Made by a program: the position numbers and the translations under genes. Below are positions 1 to 64,000 of a stretch of DNA of 64,000 bases, in pieces. Origin of the DNA: Methanocellales archaeon (GTDB taxonomy: Archaea > Halobacteriota > JAWCLZ01). The notes under the pieces were generated by a model. The model was not told where the DNA came from, searched no databases, and saw nothing but the letters and a program-made list of their open reading frames with translations. Every line of letters begins with the position of its first letter. Position 1 is the first letter of the stretch. The stretch lies in NCBI GenBank assembly GCA_038850275.1, contig JAWCLZ010000005.1, positions 10,084-74,083 of the forward strand. Reading direction: 5' to 3'.

Positions 1-1174
1 CCTTATTATAAAAGAGCCTGAGGATGGGGAAGATGAGTTTTTCCAGCGATTCACGAGGAAAATTATGAGGGAGAAATTAAATGCGAATGAAATACTCAAT
101 GCAATGGAGGAATTGGGTAAAAAAATGGATGAATATTACAGGGAGCAATATAAATTGGGGTTAGCTGAATTTAGAAAAACCTCCTCATTATTATATACTG
201 CTAGATTCCTCTCTAACTATTTAGAGCACGCGAACGACCCAGAGTACTATCAAGTTTTAAATGTAAGGAGGGATCAAAATGGAGATATAAATGGAAGAAT
301 AGAGCTTTTCTCCTGCATCCCAAAAAATATAACGAAGCCGATTTTTGAAGCCATATACGCTGGTGTGCTTATGTCAGCAACTCTTCGTCCATTTCAAATG
401 GTTAAAACTGTTCTAGGTATCGATAGAGAATGTGAAGAACTCTGCTATGGCTCAAGTTTTCCTAGGGAAAATCGCTGTACCATTGCAGTTGCTACACCAC
501 CTTTATTTGCAAAAAATCGAGATGATGAAGAAATAGTGCTTTTGATAGCATCGATATTGAATGATATAATTGAGCAGTGCAATGGAAATATAGCGATCTT
601 CTTCCCCAGTTCCAGCGAGGTTTTGAGATATAAAAATCTACTTAAGGGTAACTTATTCATCGATGAAGCAGGGATTTCCTCAGCTATAGTTAGAGAGGAA
701 TTCTTTAAAATGGGTGAGAGTGGTAGAAAAGCTGTGCTTCTTTCCTATCTCTGGGGCACTCTCGCGGAGGGAGTTAATTATAAAGATGAAAGACTTAGAT
801 GCGTGGTTATAGTGGGCGTGGGCTATCCATTGTTGAATGAAAGAATGAGGGCAATTGAGCATGCATATGAACATGTTTTCGGACGTGGCTGGGAATATGC
901 TATTCAAAATCCAACTATTAGGAGAATTAGGCAGGCAATGGGTAGAGTGATAAGATCCCCTTCGGATTATGGTGTTAGAGTACTTATAGATCTGCGATAT
1001 ACTAGTTTCTCTAGAAAAATTATCGGTAAATACTCAATCTACCACGCTTTTCCACAGGAAGAGAGAGAGGAATTTATAGACGTGGAAGTGGATAAAGTGA
1101 AGTACTCTCTTATGAATTTCTTTAGCGATATCAAAAATAAACTTCAAGGAGAAAATAAAGGGAAATATACATAG
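1..1174 (+). CDS. Rad3/XPD-family DNA helicase, C-terminal part (5' end lies outside the window)
   Basis: The reading frame is open from nt 2 with no upstream stop, so the gene is truncated at the window edge. It carries a helicase_C_2-like segment (VIVGVGYPLLNERMRAIEHAYEHVFGRGWEYAIQNPTIRRIRQAMGRVIRSPSDYGV) typical of XPD/DinG-family helicases. Confidence 0.7.
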   Translation, partial: LIIKEPEDGEDEFFQRFTRKIMREKLNANEILNAMEELGKKMDEYYREQYKLGLAEFRKTSSLLYTARFLSNYLEHANDPEYYQVLNVRRDQNGDINGRIELFSCIPKNITKPIFEAIYAGVLMSATLRPFQMVKTVLGIDRECEELCYGSSFPRENRCTIAVATPPLFAKNRDDEEIVLLIASILNDIIEQCNGNIAIFFPSSSEVLRYKNLLKGNLFIDEAGISSAIVREEFFKMGESGRKAVLLSYLWGTLAEGVNYKDERLRCVVIVGVGYPLLNERMRAIEHAYEHVFGRGWEYAIQNPTIRRIRQAMGRVIRSPSDYGVRVLIDLRYTSFSRKIIGKYSIYHAFPQEEREEFIDVEVDKVKYSLMNFFSDIKNKLQGENKGKYT

Positions 1175-1244
1175 CTTTGCTGAGTCTTCGATTCCTTTTT
1201 CAAGTGCTCTGCAGCTAGGGAATATTAAGCATTGCGCTTAAGCA

Positions 1245-1568
1245 TTAGCGCTTAATGCTCTCCCTTCCCAGTTTTAAGAGAATTTTCTGCCTCCAAGTTT
1301 CTATGTCTTCAAATAGCTTGCAAGCGTCTTTTAGATTGATCTGCTCATTCTCTCTATCCTTGTAACTCTGGCTCAATCTCTCTATCCAAATGGCACATTG
1401 CTTGCCTACCTCTGCATTAATTTCTTCAAGCTCAGGGATCTGCTCCAAGTTCGCCTTTACACCCTTTAGTCCTGTGATTATGAATTTCACTTTAGCTCTA
1501 TTCTCAAGCAAGGTATTCAGCCTTATATACTCTAGATATTCACCAAGTATCAATATCTCCCGAAGCAC
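1245..1568 (-). CDS. hypothetical protein, 107 aa, immediately downstream of the geranylgeranyl reductase on the same strand
   Basis: ORF of 107 aa with a 1-nt gap to the upstream gene. No recognisable motif. Confidence 0.35.
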   Translation of the reverse strand: MLREILILGEYLEYIRLNTLLENRAKVKFIITGLKGVKANLEQIPELEEINAEVGKQCAIWIERLSQSYKDRENEQINLKDACKLFEDIETWRQKILLKLGRESIKR

Positions 1569-1569
1569 T

Positions 1570-2757
1570 TCATTTCCCCCTAATTACTGCTTCAGCAGCC
1601 ATCTTGAACAGCTTCCATAACTTTGGGATTTTATTTGAGAACAAAAGCTTTTTGAAAACAATGGATGGCTTATCTATATCGCCATACTCAGTTATAATTT
1701 CCAGTATCTTGCTGTCTCCCATTGTTTCTATGAATTCCTCAAGTTCTATATCGCTCAACTTAGAGAAGCATTCGTGGATCATTAACCCTATGAATAGTTC
1801 TCTGCCTACTTTGGATCGCCATCTTTTTTCATACTCCAGCAGTCTCTCCTCAGCTGTGTTCCCCTCAAGCGCTGCTTTAGCTGCTACTTCACCAGCTATC
1901 TTTGCACATACAGCACTCATATATACACCTCCACCGGTAGTTGGCTTTACTTGTCCAGCTGCATCTCCCACTACTATTAAACCACTTGCAACTGCTTTTT
2001 TTAAAGTGCCAATTGGAATCCCCCATCTTATGAAGTTCCCCCTCTGTCCTATGTGCTTAGAACTTGCGATCACGTGACTAGTTAAAAGATGCTCTAGATA
2101 GCCCGTTGCATTTCTCGAGGTTGCAACCCCAATTCTAGCACTGCACCTATTAATTGGAACAGCCCAAGCGAAGAAACCTGGTGCATAATCTCTACCTAGG
2201 TAGATCTCCACAAAGCTGCTATCTTGAGGCAAAAAGCCTGCCTCAATCTGTGCTCCTGAAAGGATTTTTTTAACCCTTCCAAGTTCAGCATCTCTAGCTA
2301 TTTTACTTTTCAAGCCATCTGCTGCTATTGCTACTTTGCATTTAATCTCAAATCTCCTCCCCTTTGAAGCTGCCTCTATTTTACCTTGTGAAAATTTCAA
2401 AGCTTTAGTATTAAGCAGAACTTCCACTCCTTCAGATATCGCTCTATCTGCAAGCTCTCTATCGAATATCTCTCTATCAACCACATATGCTTTGGTTTCT
2501 CTTCCATCGATTGCAAGCATTTTACCACTTGGGGAATAGATGTATGCGCCTCTAATTTTATTTAAAATATACTTACCTTCCTCGAGCTCGCATTCTCTTA
2601 AAACTTCTTTGCTGATTAAACCAGCGCAGTGAACCGGGAAGCCAATTTTCTCGTGTTCCTCAATCAAAAGCGTGCTTGCTCCATATCTAGAGGCATATTT
2701 AGCTGCCATGCTCCCAGCTGGGCCTGCGCCAATTACCACTACATCATAGTTTTTCAT
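1570..2757 (-). CDS. geranylgeranyl reductase family FAD-dependent oxidoreductase (archaeal lipid saturation)
   Basis: N-terminal Rossmann FAD motif VVVIGAGPAGSMAAKYASRYGASTLLIEE. 395 aa, with overall similarity to digeranylgeranylglycerophospholipid reductases. Confidence 0.8.
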   Translation of the reverse strand: MKNYDVVVIGAGPAGSMAAKYASRYGASTLLIEEHEKIGFPVHCAGLISKEVLRECELEEGKYILNKIRGAYIYSPSGKMLAIDGRETKAYVVDREIFDRELADRAISEGVEVLLNTKALKFSQGKIEAASKGRRFEIKCKVAIAADGLKSKIARDAELGRVKKILSGAQIEAGFLPQDSSFVEIYLGRDYAPGFFAWAVPINRCSARIGVATSRNATGYLEHLLTSHVIASSKHIGQRGNFIRWGIPIGTLKKAVASGLIVVGDAAGQVKPTTGGGVYMSAVCAKIAGEVAAKAALEGNTAEERLLEYEKRWRSKVGRELFIGLMIHECFSKLSDIELEEFIETMGDSKILEIITEYGDIDKPSIVFKKLLFSNKIPKLWKLFKMAAEAVIRGK

Positions 2758-2780
2758 TTAAAACAAATCTTTTAAGCCCC

Positions 2781-3077
2781 TTGCATATGAGATTTGCTAT
2801 GTCTATGTTTATGTCTATATTCATGGTAATAAAAACTGCAATTGCACTTGCAGCTGGATATATAGTTAGCTATTTCTTCCCCTCCAAGTTGCAGATGATC
2901 GAGCGAGCTGTAATTGCCATTGGAACTGGAATTGCTATTTTAATTCTCATTAATTTTTTCTTCTTGAGCTACAATGGCATCCTAGAGGTAAGGGAGAATT
3001 TAATATCGATCTTAGTGATCGTCATAATAGCCTTTGGCTTGCAAATATATCTCAAATACATCTCCAATCGATGGTGA
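2781..3077 (+). CDS. small hydrophobic membrane protein, 98 aa
   Basis: Three predicted TM segments and no conserved motif. Confidence 0.35.
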   Translation: MHMRFAMSMFMSIFMVIKTAIALAAGYIVSYFFPSKLQMIERAVIAIGTGIAILILINFFFLSYNGILEVRENLISILVIVIIAFGLQIYLKYISNRW

Positions 3078-3083
3078 AATAGA

Positions 3084-3437
3084 ATGAGTAATTTTGAATA
3101 CAAGCAAGTGATCGTTGTGAGAGAGGATTTGAAGCTCTCAAAGGGCAAAGTAGCTGTTCAAGTTGCCCACGCTGCTATTGAAGCCTATTTAAAAGCAGAG
3201 GAAAAAATAAGAGAAGCCTGGAGAAATGAGGGGCAGAAGAAAGTGGTGCTCAAAGTAAGTTCTTTAAGCGAGCTGCTTGAACTCAAGGCAAAAGCTGAGA
3301 GCTTAGGCTTTGCCTGTGCATTGATCGCAGACGCGGGCTTGACTGAAGTGCCCCCTGGGACTATAACAGCACTTGGAATAGGCCCTGAGAAGGCTGAGAA
3401 GCTTGATGCTTTAACTGGTAATTTAAAGCTACTTTGA
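3084..3437 (+). CDS. pth2: peptidyl-tRNA hydrolase, archaeal/eukaryotic PTH2 type
   Basis: 117 aa. [23 protein letters not shown] ... [17 protein letters not shown] is the PTH2 signature. Confidence 0.85.
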
Positions 3438-3496
3438 AGGTTATTCTTACGTCTTGAAGGGTTATTCTTATGTATGTATCTGCTTAGTAATCTCAC

Positions 3497-4504
3497 ATGC
3501 ACCTCAAGGCATATTTAATCAGGCGAATGGTTTCCCTCCTTCCAGTCCTCTTTGGCGTGAGCCTCATTACCTTTGCGCTCTCTCATTTAATACCCTCAGA
3601 CCCAGCTAGAGTCTGGGCAGGTGCGCGTGCAACTCCTGAGCAGGTTAAAATAATTGCAGTGCAGTATCACCTTAATGAGCCAATATATCTTCAATATTTT
3701 TATTACCTCAATGACCTAATTCACTTAAACTTGGGAATTTCGCCCACGACAAATAGACCAGTGGTTGAAGACCTAGCTGAATATTTCCCAGCAACCATGG
3801 AACTTGCGATTTACAGCACGCTTGTAATTATCATCTTTGGAGTTATCTTAGGCGTGCTCGCTGCGTTTCAAAAAAATAGAGCCATAGATGGTATAATAAA
3901 AAGCTTAGCCACATTTGGAATTTCAATGCCAATATTCTGGCTTGGCCTTGTGCTGCAGTTTATCTTCTATTACAAACTCGGGCTCTTCCCATATGGAGGG
4001 CGAATTTCAGGGGTTCCTCCCCCAGTTCATGTAACTGGGCTTTACACTATAGATAGCTTGATTAGCTTTAACTTTGAAGCATTGCTAAATAGCCTATGGT
4101 GCCTTGCACTTCCATCTTTTACCCTTGGCTTTGGTTTAATGGGGATAATTTTTAGGCACACTAGGGCAAGCATGCTTGAAGTGCTAAGCCAAGATTACAT
4201 AACTGCAGCTAGAGCTAGAGGGCTGCCTGAGCATAGGGTGCTATTTAAACATGCTCTTAAAAATGCTTTAATCCCAACCGCTACAATGGGTGGCTTTCTA
4301 TTTAGCTTGCTCCTTGGAGGGGCTGTTATAACTGAAACTGTGTTCGCTTGGCCAGGTATAGGGCGATATGCAGTTGGCTCTATGCTAAGCCTCGACTTTC
4401 CAGCGATAATGGGAGTTACCTTGCTCGCTGCTATTATTTATATCGTAGTCAATTTCAGCTTGGATTTGATCTATGTATTGCTTGACCCAAGGATAGGATA
4501 TTGA
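3497..4504 (+). CDS. ABC peptide/nickel transporter permease (OppB/DppB family)
   Basis: 335 aa polytopic protein with an EAA-like loop (ITAARARGLPEHRVLFKHALKNA). It is the first gene of a four-gene opp-like operon. Confidence 0.8.
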   Translation: MHLKAYLIRRMVSLLPVLFGVSLITFALSHLIPSDPARVWAGARATPEQVKIIAVQYHLNEPIYLQYFYYLNDLIHLNLGISPTTNRPVVEDLAEYFPATMELAIYSTLVIIIFGVILGVLAAFQKNRAIDGIIKSLATFGISMPIFWLGLVLQFIFYYKLGLFPYGGRISGVPPPVHVTGLYTIDSLISFNFEALLNSLWCLALPSFTLGFGLMGIIFRHTRASMLEVLSQDYITAARARGLPEHRVLFKHALKNALIPTATMGGFLFSLLLGGAVITETVFAWPGIGRYAVGSMLSLDFPAIMGVTLLAAIIYIVVNFSLDLIYVLLDPRIGY

Positions 4505-4508
4505 GACC

Positions 4509-5336
4509 ATGGCGTTGATCAAGCTAGTGAGGCAAAAAAGTTCCGCGATAGGGGGAGGAATTCTTTTTATCTTGACCTTGATTGCTTTACTTGGCCCTAT
4601 TCTCCTGCCAAGTGATCCCTATGAATTGAATTTTGAAGAAAAACTCCAGCCTCCTAGTTTTAAGCATATCTTTGGAACAGATGAATTTGGTAGAGATATA
4701 TTCACTCGAGTGATACATGGCGCGAGAATTTCACTTGGAATTAGTGCAGCAACATTGCTAATTTCAGCATCGCTTGGCATTGTAATTGGAATGATCGCTG
4801 GCTATTTAGGAGGGTGGGTGGATGAGATATTTATGAGGATAGCAGATATCTTCCTATCCATCCCTAGTTTAATCCTAGCTCTTGCTATAACAGCTGCACT
4901 TGGGCCTAGTTTGATCAATGTAATGATAGCCATTGGAATAGCTTGGTGGCCATTATATGCGCGATTGATGCGAGCTCAAGTGCTCTCGGTTAAGCAGAAT
5001 CAATATGTACTTGCTGCTGAAGCCATGGGAGGCAGCACTAGCTATATCTTACTTCGCCACGTTCTCCCTAATTCGATTTCGCCGTTGATTATAAACGCTG
5101 CTATGGATATTGGCAACATCCTCCTTGCAATAACTGCCCTTGGATTCATTGGATTTGGAGCACAGCCTCCGGTTCCCGAATGGGGGAGATTGGTGGTTGA
5201 TGGAAGAGCTTATTTAATCTCAGCTTGGTGGTATTCAACACTGCCTGGCTTTGTTATCTTCATCACAGTGCTAAGTGCAAATCTATTAAGCGATGGCCTA
5301 AGGGATATCCTTGATCCGAGGTGGAGATATGAATGA
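4509..5336 (+). CDS. ABC peptide/nickel transporter permease (OppC/DppC family)
   Basis: 275 aa and polytopic. Its 4-nt overlap with the next gene suggests translational coupling. Confidence 0.8.
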   Translation: MALIKLVRQKSSAIGGGILFILTLIALLGPILLPSDPYELNFEEKLQPPSFKHIFGTDEFGRDIFTRVIHGARISLGISAATLLISASLGIVIGMIAGYLGGWVDEIFMRIADIFLSIPSLILALAITAALGPSLINVMIAIGIAWWPLYARLMRAQVLSVKQNQYVLAAEAMGGSTSYILLRHVLPNSISPLIINAAMDIGNILLAITALGFIGFGAQPPVPEWGRLVVDGRAYLISAWWYSTLPGFVIFITVLSANLLSDGLRDILDPRWRYE

Positions 5337-6268
5337 GGAATGAAGTTTTACTCAGTGTTAAAAACCTTAAAGTGAGCTATCTCACTAGAAGTGGTTTGAT
5401 AAAAGCTCTTCATGGGGTTAGCTTTGAGGTAAAGAGAGGGGAGACCCTTGGCTTAACTGGTGAAAGTGGATGTGGCAAGACCACAACTGCTCTTGCAATT
5501 CTAAGATTACTTTCAAATGCAATAATTGAGGGGCAGGTCCTATTTAAAGGAGAGGATCTATTGAAGAAAACCGAGGGAGAACTTCGCTTGATTCGAGGGC
5601 GGGGGATTGCTATGATATTTCAAGAATTAACTGGTTTAAATCCAGTTTTGAAAATAGGGGATCAAATTCGCGAGGTAATAAAAATCCATAGGAGCTCACT
5701 TGACCCAGAGATGCTTTTACACCTACTCAGGCTTCCGGAGCCTAGATTTCTATTGAATTGCTATCCCCATCAATTGAGCAGTGGAATGAGGCAGAGAGTT
5801 ATGATTGCATTGGCAATTGCAAGCAAGCCAGAGCTGGTGATAGCTGATGAGCCAACTTCAATGCTCGATGCCACGGTTCAACTGCAGATTTTAAATTTGC
5901 TTAAGCAGCTTAAGAAAGAACTCGAACTTTCAATGCTATTGATATCCCATGATTTGAATATGTTAATGCAAATATGCGATAAGATAGCGTTTATGCACGT
6001 AGGCAAACTCATAGAGCTATGCTATATAGATGAAGAGAAGCTCCATCCCTATGTTCGCTTTCTCTTAAATATATCTTCAAGTAATCTGGAGGAGATATCT
6101 TCGAGTGATTTAATTGGAGATATTAATAATAAACTTCAAGGTACATCTAAAGGCTGCTTCTATCAAAAGCTATGTAAATATGCTAAGCCGATTTGCTATG
6201 TTTATGAACCTGAATTCCGCGAGGTAAAACCAGGGCATTTTCTAAGCTGCCACGCAAAGGGATACTAG
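5333..6268 (+). CDS. ABC transporter ATP-binding protein (OppD/DppD type with oligopeptide C-terminal domain)
   Basis: Walker A GESGCGKTT, signature LSSGMRQR, Walker B LVIADEPTSMLD. The C-terminal Cys motif KGCFYQKLCKYAKPIC is characteristic of Opp D/F ATPases. Confidence 0.85.
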   Translation: MRNEVLLSVKNLKVSYLTRSGLIKALHGVSFEVKRGETLGLTGESGCGKTTTALAILRLLSNAIIEGQVLFKGEDLLKKTEGELRLIRGRGIAMIFQELTGLNPVLKIGDQIREVIKIHRSSLDPEMLLHLLRLPEPRFLLNCYPHQLSSGMRQRVMIALAIASKPELVIADEPTSMLDATVQLQILNLLKQLKKELELSMLLISHDLNMLMQICDKIAFMHVGKLIELCYIDEEKLHPYVRFLLNISSSNLEEISSSDLIGDINNKLQGTSKGCFYQKLCKYAKPICYVYEPEFREVKPGHFLSCHAKGY

Positions 6269-7192
6269 ATGATCGTGCAAGCTAAAGAACTGCGCAAGTA
6301 CTTTAAAATCAAAGAGGGGCTTATCAAGGAGAAGGTAATACGCGCTGTGGATGGAATAGACCTAGCTATAAAAAAAGGCGAGACATTAGGCTTGGTAGGG
6401 GAAAGTGGATGTGGTAAGACCACTACTTGCAAGCTGCTTTTACGCTTGTTAGAGCCTGATAGTGGTAGTATATTTTTCAATGGCATTGAAATCACAAAGC
6501 TTGGGAAATTTGAGCTTCAAAAGCTTAGGGGGCAAATGCAAATGATATTTCAAGATGTATCAACTGCATTCGACCCTAGAATGAGGATCGAAGAAATAAT
6601 ATGTGAGCCTCTTGAGATATCTAGATTGAGTGTTGAAGAAAAGAAGGATCGATTGAGGGAAATAATGTTAGATGTTAAAATAAGTCCTAGTTTACTTGAT
6701 AAATATCCACATCAATTGAGCACTGGGCAAAAACAACGCGTTGGAATAGCTAGAGCATTAATTTCAAAACCTAAGTTTTTAATAGCAGATGAACCAGTTT
6801 CCCATCTCGATATAGCAATTCAAATGCAGATTTTAAATCTCCTGAGGGATTTAAAGGAAAAGTACAACTTGAGCTATCTCATAGTGGCTCACGATTTAAA
6901 AGCAATTAGATATATTGCTGACCGCATTTCAATTATGTATCTTGGCAAGATCTTGGAGACTGCAAGCTGTGAAGTCTTATTCACCAAACCAGTGCATCCA
7001 TATACAATTGCCCTGCTTGCCTCATCTAGTTTTAAAGAAGAATGGCTGCTCCTTCAAGAGCCTACAGAAAGTCCTCCATCTGGCTGTAGATTCCACCCTC
7101 GCTGTCCAATGCGTGAGCAAATCTGCTTGGAGATAGAACCTGAGATGGTAAAAGTAGGTAGAGATCACTTTGCAAGATGCCATTTTATTTAA
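6269..7192 (+). CDS. ABC transporter ATP-binding protein (OppF/DppF type)
   Basis: Walker A GESGCGKTT, signature LSTGQKQR, Walker B LIADEPVSHLD, and C-terminal CRFHPRCPMREQIC. Confidence 0.85.
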   Translation: MIVQAKELRKYFKIKEGLIKEKVIRAVDGIDLAIKKGETLGLVGESGCGKTTTCKLLLRLLEPDSGSIFFNGIEITKLGKFELQKLRGQMQMIFQDVSTAFDPRMRIEEIICEPLEISRLSVEEKKDRLREIMLDVKISPSLLDKYPHQLSTGQKQRVGIARALISKPKFLIADEPVSHLDIAIQMQILNLLRDLKEKYNLSYLIVAHDLKAIRYIADRISIMYLGKILETASCEVLFTKPVHPYTIALLASSSFKEEWLLLQEPTESPPSGCRFHPRCPMREQICLEIEPEMVKVGRDHFARCHFI

Positions 7193-7226
7193 ATATTTAA
7201 TAGCCATTTTAATTACCATTGCCCTC

Positions 7227-8000
7227 TCAATCACGCGTGCTCAATGCATTGATGATATCTCTTCTCGTAACTATGCCTACAATTTCATCCTTCAAGTTGA
7301 GCACTGGCAAGCCACCTATATCCTCTTGAAGCATGAGCTTCTTTGCATCTTCAATAGAAGTATCTGTTCTAACATATTTTACATCCATGGTCATGATATC
7401 CTCAACCAGAAGCTTCTTCACCCTGCTATCTTGATGCATCCCTGGGACTAAGTCTCGAAATGATTTGAAAGCTCTTGCGATATCAGTTTCAGTGATTATA
7501 CCTATGAGTTTACTCCCCTCGACTACTGGCATTCTACCTATATCTCGATTAAGCATAATTCTCCTCACGTGAACCACTCTATCGCTCCTAGCAGCGGTTA
7601 TAGGCTCGCTCATTATTTGAGAGACATAGCCATCTAGATGAATTACCTTTAGCACCTCCTTTGGTGTAATCCAACCTATGAGTTTGCCTTGATAGACAGC
7701 GAGGGCTTCAGAATTTCTCATTAAAGCTAAGACATCGCTTATGCTTGCCTCAGCTAATATCTTGCTATATTTATTGCTCAAAGCAGTTGAAACGTGAAGC
7801 TGAGTTGCTGGAATGCTACCCTTCCTTCGCGAGCCTAATACTCTTACTATTTCTCGAAGTGTGATAATACCAGCTAGCTCGCCATTGCTTAACACAAGTA
7901 GCGATCTCCTCCTCTTCTTCTCCATTAAATCAAGTGCATTTGAGAGAGCTTCATTCTTATCTATTGCAACAGGTGCCTCCATTATATCACGCGCAAGCAT
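7227..8000 (-). CDS. CBS-domain-only protein (4 CBS motifs), last gene of a 5-gene CBS operon
   Basis: Repeated CBS cores (GRMPVVEGSKLIGIITETDI, GGLPVLNLKDEIVGIVTRRDII). No catalytic or transport domain. Confidence 0.75.
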   Translation of the reverse strand: MLARDIMEAPVAIDKNEALSNALDLMEKKRRRSLLVLSNGELAGIITLREIVRVLGSRRKGSIPATQLHVSTALSNKYSKILAEASISDVLALMRNSEALAVYQGKLIGWITPKEVLKVIHLDGYVSQIMSEPITAARSDRVVHVRRIMLNRDIGRMPVVEGSKLIGIITETDIARAFKSFRDLVPGMHQDSRVKKLLVEDIMTMDVKYVRTDTSIEDAKKLMLQEDIGGLPVLNLKDEIVGIVTRRDIINALSTRD

Positions 8001-8878
8001 TAAACTTCACCCCTTGCAATTGCAGCTACAATATCGGTCTTAGATATCATTCCAAGCAGTTCTCCATTCTTCACCGTTATTGCATCAACATCTTCTTCCA
8101 CTATCATTTTAGCAGCAGCTGTGGCAAGTGCTTGGGATTCAATTGTAAAGAGAGGGGAGGACATGATATCCTCAGCGATCAACATTACTTTTTTAACATA
8201 GCGATATTCTTTAATGCCAGCTGGTGAAGATTTACGAGTGAGCTTTAATTCCTTATTCAAGTCTCGCTCTGGATTTAAATCTATGAATGCAAGATCTGAA
8301 AGAGTAATTATACCAACAGGGGCTCCTTTTCCATCAACTACTATTACTCTATCCACCCCATTTTCATTCATTTGATCAATTACGTGATTAATTGAGTGAT
8401 ATCTATGAACAGTAACGAGGGTTGAGGACATGATATCATTAACTTTAACTTGAGATTTAGAATTAGCAAACCACTTCACTAAATCAAATGCTGTAATTAT
8501 GCCAATTAGTCTTTCATTTTCCACCACTGGCAAGCCTCTGATGTTATTTTCGATCATAAGCTCAGCCGCTTGCTTGGGCGTGGCTGAGGGATAAATGGTT
8601 ATTGGCTTTTCAGTCATAACGAGCTTCACTGGGATTCGATCTATAGGTCTCCTCCTCCAACTGGGCTCAGCTTGCAGCAATCGCTGGGTTAAATCTGATT
8701 TGGTTACCATTCCAATTAATTTCTCTTCCTCAGTCACTACCAATCTAGAGATCTTTCGCTTTAACATGAGGTTTCTAGCTCTAGCTATGGTATCACTAGC
8801 TGAAATGGTGTAAACAGGCGTGGACATTATTTCATTTACCTTCACTTCCCTCGTGGATATTATTTCATTTACCCTCAT
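8000..8878 (-). CDS. CBS-domain-only protein (4 CBS motifs)
   Basis: RGLPVVENERLIGIITAFDL, VDRVIVVDGKGAPVGIITLSDL. Its start abuts the stop of the downstream gene. Confidence 0.75.
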   Translation of the reverse strand: MRVNEIISTREVKVNEIMSTPVYTISASDTIARARNLMLKRKISRLVVTEEEKLIGMVTKSDLTQRLLQAEPSWRRRPIDRIPVKLVMTEKPITIYPSATPKQAAELMIENNIRGLPVVENERLIGIITAFDLVKWFANSKSQVKVNDIMSSTLVTVHRYHSINHVIDQMNENGVDRVIVVDGKGAPVGIITLSDLAFIDLNPERDLNKELKLTRKSSPAGIKEYRYVKKVMLIAEDIMSSPLFTIESQALATAAAKMIVEEDVDAITVKNGELLGMISKTDIVAAIARGEV

Positions 8879-9833
8879 GTCCCTCCTCCATTGCGCGTAG
8901 ATAATCTCTCTCAGTGATTATACCTAGGAGTACTCCATCTTTAATGACTGGCAAGGCCCCGATGTTTTTCTTCTTCATGATTTCAGCAGCATTAGCAAGG
9001 CTCTCATCGGGTGTAATTGTGGTTAAATCAGCTGACATCAATATCTTCAAGGGCATCTCAAGTGCTTCTTGGATATGCCCAGTCACAAGCTTGCTAAATA
9101 CCTCTCCGCTTGCGAAGTATCTTAAAATATCACTCGCGGTTACCATTCCAAGTAGTACGCCATTGCTGACTATTGGCAGTCTTCTGAAACCTTCTCCCAC
9201 CATTAGCTTTATTGCTCTCTCAATCGCTAGAGCAGGTGGAGCTGTGACTATGTTTTTGCTCATGTAATCCTTCACTAGCTTATGGCCCAAGCTAGGTAGA
9301 ACAATATATAGTATATCTCTCTCTGAAATTATCCCCACAATTCTATTTTCCTCATCCACAACTGGCAAGCCTCCTTTTTTATGGGCCATCATTAGCTCTA
9401 GTGCTTCTTTAAGCGAGCCTCCTCGATTTATAGTTATAACATTTTTCTCCATGATTTCCCGGACTTCTTCATTTATAGCTGCAAGTAAATTGCCTGAGTA
9501 TCGATTTTGCACAATTCTATGTCGCTCTCCCCCTCCTAAGAAGTCCAATATATCTAATACGGTAACTATTCCAACAAGCCTATTTGTACCTGCATCTGCA
9601 ACTGGAATTCTTCTATAGCCATATTGAGTCATAGTCTTTATAACACCCATGATTGTCATTGTGGGAGGCACAGTTATAACCTCTTTATTTGCAATCTTCA
9701 TAACCTCTCCATCGCGCTCTGGAATCCTTGATTTAAAATCCACTGGACCATAATCCTTCGTTCCCCTCCCAAACATCTCTGCGCCTTTCTTGGGAGGAGC
9801 TGGGCTTCCAGTTTTTTTAACCTTTTTCATCAT
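8865..9833 (-). CDS. CBS-domain-only protein (4 CBS motifs) with a basic N-terminal extension
   Basis: GALPVIKDGVLLGIITERD, RRLPIVSNGVLLGMVTASDI, GGLPVVDEENRIVGIISERDI. The N-terminus is Lys/Pro-rich (KKVKKTGSPAPPKKGAE). Confidence 0.75.
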   Translation of the reverse strand: MMKKVKKTGSPAPPKKGAEMFGRGTKDYGPVDFKSRIPERDGEVMKIANKEVITVPPTMTIMGVIKTMTQYGYRRIPVADAGTNRLVGIVTVLDILDFLGGGERHRIVQNRYSGNLLAAINEEVREIMEKNVITINRGGSLKEALELMMAHKKGGLPVVDEENRIVGIISERDILYIVLPSLGHKLVKDYMSKNIVTAPPALAIERAIKLMVGEGFRRLPIVSNGVLLGMVTASDILRYFASGEVFSKLVTGHIQEALEMPLKILMSADLTTITPDESLANAAEIMKKKNIGALPVIKDGVLLGIITERDYLRAMEEGHEGK

Positions 9834-10612
9834 TTAACCACGCTCAAATATGCCCTTATTATGTCGTAGCGATCCACTATTCCAATTAACTTGCTATTTT
9901 TAACCACTGGGATTCTCCCTATATCGTATTTTAACATTAATTCAGCTGCTTCTTTTGCAGTGCTTCCAGGTGTTACTGTATAAACTGGGGTTTTCATTAT
10001 CTTCTCAACCTTAGGGGTGAAGTTCAATTTCTTACGTTCATCTTCTTTCCCAATTCTAACATAGCCTGATTTCACAATATCAGACCTAGTGATGATGCCT
10101 ATTAATTTGTTTTTCCTTACAACTGGGAATCCTGAAATACCAAATTCAATCATATTATTCCAGATCTTGCTAATTGGCTCATCTGGGCTGCATGTTTTAA
10201 CATTCGCTGTCATTATATCTTTCACCTGTAGATTTGCAATTTTATCTAAATTTATTGCCTTAAAAATGTCCACAATACTCAGCATTCCCATGAGTACTGG
10301 ATTATGGGGTGATTCAACCACAGGCACGCGTGTGATTTCCCCCTCTATCATTGCCTTAGCAGCTGTTTCTAAGTCCATTTCAGGTGTTATCACTGGCGTT
10401 GGGTGGGTGAAGCCATTGACTGTTATATTTGACTTGGTGCTCGTGATTTTGAGGATATCTTGAATAGTTATAACGCCCTTAACTCGATTTTTCTCATCCA
10501 CAACTGGTAGAGTTCGTAAGCGATGGTCTCGCATAAGCTGCCTAGCTTTAGTTAGAAATTCATCTTCTCTGATAAATATGGGTCTCTGAGACATCACTTC
10601 TTTTATTTTCAT
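9830..10612 (-). CDS. CBS-domain-only protein (4 CBS motifs)
   Basis: RTLPVVDEKNRVKGVITIQDIL, GRIPVVKNSKLIGIVDRYDII. It overlaps the next gene by 4 nt. Confidence 0.75.
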   Translation of the reverse strand: MKIKEVMSQRPIFIREDEFLTKARQLMRDHRLRTLPVVDEKNRVKGVITIQDILKITSTKSNITVNGFTHPTPVITPEMDLETAAKAMIEGEITRVPVVESPHNPVLMGMLSIVDIFKAINLDKIANLQVKDIMTANVKTCSPDEPISKIWNNMIEFGISGFPVVRKNKLIGIITRSDIVKSGYVRIGKEDERKKLNFTPKVEKIMKTPVYTVTPGSTAKEAAELMLKYDIGRIPVVKNSKLIGIVDRYDIIRAYLSVVK

Positions 10613-10627
10613 TAAGAACTCTCCATT

Positions 10628-11209
10628 TTACAATTCATCCTTTAGCTCGTCCTTGCAGCTCTCGCAAACAAGAGTTCCATTCATTGATTCCAGCGATTCT
10701 GAAATGGCACCGCATCTCTCGCAAATTCCTTGGACAAAACTTCTTGGGCTCTCGGATAGAGGTTCTCTATTTATCTCCATCAATTCTAATAAAGTTTCAT
10801 TGAGCTCCGCAGATGCCGCAATTACATCTGTATCTGTAACGATTCCAAGGAGCTCACCTTTTTCAACCACAGGTAGTCTTCGAATATTCATTTTTACCAT
10901 CTTCTTCGCCACTTCGATTAAGCTAGAATCAGGAGATATCGTGATCAAGGGTGACTTCATTAGTCTGGCTATCTTCATCTCACTTGGCTTAATATTTGGA
11001 GCGATGATCTCCCTGACCATATCGCGCTCAGTCACGATACCAACAGGCTCTCCTTTTTTCATCACAATTACGCTGCCCACATCGTGTTTAATCATCTCCT
11101 TTGCGGCGTCTGAGGCATTTCCATTTATATCGATGGTTACAACTTTTTTAGTCATAATCTGGCTCACTGGGATGTGTCGACTTCTTCTGGTAGATGTTTT
11201 CTCAGCCAT
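10628..11209 (-). CDS. CBS-pair protein with C-terminal C4 zinc ribbon, first gene of the CBS operon
   Basis: Two CBS motifs (RRLPVVEKGELLGIVTDTDVI) are followed by CERCGAISESLESMNGTLVCESCKDE (CxxC-x16-CxxC). Confidence 0.7.
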   Translation of the reverse strand: MAEKTSTRRSRHIPVSQIMTKKVVTIDINGNASDAAKEMIKHDVGSVIVMKKGEPVGIVTERDMVREIIAPNIKPSEMKIARLMKSPLITISPDSSLIEVAKKMVKMNIRRLPVVEKGELLGIVTDTDVIAASAELNETLLELMEINREPLSESPRSFVQGICERCGAISESLESMNGTLVCESCKDELKDEL

Positions 11210-11298
11210 TTTAAACCTCTGCGCAGTTATTTAATTAGTTATTACAATTCGATGCCTTATGAATTTTTTGCGAGGGTTTTGTGAGGAAAGCAAAAGAG

Positions 11299-11739
11299 CT
11301 ATTTTGAAATCCAGAAAGGTGGAATTTCCTTGGTGTTATCAAATTGCTTAGCAGTGCTATGAGGCACCTCTATCCTTAGAGTCACAGGCTGCTCGATGGA
11401 GCCTCCGTAGAAGAGATAGTAGCTACCTGCCTCTTTAACTGAATTTCTTGAAATTAGCACTGCTCCATCGCTCTTGATCTCCAAGGCAGATAAGTCGTTG
11501 AAGCCATGTAGAGAATTAACAAGCTCTGGCTCAATCACTTTACCTCCAAGTAGCCATAGATAGAACTTGGCAAAGATACTTAGCTCATATTCCAAGTGGA
11601 TATATAAATCCGGGCCGCTGCTCTTAATGGTTATTTTTTTAAGCTTTAAAAATTTCTCGCCATTTAAAGCAAGAGCAGAATCCGTGAAATGTACAAATAT
11701 TAATATTACAACTATTATTAATATTAATTTTTTAAACAT
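11299..11739 (-). CDS. hypothetical secreted or membrane-anchored protein, 146 aa
   Basis: N-terminal signal-anchor MFKKLILIIVVILIFVHFTDSALA. No conserved domain recognised. Confidence 0.45.
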   Translation of the reverse strand: MFKKLILIIVVILIFVHFTDSALALNGEKFLKLKKITIKSSGPDLYIHLEYELSIFAKFYLWLLGGKVIEPELVNSLHGFNDLSALEIKSDGAVLISRNSVKEAGSYYLFYGGSIEQPVTLRIEVPHSTAKQFDNTKEIPPFWISK

Positions 11740-11780
11740 TTTAATTTACTTCTTAATGGAGCTCTTTATCAATTTTGTGG

Positions 11781-12035
11781 TTACTTTGCTGTTAATAAAG
11801 ACCAGATCATGAGCAATACCAGTAGCAGTAAAAAGCCCACGAAGAATATTTTTTGCCTCCTCTGCGTTCTATTGAACTCATTCTTGCATTCCTCGCTACA
11901 GTAGAGGGACTCTGGATCGACTGCTTTGCCACATACAATGCAGTGCTTATGAGGGGTTACCTTGACCATTTTCCACCTCTTCAACCGAAACGTCTTAGTA
12001 TGTATAGCACCACGTATATATGGATTCCTCTTCAA
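11781..12035 (-). CDS. small Zn-ribbon protein with C-terminal TM helix (DUF2116-like)
   Basis: HCIVCGKAVDPESLYCSEECKNEF followed by the hydrophobic tail IFFVGFLLLLVLLMIWSLL. Its 5' end overlaps the pyrH start on the opposite strand unless the internal Met at 11969 is the true start. Confidence 0.45.
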   Translation of the reverse strand: MKRNPYIRGAIHTKTFRLKRWKMVKVTPHKHCIVCGKAVDPESLYCSEECKNEFNRTQRRQKIFFVGFLLLLVLLMIWSLLTAK

Positions 12036-12731
12036 GGCGGGATTGGTCTGAAAATCGTGATATCAATCGGGGGCTCGATTATTGCTCAGGAGATAAATGC
12101 GGAGAGATTCGCTGAGTATGCAAGGGTGATTAAGAAAATTGCAAAGAAGCATAAAGTGGCAGTAGTAACAGGTGGTGGAGCTATCGCAAGAAATTATATA
12201 AATGCTGCTAGGAAATTAGGTGCTGATGAAGCAAGCTGTGATTTAATTGGCATAGAGGTAACTAGATTAAATGCTAGATTACTTATCTCAGCCCTTCATC
12301 CAGATGTCTATCCTCAGCCAGCTTTGGACTACAAAGAAGCTGAATCTGCTTTAAGCTCAAGAAGAATCGTGGTAATGGGAGGAGTTGCTCCAGGTCAAAC
12401 CACAGATGCTGTTGCTGCGATCCTAGCTGAACATCTTAAAGCAGATCTATTGGTTAATGCCACCTCAGTAGATGGTATATATAGTGCTGATCCAAGGCTT
12501 GATCCAAAAGCTAGGAAATTCGATAAATTGAGTCCAAGAGAGCTCGTGGAAATTGCTATGAAGGTTGAAATGAAAGCTGGTTCTAAATTTCCAATTGATC
12601 CCTTAGGTGCAAAGATAATTGAACGCTCAAACATCCCAACTATTGTTTTAAATGGCATCAATCCCCAGAATATTTTAGATGCAATTTTATTGAAAAAGAA
12701 AATAGGAACAGTCATTAGGAACAGTCATTAG
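12000..12731 (+). CDS. pyrH: uridylate (UMP) kinase, archaeal type
   Basis: KIVISIGGS ... VVTGGGAIARNY ... VVMGGVAPGQTTDAVAAILAEHLKADLLVNATSVDGIYSADP is a UMP kinase/amino-acid-kinase fold signature. I took the ATG at 12000; the ORF-track start at 11853 is an upstream in-frame extension. Confidence 0.85.
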   Translation: MYSTTYIWIPLQGGIGLKIVISIGGSIIAQEINAERFAEYARVIKKIAKKHKVAVVTGGGAIARNYINAARKLGADEASCDLIGIEVTRLNARLLISALHPDVYPQPALDYKEAESALSSRRIVVMGGVAPGQTTDAVAAILAEHLKADLLVNATSVDGIYSADPRLDPKARKFDKLSPRELVEIAMKVEMKAGSKFPIDPLGAKIIERSNIPTIVLNGINPQNILDAILLKKKIGTVIRNSH

Positions 12732-12741
12732 GAACAGTCAT
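12703..12741. repeat. perfect 13-bp x3 tandem repeat (taggaacagtcat) spanning the pyrH stop codon
   Basis: Three identical copies occupy 12703-12715, 12716-12728 and 12729-12741. Copies 1 and 2 encode the last residues (..GTVIRNSH) in two different frames, and copy 3 supplies the TAG stop. Confidence 0.95.
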
Positions 12742-12749
12742 CGCTAAAT

Positions 12750-15257
12750 CTATCTAATTCTTTTAATCTCCATTATCCTCCTGATGCATACCTCGGTTGT
12801 GAAGAGAGCGAGAGCAGCCACAGTAAAATAAATACTAACATCTTTCTTTTCCTTCACTACCTTGGCTCCCTTTACCTTCACATCTTCTATTAGTTTCTCT
12901 CTAATGCTGGCTTCATCGCTATATACCTTCCCCCCATAGGCAGCTATGATCTCCTCAAGGTCGCTATTGAAACCTAGTTTTTCATATTCAACTGGGTAGT
13001 TAACAGCTATGAGATACCCTGAAAGGTTGTAGAAGCCATTTTTACTGGCGTGGAAAGATGCTTGATAGCTATCTTCGCCTATTCTAGAGAGAATCAAAGG
13101 CTCGTTATCCAGCAATAGCATTGGTGTTCCCTTCGAAGTCACCTCTATATATACTTCATCCCCCAAGCGAGCATCACTTGCAGTTATCTTTGGATCTATG
13201 CCCTTTTCGGGATCCCCAATTGCATAGTTAACCACTGCAGAGATCAACTTTGAGTTATTCCCGTGGTAAACTTGAGAAGCCCATTTATTTCCATTGTCAG
13301 TGGTAAATGCAGCAACTCTACCTAAGCCAAATTGCCAGACTGTTACAATTGGATTTCCATCCTCAGTAACGATTATAGCTCTTGCACCAAATTTAGGAGT
13401 GGCGTGGTTAAAGCCAGTGATTGTAGCATTAAATCTAGTACCCTTAAGATTTTGAGCTATGAAGTGATTTGGATCGCATACACCCAAGCTGAACTCAGTT
13501 TTCTTAGTCTCCTCCTTCTTTTTCTCCTCGAAGAGCAAGCTAATAGGTGGAGCATCTTCCAAGTTGTAAAAAGCTCCATTGCCCTTAATGGCTAGTTCAG
13601 CCATTAATAAATCATCACCTGGAGCAACGTTTACACCTATTATATACAGGGAGATTCCCTTTCGAGCCATTTTCACAGCCTCCTCGACAAGCCTAGATCC
13701 ACCATCGCTCGGATAGCCATCGGTGAGCATTATCGCTATTCTCTTGCCTTGAAAAGTCTCAAGCGTCTCAGTAGCATTCTTTAAAGCTGGAAGAATATAG
13801 GTATTGGATGGACTTACTATTGGCTGCAGTCTTGAAATAATATTCTTTATCTCAGTTCTATTTTGATATTTATCCATTGGCACTATGAGGTATTGATATC
13901 GCTCAAAAGCGATCACTCCAATAGAGCTATTCAAAGGCAATTGATCTAGAACATCAGCAACATATCCCTTAATATAATCTAATACAATGCCCTCGCCATA
14001 TGGAAAACTAGTGCTCCCAGAGATATCCACTAGGAATAGTATGCCTATTTCCTCAGCTGGTCTCTCGCTAAGCCAAGGATAAACTGGTAGCAGTGCTTGA
14101 AGCACTGGAGAGCTATCATAGCCCCCGCGGTCATAAGATTGCTCTCCACCCACTACTACAAGCCCACCCCCCTCGCTTACATATTTAGAAAGTGCTTCAA
14201 CTTCAGAGGTGCGCATCTTATTAGCATGCACGTTATCAAGCACCACAGCTGAGTATATCTCAGGATATCTAAGCTCAGTGACTACATCTACCCTGTAAAG
14301 CTCGCGAAGTACTTGAGAGAGAGGGCTATCAATAGCATTGGTCACAAGCAGCACTCTAGGCTTGTCTATAGTGTTTATTGCTTTATAGAAAACATTGTTC
14401 TCAGCATAGAAATCGCTTGAATATGGCTTTATCTCAGCTTTCACTGTGTGGGAGCCAATGGTTGCGAATTTATGGGTGATGGTTATTATTTCAGTTTTAT
14501 CAACAATTTTATTGAGCTTTAATTTATCATCTATCCAAACTGTGAGGTTGCCCTTTATCTCGCTATTACCAACTTTTCTAACAACTACATCAAAAGTAGC
14601 TTCACTTCCAACTATTACCCTTTTTGCACCAGTGATGCTAACTGAGAGGTCAGCTTGACTTGGAGCTGGATTTAATTTTAAAGCATAAACACTTGTGCCC
14701 AAGGTATTTGCAGTTGAAATCGCTACATCTAAACTTCTACCGTGATTATTATTCCCATCGCTTATGAGTAAGATAGCTGCATCACTTTTTGAATTCTGCA
14801 CTATTGCATCGCCAATCGCTGATTTTGTACCTGCGATATACCTCTGGGTAACAACTGTTTTTTCCTGAAGTGCCATGGAAAGTGCTGGTATGCGCGTTCT
14901 ATCGAGAATTGCCATGCTCTCAGTTTGGTCTTCAATTATAATTACCTCTGGCTTATCATTTACGTGAACTCTTTCAATTATTATGAATGGCGAAGCAAGG
15001 GATGCAATTAAAAGGCCTATTATAATCACTCTAGAGGCAAATATAAGTTTCCTTTTCTTAGTGAAAATAGCAAGCAAAATTATAATTGGAATGAGGAGAG
15101 AAAAGATAACTGGGTAGTCAAATGCTATTGAAAAAAGTAGAGATTTCCCGCTCCCGAATAAGCTATTTATATAGTTTAATAGATCCTTAAGATAAAGATA
15201 GAAATAATCTAGGTCTATATTTATATTGAAATTGAGAAAGAGGATGGGAATATCCAT
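12750..15257 (-). CDS. large membrane-anchored von Willebrand factor A (vWA) domain protein, Bat-like
   Basis: 835 aa with N-terminal TM helices and a C-terminal TM anchor. vWA MIDAS-type motif ILFLVDISGSTS. It is the last gene of the MoxR operon. Confidence 0.7.
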   Translation of the reverse strand: MDIPILFLNFNINIDLDYFYLYLKDLLNYINSLFGSGKSLLFSIAFDYPVIFSLLIPIIILLAIFTKKRKLIFASRVIIIGLLIASLASPFIIIERVHVNDKPEVIIIEDQTESMAILDRTRIPALSMALQEKTVVTQRYIAGTKSAIGDAIVQNSKSDAAILLISDGNNNHGRSLDVAISTANTLGTSVYALKLNPAPSQADLSVSITGAKRVIVGSEATFDVVVRKVGNSEIKGNLTVWIDDKLKLNKIVDKTEIITITHKFATIGSHTVKAEIKPYSSDFYAENNVFYKAINTIDKPRVLLVTNAIDSPLSQVLRELYRVDVVTELRYPEIYSAVVLDNVHANKMRTSEVEALSKYVSEGGGLVVVGGEQSYDRGGYDSSPVLQALLPVYPWLSERPAEEIGILFLVDISGSTSFPYGEGIVLDYIKGYVADVLDQLPLNSSIGVIAFERYQYLIVPMDKYQNRTEIKNIISRLQPIVSPSNTYILPALKNATETLETFQGKRIAIMLTDGYPSDGGSRLVEEAVKMARKGISLYIIGVNVAPGDDLLMAELAIKGNGAFYNLEDAPPISLLFEEKKKEETKKTEFSLGVCDPNHFIAQNLKGTRFNATITGFNHATPKFGARAIIVTEDGNPIVTVWQFGLGRVAAFTTDNGNKWASQVYHGNNSKLISAVVNYAIGDPEKGIDPKITASDARLGDEVYIEVTSKGTPMLLLDNEPLILSRIGEDSYQASFHASKNGFYNLSGYLIAVNYPVEYEKLGFNSDLEEIIAAYGGKVYSDEASIREKLIEDVKVKGAKVVKEKKDVSIYFTVAALALFTTEVCIRRIMEIKRIR

Positions 15258-17131
15258 TAAAGTTCACCTCTGTGCTTTAAATAAATTAGCTCTAATATAA
15301 CTAGAGCTAGAACAAAGCAGAGGACATAGGGCTTTAGATTGAGTTTCTCAATCTGCTTCTCGCCAGATAGCTCTGTTTTCTTCAGAAGTGCAGCTGCTTC
15401 ACTGCTAAATTCAGAGGGTGAAAGATTGGATTCATGTTCATCAAGTAAATTCGCAGAGATCTTGCGATCGCCAATTGAATATATTCCAACTTCATTTAGA
15501 AGCAAATTCTTGGTCTCAATAGTTTTAGCACCAGCTTGAGATTCAAAGGTAACGATTTGTTCACTTGAAAATGGCAATATTTCCCCTGTTTTAAAATTGA
15601 AGTCCATTAAATTAGGAGTGGCACTGACCCAGTCGATTAACTGAAGCCAGAAAACTGGATAGTTGGTTTTTAAATAGAAATCCCCTGAGATTACATCTCC
15701 AAATGCGCAGTTGGTTCCAAGATAGATAACTCTACCAAGTCCTTTAACCCAATATGCAACTATGGGCGTGCCATCTCTAAGGGCACTTGCTATGACAATT
15801 GAATTATTTTTTGCTCTAGCATTGAAGTAATTATTGACCCAGCCGAAGTCAATATCGCGGCTGAATTCATTCTCTAGATCTACCACGATGCTGGAGGAAT
15901 TATTGCTCAGTCCTATTATTTCAACTGGTAAAAGCTCATTAATTCCTAGCTTGGGCAAATCTTGCGTTGCAAGGACAACTAAGTTACCCCCGCCTTCCAC
16001 GTAACTCTTTAAGTCAGCGAGCGTGCCTGGTAATAAAGAATTTTGCTTTACATTGGAAAGCACCACTAAATCTTGGTCAAATTTAGGGAGCACAGGTGGT
16101 GTGGCGTTGATTAGCTTTGTATTTGGGAGAACTGAAATTGCAATATGCAAAGGAGAAGTTATATTCTCGCTTATTACAAGCACCCTTCGATTTTTAACTT
16201 GAGGTATGCTAATATAAAGTATATTATCAATAGGTAAGTCATCTTCACCCTCGACTTCTAAATTGATTTTCAAAACCCCCCCTTTTTGAGTAATATTAGT
16301 TAATGTGAAGAAATCACTGCTATATGCTGGGATAATTCTTTTATCACTACTTTGAAATCGATCGTTTAAGTAAACATATATTGTTACTCTCTTTTCCTCT
16401 GCTGCGAAGTTTTTCACTACAAATGAGAGCTCGCTATCTTTAAACTTAGTGCTTATGATACCAACATTTTTAGGATTGGTATCGCTTGCTACTTGCACAT
16501 ATTCCACTTCTATGTTCTTGCTGGCTATGATTTTCTCAGCAATCAAGGGAGATAAGCCCTCCCAGCCTGCGAAATCCGAGATTACCACTATCCTACCCCT
16601 CTCTTTCCCGATCAATCCCTTGGCAAGTAAAATTGCATCGCCAAGGTTTGCTGAAGTTGCACTTGGCTGAAGCTGATCTAAAACCAAGTTTGCATCTCTC
16701 GCTCCCCCTCTTTCGAATATTAAAACAGGTGTATTCATTGCCAAAATTATGCTAACCCTGCCTTGTGTATATTGCTTGGCAAGGTCTATTGCTTGAGCAA
16801 ATCTACTTGGCTTGACATCCTTTGCCTGCATACTAGCACTAGCGTCTAGAACTATAACTGTATGGTCAAAGCCCGCTGCTGCAGCGTAGATGTAAGGCCC
16901 AGCAAGTGCAATGCTAAGTGCTGCTAGAGCAAATAGCTGAATCAATAGTAGTGGTTCAGCGATGAGCTTTCTTAAAATAGAGTGATATTTTTTCTCTTTT
17001 TTCTCAGTATACATTATGAACATAAGCGATGGGATCTTGATCTCTCTAGGCTTTGGCTTTATTAGATATAGTATTATAACTGGGATTAGACTTGCAAGTG
17101 CTATTAAGAATAGAGAGTTCTCAAATTGCAT
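15257..17131 (-). CDS. membrane vWA-domain protein (BatA-like)
   Basis: 624 aa. Two N-terminal TM helices are followed by vWA with MIDAS motif TVIVLDASASMQ. C-terminal TM anchor. Confidence 0.7.
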   Translation of the reverse strand: MQFENSLFLIALASLIPVIILYLIKPKPREIKIPSLMFIMYTEKKEKKYHSILRKLIAEPLLLIQLFALAALSIALAGPYIYAAAAGFDHTVIVLDASASMQAKDVKPSRFAQAIDLAKQYTQGRVSIILAMNTPVLIFERGGARDANLVLDQLQPSATSANLGDAILLAKGLIGKERGRIVVISDFAGWEGLSPLIAEKIIASKNIEVEYVQVASDTNPKNVGIISTKFKDSELSFVVKNFAAEEKRVTIYVYLNDRFQSSDKRIIPAYSSDFFTLTNITQKGGVLKINLEVEGEDDLPIDNILYISIPQVKNRRVLVISENITSPLHIAISVLPNTKLINATPPVLPKFDQDLVVLSNVKQNSLLPGTLADLKSYVEGGGNLVVLATQDLPKLGINELLPVEIIGLSNNSSSIVVDLENEFSRDIDFGWVNNYFNARAKNNSIVIASALRDGTPIVAYWVKGLGRVIYLGTNCAFGDVISGDFYLKTNYPVFWLQLIDWVSATPNLMDFNFKTGEILPFSSEQIVTFESQAGAKTIETKNLLLNEVGIYSIGDRKISANLLDEHESNLSPSEFSSEAAALLKKTELSGEKQIEKLNLKPYVLCFVLALVILELIYLKHRGEL

Positions 17132-17998
17132 TTACCTCGCCACCATTACCTCGAGGAAGGCATCGAATATTGGTTTATCAGTTCGAAAACTGTAAAATTC
17201 AGCTCCAACTCTATCGCAAGTTGCAGCAATGGCGTGGATATGCTCTTGAAGCCTTTTGAGGTATTCCTCCTTAAACCTAGGGCTGATGTAGGTTTTAATG
17301 TGCTTGGCTGTCTCTAGATCATAAAGCTTGACATCCCCCTCTAATTCAACATCCCACTCTTGCTTATCAAGCACTTGCACGAGAATTAACTCATGGTTTG
17401 AGAGGCGGTATATAGCAGCGTTTATTGATTCAATTTTATCTAAGAAATCAGATATCACTATCACCAGCGATTTAGAGGTAATTACCTTGATGTATTCCTC
17501 AATGCATCTAGCTAGATTTGTCTTTCCAGCTAGTTTTAAATTATTGAGGTAGTCGATCATTCCCATTAAATAAGCAGTACCTCGCTTGGTTGGCATTATA
17601 TTTACATCCTCGGAAAAAGTGGATATCCCAAATTTCTCATTCTCCTTAGTTACGATGTATGCAAATCCAGTGGCTAGCATTGCAGCATAGTCAAATTTTG
17701 AGAGGCTCCCGCTTTTGAATTCCATACTCTTGCTTGCATCAAGCAAGATATGCGCGGTTAAGCTTTTCTCCTCTTCATACTGCCTTATATAGAGCTTCTC
17801 TGTTCTAGCATATAGCCGCCAGTCAATGGTTTTAATGTCATCGCCGGGCATGTATTCACGATATCCAACTATTCCTATACCCTTACCATAGCGTATTGAT
17901 CTCCTAGCCCCAGCGTAAACTGTTGAAACTCGCTTTCTCATTAGGAAACTAAATCTATCTAATTCTTCGAAGAAATCAGTCTCAATCAATCCTTTCAC
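17132..17998 (-). CDS. DUF58-family protein (vWA-like, MoxR partner)
   Basis: 288 aa. The IDWRLYARTEKLYIRQYEEE motif is typical of DUF58. It is translationally coupled to the moxR stop. Confidence 0.7.
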   Translation of the reverse strand: MKGLIETDFFEELDRFSFLMRKRVSTVYAGARRSIRYGKGIGIVGYREYMPGDDIKTIDWRLYARTEKLYIRQYEEEKSLTAHILLDASKSMEFKSGSLSKFDYAAMLATGFAYIVTKENEKFGISTFSEDVNIMPTKRGTAYLMGMIDYLNNLKLAGKTNLARCIEEYIKVITSKSLVIVISDFLDKIESINAAIYRLSNHELILVQVLDKQEWDVELEGDVKLYDLETAKHIKTYISPRFKEEYLKRLQEHIHAIAATCDRVGAEFYSFRTDKPIFDAFLEVMVAR

Positions 17999-18888
17999 CT
18001 AGCTTGCTTTAGAATTTCAGCTATCACTTGATCCTTAGTTATACCTTTTCGCTCAGCTTCAAATGTGAGAATTATTCTATGCCGGAGCACTGGGTAGGCC
18101 ATTGCATCTATATCTTCTCTACTAACGTAGTTTCTCCCGTGTATAAGTGCCCTTGCTTTTGCAGCTAGTATTAAGCCAATTGATGCTCTTGGTGAAGCAC
18201 CGTATTCAATGTGATGCTGCTTGGCATTTCTCGTAGCTGTTACAATTTTTAAAACATATTGCTTTATATCCTCTGAAATTGGTACTTCTCTTGTGAGCTG
18301 TTGAAGTGCAATTAAAGTTTCTTTTTTAATCACAGGCTTCACAGTTGGAATTACATTGCCAGTGTAGCGTTCTATAATTGCTTTTTCATCACTTGGAGAG
18401 GGATAATCTATTAGGATCTTCATCAAGAAGCGATCAAGCTGTGCTTCAGGCAGGGGATATGTGCCTTCCATTTCAATTGGATTTTGAGTTGCAAGTACAA
18501 AGAATGGTTTATCCAGCAAATGAGTTTCATTGCCAACGGTAACTTGACGCTCTTGCATGCATTCAAGCATTGCACTTTGAGTTTTAGGTGAGGCGCGATT
18601 TATCTCATCAGCTAGCACTATGTTTGCAAAAATAGGTCCTTTTTCAAATCTAAATACCTTTTTGCCATCGTGCTCCTCAACTATATAAGTACCAGTTATA
18701 TCAGAGGGCATGAGATCTGGTGTGCATTGAATTCTACTGAACTTTAAATCAGTGACCTTTGCAAGTGTGCTCACCGTTAAAGTCTTGCCCAAACCAGGGT
18801 AGCTCTCAATTAAAGCATGGCCATTGCAGAGCATGGCAATCAAGATTTGCTCGAGCACTGCCCTCTGGCCAACTATTACCTTTTCCAC
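17995..18888 (-). CDS. MoxR-family AAA+ ATPase
   Basis: Walker A GLGKTLTV and Walker B VLADEINRASPKTQSAMLECMQE, with the typical MoxR C-terminal region. Confidence 0.85.
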   Translation of the reverse strand: MEKVIVGQRAVLEQILIAMLCNGHALIESYPGLGKTLTVSTLAKVTDLKFSRIQCTPDLMPSDITGTYIVEEHDGKKVFRFEKGPIFANIVLADEINRASPKTQSAMLECMQERQVTVGNETHLLDKPFFVLATQNPIEMEGTYPLPEAQLDRFLMKILIDYPSPSDEKAIIERYTGNVIPTVKPVIKKETLIALQQLTREVPISEDIKQYVLKIVTATRNAKQHHIEYGASPRASIGLILAAKARALIHGRNYVSREDIDAMAYPVLRHRIILTFEAERKGITKDQVIAEILKQAR

Positions 18889-18955
18889 TTCATCGAATAT
18901 GGACTTAATGATCCTTCCTGCTTCTCTATATGTTTCTAAAAGCTGGTCTATATTA

Positions 18956-19801
18956 TCACACTCCTAATTTGGATAAATTATTGAAATAATTCTTTATTAC
19001 TTCTTCATATACCTTAGAATAATTTTCCTCATATCCCAAGCTCGCTATTACACTCACTGGGAATTGCTCTGAAGCACCATATTCAGGCAGCTCAGTTTCA
19101 GCTCTTCGCATTCCAAGTTCACTGCTTACTCCGCGGTAGATCTTGAAATCAACATTCTCCCCCTCGATCTTTGCTATCGATGCCTCGCCCCAGATGTTTG
19201 ACTCGCCGGTATCCTCGCCTGGGATAGATATGCGAGTTCTATTCCCACGGGTTTTATTCAACTGCTTCTCCACTTGATTCACCTGCGTTCCCTCATTATC
19301 TGGAGGTAAGATTTTGCCAATAGTTTCCTCCACAACTTGATCTACGTGGGCAAATGTAAGGGAAATCATAATAAAAGCCATACATACTATTGCAAGCACT
19401 TTTTTGAATATATTTCTAGCTGGGAAGAAAGAGGAATATCTTATTTTATCCATATCCCTTGAAACTTGTTGGCTTAAATCTCTAGCAATTAAACTCTCTA
19501 TACCTATGTTATCATAAGCAGTTTGAAGACGTTCATTGAGCTTGGGATATCTACGAACCACTTCTAAGATAATATCGAATTTAAAATATTTTATTAATCT
19601 AAAAATAAAATATGCAGCTGCAAAGCCTATAGCAAAACGAGCATCCATTTTTAAAAATAATAATATTATGTATACTATCATGAATATTAAAATACTATCT
19701 AAGATTGCCTCATAGGTCTTGAAACCCTTAAAAGCTCTTTTCAGCCGCTTAATCTTAAGATAAACTTCATCCAAGGTTTCGCTCTTATTCACCTTATTCA
19801 T
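18956..19801 (-). CDS. membrane protein of unknown function in the MoxR operon
   Basis: 281 aa with about three TM helices. No recognisable domain. Confidence 0.4.
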   Translation of the reverse strand: MNKVNKSETLDEVYLKIKRLKRAFKGFKTYEAILDSILIFMIVYIILLFLKMDARFAIGFAAAYFIFRLIKYFKFDIILEVVRRYPKLNERLQTAYDNIGIESLIARDLSQQVSRDMDKIRYSSFFPARNIFKKVLAIVCMAFIMISLTFAHVDQVVEETIGKILPPDNEGTQVNQVEKQLNKTRGNRTRISIPGEDTGESNIWGEASIAKIEGENVDFKIYRGVSSELGMRRAETELPEYGASEQFPVSVIASLGYEENYSKVYEEVIKNYFNNLSKLGV

Positions 19802-19809
19802 CTTGCCTC

Positions 19810-20325
19810 CTAAGGCAAAGCTTGCAATTCCATTACTTTTTGCTCCACTGCCTCCATTCTATCCTCTACCCAGTTAATATCAACGCTTAGCGCGTTCTTT
19901 AATGTTTCATTTGCATTTATTTTATTCCTCAGTTCATCAATGGCACTGCGCAAACTCCGCGTGGCGTTATAAAGCTCAGCTATTTTAGCTCTGTAGGTAG
20001 CGAGAGTTTGATTTAAAGCATCGCGCTGAGCCTTGGTTTCCAATAGCTGTTTATCCACTTCAGCTTTCTCCCTCTCTAAACTGGTATATTTAACTCTAAG
20101 CGCCTCGAAGTCCCTCTCTGTTTTATTCAGCTCCCTCTCTGTTTTATTCAGCTCTTGCTCTTTCTCAGCGAGCTCGCTAATCCTAGCTTGAAGCTGCTTT
20201 AAAGTTGCATCATAAGCGCTTGATAAGCCCTTGTAAGTACTTTGATAATATATACTCATCCCAACAATTGCAACTAGCAAGCCTAGAATTATTATCAATA
20301 AAGCATAATTCACGTCTCTCTCCAT
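19810..20325 (-). CDS. N-terminally anchored coiled-coil protein, first gene of the MoxR operon
   Basis: One N-terminal TM (LLIIILGLLVAIVGMSIY), then heptad-rich sequence with a duplicated ELNKTER unit. Confidence 0.5.
   Translation of the reverse strand: MERDVNYALLIIILGLLVAIVGMSIYYQSTYKGLSSAYDATLKQLQARISELAEKEQELNKTERELNKTERDFEALRVKYTSLEREKAEVDKQLLETKAQRDALNQTLATYRAKIAELYNATRSLRSAIDELRNKINANETLKNALSVDINWVEDRMEAVEQKVMELQALP
20112..20153. repeat. perfect in-frame 21-bp x2 tandem duplication inside the coiled-coil gene
   Basis: ccctctctgttttattcagct occurs at 20112-20132 and again at 20133-20153. On the coding strand it encodes ELNKTER twice. Confidence 0.95.
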
Positions 20326-20497
20326 TTAGCCTCCATTTTTAAATTTCTATTCTATTTTATTTATTCCTCCATCCCGCTACTTTTATAAAATTTGTTATCT
20401 AACTATTTAGGATTTACGCAAAAAAGTCTTTTATTTCCTCTTCTTTAATTAATGGAAAAGCCAATATTAATAAGATATTTAATTAAATTGATATGTA

Positions 20498-20722
20498 ATG
20501 AAAGCACTGGAGATCGATCGAGAGGTATATGAATTCATAAAAGCTAGGAAGCGGGATTTTAGAGTTTATGCTGCTTGCGATGGTGCAGTGACTTTGCCCG
20601 TGGATATCAAGCCACTGAAGCAATTGGATTATATAATAAATCAATTTAAAATTAAAATATTAAGAAAAATAGATTCTTCAATGTTTTACTGGGTTAAATT
20701 GTATGATAACTTCTCAATATGA
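20498..20722 (+). CDS. small hypothetical ORF, 74 aa, overlapping the archease start by 4 nt
   Basis: ORF only, with no motif. Its position suggests coupling to archease, but it may be spurious. Confidence 0.25.
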   Translation: MKALEIDREVYEFIKARKRDFRVYAACDGAVTLPVDIKPLKQLDYIINQFKIKILRKIDSSMFYWVKLYDNFSI

Positions 20723-21153
20723 TGGAGAAAAAATTTGAATATCTGGAGCATACAGCTGATGTGAAATTCAAAGCATATGGCAATTGCTTAGAAGAGGCCT
20801 TTGCAAATGCTGCTTTTGCCATGTTCAATGCAATGATCGATCTCAACGAGATTTCATTCAACCGGGAAATTGCAATTAATCTCGAGGCAGAGAGCTTAGA
20901 AGACCTGCTCTATGACTGGCTCTCTGAGTTGCTTTATCAATTCGATGCTAATTATATAATATTTGGGGGATTTGAGGTTGATAAAATCATTGAAAGAGAT
21001 GGTAAATTTTTAATAGAAGGAAGAGCATTTGGAGAGCAAATCGATCTAAAAAAGCATAAATTTCATCTACAGGTGAAAGCAGTTACCTTTCACGATATGC
21101 AGATCAAAAAAGTCAATGATTGCTATACTATACAGGTTTTATTGGATACATAA
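20719..21153 (+). CDS. archease (RtcB ligase cofactor)
   Basis: 144 aa. The N-terminal FEYLEHTADVKFKAYG is the archease signature. It lies directly upstream of rtcB. Confidence 0.85.
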   Translation: MMEKKFEYLEHTADVKFKAYGNCLEEAFANAAFAMFNAMIDLNEISFNREIAINLEAESLEDLLYDWLSELLYQFDANYIIFGGFEVDKIIERDGKFLIEGRAFGEQIDLKKHKFHLQVKAVTFHDMQIKKVNDCYTIQVLLDT

Positions 21154-21165
21154 GGAGGTAAGAAG

Positions 21166-22605
21166 ATGGTAATTGAAGGCCTTAGGAAAATTGGAGATTT
21201 AATCTGGGAAGTCCCTTCCAATTATAAACCAGGGATGCGAGTGCCTGCTCGCATATTTATGTCAGAGAAGTTGATAAATGAGATCGAGAGGGAAGCGGTT
21301 ATTCAAGCCATAAATGTTGCTACTTTACCAGGAATTCAAAAATATTCCATAGCAATGCCAGAGGCACACGTTGGTTATGGTTTCCCAATTGGAGGAGTAG
21401 CAGCATTTGATTTAAATGAAGGCATCGTTTCCCCAGGTGGAGTGGGGTATGATATAAACTGTGGGGTTAGACTGCTCACCACGAATTTGAAATTTAAAGA
21501 TGTCAAGGGCAAGATTCAAGAGTTGATCGCAGCTCTATATGATGCTGTGCCATGTGGTGTTGGCTCAAAGAGCGAGCTTAGAATTTACGGCAAAGAGCTT
21601 GATGAAGTTTTTGTAAAGGGTGCTAAATGGGCGGTGGAGAAGGGCTATGGATCAAAAGCTGATTTAGAAAACTGCGAGGAACACGGTGAGATGAAGGGAG
21701 CCAATCCAGCTAAAGTAAGCGATAAGGCAAAGCAGCGAGGTGCGCCTCAACTTGGCACGCTTGGGAGTGGTAATCATTTCTTAGAAGTACAAGTTGTTAA
21801 AGAAATTTATAACCCAGAGGTGGCGAAGGTTTTTGGACTGGAGAAGGACCAAATCACTGTGAAAATTCACTCTGGCTCCCGAGGAGCTGGTCATCAAATC
21901 TGCACTGATTATCTCAGGATACTTGAAAGAGCAACAGTGAAATATGGAATTAAACTCCCTGATAAACAACTTGCCTGCGCGCCAATTAACTCGCAGGAGG
22001 GTAAAGACTATCTAGCAGCTATGGCAGCAGCGGCAAACTATGCTTGGGCAAATAGACAGATGATGACCCACTGGGTACGGGGAGTTTTCAAAAAGCTATT
22101 TGGCGTAAGCGAGGAGGAAATGCCCCTTCTATATGATGTAGCGCATAATGTGGCAAAGCTTGAGGAGCACGTTGTTAATGGCGAGAGAAAAAAAGTTTAT
22201 GTGCATAGAAAAGGGGCTACTCGTGCATTTGGACCTAAGCATGAAGACGTCCCAGCTAAATATCGCTCAGTAGGACAGCCTGTTTTAATTCCCGGGAGCA
22301 TGGGTACTTCTTCCTATGTGCTTCACGGTACTGAAGAAGCAATGAAACTCACCTTCGGCAGCACTTGCCATGGAGCTGGACGAACCATGAGTAGAACCTC
22401 TGGCTTGAAGGAATTCAAGGGAGCTGAAGTGAAAAAGCGACTTGCTGAGCAAGGTATAATTGTAATGGCACCTAGCTATGAATCCATAGCGGAGGAAGCA
22501 CCAGAGGTTTATAAATCAGTGGATGAAGTCGTGGACGTGGTTCATAAAGTGGGTATCTCAAGAAAGGTTGCCAAGCTCGTGCCACTTGGCGTTACAAAGG
22601 GCTGA
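21166..22605 (+). CDS. rtcB: RtcB RNA ligase (tRNA-splicing ligase)
   Basis: 479 aa. GYDINCGVRL, SGNHFLEVQ and the C-terminal HRKGATRAF are hallmark metal- and GTP-binding motifs. Confidence 0.9.
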   Translation: MVIEGLRKIGDLIWEVPSNYKPGMRVPARIFMSEKLINEIEREAVIQAINVATLPGIQKYSIAMPEAHVGYGFPIGGVAAFDLNEGIVSPGGVGYDINCGVRLLTTNLKFKDVKGKIQELIAALYDAVPCGVGSKSELRIYGKELDEVFVKGAKWAVEKGYGSKADLENCEEHGEMKGANPAKVSDKAKQRGAPQLGTLGSGNHFLEVQVVKEIYNPEVAKVFGLEKDQITVKIHSGSRGAGHQICTDYLRILERATVKYGIKLPDKQLACAPINSQEGKDYLAAMAAAANYAWANRQMMTHWVRGVFKKLFGVSEEEMPLLYDVAHNVAKLEEHVVNGERKKVYVHRKGATRAFGPKHEDVPAKYRSVGQPVLIPGSMGTSSYVLHGTEEAMKLTFGSTCHGAGRTMSRTSGLKEFKGAEVKKRLAEQGIIVMAPSYESIAEEAPEVYKSVDEVVDVVHKVGISRKVAKLVPLGVTKG

Positions 22606-22695
22606 TTCAAGGCTCAATAGGGCAATCAAGAGCTGATCAATTTCGAAAGAGATATTAAGAATTAAAGCATAGCCTAGAAAAACAGGGGAAGCTGA

Positions 22696-23688
22696 ATGAA
22701 GGTAGAGGTAAAGGTTGCTAAATTTGATGAAAGAATAGTTTACCGGCGCGACTCGATTTTCGACTCAAGAGAGCTCACCTTTTATCCAGATAAATGCATG
22801 AAATGCGGAGAATGCTCAAGAGCATGCCCCCACGATGCAATGCTCTATAGCCCAATAGGTGCAAAGGAGGCAGTATCAATTGATTTAAATAAATGTGTCT
22901 TCTGTAAAACATGCTCCTCAGTTTGCCCATATAACGCTCTAGAACTCGCGGTAAATGCACTTCCAACTGCTTCAACCATTAAAGGCTTGCTTCAAATCGA
23001 TACCTCTAAGTGCCCGAAGGACTGCGTTAAATGCATAGAAGCGTGCCCTAGAGAGGCATTGAAGATGGTGAATGGAAAGCTAGTGGTGGATGAAAAGCTC
23101 TGCGGTTACTGCGGTATTTGCAAGGATGCATGTCCTGAGAAAACCATAAAGGTTTATAAAGCAATCGAGGGCGAGATTGTCGTAGATCTAGAGAAATGCG
23201 ATGGGTGCGGTAACTGCGTGAGATCATGCCCATATAAAATAATAACTCATCCTGAAGCCACTAAACCATTTGAAATTCCTGAGAATATCAAAATTGAAAG
23301 CAAATATTGCGTTTTCTGCGGAACTTGCACCACCGTTTGCCCGAATAATGCTATAACGCTTAAGAAGAAGCCTGCATTGGGAATACCTGGACCGTGGAAT
23401 AAAGCTCTTGAGAGGGCGCAGAGGGAAAAAGTTACATTGGTTCGAACCATTAATATAGCTGAAGATATCTGCGTTGGATGTGGTGATTGCGCAGTGATTT
23501 GTCCATTGAACAAGCTTGAGAAGCAAACCTATGAAGTGATAAATGGAACCTCGGTAAATCTAGGGCTTGAGGAGTGCAATGGCTGTGGATTATGTGCAAA
23601 AGTATGTCCAGTTAGCGCAGTTGCAATAGAGGGGCCTAAGATTTCTAAGGTTAGAATGTATAGAATAGTGAAGCCAGTAAAGGCATGA
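22696..23688 (+). CDS. polyferredoxin with eight [4Fe-4S]-type Cys motifs
   Basis: Eight CxxCxxCxxxCP motifs: CMKCGECSRACP, CVFCKTCSSVCP, CPKDCVKCIEACP, CGYCGICKDACP, CDGCGNCVRSCP, CVFCGTCTTVCP, CVGCGDCAVICP, CNGCGLCAKVCP. Confidence 0.8.
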   Translation: MKVEVKVAKFDERIVYRRDSIFDSRELTFYPDKCMKCGECSRACPHDAMLYSPIGAKEAVSIDLNKCVFCKTCSSVCPYNALELAVNALPTASTIKGLLQIDTSKCPKDCVKCIEACPREALKMVNGKLVVDEKLCGYCGICKDACPEKTIKVYKAIEGEIVVDLEKCDGCGNCVRSCPYKIITHPEATKPFEIPENIKIESKYCVFCGTCTTVCPNNAITLKKKPALGIPGPWNKALERAQREKVTLVRTINIAEDICVGCGDCAVICPLNKLEKQTYEVINGTSVNLGLEECNGCGLCAKVCPVSAVAIEGPKISKVRMYRIVKPVKA

Positions 23689-23971
23689 ATCCCTCTTGAA
23701 GGAGGGAGGTCAAGTTATATAAATTACATAGCAATTCTTGACCAGCTAATGCGAGAAAAAACAGCTGCTTTTGAAACCTATGATAAGCCTTTGCGAGGAG
23801 AAACTGCAGTTCAAGTTCAGATTCAAAGTTCTCCACCATTTCCAATTCAACTAATTCTTTAAGTAAAATAACCCTTCCTCCCTCCACTAAAACAGGCATG
23901 TTTCCATGCTTCTCCAAGAGCTCTGATTTAGAAATTGGAAATCTTATTCCCGCTAAATTGAATTTACGCAT
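23651..23971 (-). other. possible decayed or short ORF in the rtcB-leuS intergenic region
   Basis: The N-terminal ~45 codons (MRKFNLAGIRFPISKSELLEKHGNMPVLVEGGRVIL) look protein-like. The remainder is low-complexity and overlaps the polyferredoxin 3' end. Confidence 0.2.
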
Positions 23972-24048
23972 TTCAGCTCGAAATCAGCAAATTGGAATAT
24001 AAATATTTCGCTAGTTTTCGCTTGTCTTGCTCAACAAAATCCTTATTT

Positions 24049-24096
24049 AATATCACAAGTAAACTTAAAGGGAATATCACAAGTAAACATAAAGGG
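24049..24096. repeat. 24-bp x2 direct tandem repeat (one mismatch) immediately upstream of leuS
   Basis: aatatcacaagtaaacttaaaggg occurs at 24049-24072 and aatatcacaagtaaacataaaggg at 24073-24096. The second copy ends in gggag, an SD-like sequence 8 bp before the start codon. Confidence 0.9.
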
Positions 24097-24104
24097 AGAT
24101 TTAA

Positions 24105-26915
24105 TTGTATAGCGCGAGAGAAATCGAGGCCAAGTGGCAGCGGAAATGGGAGGAGGAGAGGATCTTCGAAGCAGACCCAAGTAACAAGCCCAAGTTTTTC
24201 GTTAACTTCCCCTATCCCTATATGAATGGCTATCTCCATCTTGGGCATGCTTTCAGCTTAATGAGGGTTGAGGTATTTGCACGCTATAAGCGCATGCAAG
24301 GTTACAACGTATTATTTCCATTCGCCTTCCATTGCACGGGTACGCCAATTGTGGCAGCGGCTCAGAGAATTGCTGAGAATGAAGAGAAGCAAATTGAGAT
24401 AATGAGGGGAATGGGTATACCTGAGAGTGAAATTCCCAAATTCGCTGATCCTGTTTACTGGTGCAAGTTCTTCCCCAGTGAGACCATCAAGGATTTGAAA
24501 GCCATGGGAATGAGCATTGACTGGAGAAGGAGCTTCATCACCACTTCTTTAAATCCCTTCTATGATAAATTCATAAAATGGCAATTTAACAAGCTCAAAG
24601 AGGGAGGGTATATTTCCATTGGAGAGCACCCAGTGGTATGGTGTCCAAAATGTAGAAATCCAGTGGGAGATCACGCGAGGCTTGAAGGCGAAGGAGTTAC
24701 TCCTGAGGAGATTTATTTAATTAAATTTGAATTAAATGGCAAAATTTTACCAACCGCGACCTATCGTCCTGAAACTGCTTATGGGGTGACGAATCTCTGG
24801 GTGCTAAGCGATGCAGATTACTTTGAAGCAAGAGTGGATGAGGAAATTTGGATTGCCTCTCGAGAAGCACTTGAGAAGCTCAAGGAGCAGAAACATCAAG
24901 TTGAGATCACTGGGAGTTTGAAGGGGAGTGAGCTCGTTGGCAAGCTATGTTTGAATAGAGTAACAGGTGCTAAAATACCAATTTTACCAGCAAGCTTCAT
25001 TGAGCTGAAAACAGGCACTGGAATTGTGATGTCAGTTCCCTCGCATGCTCCCTATGATTATGCAGCGCTTAAAGAGATTAAGTCCAATCCTGAAAAATTT
25101 GGAGTAAACCGAGAAATGGTGAGGGAGATAAAGCCTATTTCTTTGATCGCAATCGATGGATTTGGGGAGCATCCAGCTGTGGAGATTGTTGAGGCAATTG
25201 GCATCGAGAGTCAAAGTGATACAAGGCTTGAGGAAGTAACGAGGGAGATATATAGAAAAGAGTATCACACTGGTTTGCTTAAAGCTAACACTGGAAAATA
25301 CGCTGGTAAAAAAGTTTTTGAAGCTAAATCTGAAATAATTAAGGATTTTATAGCTGAAAATAAAGCTGCTGTTTTCTATGAATTGCCTGAGAGAGTTATA
25401 TGCAGATGCTTGACTGAGTGCATTGTAAAAATAGTCTCAGATCAATGGTTTTTGAATTATGAAGATATTAATTGGAAGGCAAAGGCACGGGAAGTGCTAA
25501 GTAAAATGACCTTCTATCCTGAAAAGGCAAGGTCGCAGTTTGAATATGTCATAGACTGGCTTAAAGCTTGGGCTTGCACTCGAGAACTGGGCTTAGGCAC
25601 AGTTTTGCCTTGGGATGATAAATGGGTAATTGAATCATTGTCTGATTCAACGATTTACATGGCATATTATACTATTGCAAAGTACTTGGAGAATTCAAAA
25701 TATGGGATAAAAGCAGAGAACATAGATGATGCATTTTTCGACTACGTATTCCTAAGTAAAGGTGATAGAGAGAAAGTAGCGAAGCAAGCAGGCATAGATC
25801 CAGAGCTCCTCGATGCTATCAAGCAAGAATTTGAATATTGGTATCCATTTGACTTTCGAAATTCAGGTAAAGACCTCGTGCAGAATCACCTTGCATTTTG
25901 CATCTTCAACCACGCTGCGATCTTCCCAGAGAAATACTGGCCACGTGCTTTCGGAGTAAACGGCTGGGTGCAGGTAGATGGAGAGAAGATGAGCAAGTCC
26001 AAAGGCAATTTCTTCACCCTGAGGCAGATTTATGAGAGATTTGGCGCTGATGTCACTAGATTCACTTTAATGTATGCTGGAGAGGGACTTGATGATCCAA
26101 ATTGGGAAACTGAATTTGCAAAAACAGTTGGTGCCAAGCTAGAGCAGTGGTATAGATTCGCAATTGAGAATTATGGAAAAGGTAGAAAGGAGAGAAAGTT
26201 TATAGATGACTGGTTCGACTCAAAGGTTCATCGCACTTTGAAAGAAGTGAGAGAAGCAATGGAGAGAACTGAGTTCAGAACTGCTCTGCAGAAGGGCTAC
26301 TTCGACATGCAAAATTACCTGCGATGGTATGCACGTAGGGCTCAAGAGTTTAACGCTAGCTCCATATCCAGTTTTATTGAAATCCAAACTTTGATTCTAG
26401 CGCCATTTGTACCGCATATTTGTGAGGAGATCTGGGAGAGAATAGGCAAGAAAGGATATGTATCCCTCGCTGCTTATCCAGAATACGATCCCTCTAAGAT
26501 AAATGAGCGCGTGGAGAAGGCAGAGGAATTCCTCAAGAGTTTGATCGAGGACATCCAAGAGATTTTGAGGGTTGCTAAGATTGAGAATCCAAAGGTGGCA
26601 TATATTTACACAGCCGAGGAGTGGAAGTGGAAGGCATTAAAAATTGCCTCCGGGAAGAGCATGGGAGAGGCGATGAAGGAGCTCATGAAGTACGAGGAAA
26701 TGCGCAAGCTTGGAAAAGAAGTTGCTAAATTCATTCAAAAGATAACCAGTGAGAAAACTACGATTGAGGAGATCCCGGAGGAGGAGATCTTGCTTGAGGC
26801 CAAAGATTTTATAGCTCGAGAGACCCAGCTTGAGATTGAGATCAATCCATCTTATGATCCTGAGAATAAACGCAGATTGGCATTTCCATTGAGACCAGCA
26901 ATTTACATAAAATAG
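24105..26915 (+). CDS. leuS: leucyl-tRNA synthetase (archaeal/eukaryal type)
   Basis: 936 aa. HIGH-type motif PYMNGYLHLGHAF and KMSKS motif EKMSKSKGN. It appears to start at TTG (24105), preceded by an in-frame TAA. Confidence 0.9.
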   Translation: MYSAREIEAKWQRKWEEERIFEADPSNKPKFFVNFPYPYMNGYLHLGHAFSLMRVEVFARYKRMQGYNVLFPFAFHCTGTPIVAAAQRIAENEEKQIEIMRGMGIPESEIPKFADPVYWCKFFPSETIKDLKAMGMSIDWRRSFITTSLNPFYDKFIKWQFNKLKEGGYISIGEHPVVWCPKCRNPVGDHARLEGEGVTPEEIYLIKFELNGKILPTATYRPETAYGVTNLWVLSDADYFEARVDEEIWIASREALEKLKEQKHQVEITGSLKGSELVGKLCLNRVTGAKIPILPASFIELKTGTGIVMSVPSHAPYDYAALKEIKSNPEKFGVNREMVREIKPISLIAIDGFGEHPAVEIVEAIGIESQSDTRLEEVTREIYRKEYHTGLLKANTGKYAGKKVFEAKSEIIKDFIAENKAAVFYELPERVICRCLTECIVKIVSDQWFLNYEDINWKAKAREVLSKMTFYPEKARSQFEYVIDWLKAWACTRELGLGTVLPWDDKWVIESLSDSTIYMAYYTIAKYLENSKYGIKAENIDDAFFDYVFLSKGDREKVAKQAGIDPELLDAIKQEFEYWYPFDFRNSGKDLVQNHLAFCIFNHAAIFPEKYWPRAFGVNGWVQVDGEKMSKSKGNFFTLRQIYERFGADVTRFTLMYAGEGLDDPNWETEFAKTVGAKLEQWYRFAIENYGKGRKERKFIDDWFDSKVHRTLKEVREAMERTEFRTALQKGYFDMQNYLRWYARRAQEFNASSISSFIEIQTLILAPFVPHICEEIWERIGKKGYVSLAAYPEYDPSKINERVEKAEEFLKSLIEDIQEILRVAKIENPKVAYIYTAEEWKWKALKIASGKSMGEAMKELMKYEEMRKLGKEVAKFIQKITSEKTTIEEIPEEEILLEAKDFIARETQLEIEINPSYDPENKRRLAFPLRPAIYIK

Positions 26916-26926
26916 AATTATTTAAA

Positions 26927-27541
26927 ATGCTTGAACAAAAACTTGCTTGGGAACAAGAACATATTAAAGCAAATTGGAGAGGCCCTTTTTCAATCCAGCC
27001 CATATTAAAATACCTTGACCGCGATAGATATATACTAGATGCTGGCTGCGGTAGAGGCAGATATCTTTACCCTCTAGCTAGAAGGGGGTATAAGATAATT
27101 GGATGTGATTTTGCATTTTCAGCTTTAAAAGAGCTGAAGCAAAGAGGTATGGAAATAGCAGCTTGTGAAATTTCCAAGCTGCCATTCAAAAGCAATATAT
27201 TTCAAGCTGTGCTTTGCTATGGTGTGCTTCAGCATTTACTTAAAAAGGGGAGAGAGCTAGCCATTGCTGAAATACATAGAGTTATCAAGCCAGGAGGAAG
27301 GCTATTTCTAGAGGTCTTAGGAAGAGAGGATATGAGATATGGCAAGGGCGAGATGGTCGAGAAAGATACCTTTCAGAGGAAAAGCGGCTTAATCTATCAC
27401 TACTTCTCCTCGCAGGAACTAATAGAACTTCTCAGAGATTTTGAAATCATTCAAATTGAAGATAAAAAGATTGAAAAAACATTCAAAGGCGAGAAATACA
27501 CTAGACATTTTATCTTCGTAATTGCCTCCTTGCCTCAATAG
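26927..27541 (+). CDS. class I SAM-dependent methyltransferase
   Basis: Motif I ILDAGCGRGRY plus post-I acidic residue and motif II pattern. 204 aa. Confidence 0.7.
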   Translation: MLEQKLAWEQEHIKANWRGPFSIQPILKYLDRDRYILDAGCGRGRYLYPLARRGYKIIGCDFAFSALKELKQRGMEIAACEISKLPFKSNIFQAVLCYGVLQHLLKKGRELAIAEIHRVIKPGGRLFLEVLGREDMRYGKGEMVEKDTFQRKSGLIYHYFSSQELIELLRDFEIIQIEDKKIEKTFKGEKYTRHFIFVIASLPQ

Positions 27542-28052
27542 CTTTTAGCAGCTCAGCCAACTCAGGAATCTTGACCTCTGCTCTTGCTGTATCCCAGAAG
27601 GACTCAAAGTTCAAATTTGAATATATTTCCTCATAAATAAGAGCTTGAAATGCCATCTCAAGTTTATCAAGCTGTTTCAAAAACAATGCTTCTTGAGAAG
27701 CTAGAGATTGATATTCCATCCAGATATCGAGAAACTCGACATCGCTTAACAAGAGCAATAGAGCTTCAGTAGATCTTCGCTCTTGCAAGCGTTTTTCCTC
27801 AGCTTTATCATCATAGGGGGTTATATCTCCAGTTTCTATTTCGCCAAGGTCGTGTAAAATAGCCATCTTCATCAGCTTCTCGCAATTTAAGTTAAATTTC
27901 TTGCCTAGAACCATGGCTAAAAGCACTAGGAAGAAGCTATGCTCAGCCACACTCTCAGGCTCCTCCACGCCAACTCTAACCCAGCCCATTCTATTGATTT
28001 CTTTTAGCTTCATGGCTCTTAGGAAGAAATCGATGAGATCTTGCATCTTCAT
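27510..28052 (-). CDS. HD-domain phosphohydrolase (YfbR-like)
   Basis: The ESVAEHSF ... ILHDLGEIETGD motifs are the H..HD..D metal-binding set. Its 4-nt overlap with cobY suggests an operon. Confidence 0.7.
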   Translation of the reverse strand: MKMQDLIDFFLRAMKLKEINRMGWVRVGVEEPESVAEHSFFLVLLAMVLGKKFNLNCEKLMKMAILHDLGEIETGDITPYDDKAEEKRLQERRSTEALLLLLSDVEFLDIWMEYQSLASQEALFLKQLDKLEMAFQALIYEEIYSNLNFESFWDTARAEVKIPELAELLKAIEARRQLRR

Positions 28053-28672
28053 CCCTCAGCATAATCTCTTTGGTTGCACAAAAACTCTTCTGCAAATTTC
28101 AAGTCATCGAGAGTATTCAAATTAACTGCTAGTTCTACTTTATTTGAAATATAAACATATTCTTCTTGTTCCTCGCGAATCCAAGCTCCATGTAAAATAT
28201 TGATTCCACTTGGCACCAACTTGATTTTAAATTTCTCAAGAACAATAGTTGGTTTCAACCCAAGTTCTTCAAATAGAGATAGAGGCACGTAAACAGCTAG
28301 CGCTGGCTTATTTACCTTGAAGTAAGCTCCAATTATTTCCTCGATGATTGCACTTGTTATCAAGGGTAGATCTCCAGCTAGGAGTAGAAAAGGCTCTCTT
28401 AAACCAGTTTTTTCCACCGCATAGATATAATCAGCTATATATCCTTTCCCAGGAGCTACAATGACTTTTATATCTGGATATTTTTCCCTTAAATATTCAC
28501 GCGTCTTAAGCGTGCTTGGGGAAACAACTGCAAGGATTTCGTCGATGGATGGATTATATAGGGCTTTGATAACATAATCAATCAACTTTCTACCCCTAAC
28601 CTCAATCAAGGGCTTCTCAACATTCAAACTCAATCTCGAGCCCTTTCCCCCTGCCATTAATATCGCGTGCAT
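28049..28672 (-). CDS. cobY: adenosylcobinamide-phosphate guanylyltransferase-like NTP transferase (archaeal CobY)
   Basis: N-terminal MHAILMAGGKGSRL nucleotidyltransferase motif, about 200 aa, adjacent to cobS as in archaeal cob clusters. Confidence 0.65.
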   Translation of the reverse strand: MHAILMAGGKGSRLSLNVEKPLIEVRGRKLIDYVIKALYNPSIDEILAVVSPSTLKTREYLREKYPDIKVIVAPGKGYIADYIYAVEKTGLREPFLLLAGDLPLITSAIIEEIIGAYFKVNKPALAVYVPLSLFEELGLKPTIVLEKFKIKLVPSGINILHGAWIREEQEEYVYISNKVELAVNLNTLDDLKFAEEFLCNQRDYAEG

Positions 28673-29421
28673 ATCATCAAACTCGAGGTTAATGCAGCTA
28701 GTCTGCCAATTTCATTCGCTGCACCTATTGCATCGCCACTCACACCGCCAAAATTTCTATTTGCAATCAATAGAATTAAAAGCGCTGATAAAACACTTGA
28801 AAATAAAATAGCAATCCCATGGATATCGAGAGCGATATAGGCAATGATTGCTGAGAAAAACAAAGCAGCTATAAAATCTCTCTTTCTGGAATGCTCAATC
28901 ATAATCGAGCCAAAGCCCACGTGAGTACTCCTTCCATAGACAATTATTACAACCATGCTCAACTTAGCTGAAGTCTCAGCTATCATCAATAACTTAAAAA
29001 GCGCGCTTAGCTGGGAAATAACCCAGAGTGTTGAGAACAAAGCTAAGATATTCAAGGTACAAAAAAGCACCCCTCCTGCGCCAAGCCTTGGATCTCGCAT
29101 AACTGCTATTTTCTCTTCCCTTATACCTTGAGCAGCTATTCCATCTGCAAAGTCCGCTAAACCATCTAGGTGATTTACTCCTGTTATTAAATAGAGCAAG
29201 CAAATGAGCAATATAGCAATGAGCTGAGGATGTGGAAAAATGAGTTGAAAAAGATAGCCAAAACCTCCTAGTAGTGCTCCAATTATAAATCCAAATAATG
29301 GAAAGAGATATATATGTCGAGAAAGAGTTTCGAATTCCTCAGACCCAGCGTTAGTTGGAATCGTGGTGAAAAAGCCAACTCCTGCTTTAAGAGTTTTCCA
29401 TAACTCAAACCCCAATTTCAT
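28657..29421 (-). CDS. cobS: cobalamin 5'-phosphate synthase (adenosylcobinamide-GDP ribazoletransferase)
   Basis: 254 aa polytopic protein. The N-terminal FFTTIPT and overall hydrophobic profile match the CobS family. Confidence 0.75.
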   Translation of the reverse strand: MKLGFELWKTLKAGVGFFTTIPTNAGSEEFETLSRHIYLFPLFGFIIGALLGGFGYLFQLIFPHPQLIAILLICLLYLITGVNHLDGLADFADGIAAQGIREEKIAVMRDPRLGAGGVLFCTLNILALFSTLWVISQLSALFKLLMIAETSAKLSMVVIIVYGRSTHVGFGSIMIEHSRKRDFIAALFFSAIIAYIALDIHGIAILFSSVLSALLILLIANRNFGGVSGDAIGAANEIGRLAALTSSLMICTRY

Positions 29422-29428
29422 ACCCCAC

Positions 29429-30718
29429 TTAGCTCTCGGGCTCTACGATGAGGTAATAGTCCTCTTTCCTAAGTACTTTTAATTTCTGCCCCTTTTTAAT
29501 TTCTTTCTCACTCTTAGCTTGCCAGCGCTCCCCTTGGAACATTATAAAGCCAGTTGAACCTGCAGGTATATCCTCAATAGCTATCCCTAAATCTGGAATT
29601 GCCTTAACCGCTGGCTTGCGCATTCTCACTTGGATTACTTTATATACTATGAAAATAAATAAAATAGCAATTATAGCTGTTATTAAAATAAAAGTGAAAA
29701 TAGCGGTGTTATACCACTCCGCAGCTATATACCACTTTTGAGCATCTCTGCTTATCAAAAATATATTGCCAATGGCAATGCATATTATACCCGCGATTGC
29801 AAGTGCACCGAAAGTATGAATGTGAACTTCATAGATGAGAAGCCCAATTCCTATTAAAATAAGCAGCAAACCAGCTATGTTGACATCAAATCCAATTCCA
29901 ACTAATCCCAGAATCAAGCATATTAAACCTGCAACCTCCATCCCAATGCCTGGGGAAGATAGACCAAAAATTATTCCATATATACCTATGAGCATTAAAA
30001 TACCTGAGATTAAGGGATCACTCAATATACGCATCACGCTTACCCTCAAACTTGGAGAGAACTTCTCTAGCTCTGCATCTTTAGTTCTAAGCATAAGCTT
30101 GCCTTGAACTGTTTCAACTTGCATTCCATCCACTTTCTCAAGTAAATCTCTTGGATTCAATGCAATTACCTCTATTACACCAAATCTCAAGGCATCATCA
30201 GCATTTAAATTCAAATTCTCAGTTATGAATTTCTCAGCTGCGGTTTCATTCCTCCCGTGGGCTCGAGCTTTTTCTTTAATGCTCGCCACGAGAGCATTTA
30301 TTATCTTTGGCTCATTAACAGGCTGAGCAGTGCCCCCCCACTGCATCTCCACAGGTTGAGCAGAACCAATAATGGTATAAGGCGCCATAGCTGCAACGTG
30401 GGAACTCATCAAAATAAATGTGCCTGCGCTCCAAGCGTGTCCACCTTGAGGATATACATAGCATATAACTGGAGTGCTTGATTGCTCAATTGCTCGAGTA
30501 ATCTTAAACATTGCATCAACACTGCCCCCAGGGGTATTAAGCAGGATCAAAAGAGCTTCATAGTTCCCACTTCTCGCGTGCTCTAGGGCTTGATCGATAT
30601 TATCAGCAGTGCTAGAAGTTATGGTCTCATCTATTTCCACCATTAAAATCGAGCGCGGTGAAGCAATAACTGTGTTGATCAAGATTAAGAATAAGCCTAG
30701 GAGAATAAATCTCTTCAT
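29429..30718 (-). CDS. NfeD-like membrane-bound serine protease (ClpP-class), stomatin partner
   Basis: Signal/TM start MKRFILLGLFLILIN, ClpP-like domain (TPGGSVDAMFKI ... GGHAWSAGTFI), a C-terminal multi-TM region and an OB-like tail. I chose the Met at 30718; the ORF-track start at 30835 would overlap the stomatin gene. Confidence 0.75.
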   Translation of the reverse strand: MKRFILLGLFLILINTVIASPRSILMVEIDETITSSTADNIDQALEHARSGNYEALLILLNTPGGSVDAMFKITRAIEQSSTPVICYVYPQGGHAWSAGTFILMSSHVAAMAPYTIIGSAQPVEMQWGGTAQPVNEPKIINALVASIKEKARAHGRNETAAEKFITENLNLNADDALRFGVIEVIALNPRDLLEKVDGMQVETVQGKLMLRTKDAELEKFSPSLRVSVMRILSDPLISGILMLIGIYGIIFGLSSPGIGMEVAGLICLILGLVGIGFDVNIAGLLLILIGIGLLIYEVHIHTFGALAIAGIICIAIGNIFLISRDAQKWYIAAEWYNTAIFTFILITAIIAILFIFIVYKVIQVRMRKPAVKAIPDLGIAIEDIPAGSTGFIMFQGERWQAKSEKEIKKGQKLKVLRKEDYYLIVEPES

Positions 30719-30729
30719 CCTCCCGCGTC

Positions 30730-31503
30730 CTATTTCTGCTTCTCCCTCATTAGACCCAGCATTGCGCCCAAACTTGCTCCAGCTGTACCCTCCGTTACTA
30801 CTATTAAATTTTTTTCCCTCGATATCTCCGTCCAAGTTTGAAGCTCGCGGAGTCTAAGTGCAACTGGGCTTTGAGCATAGCTCTCAGCTGCCTCCGCCAT
30901 CATCTTAGCTGCTTGCCTCTCACCCTCTGCCATTATAATCCGGCTCCTCCTCTCCCGCTCAGCCTCAGCTTGCTTAGCTATAGCGCGCTGCATGGATTCA
31001 GGTATAGCTACATCCTTGATTGAAACTGCAATTACCTTTATACCCCATGGATCAGTATGCACGTCTAGGATTTCTTGTATCTTCTTGCTTAAATCCTCTC
31101 TTTTTGTGAGTAATTCATCAAATTCCACCTGTCCTAAAACATCTCTAAGAGTGGTTTGAGCCAACATATTCGTGGCAAATACATAGTTTTGAACATTAAC
31201 AACCGCCTTAGCTGGATCGAAAACGCGGTAGTAAACCACTGCATCTACATCTACAGTTACATTATCTCGAGTGATTATGTTTTGCTTTGGCACATCGAAG
31301 GTAACGGTGCGCAGATCTACTATTTGAGTACGGTCAACTATGGGCACAATGAAGAAAATACCTGGTCCCTTTGGACCAACAAGTCTCCCAAGCCTGAAAA
31401 TAACCGCTCTTTCATACTCGCGAACAATTCGAATGGAATTCATTAAGATGAAGAGGAATATCAATAGACCAATAATTGCTGCAATTACATTTCCATTCAC
31501 CAT
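30730..31503 (-). CDS. stomatin/prohibitin (SPFH, band-7) family protein
   Basis: N-terminal TM, then IVREYERAVIFRLGRL ... VDLRTVTFDVPKQNIITRDNVTVDVDAVVYYRV, a classic stomatin core. Confidence 0.85.
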   Translation of the reverse strand: MVNGNVIAAIIGLLIFLFILMNSIRIVREYERAVIFRLGRLVGPKGPGIFFIVPIVDRTQIVDLRTVTFDVPKQNIITRDNVTVDVDAVVYYRVFDPAKAVVNVQNYVFATNMLAQTTLRDVLGQVEFDELLTKREDLSKKIQEILDVHTDPWGIKVIAVSIKDVAIPESMQRAIAKQAEAERERRSRIIMAEGERQAAKMMAEAAESYAQSPVALRLRELQTWTEISREKNLIVVTEGTAGASLGAMLGLMREKQK

Positions 31504-31551
31504 AGCAATCCTCCTAAATTCACAATTTGATTATATCTATTTAGTGGTTTC

Positions 31552-32727
31552 TTATTCCTCCATTATTTTTTCAATAAGTTTCTCAAAAGCCTCTAAAACT
31601 CCCTTTTTCTCAATCGCCACAGCAGGAATTACTGGAACATCCAAAGGTATCTTCATCCTAGCTCTAATTTCCTCAGGCTTCAAAGCTCCAGGTAAATCCT
31701 GTTTATTGGCTACTACAACATATGGTAAACCATGGCTCATTGAGAGTGTGAGCATTTCCTTTGCCCTTAAAAATTCTACTGGATTTGTAGAATCTACTAT
31801 TAAAATAACCCCCATGGCTTCTCCCCCAAGCATTTTTAATATTGGGTCAAAGCGCGCTTGACCAGGAGTGCCAAAGATCTCCGCTGAAAAATCCTTATGT
31901 TCAACGTAACCATGATCAAGGGCAATCGTTGTTCCCAAGCGATCAACTGAGACTGAGTGGCTTGAGAGGGCTTGTACAAATGAAGACTTTCCAGCGTTAT
32001 AAGGGCCAGTTACCAAGATCTTGGGAATATAAGCTTTAACTCCCCCTGGTCTTAGGACTTTGAAGAGCATTATTCGCGTTTTAATCTCAGCCCAGTTTGC
32101 CCTCAAGACGCGATAATACTGCCTGAAGATGACTTGCTCAACAATACCACCTATGCTCACTACAGCGTCGAATAGCTTTTCGCTTACTAGGCTAAGTATT
32201 TCCTCACTATACGGCCATGCTGTGAAGCTATAAATTGAAACATTATCATTAGCGAAATTATATTTATTCCACTTCATAATATATTCCAATGCTTTCTTCT
32301 CACCACATATATCCATGAAGGTGGAGAGAGAGCCAAATCCAATCAAGCCATTGCTGCGTAATTCAGTGAGCGCTTCAGCAACAGCTATATCCACGCTCTC
32401 GATATTCTCTGGATCCTGCACCAAATATTTTTCATTAGAAGCTTCCCCCACGAGCATGGAGTATGCATCAACTATAGCGAACTTCTCTCTATATCGATCT
32501 AAATCCCAACCAAATTCTTTAAAAGTCTGTCTAACACTTTTGGGTGGAGAATTAAATGTGACATAGACAGCTTTTTTCCCCAAAGCTAGGTTGTGATAAA
32601 GAGTTTGCATGCAAAAAACCTCACCCTCTATTCCAGGATGGACGTAGTATAATAAGCTTTTCCCCTCAGGCACACCTCCCCCGAGATATTCATCCAGCTT
32701 GGGGATGCCAGTGTGGATCAACCTCAA
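31552..32727 (-). CDS. fusion protein: N-terminal KaiC/RadA-like domain with degenerate P-loop, C-terminal Ras-like small GTPase domain
   Basis: Residues 1-220 carry KaiC-like hallmarks (GIPKLDEYLGGGVPEGKSLL, FGWDLDRY, IVDAYS), but Walker A reads YVHPGIEGEV, with no GK[ST]. Residues 235-391 carry GTPase motifs: G1 GPYNAGKSS, G3 FGTPGQ, G4 NKQD. Confidence 0.65.
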   Translation of the reverse strand: MRLIHTGIPKLDEYLGGGVPEGKSLLYYVHPGIEGEVFCMQTLYHNLALGKKAVYVTFNSPPKSVRQTFKEFGWDLDRYREKFAIVDAYSMLVGEASNEKYLVQDPENIESVDIAVAEALTELRSNGLIGFGSLSTFMDICGEKKALEYIMKWNKYNFANDNVSIYSFTAWPYSEEILSLVSEKLFDAVVSIGGIVEQVIFRQYYRVLRANWAEIKTRIMLFKVLRPGGVKAYIPKILVTGPYNAGKSSFVQALSSHSVSVDRLGTTIALDHGYVEHKDFSAEIFGTPGQARFDPILKMLGGEAMGVILIVDSTNPVEFLRAKEMLTLSMSHGLPYVVVANKQDLPGALKPEEIRARMKIPLDVPVIPAVAIEKKGVLEAFEKLIEKIMEE

Positions 32728-33443
32728 TCACCTTTAATTATCACTTTTCCATCTACAATTTCATATCTAAACCAATTAGTTGGTCTTGTTCCGAAACCAA
32801 AGCCTCTCATATAATAGGAATCATTTTTAATTTTAATCTCAAGCAAGCCATTGAAAAGCTGCTTTAGAGTAGTAATTGCCTGCTCATCATGCATCCCCTC
32901 TCCAATGATGTAAACCCCAAGTGCATTAGCAGATTTTATCCTCCCGGTGAATACATGTAAAAATCGAAAAACTGTTTGTAGATTAGAATACATTAAAATG
33001 GTAGATAGAGAGTTAATGCAAAGTCTAGTGCTTCGAATTCCCTTCTTCATCCAAAATTCCTCTAAAAACTGGCTGATTTTAACACCAATTCCAGTTAAAT
33101 CAACCGGACTTGAGGCACGCTTTATAATTGGAGTATCGCTAACACTTAGACCTAGAGTCTTGGACATGCAGTCAACTATTCCAAATCGCTCTTTATGCTT
33201 CTCTATACTCAATCCATTTTGCTCAAACCATTCAATTACACTCTCACCCGTCTCGCCAGTGGAAACCAGAATTGCAGCTTCATTGTTTTCAAGACCAGCG
33301 TAGAGGATATTGTTTAGAATCACGCTTTCACCGCACATCGGTGGGCCAATTAATAGGATATTCGAGCCGGCTTTTATATGCCCAATTGCATCATCGAATT
33401 CTTTAATTCCAAGTTTATAACCAACCATAATGCACCATTCCAA
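32724..33443 (-). CDS. KaiC/RadA-like RecA-superfamily protein with degenerate Walker A (predicted pseudo-ATPase)
   Basis: 239 aa. IKEFDDAIGHIKAGSNILLIGPPMCGES has the P-loop position filled by GPPMCGES, which lacks Lys. The Walker-B-like FGIVDCMS is retained. It overlaps the downstream gene by 4 nt. Confidence 0.6.
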   Translation of the reverse strand: MEWCIMVGYKLGIKEFDDAIGHIKAGSNILLIGPPMCGESVILNNILYAGLENNEAAILVSTGETGESVIEWFEQNGLSIEKHKERFGIVDCMSKTLGLSVSDTPIIKRASSPVDLTGIGVKISQFLEEFWMKKGIRSTRLCINSLSTILMYSNLQTVFRFLHVFTGRIKSANALGVYIIGEGMHDEQAITTLKQLFNGLLEIKIKNDSYYMRGFGFGTRPTNWFRYEIVDGKVIIKGD

Positions 33444-33503
33444 CGATTTTGTAATTAACTAATAGTATATAAATACAAGGTTATATATAAATAGAGCTAA
33501 GAT

Positions 33504-34568
33504 ATGGTCAAGAGGGATTTTACAAATTCCTTTTACACAGCTCAAACAAAGGGATGTGAACTCTGCGCTCAAGGAGCTAAGCTCGTACTATTCATAACTG
33601 GTTTATGTTCCAGACATTGCTTCTACTGCCCTATCTCAGAAAAAAGAAGAGGTGTGGATAGAGTCTTTGCCAACGAGAGACTTGTAGTCAAAGATGAAGA
33701 TGTGATAGAGGAAGCCTTGAATATGAGTGCCTTGGGCACTGGAATAACCGGTGGTGAGCCACTCCTCAAGCTCGATCGAGTCCTGCACTTCATTCGCTTG
33801 CTGAAGCAAAAACTTGGCGAAGAACATCACGTGCATCTATATACCTCGCTTCCAGTTAAAAAAGCAGAGCTTGAGGAGCTCAGTTCAGCTGGGCTTAATG
33901 AGATAAGGTTCCACCCACCTGAGGAACTCTGGGATTCCATCGAGAATAGTGATTATTTTGAATCTATGAGAATTGCTCGAGGACTTGGCTTAGATATAGC
34001 AATTGAAATACCTGCAATTCGCACTTCTAAGGGTATAATTAGAGCTCTTAAAAAAACAGGTGGATATCTTATTTTAAATGAGCTTGAATTTTCTGAGACG
34101 AATGAAAAAGCATTGAAGGCAAGGGGATATGTATATAGAGATGATATATCCTATGCTGCAAAGGGAAGCGAAGAAATTGCTAAGGAAATACTCAAACAGC
34201 GCGATGGAGTTCCAGTTAGATTCTGCAGTTCTCGCTTTAAAGATGCAGTGCAGATGAGGGAGAGGCTTAAAAGAATAGCGAGTAACGTGGCTAGGCCATT
34301 TGATGAAATAACCAAGGATGGCACTTTAATCTATGGCGTTATTTCAGGCAGCGTTGAAGCTGCAGCTAAAATCCTTAGGAAATTAAAGGTGCCTCTCAAT
34401 ATGTATCAAGTTGAGGGAGATCACATTGAAATAGCTTGGTGGATTTTAGATGAAATTGCAAGTAAAATTAATGAAAATGCAAGGAAAATTAAACTCAACT
34501 ACGAGTTATATATAATTGAGCGATATCCCACAAAAGATGGCTTGATTGTGGAGAAAATCCCCTTATGA
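33504..34568 (+). CDS. radical SAM domain protein (PFL-activase-related family)
   Basis: CxxxCxxC cluster motif GLCSRHCFYCP near the N-terminus, followed by a GGEP glycine-rich SAM-binding motif. 354 aa. Confidence 0.65.
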   Translation: MVKRDFTNSFYTAQTKGCELCAQGAKLVLFITGLCSRHCFYCPISEKRRGVDRVFANERLVVKDEDVIEEALNMSALGTGITGGEPLLKLDRVLHFIRLLKQKLGEEHHVHLYTSLPVKKAELEELSSAGLNEIRFHPPEELWDSIENSDYFESMRIARGLGLDIAIEIPAIRTSKGIIRALKKTGGYLILNELEFSETNEKALKARGYVYRDDISYAAKGSEEIAKEILKQRDGVPVRFCSSRFKDAVQMRERLKRIASNVARPFDEITKDGTLIYGVISGSVEAAAKILRKLKVPLNMYQVEGDHIEIAWWILDEIASKINENARKIKLNYELYIIERYPTKDGLIVEKIPL

Positions 34569-34721
34569 GTGGAATGCGAGGTATTTATAATTAAATGTTA
34601 ACCAAAACTTTATAATTGTTCAGCAAAATCAAAAAAGTGATATTCATAGAAAACAGATTAAAATAAGCTAGTTTATGGATGTGGTCATCTGCGCCCCAAT
34701 GATGAAAAGATTAGGGAGAGA

Positions 34722-34994
34722 TTGAGGGAATATTTAAAGCGGGATGAAATGGGGATTAGAAAAGCAGTGCTAGAGCTATTCCTCCAAGATAGAGCTTATA
34801 CCACCGAGGAAGTCTATAGCTTGCTGAGGAATCGCGGATTTAACATCAGCTATCGAGGAGTCTCAGCAATGGTCGGGCTAATGAATACTAGACTTGGAAT
34901 ATTAAGCATAGATGTAACAGGTGACCACAATTTATATTCGCTTAAGCAAGGCCATAAGGAAATGGTAAAGTCAGTGCTAAATAGCTATACCTGA
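34722..34994 (+). CDS. hypothetical protein, 90 aa
   Basis: ORF with a plausible upstream spacer and no recognisable motif. Confidence 0.35.
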   Translation: MREYLKRDEMGIRKAVLELFLQDRAYTTEEVYSLLRNRGFNISYRGVSAMVGLMNTRLGILSIDVTGDHNLYSLKQGHKEMVKSVLNSYT

Positions 34995-35013
34995 TATTTG
35001 TTGAAGTGATACG

Positions 35014-35919
35014 ATGTCAATGCTGTATAAAACCTATGAACGCCTTTTACTCAGAGAAGTGAAATCCGGGCCAATACCTCATCACATAGCAATTATTCAA
35101 GATGGAAATAGGAGATATGCTGAAAAAATAGGGCAGCCTAGATATATGGGCCACGTATATGGTGCAGATACAACTGAAAAAGTAATGGACTGGTGCTGGG
35201 AACTTGGAGTTAAACATTTAACTCTTTATTCCTTCTCCACTGAGAATTTTAAAAGAAGCGAGGTTGAGAAAAGAGAGCTCTTCAACCTCCTGAAGCAGAA
35301 ACTCAAAGAACTCAGCGAGGACGAGAGAACCCATAAGCGTGAAATGCGAGTGAGAGCAATTGGCAAGATCGATCTATTGCCTAAAGATGTAATTAGCGCA
35401 ATAAAGCAAGTTGAAAATCTAACTAAGAACTACGATAAAGTATATCTAAACATAGCCCTAGCTTATGGCGGGCGATGTGAAATTGTAGATGCAGCTAGGA
35501 AGATTGCTCAAAAAGTGAAGAATGGCAAGATAAGAGTGGAAGAAATAAACGAGGATACAATCTCAGCTTATTTATACCCAGATGAGGAACCAGTGCCCAA
35601 GGTGGACTTAATAATTAGAACAGGCGGCGAGGGGAGAACCTCGAACTTCCTCCCGTGGCAAGCAAGTGGCTATGAAAGCGCTGTTTACTTCTGCGCTCCA
35701 CTCTGGCCTGAGTTCAGGAAAATTGATTTCTTAAGAGCCGTTAGAACCTATCAACAGAGAGAGAGCGAAAAGCGGCGTAAAACAGTGCTTAGAATCTTCA
35801 CATTGCTCCAAGAATTCGGAAAAGCTGAATTAGAGGAGATATATAATCTCTCTAGATATACCATTAACATCACTAGAGAAGAAGTATTGAAAATCTTAAG
35901 CGAGGTAAAGCATAATTAG
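35014..35919 (+). CDS. uppS: cis-prenyltransferase (undecaprenyl-diphosphate synthase family, UppS) with a ~60 aa C-terminal extension
   Basis: HIAIIQDGNRRYA is the UPPS motif. The RTGGEGRTSNFLPWQASGYE C-terminal catalytic motif is followed by a basic tail not found in canonical ~250-aa UppS. Confidence 0.8.
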   Translation: MSMLYKTYERLLLREVKSGPIPHHIAIIQDGNRRYAEKIGQPRYMGHVYGADTTEKVMDWCWELGVKHLTLYSFSTENFKRSEVEKRELFNLLKQKLKELSEDERTHKREMRVRAIGKIDLLPKDVISAIKQVENLTKNYDKVYLNIALAYGGRCEIVDAARKIAQKVKNGKIRVEEINEDTISAYLYPDEEPVPKVDLIIRTGGEGRTSNFLPWQASGYESAVYFCAPLWPEFRKIDFLRAVRTYQQRESEKRRKTVLRIFTLLQEFGKAELEEIYNLSRYTINITREEVLKILSEVKHN

Positions 35920-36021
35920 CTTTTTAAACCACATCGACAAATTTATTATAAAGCTGCTAAGAATATCATCACTTCTGCCTAGATAGAGGAGGGAACTCCA
36001 AGTATGAAAGGCAGTGCTACA

Positions 36022-36117
36022 GCCTCAGTAGCTCAGTGGGTAGAGCGCTTCCTTGGTAGCAGGATTAAAGTCCTGATGAAAAGGAAGAGGTTCACGGGTT
36101 CAATCCCCGTCTGAGGC
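36022..36117 (+). tRNA. intron-containing tRNA, anticodon GGU (Thr) by my fold
   Basis: Acceptor gcctcag/ctgaggc, D-arm gctc-agtgggta-gagc, anticodon stem cttcc/ggaag, T-arm acggg-ttcaatc-cccgt. The 96 nt implies a ~23-nt intron (36059-36081) 3' of anticodon-loop position 37. The anticodon loop before the intron reads ttGGTa. Confidence 0.65.
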
Positions 36118-36148
36118 TTATTTAATTTTACAGTAGGTTGCGAGAAAT

Positions 36149-36661
36149 ATGGAGAAAGTTGAATTTATAGAGGTAAGAGAGGATCCTGAGTACATCCGCG
36201 AGCTAGTTGCTAAAAAGGCTGCTCAATACTTCGCAGCTGGCTATAACTGCGCTGAGGCAATTTTACTAGCGCTTTCTCAACATTGGAAGTTAGAGAGCAA
36301 GGTTATTCCAAATATTGCCACTTGCTTTGGCGCTGGGATCGGTAGAAAGGGATCGATCTGTGGAGCTGTTACAGGCTGCATAATGGCACTTGGATTGAAG
36401 ATGGGTAGAAGAGATTACGCTGATGAAGAAAATAAAGAAAGAGCATACGCCGCTGCTCTTGAGTTTTATTCAAGATTTGAAAAACAATTTGGCTCAGTAT
36501 TTTGCTCAAGCTTGACGAAATGTGACCTCGCAACCATGGAGGGAAAGCGGAAATATGCGAATTCAAATTTAAATAAATATCTCTGTGAAAAACTAGTTAA
36601 GCAAGCGGTTATGGATTTATTAGCTATAATAAATGAATTTGAGAATAAGGAGAATGTTTGA
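36149..36661 (+). CDS. C_GCAxxG_C_C family protein (putative redox-active Cys protein)
   Basis: GYNCAEAIL and CFGAGIGRKGSICGAVTGC match the C-GCAxxG-C-C signature. 170 aa. Confidence 0.6.
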   Translation: MEKVEFIEVREDPEYIRELVAKKAAQYFAAGYNCAEAILLALSQHWKLESKVIPNIATCFGAGIGRKGSICGAVTGCIMALGLKMGRRDYADEENKERAYAAALEFYSRFEKQFGSVFCSSLTKCDLATMEGKRKYANSNLNKYLCEKLVKQAVMDLLAIINEFENKENV

Positions 36662-36717
36662 GGGTTTTGAGAAGAATATTTATCCCTTAACATCTAATTT
36701 AAAGAGGGTGAAAAAAT

Positions 36718-36975
36718 ATGGAGAGGGAAAAAGTTGGAGAGGTCTTCAAGTATTGGAGTAAAATAGGCGTTGCAGGAATAAAGATCACCGGTGATTTCTT
36801 GCAGATTGGTGATACAATTCAAATTCAAGGTGCTACTACAAATTTTGAGCAAAAAATTGATTCCATGCAGATTGAAAAAACACCCGTCAATAAGGCTGAA
36901 AAAGGACAGACAATTGGAGTTAAAGTAAAAGATATAGTTAGACCAGGGGATATTGTATATAAGGTTAAAAGATAA
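36718..36975 (+). CDS. small beta-barrel protein, EF-Tu domain-2-like, 85 aa
   Basis: GDTIQIQG ... KGQTIGVKVKDIVRPGDIVYKV resembles the translation-factor domain-2 barrel. Function unknown. Confidence 0.35.
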   Translation: MEREKVGEVFKYWSKIGVAGIKITGDFLQIGDTIQIQGATTNFEQKIDSMQIEKTPVNKAEKGQTIGVKVKDIVRPGDIVYKVKR

Positions 36976-37012
36976 GAAAAATAAAAAATAAATAAAAAAA
37001 TAAAAAAGAGGG

Positions 37013-37297
37013 ATGTGTATGTGGCTTGAAGTATTAACATTGCTACTGGGAATTGGCTATGGATATATCAACCCAGGTAAGGAGGATCGAATTAAATTGT
37101 TGAAGAAAGGCCTTTTAATAGGCATAGTCTTGGGGGTAATCTTCGGCATAATAGGCTCATTCTTCGGCGGTTTATTATTCCTACCAGTTTCACTAATTCT
37201 ATGGATAATCGCCATTGGTTGGCTAGCAATTCTCTTCATAATTGGCACCTACGTAGGGGACTGGTTGGAGGTTAAATTCAAGAAATCCAGCGCATAA
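37013..37297 (+). CDS. small membrane protein, 94 aa, 3 TM
   Basis: Hydrophobic throughout (LGVIFGIIGSFFGGLLFLPVSLILWIIAIGWLAILFIIG). Confidence 0.4.
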   Translation: MCMWLEVLTLLLGIGYGYINPGKEDRIKLLKKGLLIGIVLGVIFGIIGSFFGGLLFLPVSLILWIIAIGWLAILFIIGTYVGDWLEVKFKKSSA

Positions 37298-37756
37298 ATG
37301 AGTATAGAACTCAAGCGCGTTAGATTGATCGCTGATTATCAATTTGGCAGTGGCGCTGGTGAAGCACTCTTCCCAGATTCAACTCAATTTATTTTTTCCT
37401 CTAGGGATAAAGTAAGGCAGATTTATGATGGTGGCAGGAGAATTGCATCGCTGCGTGCTAGTGATGGGCTACTCACGCTAAGCTTCGAAGGCGGGGAGAG
37501 GCTTAGGAGATTTCTGCCATTTCCCAAACTTAGAGTTGTAGTAAGCGATGAAGCTGTGCCATTCGTTGCTAGTGGCAAGTCTGCTTTTGCACGCCACGTT
37601 ATTCAAGTGGATCCTGACCTACGCGCAGGAGAGGAGGTCTTAATTGTTGATAAAAATGACTGCCTTCTTGCCACGGGTAAAGCAGTGCTCTCAGCACAAG
37701 AAATGCTTAGTTTTAAGAAAGGCGTTGCGGTGGAAATACGAGTAGCAAGGGAATAG
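37298..37756 (+). CDS. PUA-domain RNA-binding protein (pre-PUA + PUA, MCT-1/Tma20-like architecture)
   Basis: The C-terminal PUA-like core GEEVLIVDKNDCLLATGKAVLSAQEM ... GVAVEIRV is preceded by a small N-terminal domain. 152 aa. Confidence 0.5.
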   Translation: MSIELKRVRLIADYQFGSGAGEALFPDSTQFIFSSRDKVRQIYDGGRRIASLRASDGLLTLSFEGGERLRRFLPFPKLRVVVSDEAVPFVASGKSAFARHVIQVDPDLRAGEEVLIVDKNDCLLATGKAVLSAQEMLSFKKGVAVEIRVARE

Positions 37757-37769
37757 CATAATGCTTTTG

Positions 37770-39122
37770 CTATCTCCTTGCGATTCTACTTATAATTAAA
37801 AGTCCAGCTGTAACTATTGATATAACTACTGCGCTGATTAAATTACTATCCACTTCGCTCTCCACTTCTCTCTTCCTCGAAAAAATTAATATCTCATCAG
37901 AAGTGAGATTAAACTGCTTTACCTCGCCATTTACATATATACTATAGTCACCCGCTTGCAAGCCATAAAAGGTTACATTGCTAGCAAGTACTTTTGCCAC
38001 TAGTTCATTCCCTCGCATTATTCTTAAATCTACCTTTTCACCCACTATGACCTTCAAATTAACATAGCTTCGCAGTGGAATTGCCTTTCCATCTGCATAG
38101 ATGGGGAGGTCAACGATATCAAGGGAGCTTAAAATAGAAGGAGCTATATCCCTTTGCTCGTGAATACCAAGTATCAATTTACTCTCAATACCAGGGGAGT
38201 ATATCACCAAAGGAATTCTCCGACTCTCGAGAAAGCCTCTATATTTATCTGAAGCATGTCCTCCTCTTGAATTAGCTGTTATGAATTTCATCCCGTGGTC
38301 TGAGGTAATAAACAGTGATAGGTTATTGCGAATACAGGTTTCATAGAGCTCAGGTAGAAGTGCATCTAGCTTTTCAATTACCTCAACATATCGAGTTGCG
38401 TCATAAGCATGAGCCACTTGATCAACACCACCTGCATTTACTGTGATAAAAAATTTTTGATTAGGATAATTACTCACCATATAATTTGCAATTGAATTTG
38501 CACTCTCCAATGCCCAGCGATTATATAAAGCATACTTCTCAATATCCTTTCCCTGTTCTCGAGGTAATTTCTCCGTTAGTTTGAGCATGAAATCTGCTAG
38601 CGGTATTTCAAGTTTTTTTCTAAACTTAAGTGAAGGATTATCTATGGAATTTGAGGAATCATATATCGCTAGATCTTGCTTTTCAATTATATTCTCAAAA
38701 TCGCCTTTTTCCAAAATTGCAATGCAGATATATCCATGGCTGCGCAGTACATCGAAGATTGAAGCTTGTTCATAGCTTAAAAATTCCACATCAGCCTTGG
38801 AATAGCCTGAAAAAATTATAGCGTGTCCCCTCTGAGTATCTGGCTCTAGAGCGCGTATATCTTGAACAAGTACTCCATTGCTTGCGATATAGGAGAGATT
38901 ATCCATGCGTGCTTTCTTCAGTTCCTTACCATTGAAATCAAGAGGGGTGTAGTTATAGGTTGAGAGATAGCTAGCTCCCATTCCATCGACTATGAGCAAT
39001 ATACCCCCATTTTTCTTTTCAATACTGTGCAAAAAATACTCTTCAGCATTTACAACTTGCATAGTTTGCTCAGAAATCGCGAGAGCGATAATGATGAATA
39101 TAAATATGGAGAGCTTTTTCAT
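37770..39122 (-). CDS. secreted, C-terminally anchored alkaline-phosphatase-superfamily metalloenzyme (phosphodiesterase/phosphomutase-like)
   Basis: Signal peptide MKKLSIFIFIIIALAIS, metal-ligand motifs LLIVDGMGASY and ITSDHGM, and a C-terminal TM (LISAVVISIVTAGLLIISRIARR). Confidence 0.6.
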   Translation of the reverse strand: MKKLSIFIFIIIALAISEQTMQVVNAEEYFLHSIEKKNGGILLIVDGMGASYLSTYNYTPLDFNGKELKKARMDNLSYIASNGVLVQDIRALEPDTQRGHAIIFSGYSKADVEFLSYEQASIFDVLRSHGYICIAILEKGDFENIIEKQDLAIYDSSNSIDNPSLKFRKKLEIPLADFMLKLTEKLPREQGKDIEKYALYNRWALESANSIANYMVSNYPNQKFFITVNAGGVDQVAHAYDATRYVEVIEKLDALLPELYETCIRNNLSLFITSDHGMKFITANSRGGHASDKYRGFLESRRIPLVIYSPGIESKLILGIHEQRDIAPSILSSLDIVDLPIYADGKAIPLRSYVNLKVIVGEKVDLRIMRGNELVAKVLASNVTFYGLQAGDYSIYVNGEVKQFNLTSDEILIFSRKREVESEVDSNLISAVVISIVTAGLLIISRIARR

Positions 39123-39160
39123 AAGTTTGCATCAGAGATATGAAAATAAATAGATTTGCA

Positions 39161-40030
39161 TTAAATGTAAAAAACTGACCCCGCCAAGAATCCAAGTAGC
39201 CCTAGAAGAATAGCCATGAGTGTTATTCCTCTCATTTTGCTAGCGGTGCTATATTTTTGCAGGAGATTGTATGAAGCATAGATGAATAATAAGTTTGATG
39301 GAAGTATGAAGATGAGGTAAAACTCATTATAGAAATAATTTGTGTTAGGGTAGAAATATGGAATAAAACTAAGTGCTATTGCAATTAAATAGAAAGCACT
39401 TGAGATCTGCGCAGCTTTTACCTCTCCATATATCCTTGCTATGCTTCTCACCCTTCGAAGTTTATCTCCCTCTACATCCATAACTCCCTTCATAATCTCT
39501 CTTCCAAGGCCTGAGAGGAACGCGATTGAAGCAAGCAGAAGTAAGATTGATGGCAGCTTTCTTGCGATCGCTCCACCGAATATAAAGGGAATTGCCATTG
39601 AATAGGCGATATAAATATTTCCAAAAAAACCAGTTTCCTTCAACCTTACGTCATATAAAACTCCAAATAGAGCTGAGATCAATGCTATAGAGAAGCAAAG
39701 CCAGTTTAAAAAAAACGAGCTCAATACCCCTAGGGGTGTAGATATAAGTGCTATTGCAAGTGCTGTTTTTGGAGTTAAATCGCCCCGTACAAGCGGACGG
39801 TCAAAGCGCTTATTAACTTTATCCACTTCTAGATCAAAGTAGTCATTTAAAGCAAAAGTACCTACTTCGATCAAGATCGCAGTAAGAGCGCCGAAAAAAA
39901 CATTGTAGAGAGTTATCGAGGGGGAATTTGCAACAGCAATTCCAACAATGACTCCAAGGGCGAACATTAATCCATGTTCAAGTCGAGTGAGTTGCCATAT
40001 AGCTTTTAATTTCTTCATCTCTAGTTTCAT
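39161..40030 (-). CDS. UbiA-family prenyltransferase (likely (S)-2,3-di-O-geranylgeranylglyceryl phosphate synthase)
   Basis: NDYFDLEVDKVNKRFDRPLVRG is the UbiA Asp-rich motif. 289 aa with 8-9 TM. Confidence 0.7.
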   Translation of the reverse strand: MKLEMKKLKAIWQLTRLEHGLMFALGVIVGIAVANSPSITLYNVFFGALTAILIEVGTFALNDYFDLEVDKVNKRFDRPLVRGDLTPKTALAIALISTPLGVLSSFFLNWLCFSIALISALFGVLYDVRLKETGFFGNIYIAYSMAIPFIFGGAIARKLPSILLLLASIAFLSGLGREIMKGVMDVEGDKLRRVRSIARIYGEVKAAQISSAFYLIAIALSFIPYFYPNTNYFYNEFYLIFILPSNLLFIYASYNLLQKYSTASKMRGITLMAILLGLLGFLAGSVFYI

Positions 40031-40040
40031 TGAATCAGCC

Positions 40041-40496
40041 TTATAGATCGAATTTTACCTCTAATTTGAATAGTTTCTTCGTGGGCAGATTTAGCACTTC
40101 CTTTATCCCTGAGCGCTTTTTTATCTCCATCAAGACTTGCTTCAAACTTTTTTGGTCCATACCTGCTAAGGTGAACCATATATTGTAATAATGCTTCCTC
40201 AAATAGTTGTGGGAAACGCCTTGATATGAATTGATTATCTCCACCACTTCTTTAATTCTCTCTTCAGGAACCCTCATTGCCACAAGCGTGCTTTCAAGTC
40301 CCAATTCCTTGGCATCGATTATAGGTCGAATGCAGCGAATTCTCCCGCTTTTCTGCAATCGCTTAGTTCTCTCAATTACCTCTGCTTCATCCACTCCAAT
40401 TTGCTCCCCAATTGCCTTAAATGGCCTCATAACCAGAGGAAATTCAGCTTGCAGTATAGATAGAATTGCTCTATCAATTTTATCCATGCTGAACAA
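40041..40496 (-). CDS. AsnC/Lrp-like protein of the siroheme decarboxylase (AhbA/AhbB, NirD/L/G/H) family
   Basis: IDRAILSILQAEFPLVMRPFKAIGEQIGVDEAEVIERTKRLQKSGRIR matches the conserved N-terminal region of NirD-like proteins. 151 aa. Confidence 0.55.
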   Translation of the reverse strand: MFSMDKIDRAILSILQAEFPLVMRPFKAIGEQIGVDEAEVIERTKRLQKSGRIRCIRPIIDAKELGLESTLVAMRVPEERIKEVVEIINSYQGVSHNYLRKHYYNIWFTLAGMDQKSLKQVLMEIKKRSGIKEVLNLPTKKLFKLEVKFDL

Positions 40497-40567
40497 ATTA
40501 TATCTAGAATATCTAGAATTTAGAAATACCCTTTTATTTTAAAGTTAAAATTTTTCGAGGTGGGAAA

Positions 40568-40738
40568 TTTATGCACACTAGCTTTTTTTAGGCTTCATTT
40601 CTTCCTTTTTCACCCTCCAAACGTGGGGAGTTGTGCGGCAAGTTGGGCATTCATAATATTCATATTTTTCATCTTCCTTAACCTTCTTAGTTACCTCCCC
40701 AGTGTAGCCACATTTGGGGCATTGCAGGCGTAAAACCA
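40568..40738 (-). CDS. unannotated small C4 zinc-ribbon protein, 56 aa from a GTG start
   Basis: VVQLVLRLQCPKCGYTGEVTKKVKEDEKYEYYECPTCRTTPHVWRVKKEEMKPKKS has CxxC-x19-CxxC and a Lys-rich tail. It lies in the 320-bp gap between the ahbA-like and MBL genes. Confidence 0.35.
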
Positions 40739-40818
40739 ATTGAACCACCCATGTATGAATGCAATGAATATATTTAAATATGTTTCAAGAAAGATGAATT
40801 TAACCTAGGTGACGAGTT

Positions 40819-41499
40819 ATGAAAATCACTTGGCTTGGGCATGCTGCATTTGAAATAACTGGGAAAAAGCATGTGTTGATCGATCCATTTATATCTGGAA
40901 ACCCCTTGGCTCCTAGGAAAATTGAAGATCTGAAGCCAGAGATCATAGCTGTTACCCATGGTCATGGAGACCACCTTGGGGATACCATTGTGATTGCCAA
41001 GCGGAATAAAGCTATTGTTGTTGGAATACACGAGATCGCTTGTTATCTTCAAGCGAAAGGAGTTGAAGCAATTGGTATGAATATGGGGGGAACAGTAGAC
41101 CTTGGGGTGAAAATCACTATGGTACCTGCTTGGCATTCCTCAGGTATTGATGAAGCGAATTTTAGCTATAGTGGGGGTACAGCTTGTGGTTTTATTATCG
41201 AAGATGGAGTTAAAATTTATCACGCAGGAGATACCTCGCTCTTCAGCGATATGAAGTTAATTGGAGAGATCTATCGCCCTGAGATTGCATTGCTTCCAAT
41301 TGGCAATCGATTCACAATGAATCCGCAAACTGCAGCGATAGCAGTTAGTTGGATAAAGCCACAAGTTGCTATTCCAATGCATTACAATACCTTCCCAATT
41401 ATTGCTCAGGACCCTGAGAAATTTGCAGCCTTCGTGAAGATTAAAAGCCCTGAAACGAGGGTTGTGATTTTAAAGCCAGGGGAGATATTTGAATATTGA
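40819..41499 (+). CDS. MBL-fold metal-dependent hydrolase (UPF0173 family)
   Basis: The N-terminus [24 protein letters not shown] and the VTHGHGDH motif are typical of UPF0173. Confidence 0.75.
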
Positions 41500-42046
41500 C
41501 ATTGTGCTTCAGAAAGGGGAAGCTATAGCTATCTCATTGAAAGCTGGGGATAGAATAAAGATAGCTTGCTTGGGTGGGGGGCAGCTTGCTGATTTGGTAT
41601 TCTCTCTATATCACCAGGGGCTAACGCTTGATAGACTTGGGAGGTTCATACTTAGAGAAGGGGATGTGCTTTATAATTGTAAGGAAGAGCCTGCTTTGAG
41701 GGTACTTAAGATTAGGTCAAAAGCTATATCTAATATAGTATACCCAGGCTGCCGAAGGAGTTTATATGGATTCAATAAGAATGGATGTAGGGAGCTGCTT
41801 GCTCGAGCATTGAATGTTTCAGTTGAAAATCTCCCAAGTACGATTAACTTATTCATGGATTTTGAAATCGACCCTCAAAGCTATGAATTCAAGCCAGTTG
41901 CAACTAAAGCTGAGGATGGAGACTTCGTTGAATTTGAGTCACTTTTCGACTTGGAAATAGCAGTTGCAGCTTGTCCATGGGAAGACCTTTCACAGCCCAA
42001 TGGAAAAATAGCCATCGAGGTTAAAAATGAGGGTGGAAGTAGATAG
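41489..42046 (+). CDS. hypothetical protein (185 aa), co-operonic with UPF0173 and the HhH-like gene
   Basis: The ORF overlaps both neighbours by 11-20 nt. There is weak resemblance to urea-carboxylase-associated DUF1989-type proteins. Confidence 0.4.
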
Positions 42047-43010
42047 AGAGCAATGCTTTAACCTTGCAAGGGCCATTAAAGACTTGAAGTTTAAAGTTGA
42101 TGAATTTACAGATCCCTTGCTATACCCAGCCCAAAGTGCCTCTTTAGAGGAAGTGGCAAGTTTTTTCTTTTTCATAGTGGCAATTGATCATAGAACTAGC
42201 TCGAAATTTGAGGGAATAATTGAGGGGAGAAAACTCCATGGTTCCGAGCTTTTATATGCGCTTGCTAAGAGGCGAATGGACTTTTTCTCGGCGCAAAGAA
42301 TGCAGAGTATTTCAGAGGAAGAAGTGGCCACTTGGCTATCGATAGAGAAAAGCACCATTCCAGATCCCGCTGTTAGAGCTATGTTGCTTAGGGATTGCGG
42401 GGCCAAGCTTTTAAAGCACTACAGTGGAAGTGTCCTTGAGTTGATAAAAGCTGCAGATGGCTATTTAATACGTGGAGATGGAAAGGGATTGCTTCAGCTT
42501 TTAGCTCAATTTAAAGCATATAGCGATCCCTTGAGCAAAAAAAGTTTTCTACTAATTAAGTTTCTAGAGAGGAGAAAGCTCTTTGAAGTTAGAGATATTG
42601 AAAATCTCCATATCCCTGTGGATAACGTACTAGTGAGAATTGCATTGAGAACTGGGATAATTGAAGTAGTGGATGGGGAACTTGAGGCTAAGCTTAAGAA
42701 TTACCTGCCTGCAAATGCAATTGACGATCAAGAGATTAGAAGCACTACTCAAAAAGCTTATGATATTGTATCAAAAGAATCGGGAATTAGGGTTACGTTG
42801 CTTGATGATGTTCTCTGGACAATGGGTAGAGCTTGCTGCTCTCGCGAGAGCCCAGTTTGTTTTAACTGCAGATTTGAAAGCTGCAGAGCCTCGCAACTAC
42901 TTGGTATAGAATGCAGCCATAGTTGTATATTCACAACTGCTTGCAAAGGCGCTCAAGAACCAAGCTATAGAGCATATTATGAGCCAAATTATAAAACTTG
43001 GTATTATTAA
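42027..43010 (+). CDS. HhH-GPD/DNA-glycosylase-like protein with C-terminal Cys cluster (possible Q-nucleoside/DNA glycosylase relative)
   Basis: Helix-hairpin-helix-like VDNVLVRIALRTGI, and a C-terminal CCSRESPVCFNCRFESC (C-x6-C-x2-C-x4-C) resembling an Fe-S cluster loop. 327 aa. Confidence 0.4.
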   Translation: MRVEVDREQCFNLARAIKDLKFKVDEFTDPLLYPAQSASLEEVASFFFFIVAIDHRTSSKFEGIIEGRKLHGSELLYALAKRRMDFFSAQRMQSISEEEVATWLSIEKSTIPDPAVRAMLLRDCGAKLLKHYSGSVLELIKAADGYLIRGDGKGLLQLLAQFKAYSDPLSKKSFLLIKFLERRKLFEVRDIENLHIPVDNVLVRIALRTGIIEVVDGELEAKLKNYLPANAIDDQEIRSTTQKAYDIVSKESGIRVTLLDDVLWTMGRACCSRESPVCFNCRFESCRASQLLGIECSHSCIFTTACKGAQEPSYRAYYEPNYKTWYY

Positions 43011-43023
43011 AAAATTAGTAATA

Positions 43024-43809
43024 TTATTTAAATTTGGCTATGAATTCTTCAATTGCATTGAAATAAAGCTCATTCATTATATCATTATGATCCGCCCCTG
43101 AGATGATTAAAAGTTTTTTATATTTTGAGGCTAGGTTTTCATAGAGCTCTTTTCCCTCTGAGCAGGGTATAATGCTATCACATTCACCGTGAATAACGAG
43201 TGCTGGGATTTTAATCGCTCGAGCTTTAACTTTATTTAAGAATTCACCTTGTTCATTTAAAATGAATTCCCTATCTCGAGGTTTTAGGTATCTATGCCAT
43301 CTGCGGAAATTATTGGCTAAACCACTTTCTATTATAATCCCAGAGAATTCTAATTGATAGTGATAAGCTAGCTCTATAGCTGGAATGCTGCCAAGAGAGC
43401 GTCCCATTAGAAATATTTTTTTAACGAATTCTCTTTTTTCAATTATTTTCTTAAATTCTTGGAATATGAGATGGCAATCTCGAAGTAAAGTTGTTATCGT
43501 GGGAAAGCCTGTGCTTATGCCATAGCCCCTATAACTAGCCACAAATAAATTTATATTTCTTTGATTATAAAAACTAGCTATTTCTGAGTAGTCCCCTGGG
43601 GTCTCTCCATTGCCGTGGAAATAGAGAATAGTTGGCGAACTCTTGCTCTTAATCCAAAAGCCATAGCCAATTCGAATATCCTCGATATCCATATAAGTTT
43701 TTGGCTGAGGGATAGCGAAATGGAAATTGAAATTGGAATAAGCAAGTGGGAATACAATTTCCAGAACCTCAGGTATATCTAAAAATGAAAGATCGATCTC
43801 GTGGGACAT
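43024..43809 (-). CDS. alpha/beta-hydrolase fold protein
   Basis: Nucleophile elbow GRSLGS plus catalytic His near the C-terminus (GADHND). 261 aa. Confidence 0.65.
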   Translation of the reverse strand: MSHEIDLSFLDIPEVLEIVFPLAYSNFNFHFAIPQPKTYMDIEDIRIGYGFWIKSKSSPTILYFHGNGETPGDYSEIASFYNQRNINLFVASYRGYGISTGFPTITTLLRDCHLIFQEFKKIIEKREFVKKIFLMGRSLGSIPAIELAYHYQLEFSGIIIESGLANNFRRWHRYLKPRDREFILNEQGEFLNKVKARAIKIPALVIHGECDSIIPCSEGKELYENLASKYKKLLIISGADHNDIMNELYFNAIEEFIAKFK

Positions 43810-44637
43810 TCAAACTCTTCTCAAAATACCAATTCTTGGCTCATAGCAGCGCCCTTCATCCATAAGCTCCTTCAAAGCCCTCTCAATAGTTTCCTCATCT
43901 AAACCGCGTTGCTCTGCAGCGTTGATTATCTCTTCATAGCTCGCCCCCTCACCTTTATCTAGATCGCAGAGGATAGAATATATGACCTCCTTATTTGACC
44001 CCTTGGTTTCTCTAATAAGCGACTCAAGAGCATCTATTACCATTTGCTTGAGCTTTTGAAGAGACTCCTCACTAGTTTTATAATGAGCAATCGCTTGAGC
44101 AATGCCACTCGCAAGCTCCTTTCTAGCTCCCCTATCTATGAGGTAATTAACAAGGTCCTCTCCAGCTAACTTTGAATCCAGAGCTACTTTCATGTAATTT
44201 ATCCTCTCAAGGGTTCTCTCAGCAGTCGATAAAACCCAGAGGTCTCTATCTTTTGCATCCACTATATTGATCTCTTCAGGTCTAATCGTAGTATAAAACG
44301 CGCCCTCTTCAGGTTCATATATTCTAACTTTGCCCACTACTGCTAGAAAACTTGGAATTTCAACCTCTGAGAGGAAAATTGCTATATCTGGTTGAAAATG
44401 ACCTGCATATACAGTGAATGTCCCCGTGGGATCAGCTATTCTTGAGCGCCATAGGTCTTCTGCTTGACCTATATTTTCTACTTCAGTAACCACGCCAACA
44501 ATATAGACTCTATTGCATTTAGCACCTGAGGGTGTGATTATATAATTTGGAGCACGTGCATCACCTTTGCTATATTTTAAATTAGATTGATTGAATTCCG
44601 CTGCAAAAACCCGCCAAGCAATTTCCCTCTCAACCAT
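43810..44637 (-). CDS. replication protein A middle subunit (RPA32-like, euryarchaeal Rpa2/RPAP)
   Basis: OB-fold region (RVYIVGVVTEVENIGQ ... TFTVYAGHF) plus a C-terminal winged-helix-like region. It overlaps the large-subunit gene stop by 8 nt. Confidence 0.6.
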   Translation of the reverse strand: MVEREIAWRVFAAEFNQSNLKYSKGDARAPNYIITPSGAKCNRVYIVGVVTEVENIGQAEDLWRSRIADPTGTFTVYAGHFQPDIAIFLSEVEIPSFLAVVGKVRIYEPEEGAFYTTIRPEEINIVDAKDRDLWVLSTAERTLERINYMKVALDSKLAGEDLVNYLIDRGARKELASGIAQAIAHYKTSEESLQKLKQMVIDALESLIRETKGSNKEVIYSILCDLDKGEGASYEEIINAAEQRGLDEETIERALKELMDEGRCYEPRIGILRRV

Positions 44638-45907
44638 GCTTAATTACCTCTAATAGTGCTCTTGCTTTTTCCTCTATGTTAAAACTTGGCATCCAAGCCT
44701 CCCTAGCAACTAGCATAATGCCATAATCAGTTCTACTTGCATTTCCTCTAACCACTAACCTCCTTCCTGTAAACTTTCGCTTAATATCCTCCTCAATTAC
44801 CTCAGTGGAGAGCGCGCTCATAGCTATTTCCTTGCATTTCTCCAAGCTTTGTCCATATAGTTTTTCAGTTTCCTCTCTATTGAGTACAATCATAATTGCT
44901 CCAGTGCCATCGTCTAAGGTGGCTTTGATACGCATATCATATATCCCCTGCACTTTTCCGTGACTTCGACATATATTCTTCTGTATAACTCTATGGCAAC
45001 TTGGACAGCGTTGGATCAATCCTGACCCAGGTCTGATAGAAAGAATGTCTCCTTCAACTGTGACATCAAATGCTCCTTCTTTACCAACCACTTCGCCTAA
45101 ACGTATGATTTCCTTGGAAATATTAATATCTATATCTAGATCTGGAACTCGAGTTATAATCGTGGCTTCATTGATGTTGATAGCAGGTAGTCCTTGGAAT
45201 TTCTTCACATATACATTTTCAAGTTTCAGAGTGGCATCCTTGACTATTTCAGCTTCTGAAACCCAAGAGGTAAATGGTAGCTTTGAGGTTTCATCTGCAA
45301 TTATACCTGTGATGATTATTTTCTTATTCTGCTTAATTGAGATCTCCTGCTGCTTCGCCTCCAATATCTTTCCTATTACCGAGATATTCCTATCTCCTTC
45401 TCTTATCTCAGCAAGTTTTTTAACCCCAGAAACTGGTGAAAGATTAGGCAGAATATCTGGCATTATTTCTATTTTAGCCCGCTCGCCAAAGTTAAGCTCC
45501 ATGCTTCCTTTAAATTCACGTACATAGGCGTTTGTGATCTTCACCACATCGCCTTTCCTCAAGCTAAAATCGCGCCAAGCTGTGAATCGCATTACTTTAG
45601 TTTCATCTCCAATTAAACCAAAGAAAATAGTTTTCTCCTCAGTTCCTATTTTAAGATTTTTGCTTCCTATATCTAGAATTTTAACTATAACTTCTACATT
45701 TTTATCCTCTGGCGTTAAATCTTTAAGCTTCTTAGCGATTACTTGCTTTGCAAAACCACCATATTTTTTAATTATAGTGCGCTTGGCCTCCTCCACTGGA
45801 ACATTATATTCAAAGAGCAGTATTTTCAAGTCAGCTAGGATTTTCGCTTCATCAACATTTACCAACGCCCTTTTTATCTCCTCGAGATGGGGCGATATAT
45901 CCTCCAT
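44630..45907 (-). CDS. replication protein A large subunit (RPA41-like) with OB folds and zinc ribbon
   Basis: Three OB-like segments and a Zn finger CPSCHRVIQKNICRSHG. 425 aa. Confidence 0.7.
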   Translation of the reverse strand: MEDISPHLEEIKRALVNVDEAKILADLKILLFEYNVPVEEAKRTIIKKYGGFAKQVIAKKLKDLTPEDKNVEVIVKILDIGSKNLKIGTEEKTIFFGLIGDETKVMRFTAWRDFSLRKGDVVKITNAYVREFKGSMELNFGERAKIEIMPDILPNLSPVSGVKKLAEIREGDRNISVIGKILEAKQQEISIKQNKKIIITGIIADETSKLPFTSWVSEAEIVKDATLKLENVYVKKFQGLPAININEATIITRVPDLDIDINISKEIIRLGEVVGKEGAFDVTVEGDILSIRPGSGLIQRCPSCHRVIQKNICRSHGKVQGIYDMRIKATLDDGTGAIMIVLNREETEKLYGQSLEKCKEIAMSALSTEVIEEDIKRKFTGRRLVVRGNASRTDYGIMLVAREAWMPSFNIEEKARALLEVIKHG

Positions 45908-46048
45908 TAAAAACCTCCTCGGAAGTTATTCACTATAACACAGTGGAGAGATAAAAAATCATCGGTGAAAAGGGAATTTAAAATTAAATAAAATAAATCA
46001 GCATTTTTATAAAGTTATAAATTGATCTTTCAAGTCGAGGGGAATTAA

Positions 46049-46450
46049 ATGATTAAAAAAATAGATCATATAGGAGTGGCGGTTAAAAGCATAGATGAGG
46101 TTGCAAAGATATATCTTGACATGGGCCTTGAGGTTAAAGGCATTGAAACCGTGGAGCAGCAAAAAGTAAAAGTTGCTTTCATCCCAGTTGGCGAGAGCAA
46201 TATAGAGCTACTGGAAGCAACTTCCCCTGATAGTGCGATTGCCAAGTTCATCGAGCAAAGGGGAGAGGGAGTGCAGCATATTGCATTGAGAGTGGATAAT
46301 ATTGAACTAGAACTAGAGAAGCTAAAATCAAAGGGTATGAGGTTGATAGATGAAACCCCTAGAATTGGAGCCCACGGTGCAAAGATTGCTTTTCTTCACC
46401 CCAAGAGCACTCGAGGAGTTTTGATTGAACTATGCGAGCGACCGCATTGA
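46049..46450 (+). CDS. methylmalonyl-CoA epimerase / glyoxalase-family (VOC) protein
   Basis: [18 protein letters not shown] ... [13 protein letters not shown] ... [27 protein letters not shown] is an MCE-type VOC. Confidence 0.7.
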
Positions 46451-46611
46451 ATTGATTACTTTCACAGCGCTCTTTACATTAATTTATATATATAAAAAAA
46501 TTAATTGAAAATCAAAAAATCATCCATCCCCTTTTATTTTTTGAGTGGGAGAGCTTATCTTTTCCTTTAGATAAAATTGCTAGTATACTGCGGGGTAAAA
46601 ATATTATTTGG

Positions 46612-47340
46612 TCATATTTCAGCTCTTATTTGGTTTAACATTGTTTTTGCATAAATTGTTGTGAGATGACTTATGAAATATGGGATATATGCTTTTAGCT
46701 TCTGAGGATCTACTTCCACATCTGGAGGCTTGGCTTGTTTTTCCTCCACTGCAATTACTTCTACATTTCTACCTTCAATCCATTTTTTAATTGCAATCTC
46801 AATCCCTTTTGATTCCCCTATGCCGTAAAAAATAACTGCATTCTCTTTTCTCTCAGGTGGATTGTATTTCTGAAGGATTTTAAATAGCACCTCCTCATAG
46901 CTCTCAATTACTTTGCAAGAGTTCACTTTAAGCATAAACTTGGCTTCAGGAATTACAATTGACATTAGAGGAGGAGATACTGCTATGGCAAAATCCGAGG
47001 AACTCTTCAAGCTCAGTAAACCACCAAGGCTATGTCCAACTGTTAAAACATATTTATACCTTCTTTTCAACTCCTTAACAACTCCCTCTACATCTTTCAA
47101 TACATCCTCGTCTAGTGGATTCTCATTCTCACCGTGACCCCTTAAATCAATGGCATAGCTATCATAGCCTTTTTCCGCTATGTTAAAAGTTACTCCTAGT
47201 ATTTCATCTTTAGATGAAGAGTAACCATGTATTATCAAAGCTGCTCTATCGCTCTTTACATCTATAAAAAATGCAGGGATACTTTTTCCATCCTCGCTAA
47301 TAAACTTCTTCTTACTTATCTGCATACATTTCATTTTCAA
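46612..47340 (-). CDS. alpha/beta-hydrolase (dienelactone hydrolase/esterase-like)
   Basis: GHSLGG nucleophile elbow. 242 aa. Confidence 0.65.
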   Translation of the reverse strand: MKMKCMQISKKKFISEDGKSIPAFFIDVKSDRAALIIHGYSSSKDEILGVTFNIAEKGYDSYAIDLRGHGENENPLDEDVLKDVEGVVKELKRRYKYVLTVGHSLGGLLSLKSSSDFAIAVSPPLMSIVIPEAKFMLKVNSCKVIESYEEVLFKILQKYNPPERKENAVIFYGIGESKGIEIAIKKWIEGRNVEVIAVEEKQAKPPDVEVDPQKLKAYIPYFISHLTTIYAKTMLNQIRAEI

Positions 47341-47515
47341 TTCTCGAAAAATAAAATTTATCGAAGAATTTGATTTTACAAATCTTATTTGAAGCGCTTG
47401 CTAAAGATTGCTGCCAATGTTCAATAAATAGCGAGCTCGTTATTTGGAGAAGACATTAATGAACAATCTCTACCTCTTAGGATGCAAGTTTAAAGCCAAA
47501 AGGATAGCGTTAGAC

Positions 47516-48427
47516 CTACCATCCCCTAGTTTGAAGTTTCTCTTGCTCTGACAGCGATCTTACAGTGAGACCGCGCATTGGCTCGCCCAAGCCCTTTGAG
47601 ATCTCCGCAAGCTTCGCAGGATTATCATAGTTATTCACAGCTTCAACTATCGCAGCTGCCATTTTAGGTGGATTTTCACTTTTAAATATCCCAGATCCCA
47701 CGAATACACCATCTGCACCTAGGCGCATCATCAATGCAGCGTCCGCTGGAGTTGCAATTCCACCAGCAGCGAAGTTCACCACAGGCAAGCGTTGGAGTTC
47801 AGCTGTTTCCACCACTAATTCATAGGGTGCTTCTATCTGCCTCGCCACCTTCATGAGCTCTTCCTCGGTTTTACCCTTTAATTCGCGAATCTGTGAAAAA
47901 ATTTTCCTCATATGTCTAACTGCTTCACTCACATCCCCAGTGCCTGCCTCGCCCTTGGTGCGTATCATTGCAGCCCCCTCATTTATCCTCCTCAATGCTT
48001 CACCTAAGTCGCGAGCGCCGCAGACAAATGGCACTGTGAATTTGGTTTTATCAATATGATACTCTGGATCCGCTGGGGTTAGAACTTCAGATTCATCTAT
48101 CATATCAACGCCAAGAGCCTCTAGAATTTCTGCCTCCACGAAATGGCCTATTCTAACCTTAGCCATTACTGGTATGGTAACTGCATCCATGATCTCCTCA
48201 ATTATCTTGGGATCTGCCATTCTAGCCACTCCACCAGATTTGCGTATGTCAGCTGGCACCGCTTGAAGTGCCATCACGGCCACTGCTCCTGCTTCTTCAG
48301 CAATTTTAGCTTGCTCTGCATTGGTAACATCCATTATTACGCCGCCTTTCTGCATTTTAGCAAAGCCGCGCTTCAATAACTCAGTACCGTGTCTTAGTTT
48401 TTCAAGTTCAACCATATTTTCTCGCAA
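47516..48427 (-). CDS. pdxS: pyridoxal 5'-phosphate synthase lyase subunit PdxS
   Basis: [55 protein letters not shown] is near-invariant PdxS sequence. Confidence 0.9.
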
Positions 48428-48528
48428 AACTATTTATTATTCCCAGATGGATAATAAATTTAACTCACCTTTACTCTCTATTTTTATTACTCTATTTTTT
48501 ATCTATTTTTATTTACTCTTTTATTACT

Positions 48529-48666
48529 CTACTCTGCTTTTATCTTCTTAATAATAGTTGGGCGGTCTTTTAATAGAACTCTATGCCCACAGTAGGGACA
48601 TCTTACCCCGCCATATTCATAGTCAATTTCAACAGGTCTCTTGCAGCTTGCACATTTATATGACAC
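48529..48666 (-). CDS. rpoP: DNA-directed RNA polymerase subunit P (Rpo12/RpoP), unannotated 45-aa Zn-ribbon gene
   Basis: The translation (GTG start) [46 protein letters not shown] has CxxC ... GVRCPYCG ... RP, the RpoP signature. It sits directly downstream of L37ae, as in the archaeal exosome superoperon. Confidence 0.75.
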
Positions 48667-48671
48667 ATTTT

Positions 48672-49004
48672 TCACTCCTTTTCCGATTCCTCTGCTTTTG
48701 CTTCTGCTTCTTCTGCTTCTACCCCTGCCTTTTCTCCTTCCCTCCTCATGGAGCGTATAACTGTTTTACCAATAGATGTATAAGGTAGATATGTGCCCCC
48801 TGCAAAAGTTACCTCGCATTTCCTACACTGCCAAATTCCCGTACCCTTCCTCACCACACTCATTCTACCGCATTTGGGGCAAAGATGCTTTTTCCTCATC
48901 TGCTCTTCAATGTCTGCAACTAGTTTTCTAACCTTTCGGCCATATCTAGCGCCAAATCGACCTGCTGACCTCGTTTTTCTACCCTTAGCTGCTTTCTCAA
49001 CCAA
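48672..49004 (-). CDS. rpl37ae: ribosomal protein L37ae (eL43) with acidic C-terminal tail
   Basis: [12 protein letters not shown] ... [31 protein letters not shown] is the L37ae zinc ribbon. An extra [15 protein letters not shown] tail follows. Confidence 0.85.
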
Positions 49005-49007
49005 TTT

Positions 49008-49787
49008 TTATCCCTCCAGATATTTGCTTCGAATCTCTTGTGCTTTTTTGCACGCAAGCTCAACTATTTTCAAAACCTGTTCAGGGCTAAGTAGAGCACT
49101 CCCGCTTTTTTGCAAACCCGCTAGGTCTCCCCGGGAATTGGATATCACAGTTAGCTTCCCAGCTGCAATGTGCTCTTCATCTAAGTTTGGATCTAGAAGT
49201 ATTGCTCCATTGAGAACCACAGCGGTAACTGCCACTGGTAGATCTCTAAGCGGCAGAGGAAAATCTTCCCCAAGTCCAAATTTCTTAGCTGGCACTCTTG
49301 CATTTTTCAAAGCAGCTATTGTACCTAGCGCTGATGCATCCATCAAATTGCCATCGTGGTCTAATACGTGTACATCTATGAAGACCATCCACACTTTTTC
49401 ACCTGGTATGATGCATAGCTTATCTAAATCTATTGCCCCAGATTCTCTAACCCCTCTATCCACCACTCGAGCTAATTCAGTTGCATTTTCATCTGGAGGG
49501 CCTGGTTCAAATAATGGAGATGCAAGTGGCACTAGCTCTACATTGGTTACAATAACGCCTTGGTTTGGGGTATCTGGAAATGGTTCCCCGGGTTGAATTT
49601 TTATCCCAACCATTACTTGAGTATTCCCAATTTTAACTCTAGCTGAGCCCTCGGCTTTGGATATAACACCTGTTTCAACTAAGATTTCGCGGTATTGATC
49701 AAAAGCTCTGCTATCTACGCGTTCTCCCTTTCTCGCTAGATTGTATATATAATCTTTTCTTATCTCTGCGATTATTTCCTCACTCAT
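49008..49787 (-). CDS. rrp42: exosome complex component Rrp42 (RNase PH-like, inactive)
   Basis: RNase PH fold, 259 aa, positioned downstream of rrp41 with a 4-nt overlap. Confidence 0.8.
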
Positions 49788-50512
49788 TCATCATCGCCTC
49801 TTTTATCTAAGTATTTCTTGATCAAAGCCTCTCTCTGCAGCTTGTAGATCTCGCGGCATCCTTTCTTCGCTAATTGCAATGCTTTTGCGAATTCCTCTTT
49901 AGTGAGATGTCCATCCATCTGCAATAATACAATGTCCCCATTTTGAGTGATCGCTACTGGCATATCAGCTTGGCCATAGTTGTCTTCTTCCTTATTTAAA
50001 TCAAGCACAATTGTATCATCAACTTTGCCAACGGCACAAGCTGATACCAAGCCCTTCATGGGAATACCGGCATCCGCGAGAGCCACTGAAGCTGCATTTA
50101 TTCCAGCGACTCTAGTTCCAGCATCTGCTTGAAGTATCTCCACGAAGATATCGATTACCGATCTTGGAAATAACTCGGTAAGGATAACTGGCTCGAGTGC
50201 TTCTCTACTTACCTTTGAAATTTCAACTGATCTCCTATCAGGTCCAGGTCTCTTTCTCTCATCCACGGAGAAAGCAGCCATGTTATATCGGTATCTAACT
50301 ATCGCCCTTGAAACCTCTTGAAGATGTCTTGGATGCACTTCTCTCGGGCCATAGACAGCTGCGATTACCTTATTGCCTCCGAATTCTATATAGCACGAGC
50401 CATCCGCTCGCTTGAGAACACCAACTTCTATCTTTATTGGCCTGAGTTCCTCCGGCGTTCTGCCATCTAGTCTCTTTCCATTTATTATGAACTTCTCTGG
50501 TTTACCGTTCAT
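49784..50512 (-). CDS. rrp41: exosome complex exonuclease Rrp41 (RNase PH catalytic subunit)
   Basis: 242 aa. [45 protein letters not shown] is a typical Rrp41 N-terminus. Confidence 0.85.
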
Positions 50513-51182
50513 TTTGAATCTCTCTCTTCAAACTATTGATGTATTCCTTGATTCTATCAGTAAGCCCAGCTGTATGCGCTTCCTTCTCGATCTTTAAAAT
50601 TGCCTTAGTTGCGAGATCAACCATTTCATCTTCACCGCGAATCCATATTCTCCCATTTTGACCAATGAAGATGCTGCAATTCAGTTCTTTTTTAAGCATG
50701 CTAATCATCGAGCCATTTCTACCTATAACTCTAGGAACCTTTGTATGGGAAATATCAATTATCCTCCCATGCTTGAGCACTCTAGATCGATCATCACGCA
50801 TTGATAGCTCAATTTTCATAGTTGCATCTACGTCCACCACTTTGGCAATTATTAAATCACCAACTTTGATGTAGCGATCCATATTACTTTGATCCACTTT
50901 CTCCGGGTACTCAGAGATATGGAGCAAAGCTTCATATGGAGAATTGATATCCACAATCCAGTTGGAGAAGGTTATATCAACTATCTTTCCAATTACAACA
51001 TCTCCCTTGCTTGGTATATACTTGCCTGTTAAGGGAATTACCCTGATTTTATCTCGCTTTTCAATCAAGCCATATAAAGCTGAGTACACTTTGCCCCTCT
51101 CAATATAGGTGCCCTCTCCAGCTTGCTTTGGATCCTCAGATAGTAGATCGCCCGGGATTACAATGCTTCTTTCCTCTGCCAT
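50502..51182 (-). CDS. rrp4: exosome RNA-binding subunit Rrp4 (S1 + KH)
   Basis: N-terminal domain followed by S1 ([20 protein letters not shown]) and a KH GRNG loop ([12 protein letters not shown]). Confidence 0.8.
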
Positions 51183-51196
51183 TTCAATACCTCAAT

Positions 51197-51892
51197 TTAC
51201 TTTAAAAGCTTAGTTATAGCCTCTCCCTTGGAGAGTTTATTCACTAAGGTGTAGAAATCTGTTTGAAGTCCCGCTGGGATTTTTACAACAGCTATCCAAG
51301 AGCCATCGTTCTGCCACTGTTCTTTAGTAATTGAGCCAAATGAAGCGATTTCACCATAGGCTTTAGCTGCATATTGAGGTGGAAATTTCACTGCTATTTC
51401 GATTTCCTCGAATCTAATTGGAATTATGGGTTTTATAGCTTTCATGACCTCTGCCACTAAATCATCGACATTCTTAAGTGGGTCTATATGAACCTTGGCT
51501 TCTTCCATTGCTTTCTCTATCCTCGAAGGTGGATGTGGTGCTCGCGTCTGTGGATTTATCGCATTTCTAGCTATAAATTCTATGACTTTTCTCTTTTTTT
51601 CCTCAAGCATCCTTCGCCTCTGCTCAGAGGTTAACTGGATCTCCCCTCGCTTTATAATCTGTTGAGCAACTTCAAGGGGATTGCTAGTTCCGAAGACTTT
51701 AATGAGTTCTTCTTCAGAGGGTCTATCTCCAGTACTTGCATCCGTGAATACATCTTCCACTGCTAGTAATTCCTCAAGGTCAACACTAGCGCCTCGCTTG
51801 AGCATTAATGCTTTCTCAGGGTCTACAAGTACTTCAAACTGCATAGATCGAGTCTTCAACCTAGCTACCACTGCTTCGTCTAGAGTTACCAT
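51197..51892 (-). CDS. SBDS/Sdo1 ribosome maturation protein
   Basis: [26 protein letters not shown] is the FYSH-domain N-terminus. 231 aa. Confidence 0.8.
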
Positions 51893-51900
51893 ATAGCCAC

Positions 51901-52665
51901 CTAATCTTTTTTCTCCTTCTTCTCCCTCTCTTCCTTTTGCTCTTTAGCAAGTACCTTCTGGATATAACTTTGAATTTCCTCTTGCGGGAGCTTCCTAAAT
52001 TTCTTTGTCTTTACGTCAATCACGCCTACCTCTACTGTGGAAGCATCAAGTTGCCCTTCCACAGCTTTGTAAAGCGCTTTCATTCCAAGTAAAATTGCCC
52101 CTTCTAGGTCAGCATTTTCATCATATTCAGCTTCAAAGACCTCGATTGCAGCGCTTCTACCTGCACCAATCGCAGTTGCCTTGTACTCTAAGAGAGCTCC
52201 GCTTGGATCAGTTTCAAAGAGACTAGGCTTGTTGTCATCAACGCCTGCAATGAGGAGCGCAGTGCCATATGGCCTAACACCGCCATATTGGGTATAAGTC
52301 TGCTTGTGGTCGCAGATTCGCTTAGCTAGGGTTGCAACTCCAATGGGCTCATTATATGTAACGCGGTTGATCTGCGCTTCAACTCTTGCTCTATCAATAA
52401 GCATTCTAGCATCTGCAACTAAGCCCGAGGAGGCTGCACCTATGTGGTCGTCTATTTGGAAAATTTTCTCTATACTCGGTGCTTCAAGCAATCTACTTGC
52501 CACTCTTTTATCTACGAGTAAAGCCACGCCTTCTTTGCATTTTATGCCAATAGCAGTTGTGCCCTTTTTAACCGCTTCCCTTGCATATTCAACTTGGAAT
52601 AGCCTTCCATCTGGACTGAATACCGTTATAGCTCTATCATACCCCATCTGAGGTGCCATGTGCAT
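51901..52665 (-). CDS. psmA: proteasome alpha subunit
   Basis: [31 protein letters not shown] is invariant alpha-subunit N-terminus. The annotated start overlaps pop5 by 29 nt; the Met at 52659 is an alternative start. Confidence 0.9.
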
Positions 52666-53188
52666 TTTTATTCTCTCCTTTACTTTCTTTTAAATCAAAT
52701 ACTGTTATTCCAATTAGATTTACACTTGATCTATCAATTATTTCATTTTTATCTGGAATTATATCAATTTCCTCTCCACGTATTCTCTTTACTTCTCCAG
52801 ATACATATTTCAATTCAATGCGAGAAGGGATATCATTAATAACTTTACCTATGATCTTTTTTCGCTTAAATTTTTCTATGGCTGTTTTCAAGGTTCCACT
52901 CACCCCTTTAATGTAAAGCACTGTTCTAATTCGCTTTATACTGCGCAATGAAGCAAGCACTGCTCTAACGCTTTCCACTCCATCGTGGTTGCACCTCAAT
53001 ATACCTTGAGAATCTTCAAATTCAAGCAAAGCTATACCTAGATCGCTTGCACCTGCCTCTCCAAATAAAGCCAGTGCTTCTCGCCAGATGGCACTGCTGA
53101 GCTCATTTTTTGAAAAATCATCTTCGCTATCCACATCGAAAACTATGTATCTCTTGCGCTTCCTTAGTGATGATGGTAGAGCTTTCAT
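52637..53188 (-). CDS. RNase P protein subunit Pop5 (Rpp14-like) with extended C-terminus
   Basis: [16 protein letters not shown] matches the Pop5 N-terminus. 183 aa versus the usual ~120-130. Confidence 0.6.
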
Positions 53189-53838
53189 TCAATTACCTCT
53201 ACCCTAGCGCTTTTCTTTAAAATTCTCTCAGGGACTTTGCTCAAGCTTTGAAAAGCTTCAGCTCTACTCATTCCAAAAAGCCCAGCGAGCGCTGCCATTT
53301 CTCTTGGGGCTCTTAAATCATAATGCGACCTAGCACCGCTGGTTAAAACTATGGGTGCTTCAAATTTTTTAGCGAGCTTGAAGTTCCTCTTAAAGTTTGA
53401 GAGAAGTCTTGAACGCAGGCCCCCCCTCGAGTGAATAAGTGCATTTAAATTGAATTCAAGAGCTACTTGATTTTCACTCGCTATTTTCGCCAGCACGTGG
53501 TTTATACCTTGCTTTGCTTGCTCTGGATGAGCAAGGATATCCACTCTTGAATCTCCTAGGGCAGCGCGATTGATCTCCTCAGTCGAAGCGTGAACCAAGA
53601 GTACATCCACTTTAGGGCGATAAGCTGCTATTTTACCCAACAGTTCCCTCTCAGTGCTAGCTTTAATCTCCACTCCAAGTAAAATGCCTTCTTCTCTAGG
53701 AAATTGCTCGAAGTAATCAGAGTGATTCGCTATTGCTATTCCACTGTAGCCAAATTGCTTTGCTTTTAACCACAGCCTCCTTGGGCTATCTGCGCATTCT
53801 GGAAGGGCATGTACATTTAAGTCATAAAAAGCAGTCAT
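53185..53838 (-). CDS. RNase P protein subunit Rpp30 (p30)
   Basis: The N-terminus AFYDLNVHA matches the Rpp30 FYDLHVH start. 217-aa TIM-barrel-sized protein in the canonical superoperon position. Confidence 0.65.
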   Translation of the reverse strand: MTAFYDLNVHALPECADSPRRLWLKAKQFGYSGIAIANHSDYFEQFPREEGILLGVEIKASTERELLGKIAAYRPKVDVLLVHASTEEINRAALGDSRVDILAHPEQAKQGINHVLAKIASENQVALEFNLNALIHSRGGLRSRLLSNFKRNFKLAKKFEAPIVLTSGARSHYDLRAPREMAALAGLFGMSRAEAFQSLSKVPERILKKSARVEVIE

Positions 53839-54260
53839 GAAAAAATTCCTCTAACCACTTCTAAAGCATTCTCATACTTCGCTGGATAAGCCTTGACCTT
53901 TGCTTTAAGAGCCACTGCATCCTCGTTGCTTGCTAGCTCGATTTGATTTTCAAATAAAGCTTGTTTATCGAATCTGAGGTATAAATAGCAATCACTATCA
54001 ACCCTCTGAGGGAGTTCTTTTTTCAATCGTTGATAATCACTTGGAGTTAGTCTCGCTTTTAGGTTTTTAAAAAAATTCTCACACGCTTCTCTGCCCTCTA
54101 TGTTTGAATGCAGTACTATAATTGGATTTCCAAAATGACCTTGCATCTTGGTTTCTTTAATAACTAGCTCACTAGATGCCAAGTTTTCAATAGCTTTCTT
54201 AACTTTTCTAATATCCTCCGTTGCGTGCACTATTCCGCGGAGGCTTATGCTGACGATCAC
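53835..54260 (-). CDS. DUF54/COG1325-type predicted RNA-binding protein of the exosome superoperon
   Basis: 141 aa, located between L15e and Rpp30, where this family usually sits. There is no catalytic motif. Confidence 0.5.
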
Positions 54261-54841
54261 TTCCCTCTTCCCTCGTTCGCACTTATGCTTGGACGTGTTT
54301 TTTCAGTACCCTCTCCCTTCCTTCTTAATCCCCGTCCTTTTCTACCAGCACTGGTTAAGCCTCTGAATGCACGTCCTTTTTTATTTGGATTGCAAATCCA
54401 GTTTATATTTGGATCATTCTTTATAACCGGGTGATGGGGGTCAACTAATATGACCTCAAACCACTTCTTCTTCCCATCCTCCCCCACCCAGTATGAATTT
54501 AAAACCTCGAGATTAGGGAACTTGCGAGCTGCTCTTTCCTCAGCGATCCTCTGCAGGCTTTTACCAGCTGTTATCCCCCTCACACCCATGCCAGGCGTCT
54601 TCCTCCCTCTTACATACCTTGGCTTCCGCCTGCCACCTCTTCGAACTGCTACTCGTGCGATCACAAAGCCCTGCTTGGCCTTGTAGCCAAGCGCTCTAGC
54701 TCGGTCAAGCCTAGTTGGCCTCTCTACTCTCACCACAGTTGGTTCCTTTCTCCACTGTTGAAGTCGCTCCCACATTAGATCTTTGACGTAGGAATCTTTA
54801 TCCTGCCACGCTTCTCCTATGTATGCATACATCGATTTCAT
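54257..54841 (-). CDS. rpl15e: ribosomal protein L15e (eL15)
   Basis: YIGEAWQ ... [40 protein letters not shown] is the L15e signature. Confidence 0.9.
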
Positions 54842-54981
54842 ATCTATCCCCTTCTTCGCGGTTCAGCGCTATTCACTACATCCCAACGGGATTTGCTAAT
54901 TCGAGCAAATATGTAATCCTTATTTATATAGCTTTGCTACTCCATAAAACCTTTATTGTTGAATATCAATTTGCTAAAGAA

Positions 54982-55773
54982 ATGAAGTTGCATCCAGCGG
55001 AGTTCATAACTCTGAAGCAATTTCAAGGCGGCTTTGGCTGGCACAATAAATTAGCTTCTGAAGTAAAGCGAAAGTATCGAGCTAAAATCGATAGTATAGA
55101 TGAATACTTAGCGAGGGATATAGCAGTTAAGATGAATGGTGAACTCATAGAGGAGAGGATTTATCCAACAGTAAGGTGGACTATTGTTTTAAATCCAATT
55201 AGGAAGCTGCGCATAGTTTTTCTCTATGATGACAATGAAGAGTTTGGCAAAAATCTTTATTTCTTCTTTGGCAGGGAAGCGAGAGATGAAATTCCCACTG
55301 AAGATGTGGCTGTTTTCACTCAATGCTATTTATCGGTGATCTCTCGATATAAGGAATATCTGCTTTCAAAATCAGGAGACAGTGGAAAGCTAATCTCAGT
55401 TTATGAGCTTGAGAAGCAAAGAGGGGAAGCATTTGCAAGGTATTACATTGGCGAGCGGAAATTCCTAATGAAGCACATTAAAAGTGAAATTGCTGAAAAA
55501 GCAGCGCGTGAGATAAAAGCAGAATTCTATAGAGATAACGAGTTCTTTAAAGATGGCGAGACTTGGCGAATAAAAGTCTCCCCTCTTTTTGATCTTTGCA
55601 TCGTTTATGCACTGAAGAGCTCTGGTGATATCGATGTTCTAATAAGTGAAGCAGCGGCGAATAAATATCTCACAGGTATCTTCATGGGATTCACTTGGCT
55701 TTATGGAACTGAATTCATAAGAGCAGCTCAAAGGCTTGACCCAAGTATACCTAAACTATCAAGATACATCTAG
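54982..55773 (+). CDS. hypothetical protein (about 264 aa from the Met at 54982)
   Basis: The ORF-track start at 54823 overlaps rpl15e; the internal ATG at 54982 sits behind a TATA-like ccttatttatata. No recognised domain. Confidence 0.4.
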   Translation: MKLHPAEFITLKQFQGGFGWHNKLASEVKRKYRAKIDSIDEYLARDIAVKMNGELIEERIYPTVRWTIVLNPIRKLRIVFLYDDNEEFGKNLYFFFGREARDEIPTEDVAVFTQCYLSVISRYKEYLLSKSGDSGKLISVYELEKQRGEAFARYYIGERKFLMKHIKSEIAEKAAREIKAEFYRDNEFFKDGETWRIKVSPLFDLCIVYALKSSGDIDVLISEAAANKYLTGIFMGFTWLYGTEFIRAAQRLDPSIPKLSRYI

Positions 55774-55781
55774 GGGAAAAT

Positions 55782-56339
55782 ATGACTTTATATATACTCT
55801 ATAGTAGGCAATTTGATTACGATTCAAATATTTATATTCTAAAAGTTGGAGATCGAGCTCTGCTGATAGATGCAGGTAGCGGTTACAATAGCGAGAGGCT
55901 TAGAAGCACCTTGGATGCACTTGGTATAGCTAGAGTTGAGCAAATTCTACTTACCCATAATGACCACGATCACTCTGGAGGGGTGCAGTTTTTCCCTGAA
56001 GCGATCGTTAAGGTGCATCAGTTGGATAGAGATAATAGGTTTTCAAAAGCCAAGGTTGAAATACTGCAAGATGGAGATGAAATTAAATTCGGGGAATATA
56101 TTTTAAAAGTGGTTCATACTCCAGGGCATAGTCCAGGTAGTGTTTGTTTTTATGAAAAAAATCGCAAATGGCTATTCTCAGGTGATACCCCAATGGAATT
56201 TCTACCAAGTGTTGTGGATAGACATATAGAGAGACATATTGCTCTGGAGCAATTAAGGCAATCTGTGAATAAGCTCTCTAAGCTTGATATATCAATAGTA
56301 TACCCCGGGCACGGTAAACCGCTTTATCCTAAGTCGTGA
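55782..56339 (+). CDS. MBL-fold metallo-hydrolase (glyoxalase II-like)
   Basis: The LLTHNDHDHSGG (HxHxDH) and VHTPGHSPGS motifs are present. 185 aa. Confidence 0.75.
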   Translation: MTLYILYSRQFDYDSNIYILKVGDRALLIDAGSGYNSERLRSTLDALGIARVEQILLTHNDHDHSGGVQFFPEAIVKVHQLDRDNRFSKAKVEILQDGDEIKFGEYILKVVHTPGHSPGSVCFYEKNRKWLFSGDTPMEFLPSVVDRHIERHIALEQLRQSVNKLSKLDISIVYPGHGKPLYPKS

Positions 56340-56835
56340 ACTCTTTTCTGAGCAGGGCTTTCATGAACTCGATCAATCCACCTCTCTTCATCATTTCCTG
56401 TAGGAAATCAGGCAGGGGAGTTGTGCTATAGGTTTCATTCTTAGTTTTATTCACAATTAATCCTGAGCTGAAGTCCACTTCAAGTAAATCACCATCGCTG
56501 ATTTTATCCACATCTTTGCATTCCAGCACTGGCAAGCCTATATTTAATGCATTTCTGAAAAAAATTCGAGCGAAGGATTTCGCGATCACGCATTTTATTC
56601 CAGCGCCCTTAAGTGCAAGAGGCGCATGTTCCCTTGATGAGCCGCATCCAAAGTTTTCCCCTGCAACGATTACATCCCCCTTTTTCACGCTACTTGCGAA
56701 CTCAGGTCGTATACCCTCAAACGCATGCTTAGCAAGCTCCTCGGGATCGCTTAATACAAGATATTTACCTGAGATTATAGCATCAGTATTAACATCATCC
56801 CCGAATTTCCAACTCCTGCCCTCTAGCGATTGCAA
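56329..56835 (-). CDS. aconitase-family dehydratase small subunit (LeuD/HacB type)
   Basis: 168 aa. [15 protein letters not shown] ... [17 protein letters not shown] is the LeuD swivel-domain signature. Confidence 0.8.
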
Positions 56836-56836
56836 G

Positions 56837-58111
56837 TTAAACCCTCCTTGGATCAGTTATTACACCTGTAATTGCAGAAGCCGCTGCAGTTGCAGGGGAG
56901 CAGAGATATATCTGCGCTTCAGTGCTTCCTTGTCTGCCCCTGAAGTTTCTATTTGAAGTGGACAGGCATACTTCTCCATCGCTTAGCAATCCAAATGAAC
57001 CCCCCATGCATGGACCGCAGCAGGGCGATTCAACGATCGCTCCTGCGCTATATAGCTTCCTTAAAATCCCAGCTTTATCAGCGTATATATAAATCTCTCT
57101 CGATGCAGGGATCACTATCATTCTAACCCCTTTTGCAATTTTCTCACCATCAATTATTTCAGCTGCTATCTTCAAATCTTCTAATCTACCATTGGTGCAG
57201 GAGCCAATGAAAACTTGGTCAATTTTAATCCCTTCGACCTCTTCCACTGATTTCACATTATCCACGCTATGTGGACAAGAAATTTGAGGTGCTAAATTTG
57301 AGACATCATAACATCGCACTTCAAAATAACTCGCATCTTCATCGCTCTTCAGAGCATCCTCAAGTTTAAAATTAGGAATTCTCCTTCGCAGATATTGCTC
57401 AGTTTTGCGATCTGGCTCAATTATCCCTGCTTTACCTCCCATTTCAATCACCATATTTGCTATTGTTAATCTACCATCTATGGATAGATTTTTAATCGCT
57501 GAACCAGTGAATTCACAAGCTTTATAGTTAGCTCCATTTGCACCCATGTCACCTATTATATGAAGGATTATATCCTTGGAATAAACGCGCTTGGGAAGCC
57601 TGCCATTTATTTCCAGCTTAATTGTCTCAGGTACTTTGAACCAGAGCTTGCCACTCGCTAGCACCGCTGCCACATCAGTTGAGCCAACTCCTGTTGCAAA
57701 TGCCCCTAGAGCCCCATAGGTGCAAGTGTGGGAGTCAGCTCCAACTATTAAATCCCCAGGTTTAACGTGTCCTTTCTCAGGTATTACAGCGTGGCATATG
57801 CCCTCGAATACATCATAGTTGAGGATACCTTGCTCGAGAGCAAATTTTCTAAGCAATGCATGATTTCTCGCTGCTTGAAGCGAATCAGCTGGCACTTGAT
57901 GGTCAAATAAAATAATTATCTTGCTTGCATCCCAAACTCTTCCATTTCTCCCTGCTATTTCATAGAAGCTCTTGACTGCAAGAGGCCCTGTTAAGTCATG
58001 CATCATTGCTTTATCCACTTCTGCAAGAACAAATTCACCTGCTCTCACTTGCTTGCCGCTTTTCATTGAGAAGATCTTTTCTGAAATAGTTCGACCTTGC
58101 ATAGAAATCAA
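56837..58111 (-). CDS. aconitase-family dehydratase large subunit (3-isopropylmalate/homoaconitate dehydratase, LeuC/HacA type)
   Basis: 424 aa. The Fe-S ligand region CCGPCMGG, together with GSCTNGR and VGADSHT, are LeuC-type motifs. Confidence 0.8.
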
Positions 58112-58142
58112 ATTATTGCAAGCAAGATAAAAATATTGTTGC

Positions 58143-58538
58143 CTAAGTTTTCTTTGCCTTTGCTTGAATTTTAGCAGCGAACTTAGCTTTATCTATTATG
58201 AAGCGCTCGTGGATGGCTTCACCTATTTTTTCAACTTCATCGAAAACCTCAACCTTAAAGATAAGTCTTTTACCCTCAATTGCATCAAGCCTAGCCCTAG
58301 CAATAACCCTCATGCCCATAGGAGTGGGAGCGAGGTGCTTTGCATTCATTACAATGCCAACTGTTCCCTGTCCCATATTTAAATGAGGCTGAACAGCATC
58401 GTTGCAAGTGTGCTCGATGAGTGCAACCATAAAGGGAGTTGCAAATGCATCTGGGGTGCCAGGGACAAGCCTTGAGGCAAGCATCTCTGAGGTAACCACG
58501 TAGCTTTTTTCATAAGTCAATCCAACTTCAAGTGCCAT
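58143..58538 (-). CDS. hotdog-fold thioesterase-like protein
   Basis: 131 aa with a central helix motif ([17 protein letters not shown]) and conserved fold length. Confidence 0.5.
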
Positions 58539-58550
58539 AATATCTCCTCT

Positions 58551-59627
58551 TTACATTCTTCTAATTGGCTTATAACTTTTTATGCTACAGGAGTGCTTAT
58601 AGCTACATCCTCCACAATTCCTAGGATGGGTTTTACATCCATGATAATGAGCAAATGACCCAGCGATTCTTGCTCCAGGATGTTTATAAATCTGCTTTTG
58701 CTCTTTAATGAAGCTTGTATTATAACCTCTAATATCACTTCTCCCAGCCCAGTATGCATTTTCAATGCCAGCCCTATGAGCTATCTCCACAGCAGCTTGC
58801 AGTAGGTCTAGAGAGGCACCTCTATGTTTATCCAAAACGAAGTTGGGTCTGAAGGCTAAAAAGCAAACTGGAAGATTTAAGTCAAGGGAGGCGATGAAGC
58901 GACATATATCCTTAATTTCCTCTATATCTATGATTTCAGGAATGATTAGGATGCGAAATTCCCATAGCTTTTCTCTAGCATATTTAGCTATATATTCTGC
59001 ATTTCTAAGCACCGGCTCAACTGGTGCACCAGTTAATGCTCTATGAACCTCTTCATTATAAGCTTTGATGTCATAGGTAATGGAGGTTGTAAACTTGAGC
59101 ATCCTCTTAAGGGATTCCTTAGTGAGAAAACCATTGGTATCGAAGTTAACCTTTGTACTTGGATCTACCTCCCTAGCTATCTTCACGATTTCCTCGATAT
59201 ATGGCAAATGAATCGTTGGCTCTCCTCCTGAGAAGAAAATTCGATCTGCTCTAATCATTCTACCAATTGGCGATTTAATCATAGCAAGGGCTTCATTAGC
59301 TATCACTTCAGGATGTACATATCCAATTGGAAAGTTTTTTTGATCAGGGTAATGAGCAATTATATAATTCTGGCAATTGAGACAGCGGAAATTGCAGCCA
59401 GCTGTGAAAATAGTATAACTTTGAGGCGGCGCTGGATGTAGCTGGCAAGAGGCAACCATTGGGAGCGCGATTCGGCATACTCCAAGCTCGCCGTTAATTC
59501 TATTCACACCGCATTTCCACTCACATAGCTTGCAGTTCTCAAATTCTCTATACATATACCTTGGTATCAAATATTTATTAAATCGATGTATATATATTGA
59601 AAATAACTTGAAAAATACTGAAAACAC
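58551..59627 (-). CDS. AmmeMemoRadiSam-system-type radical SAM enzyme (PFL-activase-like)
   Basis: Radical SAM motif FTAGCNFRCLNCQN (CNFRC..CQN), an N-terminal extra Cys cluster CKLCEWKCGV ... GVCR and a GGEP motif. 358 aa. Confidence 0.65.
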   Translation of the reverse strand: MFSVFFKLFSIYIHRFNKYLIPRYMYREFENCKLCEWKCGVNRINGELGVCRIALPMVASCQLHPAPPQSYTIFTAGCNFRCLNCQNYIIAHYPDQKNFPIGYVHPEVIANEALAMIKSPIGRMIRADRIFFSGGEPTIHLPYIEEIVKIAREVDPSTKVNFDTNGFLTKESLKRMLKFTTSITYDIKAYNEEVHRALTGAPVEPVLRNAEYIAKYAREKLWEFRILIIPEIIDIEEIKDICRFIASLDLNLPVCFLAFRPNFVLDKHRGASLDLLQAAVEIAHRAGIENAYWAGRSDIRGYNTSFIKEQKQIYKHPGARIAGSFAHYHGCKTHPRNCGGCSYKHSCSIKSYKPIRRM

Positions 59628-59658
59628 TTTAAAAATACTGAAAAATTCTCAGTGAGAA

Positions 59659-60957
59659 GTGATGACTCAAATTGAAGCTGCGAAGAAGGGCGAGATAACC
59701 GAGGAAATGAAAAACGTAGCCTCAGAAGAAGGACTCACGCCAGAAGTGATAATGCGTGGTGTTGCAAAGGGATACATTGTTATCCCTAGGAATATAGCTA
59801 GAAAGGAAAAAATCAAGGTATGTGGGATTGGAGAGGGATTAAGGGTTAAAGTAAATGCAAATATTGGAACCTCGCCTGAGATATGCGATGTTGAGATCGA
59901 GATTGCAAAAGCAAAAACAGCTATGGATGCTGGAGCGGATACCATCATGGATCTTAGCACTGGTGGGGATTTAAATCGAATCAGGAGAACACTGCTGCAA
60001 GCTGCACCTATTCCCTTGGGCACGGTACCAATTTATCAAGCAGCAATTGAAGCACAACGCGCTAAAGGAGCCATTATCCATATGAACGAGGATGATATCT
60101 TCAATGCAATTGAAGAACACGCAAAGGATGGAGTGGATTTCATGACTGTCCACTGCGGCGTTACCAAGGAAAGCCTAGATCGCCTTATTCGCCAGAATAG
60201 ATTGCTAGGCATCGTCAGCAGGGGTGGTACTTTTCTCGCTGCTTGGATTAAGCATAATGAGCGAGAGAACCCACTTTATGAGAACTATGATTATCTCCTT
60301 GAAATCGCTAGAGAATACGATGTAACCCTTAGCTTGGGCGATGGGCTTAGACCAGGCTGCCTCTATGATGCCACTGATAGACCTCAAGTTCAAGAACTGC
60401 TTATACTTGGCGAGCTAGTGGAGAGAGCTAGAAATGCAGGGGTTCAAGCAATGGTTGAGGGACCAGGGCATTTGCCTTTAGACCAAGTGGATATGAATGT
60501 GAAGCTTGAGAAGAGCATTTGCAGAAATGCACCTTTCTACGTGCTTGGACCTATAGTTACAGATGTAGCCCCAGGATATGATCACATCGTTGGTGCTATT
60601 GGGGGTGCTATTGCCGCGATAGCTGGGGCTGATTTCCTTTGCTATGTAACCCCAGCTGAGCACATTGCACTGCCAAGCGCTGAGGATGTTAGAGAAGGAG
60701 TAATTGTTACTCGAATTGCTGCACACGTTGCTGATCTAGTCAAGCGCAGGGAAATCGCTTCTAAGTGGGACTTTGAAATGTCAAAGGCAAGAGCAGAGCT
60801 TAAATGGGAGGAGCAATTCAAACTAGCTCTAGATCCTGAGAAGATTGAGAGGATTAGAAGGGAGAGAATGCCCAAAAAAGCTACAGAGGTTTGCACGATG
60901 TGCGGCGAGTTCTGCGCCATAAAACTACTCAGCAAATATTTCAAGGCCCAGCATTGA
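59659..60957 (+). CDS. thiC: phosphomethylpyrimidine synthase ThiC
   Basis: 432 aa with the C-terminal [11 protein letters not shown] Fe-S motif. There is overall ThiC identity throughout ([14 protein letters not shown]). Confidence 0.9.
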
Positions 60958-61104
60958 TCACCAGTCCATTATTTTCTCGCTTCCTGCTCCACATCTTGGG
61001 CACTTCTCTGGCTTGCAGGTCCCTCGAGTTGCATAGGGGCAACTTCCAGGTTTGCACTCAATATGCACTATGTAGCCGCAGATGGTGCATTTAAACATTG
61101 GCAT
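60958..61104 (-). CDS. unannotated rubredoxin-like small Cys-rich protein, 48 aa
   Basis: MPMFKCTICGYIVHIECKPGSCPYATRGTCKPEKCPRCGAGSEKIMDW has the CxxCGY ... CPxCGA rubredoxin knuckles. It is the first gene of the minus-strand O2-detox cluster. Confidence 0.55.
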   Translation of the reverse strand: MPMFKCTICGYIVHIECKPGSCPYATRGTCKPEKCPRCGAGSEKIMDW

Positions 61105-61149
61105 TCTCTTTACCTACTGTTAAAAATAAAAAGATAAAAATAAAAATTT

Positions 61150-61587
61150 TCAAACTTCTTCAAGCATCGTTGTGAAAACATCGTGATGCTCTTCCTCATC
61201 CTCTAGTATTTCCTTGAAAATAAAAGCAGTGGTAATATCCCCCTCGCTTTCAGCTTGCTTGATTATTTGCTTATAAAGTGCTATCGCATCCTCCTCGGCC
61301 TTAGCATCTATTTCTAAAAATTCCTTCAAATTATTACCAATTTTTATCTCACTGGGTTTCGTGGTTGGAGTTCCAGTTAAATACCAAAGTCTCTCAGCGA
61401 TCTTCTCCGCATGCTGCATTTCTGTAATCGCAGTTTTCTTGAAAATATCTCCAACTGCAACTGCTTTAACCCCTGTGACTTGCACGTGCTGCCACATATA
61501 TTGAATACTAACAGCTATTTCCCTAGCAATGGCTTCATTCAACATCTGCTTCAACTTATCGCTTATTTTAGTTGCAGGTTCAATCAA
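61150..61587 (-). CDS. ferritin-like di-iron domain protein
   Basis: 145 aa four-helix-bundle pattern with ExxH-type ligand pairs (ITEMQHAEKIAERL, EEDAIALYKQ, EDEEEHHDVF). Confidence 0.55.
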   Translation of the reverse strand: MIEPATKISDKLKQMLNEAIAREIAVSIQYMWQHVQVTGVKAVAVGDIFKKTAITEMQHAEKIAERLWYLTGTPTTKPSEIKIGNNLKEFLEIDAKAEEDAIALYKQIIKQAESEGDITTAFIFKEILEDEEEHHDVFTTMLEEV

Positions 61588-61625
61588 ATTTATAATCCCC
61601 TTTTTTCTCTCAAACTTCTTCCCAG

Positions 61626-62813
61626 TTATACTTTTCCTTTAACTTGATTAGCTATCTTTCTACCGAACTCAAAGCACTCTTTTAATTCGCTCTCGCTTGG
61701 TATCCATTGCAAGCGAAGAGGCTCAATGGTTTGGAAGCCAGCTTCTTCAAGGCGCTTATTTACTGCGCTTGGTGCTTCTCCACTCCAACCATAGGATCCA
61801 AAGGCACTTGCTTTTTTACCCTTGAATCTCAAGCCTTTGATGTACTCTAGGAATCCAGCAACGCTGGGATAAATAGCATTGTTAATCGTAGGGGTTCCAA
61901 TGAGTAAAGCTCTAGAGAATTTAATTTCCTTCACGATCTCGCTCCAGTCAGACTTTCTAAGATGGAATAGCTGCGTGCTCACGCCCTCGCTTGCTATGCC
62001 ATCTGAGATTGCAATTGCCATTTTCTCAGTGCTCTGCCACATTGTATCAAAAACTATTACAACTTTATCCCTATGCACTCCCTTGCTCCACTCAATATAT
62101 GCATTCACAATTTGCAGAGCATTCTCCCGCCAAATAACACCGTGGCTAGGTGCAATTATCTTAGGAGCAATCCCTAGAGCTGTGATTTTTTCAACTGCCT
62201 TTGGAATTAAAGCTGAATATGGCTCGAGGATATTTGCATAGTACTTCGCTGCTTCATCAAGGATATCAATATCTTTAACTTCATCATTGAATCGCTTTGA
62301 AGTTGCAATATGCTGCCCAAAGGCATCGCTTGAGAGTAAAATTTGATCTTCAATGAGATAGCATATCATGCTATCTGGCCAGTGGAGCATTGGTATTTCA
62401 GCAAATTTTAAGGTTTTCCTGCCTAGTTTTAATTCATCGCCTGTTTTCACCACTTGAAAATCCCACTCTTGCTGATAATGCTTTTTCAAGCCTTCCTTTC
62501 CCTTAGCACTGCATACAACCTTTGCCCCCTCGGCGATTTTTAGAATATCAGGTAATGCTCCTGAGTGATCCATTTCCACGTGATTAGAAATGACATAGTC
62601 GATCTTCTTTGGGTCTATAACATCTTTAATTCTAGCGAGCATTTCACTTGCAAATCCATGTTTAACAGTATCCACCAGCGCTATTTTCTCATCGAGGATT
62701 AAATAGGCATTGTAGCTAGTGCCACGGGGGGTTTTATAGCCGTGGAAATCGCGTATATTCCAGTCAATCGCCCCAACCCAAAATATTCCCTCGGTGATTT
62801 TAACTGCCTTCAT
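61626..62813 (-). CDS. fprA: flavodiiron protein (FprA-type, MBL + flavodoxin domains)
   Basis: Di-iron site HVEMDHSGA in the MBL domain and a C-terminal flavodoxin domain (LIGTPTINNAIYP). Confidence 0.85.
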   Translation of the reverse strand: MKAVKITEGIFWVGAIDWNIRDFHGYKTPRGTSYNAYLILDEKIALVDTVKHGFASEMLARIKDVIDPKKIDYVISNHVEMDHSGALPDILKIAEGAKVVCSAKGKEGLKKHYQQEWDFQVVKTGDELKLGRKTLKFAEIPMLHWPDSMICYLIEDQILLSSDAFGQHIATSKRFNDEVKDIDILDEAAKYYANILEPYSALIPKAVEKITALGIAPKIIAPSHGVIWRENALQIVNAYIEWSKGVHRDKVVIVFDTMWQSTEKMAIAISDGIASEGVSTQLFHLRKSDWSEIVKEIKFSRALLIGTPTINNAIYPSVAGFLEYIKGLRFKGKKASAFGSYGWSGEAPSAVNKRLEEAGFQTIEPLRLQWIPSESELKECFEFGRKIANQVKGKV

Positions 62814-62827
62814 ATCATCGCCTTATT

Positions 62828-63394
62828 CTAGTAGTTTTCACAGAGCAGTTCGAAATAGTTCTTAGGATGTCTGCAGTTGGGGCACTCCTCTGGAGCAGAT
62901 TTGCCCTCGTGTATATATCCGCAGTTTCTGCATTTCCACTTTCTCTCGCTCTCTTTCTCGAATACTTGAGCTTTCTTTAAATTCGCTAGTAGTGCTCTAT
63001 ATCTCTTTTCATGAAACTCCTCCACCTCGGCAACTTCTTTGAAGAACTTCGCAGCATCTTTAAATCCCTCTTTAATTGCCACTTTTTCAAACTCAGGATA
63101 CATCTCTGACCATTCATAGTGCTCTCCAGCTATTGCAGTTTCTAGGTTTTTAGCTGTGTCGCTCCATTCGCCTAGTAACTTCCAGATCATTTTCGCGTGT
63201 TCTTTTTCATGATCAGCTGTTTCCTCGAAGATAGCTGCTATTTGCTCATAGCCAGCTTCTCTAGCTATTTTAGCGAAGTAGGTATACTTGTTCCTAGCTT
63301 GACTCTCCCCAGCGAATGCTTTCCAAAGATTTTTCTCAGTTTCCGATCCTTTCTTCACAGGTTCTGGGTCAGAAACAGTTAATGGATCTTTCAT
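62828..63394 (-). CDS. rbr: rubrerythrin (ferritin-like di-iron domain + C-terminal rubredoxin domain)
   Basis: ExxH motifs ([19 protein letters not shown]) and the C-terminal [10 protein letters not shown] ... [11 protein letters not shown]. Confidence 0.85.
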
Positions 63395-63456
63395 TCATAA
63401 CACCTCAAACGTAATAATTTTATACTAGTACATTTTTATATAGATTTCGTAAAAAT

Positions 63457-63921
63457 ATGGGAAAAAAAATGCAAAAATTATCCGAAAATAGGATAATCGA
63501 TGCTCTTGATATGAAAATTCTAAAGCTCCTTGAGGAGGATGGTAGAGCTTCATTTTCTGAAATTGCTGAGAAGTTAAAATTAAATGAATCCACTGTTAGA
63601 AAAAGGATTATAAGATTAAAGGCAAAGCAAGTTATAAAAAAATTTTCAATCGAAATAGACCCCTCTAAGATTGGCCTCAATACAGTTGCTATCATTGGAA
63701 TAGATGTCGAGCCTGCGAAACTCTTGGAAGTAGCACAGAAAATTTGCGAGATACCTGAAACTAGATACGTGGCTACTTCAACTGGGGATCATATGATTTT
63801 AACTGAAATTTGGGCAAAAGATGGAAGAGCACTCACCAACTTAATCTCCAATGAAATTGGGAAAATAGAGGGTATAAAAAAGATTTGCCCTGCGATAATA
63901 TTGGAGAAGTTAAAGGGCTAG
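63457..63921 (+). CDS. Lrp/AsnC-family transcriptional regulator
   Basis: HTH (ILKLLEEDGRASFSEIAEKLKLNESTVRKRIIRL) plus a RAM domain. Transcribed divergently from rubrerythrin. Confidence 0.8.
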   Translation: MGKKMQKLSENRIIDALDMKILKLLEEDGRASFSEIAEKLKLNESTVRKRIIRLKAKQVIKKFSIEIDPSKIGLNTVAIIGIDVEPAKLLEVAQKICEIPETRYVATSTGDHMILTEIWAKDGRALTNLISNEIGKIEGIKKICPAIILEKLKG

Positions 63922-63936
63922 GACTAGAGGCGTAGA

Positions 63937-64000
63937 TATGCTCTTTAAAATTATGGGAGAGGGAGAACCAGTAAAGGTATTCCTCGGTGGAGTGCACGGG
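63937..64000 (+). CDS. 5' end of an unidentified gene running off the window
   Basis: ATG at 63937, MLFKIMGEGEPVKVFLGGVHG; the open frame continues to the window edge. Confidence 0.3.

Follow-up and report, generated by a model that had tools for sequence, protein, structure and literature searches.

What could five abutting genes accomplish when their products are built from CBS domains? The question is raised by positions 7227-11209 of the window, by which we mean the whole 64,000-nucleotide stretch of Methanocellales DNA analyzed here. The first-pass annotation had placed five CBS-only genes on the minus strand at this position, convergent to an opp operon; its coordinates were exact (Table 1), and the oppBCDF-like genes were verified. 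The four junctions between the genes, which we number C1 to C5, are a 15-nt gap followed by overlaps of 4, 14 and 1 nt. CBS (PF00571) is the sole Pfam domain of the five proteins, giving the expected 18 stretches (2+4+4+4+4; E 5e-31 to 5e-63); the other Pfam match, DUF7573 on the Cys ribbon of C1, is sub-threshold.

Table 1. Features of the CBS array and its surroundings (window positions).
Feature	Position	Strand	Product	CBS motifs
oppBCDF-like genes	3497-7192			
C5, sriD ortholog (ARC-A equivalent)	7227-8000	minus	257 aa	4
C4, sriC ortholog (ARC-P equivalent)	8000-8878	minus	292 aa, or 281 aa from GTG 8845	4
C3, sriB ortholog	8865-9833	minus	322 aa	4
C2, sriA ortholog	9830-10612	minus	260 aa	4
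C1, dual-CBS plus Zn ribbon	10628-11209	minus	193 aa	2
GAGG Shine-Dalgarno, between candidate box and C1 start	11216-11219			
Candidate BRE/TATA-like box AAAAAATTCATAAGG, ~45-60 nt upstream of C1 start codon	11255-11269	minus		

Any two of the five proteins are 26-33% identical, which indicates that the duplications are old and agrees with the earlier suggestion of a paralog array diversified after duplication. The array is also conserved well beyond one lineage. In a synteny scan of 80 species-level loci, the complete set of five genes occurs in unchanged order at 57, and in the five-gene loci the ratio of best to second-best bit score has a median of 3.7 and a minimum of 2.0. The loci span Methanocellales, Methanosarcinaceae, Methanotrichaceae, Methanoperedenaceae, ANME-2 and Archaeoglobi, and separate look-ups add Methanomicrobiales to the distribution.

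Identity of C2 to C5

We consider it very probable that C2-C5 are the sriA-sriB-sriC-sriD ribosome-hibernation operon, and that C1 is a conserved companion outside the four factors. The array of four 4×CBS genes is already known as the recently described sriABCD: the Sri proteins (single ribosomal subunit inhibitors) of M. acetivorans, MA4648-MA4651, are ribosome hibernation factors, and 529 species have sriA-D in syntenic order (Nissley et al., Nat Commun, June 2026, PMC13454478). C2-C5 each find their best PDB match in a Sri chain of 9ZNF, 9ZNG or 9ZNI (E 2e-74, 1.4e-87, 3.4e-80 and 1.6e-73, respectively), the structures of that study (PMC13454478), and in each case the protein's own Sri chain leads any other Sri paralog by more than 50 orders of magnitude. 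The gene order A-B-C-D is that of M. acetivorans. Based on these one-to-one matches, the identical gene order and the retained tail and loop described below, we read C2-C5 as sriABCD. C2-C5 all have a basic pI, in the range 8.9-9.7 (C2, 9.66). Their function in hibernation would be transferred from orthologs ~48-51% identical, as measured against the Methanosarcina locus of our scan.

C3 aligns with SriB chain 9znf_5 over residues 4-319 (21-335 of the chain), including the N-terminal extension. This extension of ~43 aa is basic, with 11 K+R in 43 residues, and its F33 and R36 are invariant in 15 diverse orthologs. By homology, it is expected to contact SriA and to run through the peptidyl-transferase centre and on into the exit tunnel, although it is shorter than its M. 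acetivorans counterpart by ~17 residues and may therefore reach less far down the tunnel.

C4 matches 9zni_6 far ahead of the next entry (1.4e-24). Its basic loop at residues ~202-237, KLTRKSSPAGIKEYRYVKKV, aligns with the SriC hairpin loop, and all four of its CBS motifs retain [ST]xxD. Homology suggests that C4 binds the small-subunit P/E sites, with the hairpin engaging uS11 and sequestering the 16S 3' end. The 5' end of the 292-aa ORF contains an 11-codon tandem duplication; translation may start instead at the internal GTG, which would leave a 19-nt gap to C3 rather than the overlap.

C5 is matched best by 9zng_7 and 9zni_7 (next match, 1.9e-20) and, like its orthologs, is predicted to bind the small subunit at its A site, decoding centre and mRNA channel, where it would act as the main translation inhibitor. 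The canonical T..D motif is found in C5 only at CBS3 (T170/D173) and CBS4 (T245-R-R-D248), CBS1 and CBS2 carrying E50 and E115. Directly 3' of sriD, 63 of 70 species have an Rnl3-type RNA ligase gene, an adjacency that appears to be undescribed so far; in the window, this gene is absent after sriD.

The first-pass annotation stated that the proteins lack an effector domain. This holds at the level of domains, but the basic N-terminal tail of C3 and the basic loop of C4 are effector elements that domain searches do not flag. As effectors, the four 4×CBS proteins would use a tail and loops, reaching into the peptidyl-transferase centre, exit tunnel and decoding centre and to the 16S 3' end.

The dual-CBS gene upstream

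C1 corresponds to M. acetivorans MA4647 in both position and architecture. Its N-terminus is short and basic and leads into a Bateman module (~15-135), which a flexible, acidic linker joins to a C-terminal Zn ribbon (161-190); the AF2 model of C1 has a pLDDT of 85.5. The ribbon motif is C163-x2-C166-x15-C182-x2-C185, with a spacer of 15 residues and not the 16 first reported. All 72 of 72 orthologs have this motif, and its four cysteines do not vary across the 30 orthologs aligned; a ribbon tail of this kind is confined almost entirely to the ~180-215 aa proteins of the C1 family. Both CBS motifs of C1 keep [ST]xxD. The ribbon is acidic (median net charge -4), which speaks against direct rRNA binding. 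From synteny, C1 is likely to have an accessory or regulatory role, sensing nucleotide and/or metal-redox state.

A closer involvement is conceivable, if doubtful: C1 could belong to the hibernation module as its fifth integral component, a nucleotide- and/or metal-redox switch whose acidic ribbon binds a Sri or ribosomal protein and controls loading or release. Such a role would fit its location: in 70 of 71 assessable loci (one per species), across several orders, C1 immediately precedes sriA, the two ORFs being separated by a median of 39 nt. This linkage appears to be undescribed so far. The genes are close or overlapping (15 nt with a Shine-Dalgarno sequence in the window, a 4-nt overlap in Methanomicrobiales) except in Methanosarcina (227 nt). 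C1 is also conserved to the same degree as the Sri proteins (39-55% versus 37-57% identity to the window proteins across loci). The invariant cysteines and two canonical CBS sites point the same way, as do the charge complementarity between the acidic ribbon and the basic Sri proteins and the deposited Fe2+-bound structure of TA0289, which has the same architecture. Against full membership, C1 is unreported in cryo-EM maps of native or reconstituted ribosomes (PMC13454478; bioRxiv 10.64898/2026.01.19.700304), an ANME-1 genome has a C1 ortholog without a sri neighbour, and MA4647 forms a separate transcript in M. acetivorans in exponential phase, no reads spanning MA4647 to sriA (PMC13454478). 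In that study, the deletion and the complementation strains both involved sriABCD alone, with no mention of MA4647 in that connection (PMC13454478).

The five-gene co-transcribed unit proposed earlier is accordingly 4+1 in M. acetivorans, whereas in the window genome C1 is probably co-transcribed with the sri genes, given the gap of 15 nt here versus ~227 nt in Methanosarcina. No promoter-sized gap lies between C1 and sriA; the 15 nt contain GGAGAG. Upstream of C1, the BRE/TATA-like box is a candidate promoter element. The three closest relatives (loci L004, L005 and L006) retain both the box and the Shine-Dalgarno sequence, while the DNA around them diverges.

Proposed nucleotide sensing and ribosome hibernation

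Returning to C2-C5 as sriABCD, the mechanism can be approached through the characterized orthologs. In M. acetivorans, SriA and SriB block the large subunit and SriC and SriD the small one, with conserved SriA-SriB and SriC-SriD interfaces; binding sites on ribosomes were resolved by cryo-EM at 2.0-2.9 Å, the proteins inhibit translation in vitro, and a ΔsriABCD mutant has a 32% longer lag and loses 30S/16S (PMC13454478). ARC-P and ARC-A of Methanolobus are orthologs of SriC and SriD according to Nissley et al. (PMC13454478). AMP stabilizes ARC-P/ARC-A on the ribosome and ATP releases them, evidence confined so far to the SriC/SriD pair of Methanolobus and to a preprint (bioRxiv 10.64898/2026.01.19.700304).

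By extension from these orthologs, we propose that when energy is exhausted and translation stalls, the four basic 4×CBS proteins of the window would bind vacant ribosomes as two alternative pairs. SriA would fill the A and P tRNA sites of the large subunit, with the basic N-terminal tail of SriB wedged against it at the peptidyl-transferase centre and running into the exit tunnel, and SriD would occupy the A site, decoding centre and mRNA channel of the small subunit. Binding is expected to halt translation and to protect rRNA from nucleases, permitting faster exit from long dormancy. The CBS pockets may act as an energy gauge, with the SriC/SriD pair staying on the ribosome while AMP is bound and leaving it with ATP.

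The earlier proposal of a hetero-oligomeric adenosyl-ligand sensor thus anticipated the hetero-pairs and the adenosine nucleotides, as seen in the orthologs, but missed the target, the ribosome. In its strict form, the five proteins would be a free-standing, AMPK-gamma-like AMP/ATP/SAM sensor with a non-ribosomal target, or a nucleotide buffer. The canonical [ST]xxD ribose-binding signature in 15 of the 18 CBS motifs is compatible with this, and the runner-up PDB match of C3 overall (E 3e-67) is MJ1225, a homolog of the SriB core with an archaeal 4×CBS crystal structure (3KH5/3LFZ) that has been likened to the AMPK gamma subunit. We regard it as highly improbable: one-to-one orthologs are seen on ribosomes and have genetic and in vitro translation phenotypes, the ribosome-contacting tail (C3) and loop (C4) are retained, and the annotated genes flanking the array include no AMPK alpha or beta partner. 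Even less credible is that one or more of the 4×CBS proteins are DNA-binding transcription regulators like HhpR, a 4×CBS activator of Pyrococcus yayanosii with the same architecture of four CBS motifs and nothing else, since the partial NCBIfam HhpR matches score 47-87 bits where the curated cut-off is 520, a gap that effectively refutes this identity, and the Sri chains match C2-C5 far better.

Comparison with known systems

The closest system is M. acetivorans Sri, which shares with the window four consecutive 4×CBS genes in order, the SriB extension, the SriC hairpin, basic proteins and a dual-CBS gene immediately upstream. The window differs in the 5' duplication of sriC and in a SriD without the ~17-aa disordered N-terminal extension. 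By motif pattern, the nucleotide sites of C5 mirror the ligands of ARC-A, which has AMP at CBS3 (D176), N50 in CBS1 and ATP modelled at CBS4 (bioRxiv 10.64898/2026.01.19.700304); both proteins are non-Asp at CBS1 position 50, Asn in ARC-A and Glu in the window.

As with Sri, homologous 4×CBS lobes block ribosomal functional sites in Dri (PDB 9E6Q chain 3) and in HibA/AHA (PMC13324472, PMC12934967). The dual ribosomal subunit inhibitor Dri is one polypeptide of two lobes, whereas the window lobes are separate genes. C4 aligns with the C-terminal lobe (residues 331-634) of the 655-aa chain 9e6q_3, which we take to be Dri because SriC is described as homologous to the Dri C-terminal lobe (PMC13454478). 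In HibA/AHA, the CBS module is fused to HPF/RaiA (PMC13324472, PMC12934967), and by Pfam the window proteins have no HPF domain. Compared with Dri and HibA, the window has two extra partners, SriB and SriD. A 250-residue alignment also pairs C2 with the 392-aa chain 9sr9_H, probably a HibA-type CBS module.

Closest to C1 is the CBS-rubredoxin-like TA0289 of Thermoplasma acidophilum (PDB 1PVM, 2QH1), for which we know of no link to sri genes or ribosomes. In both proteins, a small four-cysteine ribbon lies C-terminal to a CBS pair, and Foldseek aligns 174 columns over both domains. Identity is 25%, sequence similarity is found only in the CBS pair (E 4e-12), and the domain orientation differs (rmsd ~13 Å). 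Finally, MJ1225 of Methanocaldococcus jannaschii is very close to the CBS core of C3 (residues 44-313) and lacks the N-terminal ribosome-binding extension that C3 has; by that absence, it would fall in the 'SriB-short' class of Nissley et al.

Identity of the CBS array

The five CBS genes of the window, here C1 to C5 from the promoter-proximal end, lie on the minus strand as the first-pass annotation had described, and its coordinates, strand and count of 18 CBS stretches (2+4+4+4+4, by Pfam) are borne out. C2–C5 carry no other Pfam domain; C1 gives an extra, sub-threshold match to DUF7573 on its C-terminal cysteine ribbon, which is spaced CxxC-x15-CxxC rather than with the x16 originally read. 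The C1/C2 junction is a 15-nt gap with a GGAGAG Shine-Dalgarno sequence, and the C2/C3, C3/C4 and C4/C5 junctions are overlaps of 4, 14 and 1 nt. Pairwise alignment, suggested earlier as a way into the duplication history, gives 26–33% identity among the five proteins, and at this level of mutual identity the paralogs are old and not the product of a recent expansion. Partial CBS-module matches to PrdR, IMPDH, PPase, HhpR, CbpB and other NCBIfam families fall far under their cut-offs and were set aside as generic CBS similarity.

Orthology was judged here by the best phmmer match against the PDB; in the Sri paper, membership rests on subtrees and profiles (Nissley et al., PMC13454478). The best matches of C2–C5 are chains of 9ZNF (70S-SriA-SriB), 9ZNG (70S-SriD) and 9ZNI (70S-SriC-SriD) (data-availability statement, PMC13454478), and non-cognate Sri paralogs match C2–C5 at E 1e-13 to 1e-22. 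C2–C5 lie on a single strand, clustered in the order sriA-sriB-sriC-sriD. Because the PDB matches are one-to-one and run in gene order, we conclude that, as judged from sequence, C2, C3, C4 and C5 are one-to-one orthologs of Methanosarcina acetivorans SriA, SriB, SriC and SriD. The score gaps, together with Sri orthology, led us to drop the alternative of an AMPK-gamma-like free sensor. An HhpR-type 4xCBS transcription activator is likewise rejected, with NCBIfam NF053603 scoring 47–87 bits against a cut-off of 520 and with Sri orthology.

Coordinates of the CBS array, other features of the window and neighboring features at loci from other genomes (L numbers), with PDB matches of C2–C5
Feature	Sequence	Position	Strand	Length	Best PDB chain, E	Next-best E
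C1, dual-CBS with ribbon	window	10628-11209	minus	193 aa		
C2 (sriA ortholog)	window	9830-10612	minus	260 aa	9znf_4 (SriA), 2e-74	7e-22
C3 (sriB ortholog)	window	8865-9833	minus	322 aa	9znf_5 (SriB), 1.4e-87	3e-67 (MJ1225)
C4 (sriC ortholog)	window	8000-8878	minus	292 aa	9zni_6 (SriC), 3.4e-80	1.4e-24
C5 (sriD ortholog)	window	7227-8000	minus	257 aa	9zng_7 / 9zni_7 (SriD), 1.6e-73	1.9e-20
oppB-, oppC-, oppD-, oppF-like genes	window	3497-7192				
Geranylgeranyl-reductase-like flavoprotein	window	1570-2757	minus			
Helicase_C_2 protein	window	65-1174				
pyrH	window	11853-12731				
tRNA (Rfam)	window	36022-36118		97 nt		
RNA ligase (also in most of L004-L083)	L001	10547-11713				
RNA ligase	L002	10657-11829				
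RNA ligase	L087	7403-8536				
GTPase-OapB-OapC trio (also in L007-L011, L013, L017, L035, L041)	L003	5067-6500				
GTPase-OapB-OapC trio	L084	2212-3664				

In M. acetivorans, sriABCD (MA4648-4651) are four consecutive 4xCBS genes forming one polycistronic unit of "single ribosomal subunit inhibitors", each of which inhibits translation in vitro; when all four genes are deleted, the lag that follows 28 days of stationary phase is 32% longer, and 30S subunits and the 3' end of 16S are lost (PMC13454478). By cryo-EM, SriA occupies the large-subunit A and P sites, and the N-terminal extension of SriB is wedged at A2602 (E. coli numbering) and enters the exit tunnel by way of the PTC. On the small subunit, SriD fills the A site, the decoding center and the mRNA channel, and SriC sits in the P/E sites with a β-hairpin that is bound to uS11 and sequesters the 3' end of 16S (PMC13454478).

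The elements of SriB and SriC that contact the ribosome have counterparts in the window. Members that lack the N-terminal extension by which SriB binds SriA, along with the PTC and exit tunnel, are termed "SriB-short", and those with a short or less basic SSU-binding loop "SriC-short" (PMC13454478). Residues 4–43 of C3 align with SriB residues 21–60, the alignment beginning inside the ribosome-binding extension; the C3 extension has 11 K+R per 43 residues and is ~17 aa shorter than the M. acetivorans SriB tail. Phe33 and Arg36 of this tail are invariant in an alignment of 15 diverse orthologs, and these invariants were used in place of the regular expression F[KR]SR, which matched 44/83 orthologs and was too strict. 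The basic loop of C4 is present at residues 202–237 (9 K+R), and the core of this loop (KLTRKSSPAGIKEYRYVKKV) has almost the same sequence as the M. acetivorans SriC hairpin. All of C2–C5 are basic (pI 8.9–9.7). The 5' end of the window sriC (8843-8878) contains a 33-nt tandem duplication, reading MRVNEIISTREVK and then VNEIMSTP, where a close relative (L004, 88% identical) has MRVDEIMSTP; the true start could be the internal GTG at 8845, which is preceded by GAGGG and lies 11 codons further in.

Since the array is orthologous to the Sri system published in 2026, the main finding is already known. According to that year's work, the CBS-only proteins of archaea are ribosome hibernation factors; annotations had long listed them as orphan "signal-transduction" modules. 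Ribosome binding, translation inhibition and protection of rRNA in dormancy have been demonstrated for the orthologs of M. acetivorans and Methanolobus alone (PMC13454478; 10.64898/2026.01.19.700304). The window contributes a clean Sri ortholog set from an uncultured Methanocellales-related lineage, and its value is one of correct annotation, not of discovery.

Conservation and gene neighborhood

When one genome of each GTDB species was scanned with the C3 alignment, 80 loci were returned, whose ORFs were assigned to C1–C5 by best BLASTP match (ratio of best to second-best bit score, median 3.7, minimum 2.0). All five genes occur in the order 1-2-3-4-5 in 57 of these 80 species-level loci, and most of the others are interrupted by contig ends. 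C3 orthologs are 47–59% identical in Methanocellales, Methanosarcinales, ANME-2, Methanoperedens and Archaeoglobi, and also in Syntropharchaeia; separate look-ups found the same five-gene array in Methanoperedens, a JGI contig and Methanomicrobiales. The window itself is matched at 100% identity by a Methanocellales MAG: the homolog search with window SriB recovered an identical NCBI protein, although an exact-sequence look-up of this protein gave no result. The concern voiced in the first-pass annotation, that the array might have expanded in a single lineage and be conserved nowhere else, is dispelled by the full gene order in 57/80 loci and by the additional look-ups. Syntenic sriA-D order has been reported in 529 GTDB species, and the AB and CD pairs may occur apart (PMC13454478). 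Six loci, mainly from Methanocellaceae (L003, L008, L009, L010, L012 and L044), have C1-sriA-sriB only at this locus, followed by unrelated genes; they fit these separable pairs, with sriC and sriD either lost or located elsewhere.

The archaeal C1-sri cluster is also found on MAG contigs labeled Pseudomonadota, Anaerolineales and Dojkabacteria (L012, L038 and L057). L057 shares architecture and coordinates with the Methanosalsum natronophilum locus L058, and its scores are near-identical. These bacterial labels are probably due to binning contamination.

Beyond the array, 63 of 70 assessable species-level loci have, directly after sriD and on its strand, a gene for an RNA ligase (PF09414 + Lig_C), the median gap being 2 nt; the ligase gene is missing from the window and from L005, L007, L011, L020 and L081. 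We take a ligase with these domains to be of the Rnl3 type, as represented by Pab1020 and MthRnl. On the other side, 12 loci from Methanocellales, Archaeoglobi and Methanomicrobiales have a divergent GTPase (MMR_HSR1)-OapB-OapC trio directly upstream of their C1 ortholog, with pyrH beyond it in several. The window is without the trio and keeps pyrH: upstream of C1 are a 146-aa ORF without a Pfam match, a DUF2116 treble-clef protein and pyrH. A candidate promoter is the A/T-rich box that lies ~45–60 nt upstream of C1 and is conserved among the closest relatives.

Downstream of sriD, the oppBCDF-like genes run convergent on it, and between 2757 and 3497 of the window there is no ORF for a substrate-binding protein, in agreement with the initial description of a convergent opp operon lacking one. 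The nearest ORFs upstream of the opp genes are those of a geranylgeranyl-reductase-like flavoprotein and a Helicase_C_2 protein. ARAGORN finds no tRNA in the window; Rfam reports one (56 bits) distant from the CBS array, probably an intron-containing archaeal tRNA.

The dual-CBS ribbon protein and a possible wider unit

C1 is not one of the described Sri factors. Its M. acetivorans counterpart, MA4647, is mentioned once in the Sri paper, as a dual-CBS gene that adjoins sriA upstream and shows no read-through into sriA in exponential phase (PMC13454478); a literature search on MA4647, Ta0289 and TV1335 returned only this paper, for MA4647. A C1 ortholog lies directly upstream of sriA on the same strand in 70 of 71 assessable sriA-containing loci. 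The ORF-to-ORF gap has a median of 39 nt and exceeds 100 nt only in GoM-Arc1 (115 nt) and Methanosarcina (227 nt), the latter fitting a separate MA4647 transcript; it measures 15 nt in the window, and in Methanomicrobiales the two genes overlap by 4 nt. From this synteny we conclude that C1 is a companion of the sri operon that is conserved, probably co-transcribed with it, and possibly a regulator.

The linkage has exceptions. One ANME-1 genome has C1 alone, and in an Archaeoglobaceae locus (L087, 6001-12540) C1 precedes a SriB-like protein of 286 aa that lacks the N-terminal tail (41% identity to C3 residues 44–315), with the RNA ligase next. Beyond that ligase lie genes for a SHS2_Rpb7-N + S1 domain protein and for Spt4, S24e and S27, which places L087 in a transcription/translation neighborhood.

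The AlphaFold2 model of C1 (pLDDT 85.5) predicts a Bateman module at residues 15–135, followed by a helix, an acidic linker that is disordered, and the small ribbon at 161–190. Both [ST]xxD motifs are present, CxxC...CxxC is kept in 72/72 orthologs, and an alignment of 30 sequences shows all four cysteines to be invariant. C1 is acidic overall (pI 5.6); among orthologs the ribbon carries a median net charge of -4, opposite in sign to the basic Sri proteins. Besides generic CBS pairs, Foldseek finds TA0289, an Fe-bound "CBS-rubredoxin-like" protein whose structures (1pvm/2qh1) align with C1 across both domains (174 columns, TM 0.59–0.64). In both architectures a single CBS pair precedes a C-terminal ribbon with four cysteines, whereas the phmmer sequence match is limited to the CBS pair (residues 14–136, E 4e-12). 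Searched alone against 1.8 billion representative proteins, the C1 tail matches almost only C1-family proteins of ~180–215 aa, in which it is C-terminal, and was never found there fused to a 4xCBS protein. Two C1 orthologs of 214–216 aa (P0163 and P0173), one of them on a 2.6-Mb contig, have an insertion with a second CxxC...CxxC pair at columns ~170–210 of the ortholog alignment, and hence two ribbons.

It is tentatively possible, though we consider it rather unlikely, that the conserved functional unit in Halobacteriota extends past the published sriABCD and comprises six genes: the dual-CBS/acidic Zn-ribbon gene, sriA, sriB, sriC, sriD and an Rnl3-type RNA ligase. The Zn-ribbon protein would then be the missing regulator, tying nucleotide and/or metal-redox state to Sri loading and release, and the ligase would repair or circularize RNA (rRNA or tRNA ends) in dormancy or on exit from it. 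The window would have kept the regulator close to sriA, at 15 nt, and lost the ligase.

The attachment of the C1-type gene and the RNA ligase to sriABCD is not discussed in the Sri paper, the text of which does not contain "ligase", "GTPase" or "zinc ribbon" (PMC13454478), and the ARC preprint on Methanolobus contains no gene-neighborhood analysis (10.64898/2026.01.19.700304). Our search found no paper joining ribosome hibernation, archaea, CBS and RNA ligase. The near-constant attachment of both genes in Halobacteriota is thus a small comparative observation that is apparently undescribed. It makes C1 and the RNA ligase testable candidates for how Sri binding is kept off in growth and how damaged rRNA ends are handled, both of which the Sri and ARC papers leave open (PMC13454478; 10.64898/2026.01.19.700304).

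Ligand sites and comparison with known 4xCBS systems

ARC-P and ARC-A of Methanolobus are SriC and SriD orthologs (equivalence per Nissley et al., PMC13454478). Three AMP molecules sit in the pair, two of them bound by ARC-P (at CBS1 and at CBS2) and the third by ARC-A (CBS3, D176), with ARC-A CBS1 empty owing to N50; ATP, modeled at the CBS4 arginine pocket, frees the complex from ribosomes (10.64898/2026.01.19.700304). In the window array, the signature G-h-h-[ST]-x-x-D is retained in 15 of the 18 CBS motifs, the exceptions being SriA CBS4 (GIVDRYD), SriD CBS1 (E50) and SriD CBS2 (E115). Window SriD has T170/D173 in CBS3 and T245-R-R-D248 in CBS4, and this distribution fits ARC-A as judged by the published description of the ARC-A sites. 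The array had originally been interpreted as an adenosyl-ligand-sensing hetero-oligomeric complex. That interpretation is partly supported, given the 15/18 motifs and the AMP and ATP data on ARC, but by homology the complex would form on the ribosome and have it as its target.

Other 4xCBS systems differ from the window array in how their CBS modules are joined. In HibA/AHA the CBS module is fused to HPF/RaiA, whereas C1–C5 have no HPF/RaiA match in Pfam or NCBIfam. Dri carries two 4xCBS lobes in one polypeptide of ~650 aa; the homologs of these lobes in the window, C2 and C4, are encoded separately, as proteins of 260 and 292 aa. MJ1225 (PDB 3KH5/3LFZ), a 4xCBS protein whose crystal structure has been likened to the AMPK gamma subunit, is very closely homologous to the CBS core of window SriB (E 3e-67) and, because it has no ribosome-binding tail, would be a "SriB-short".
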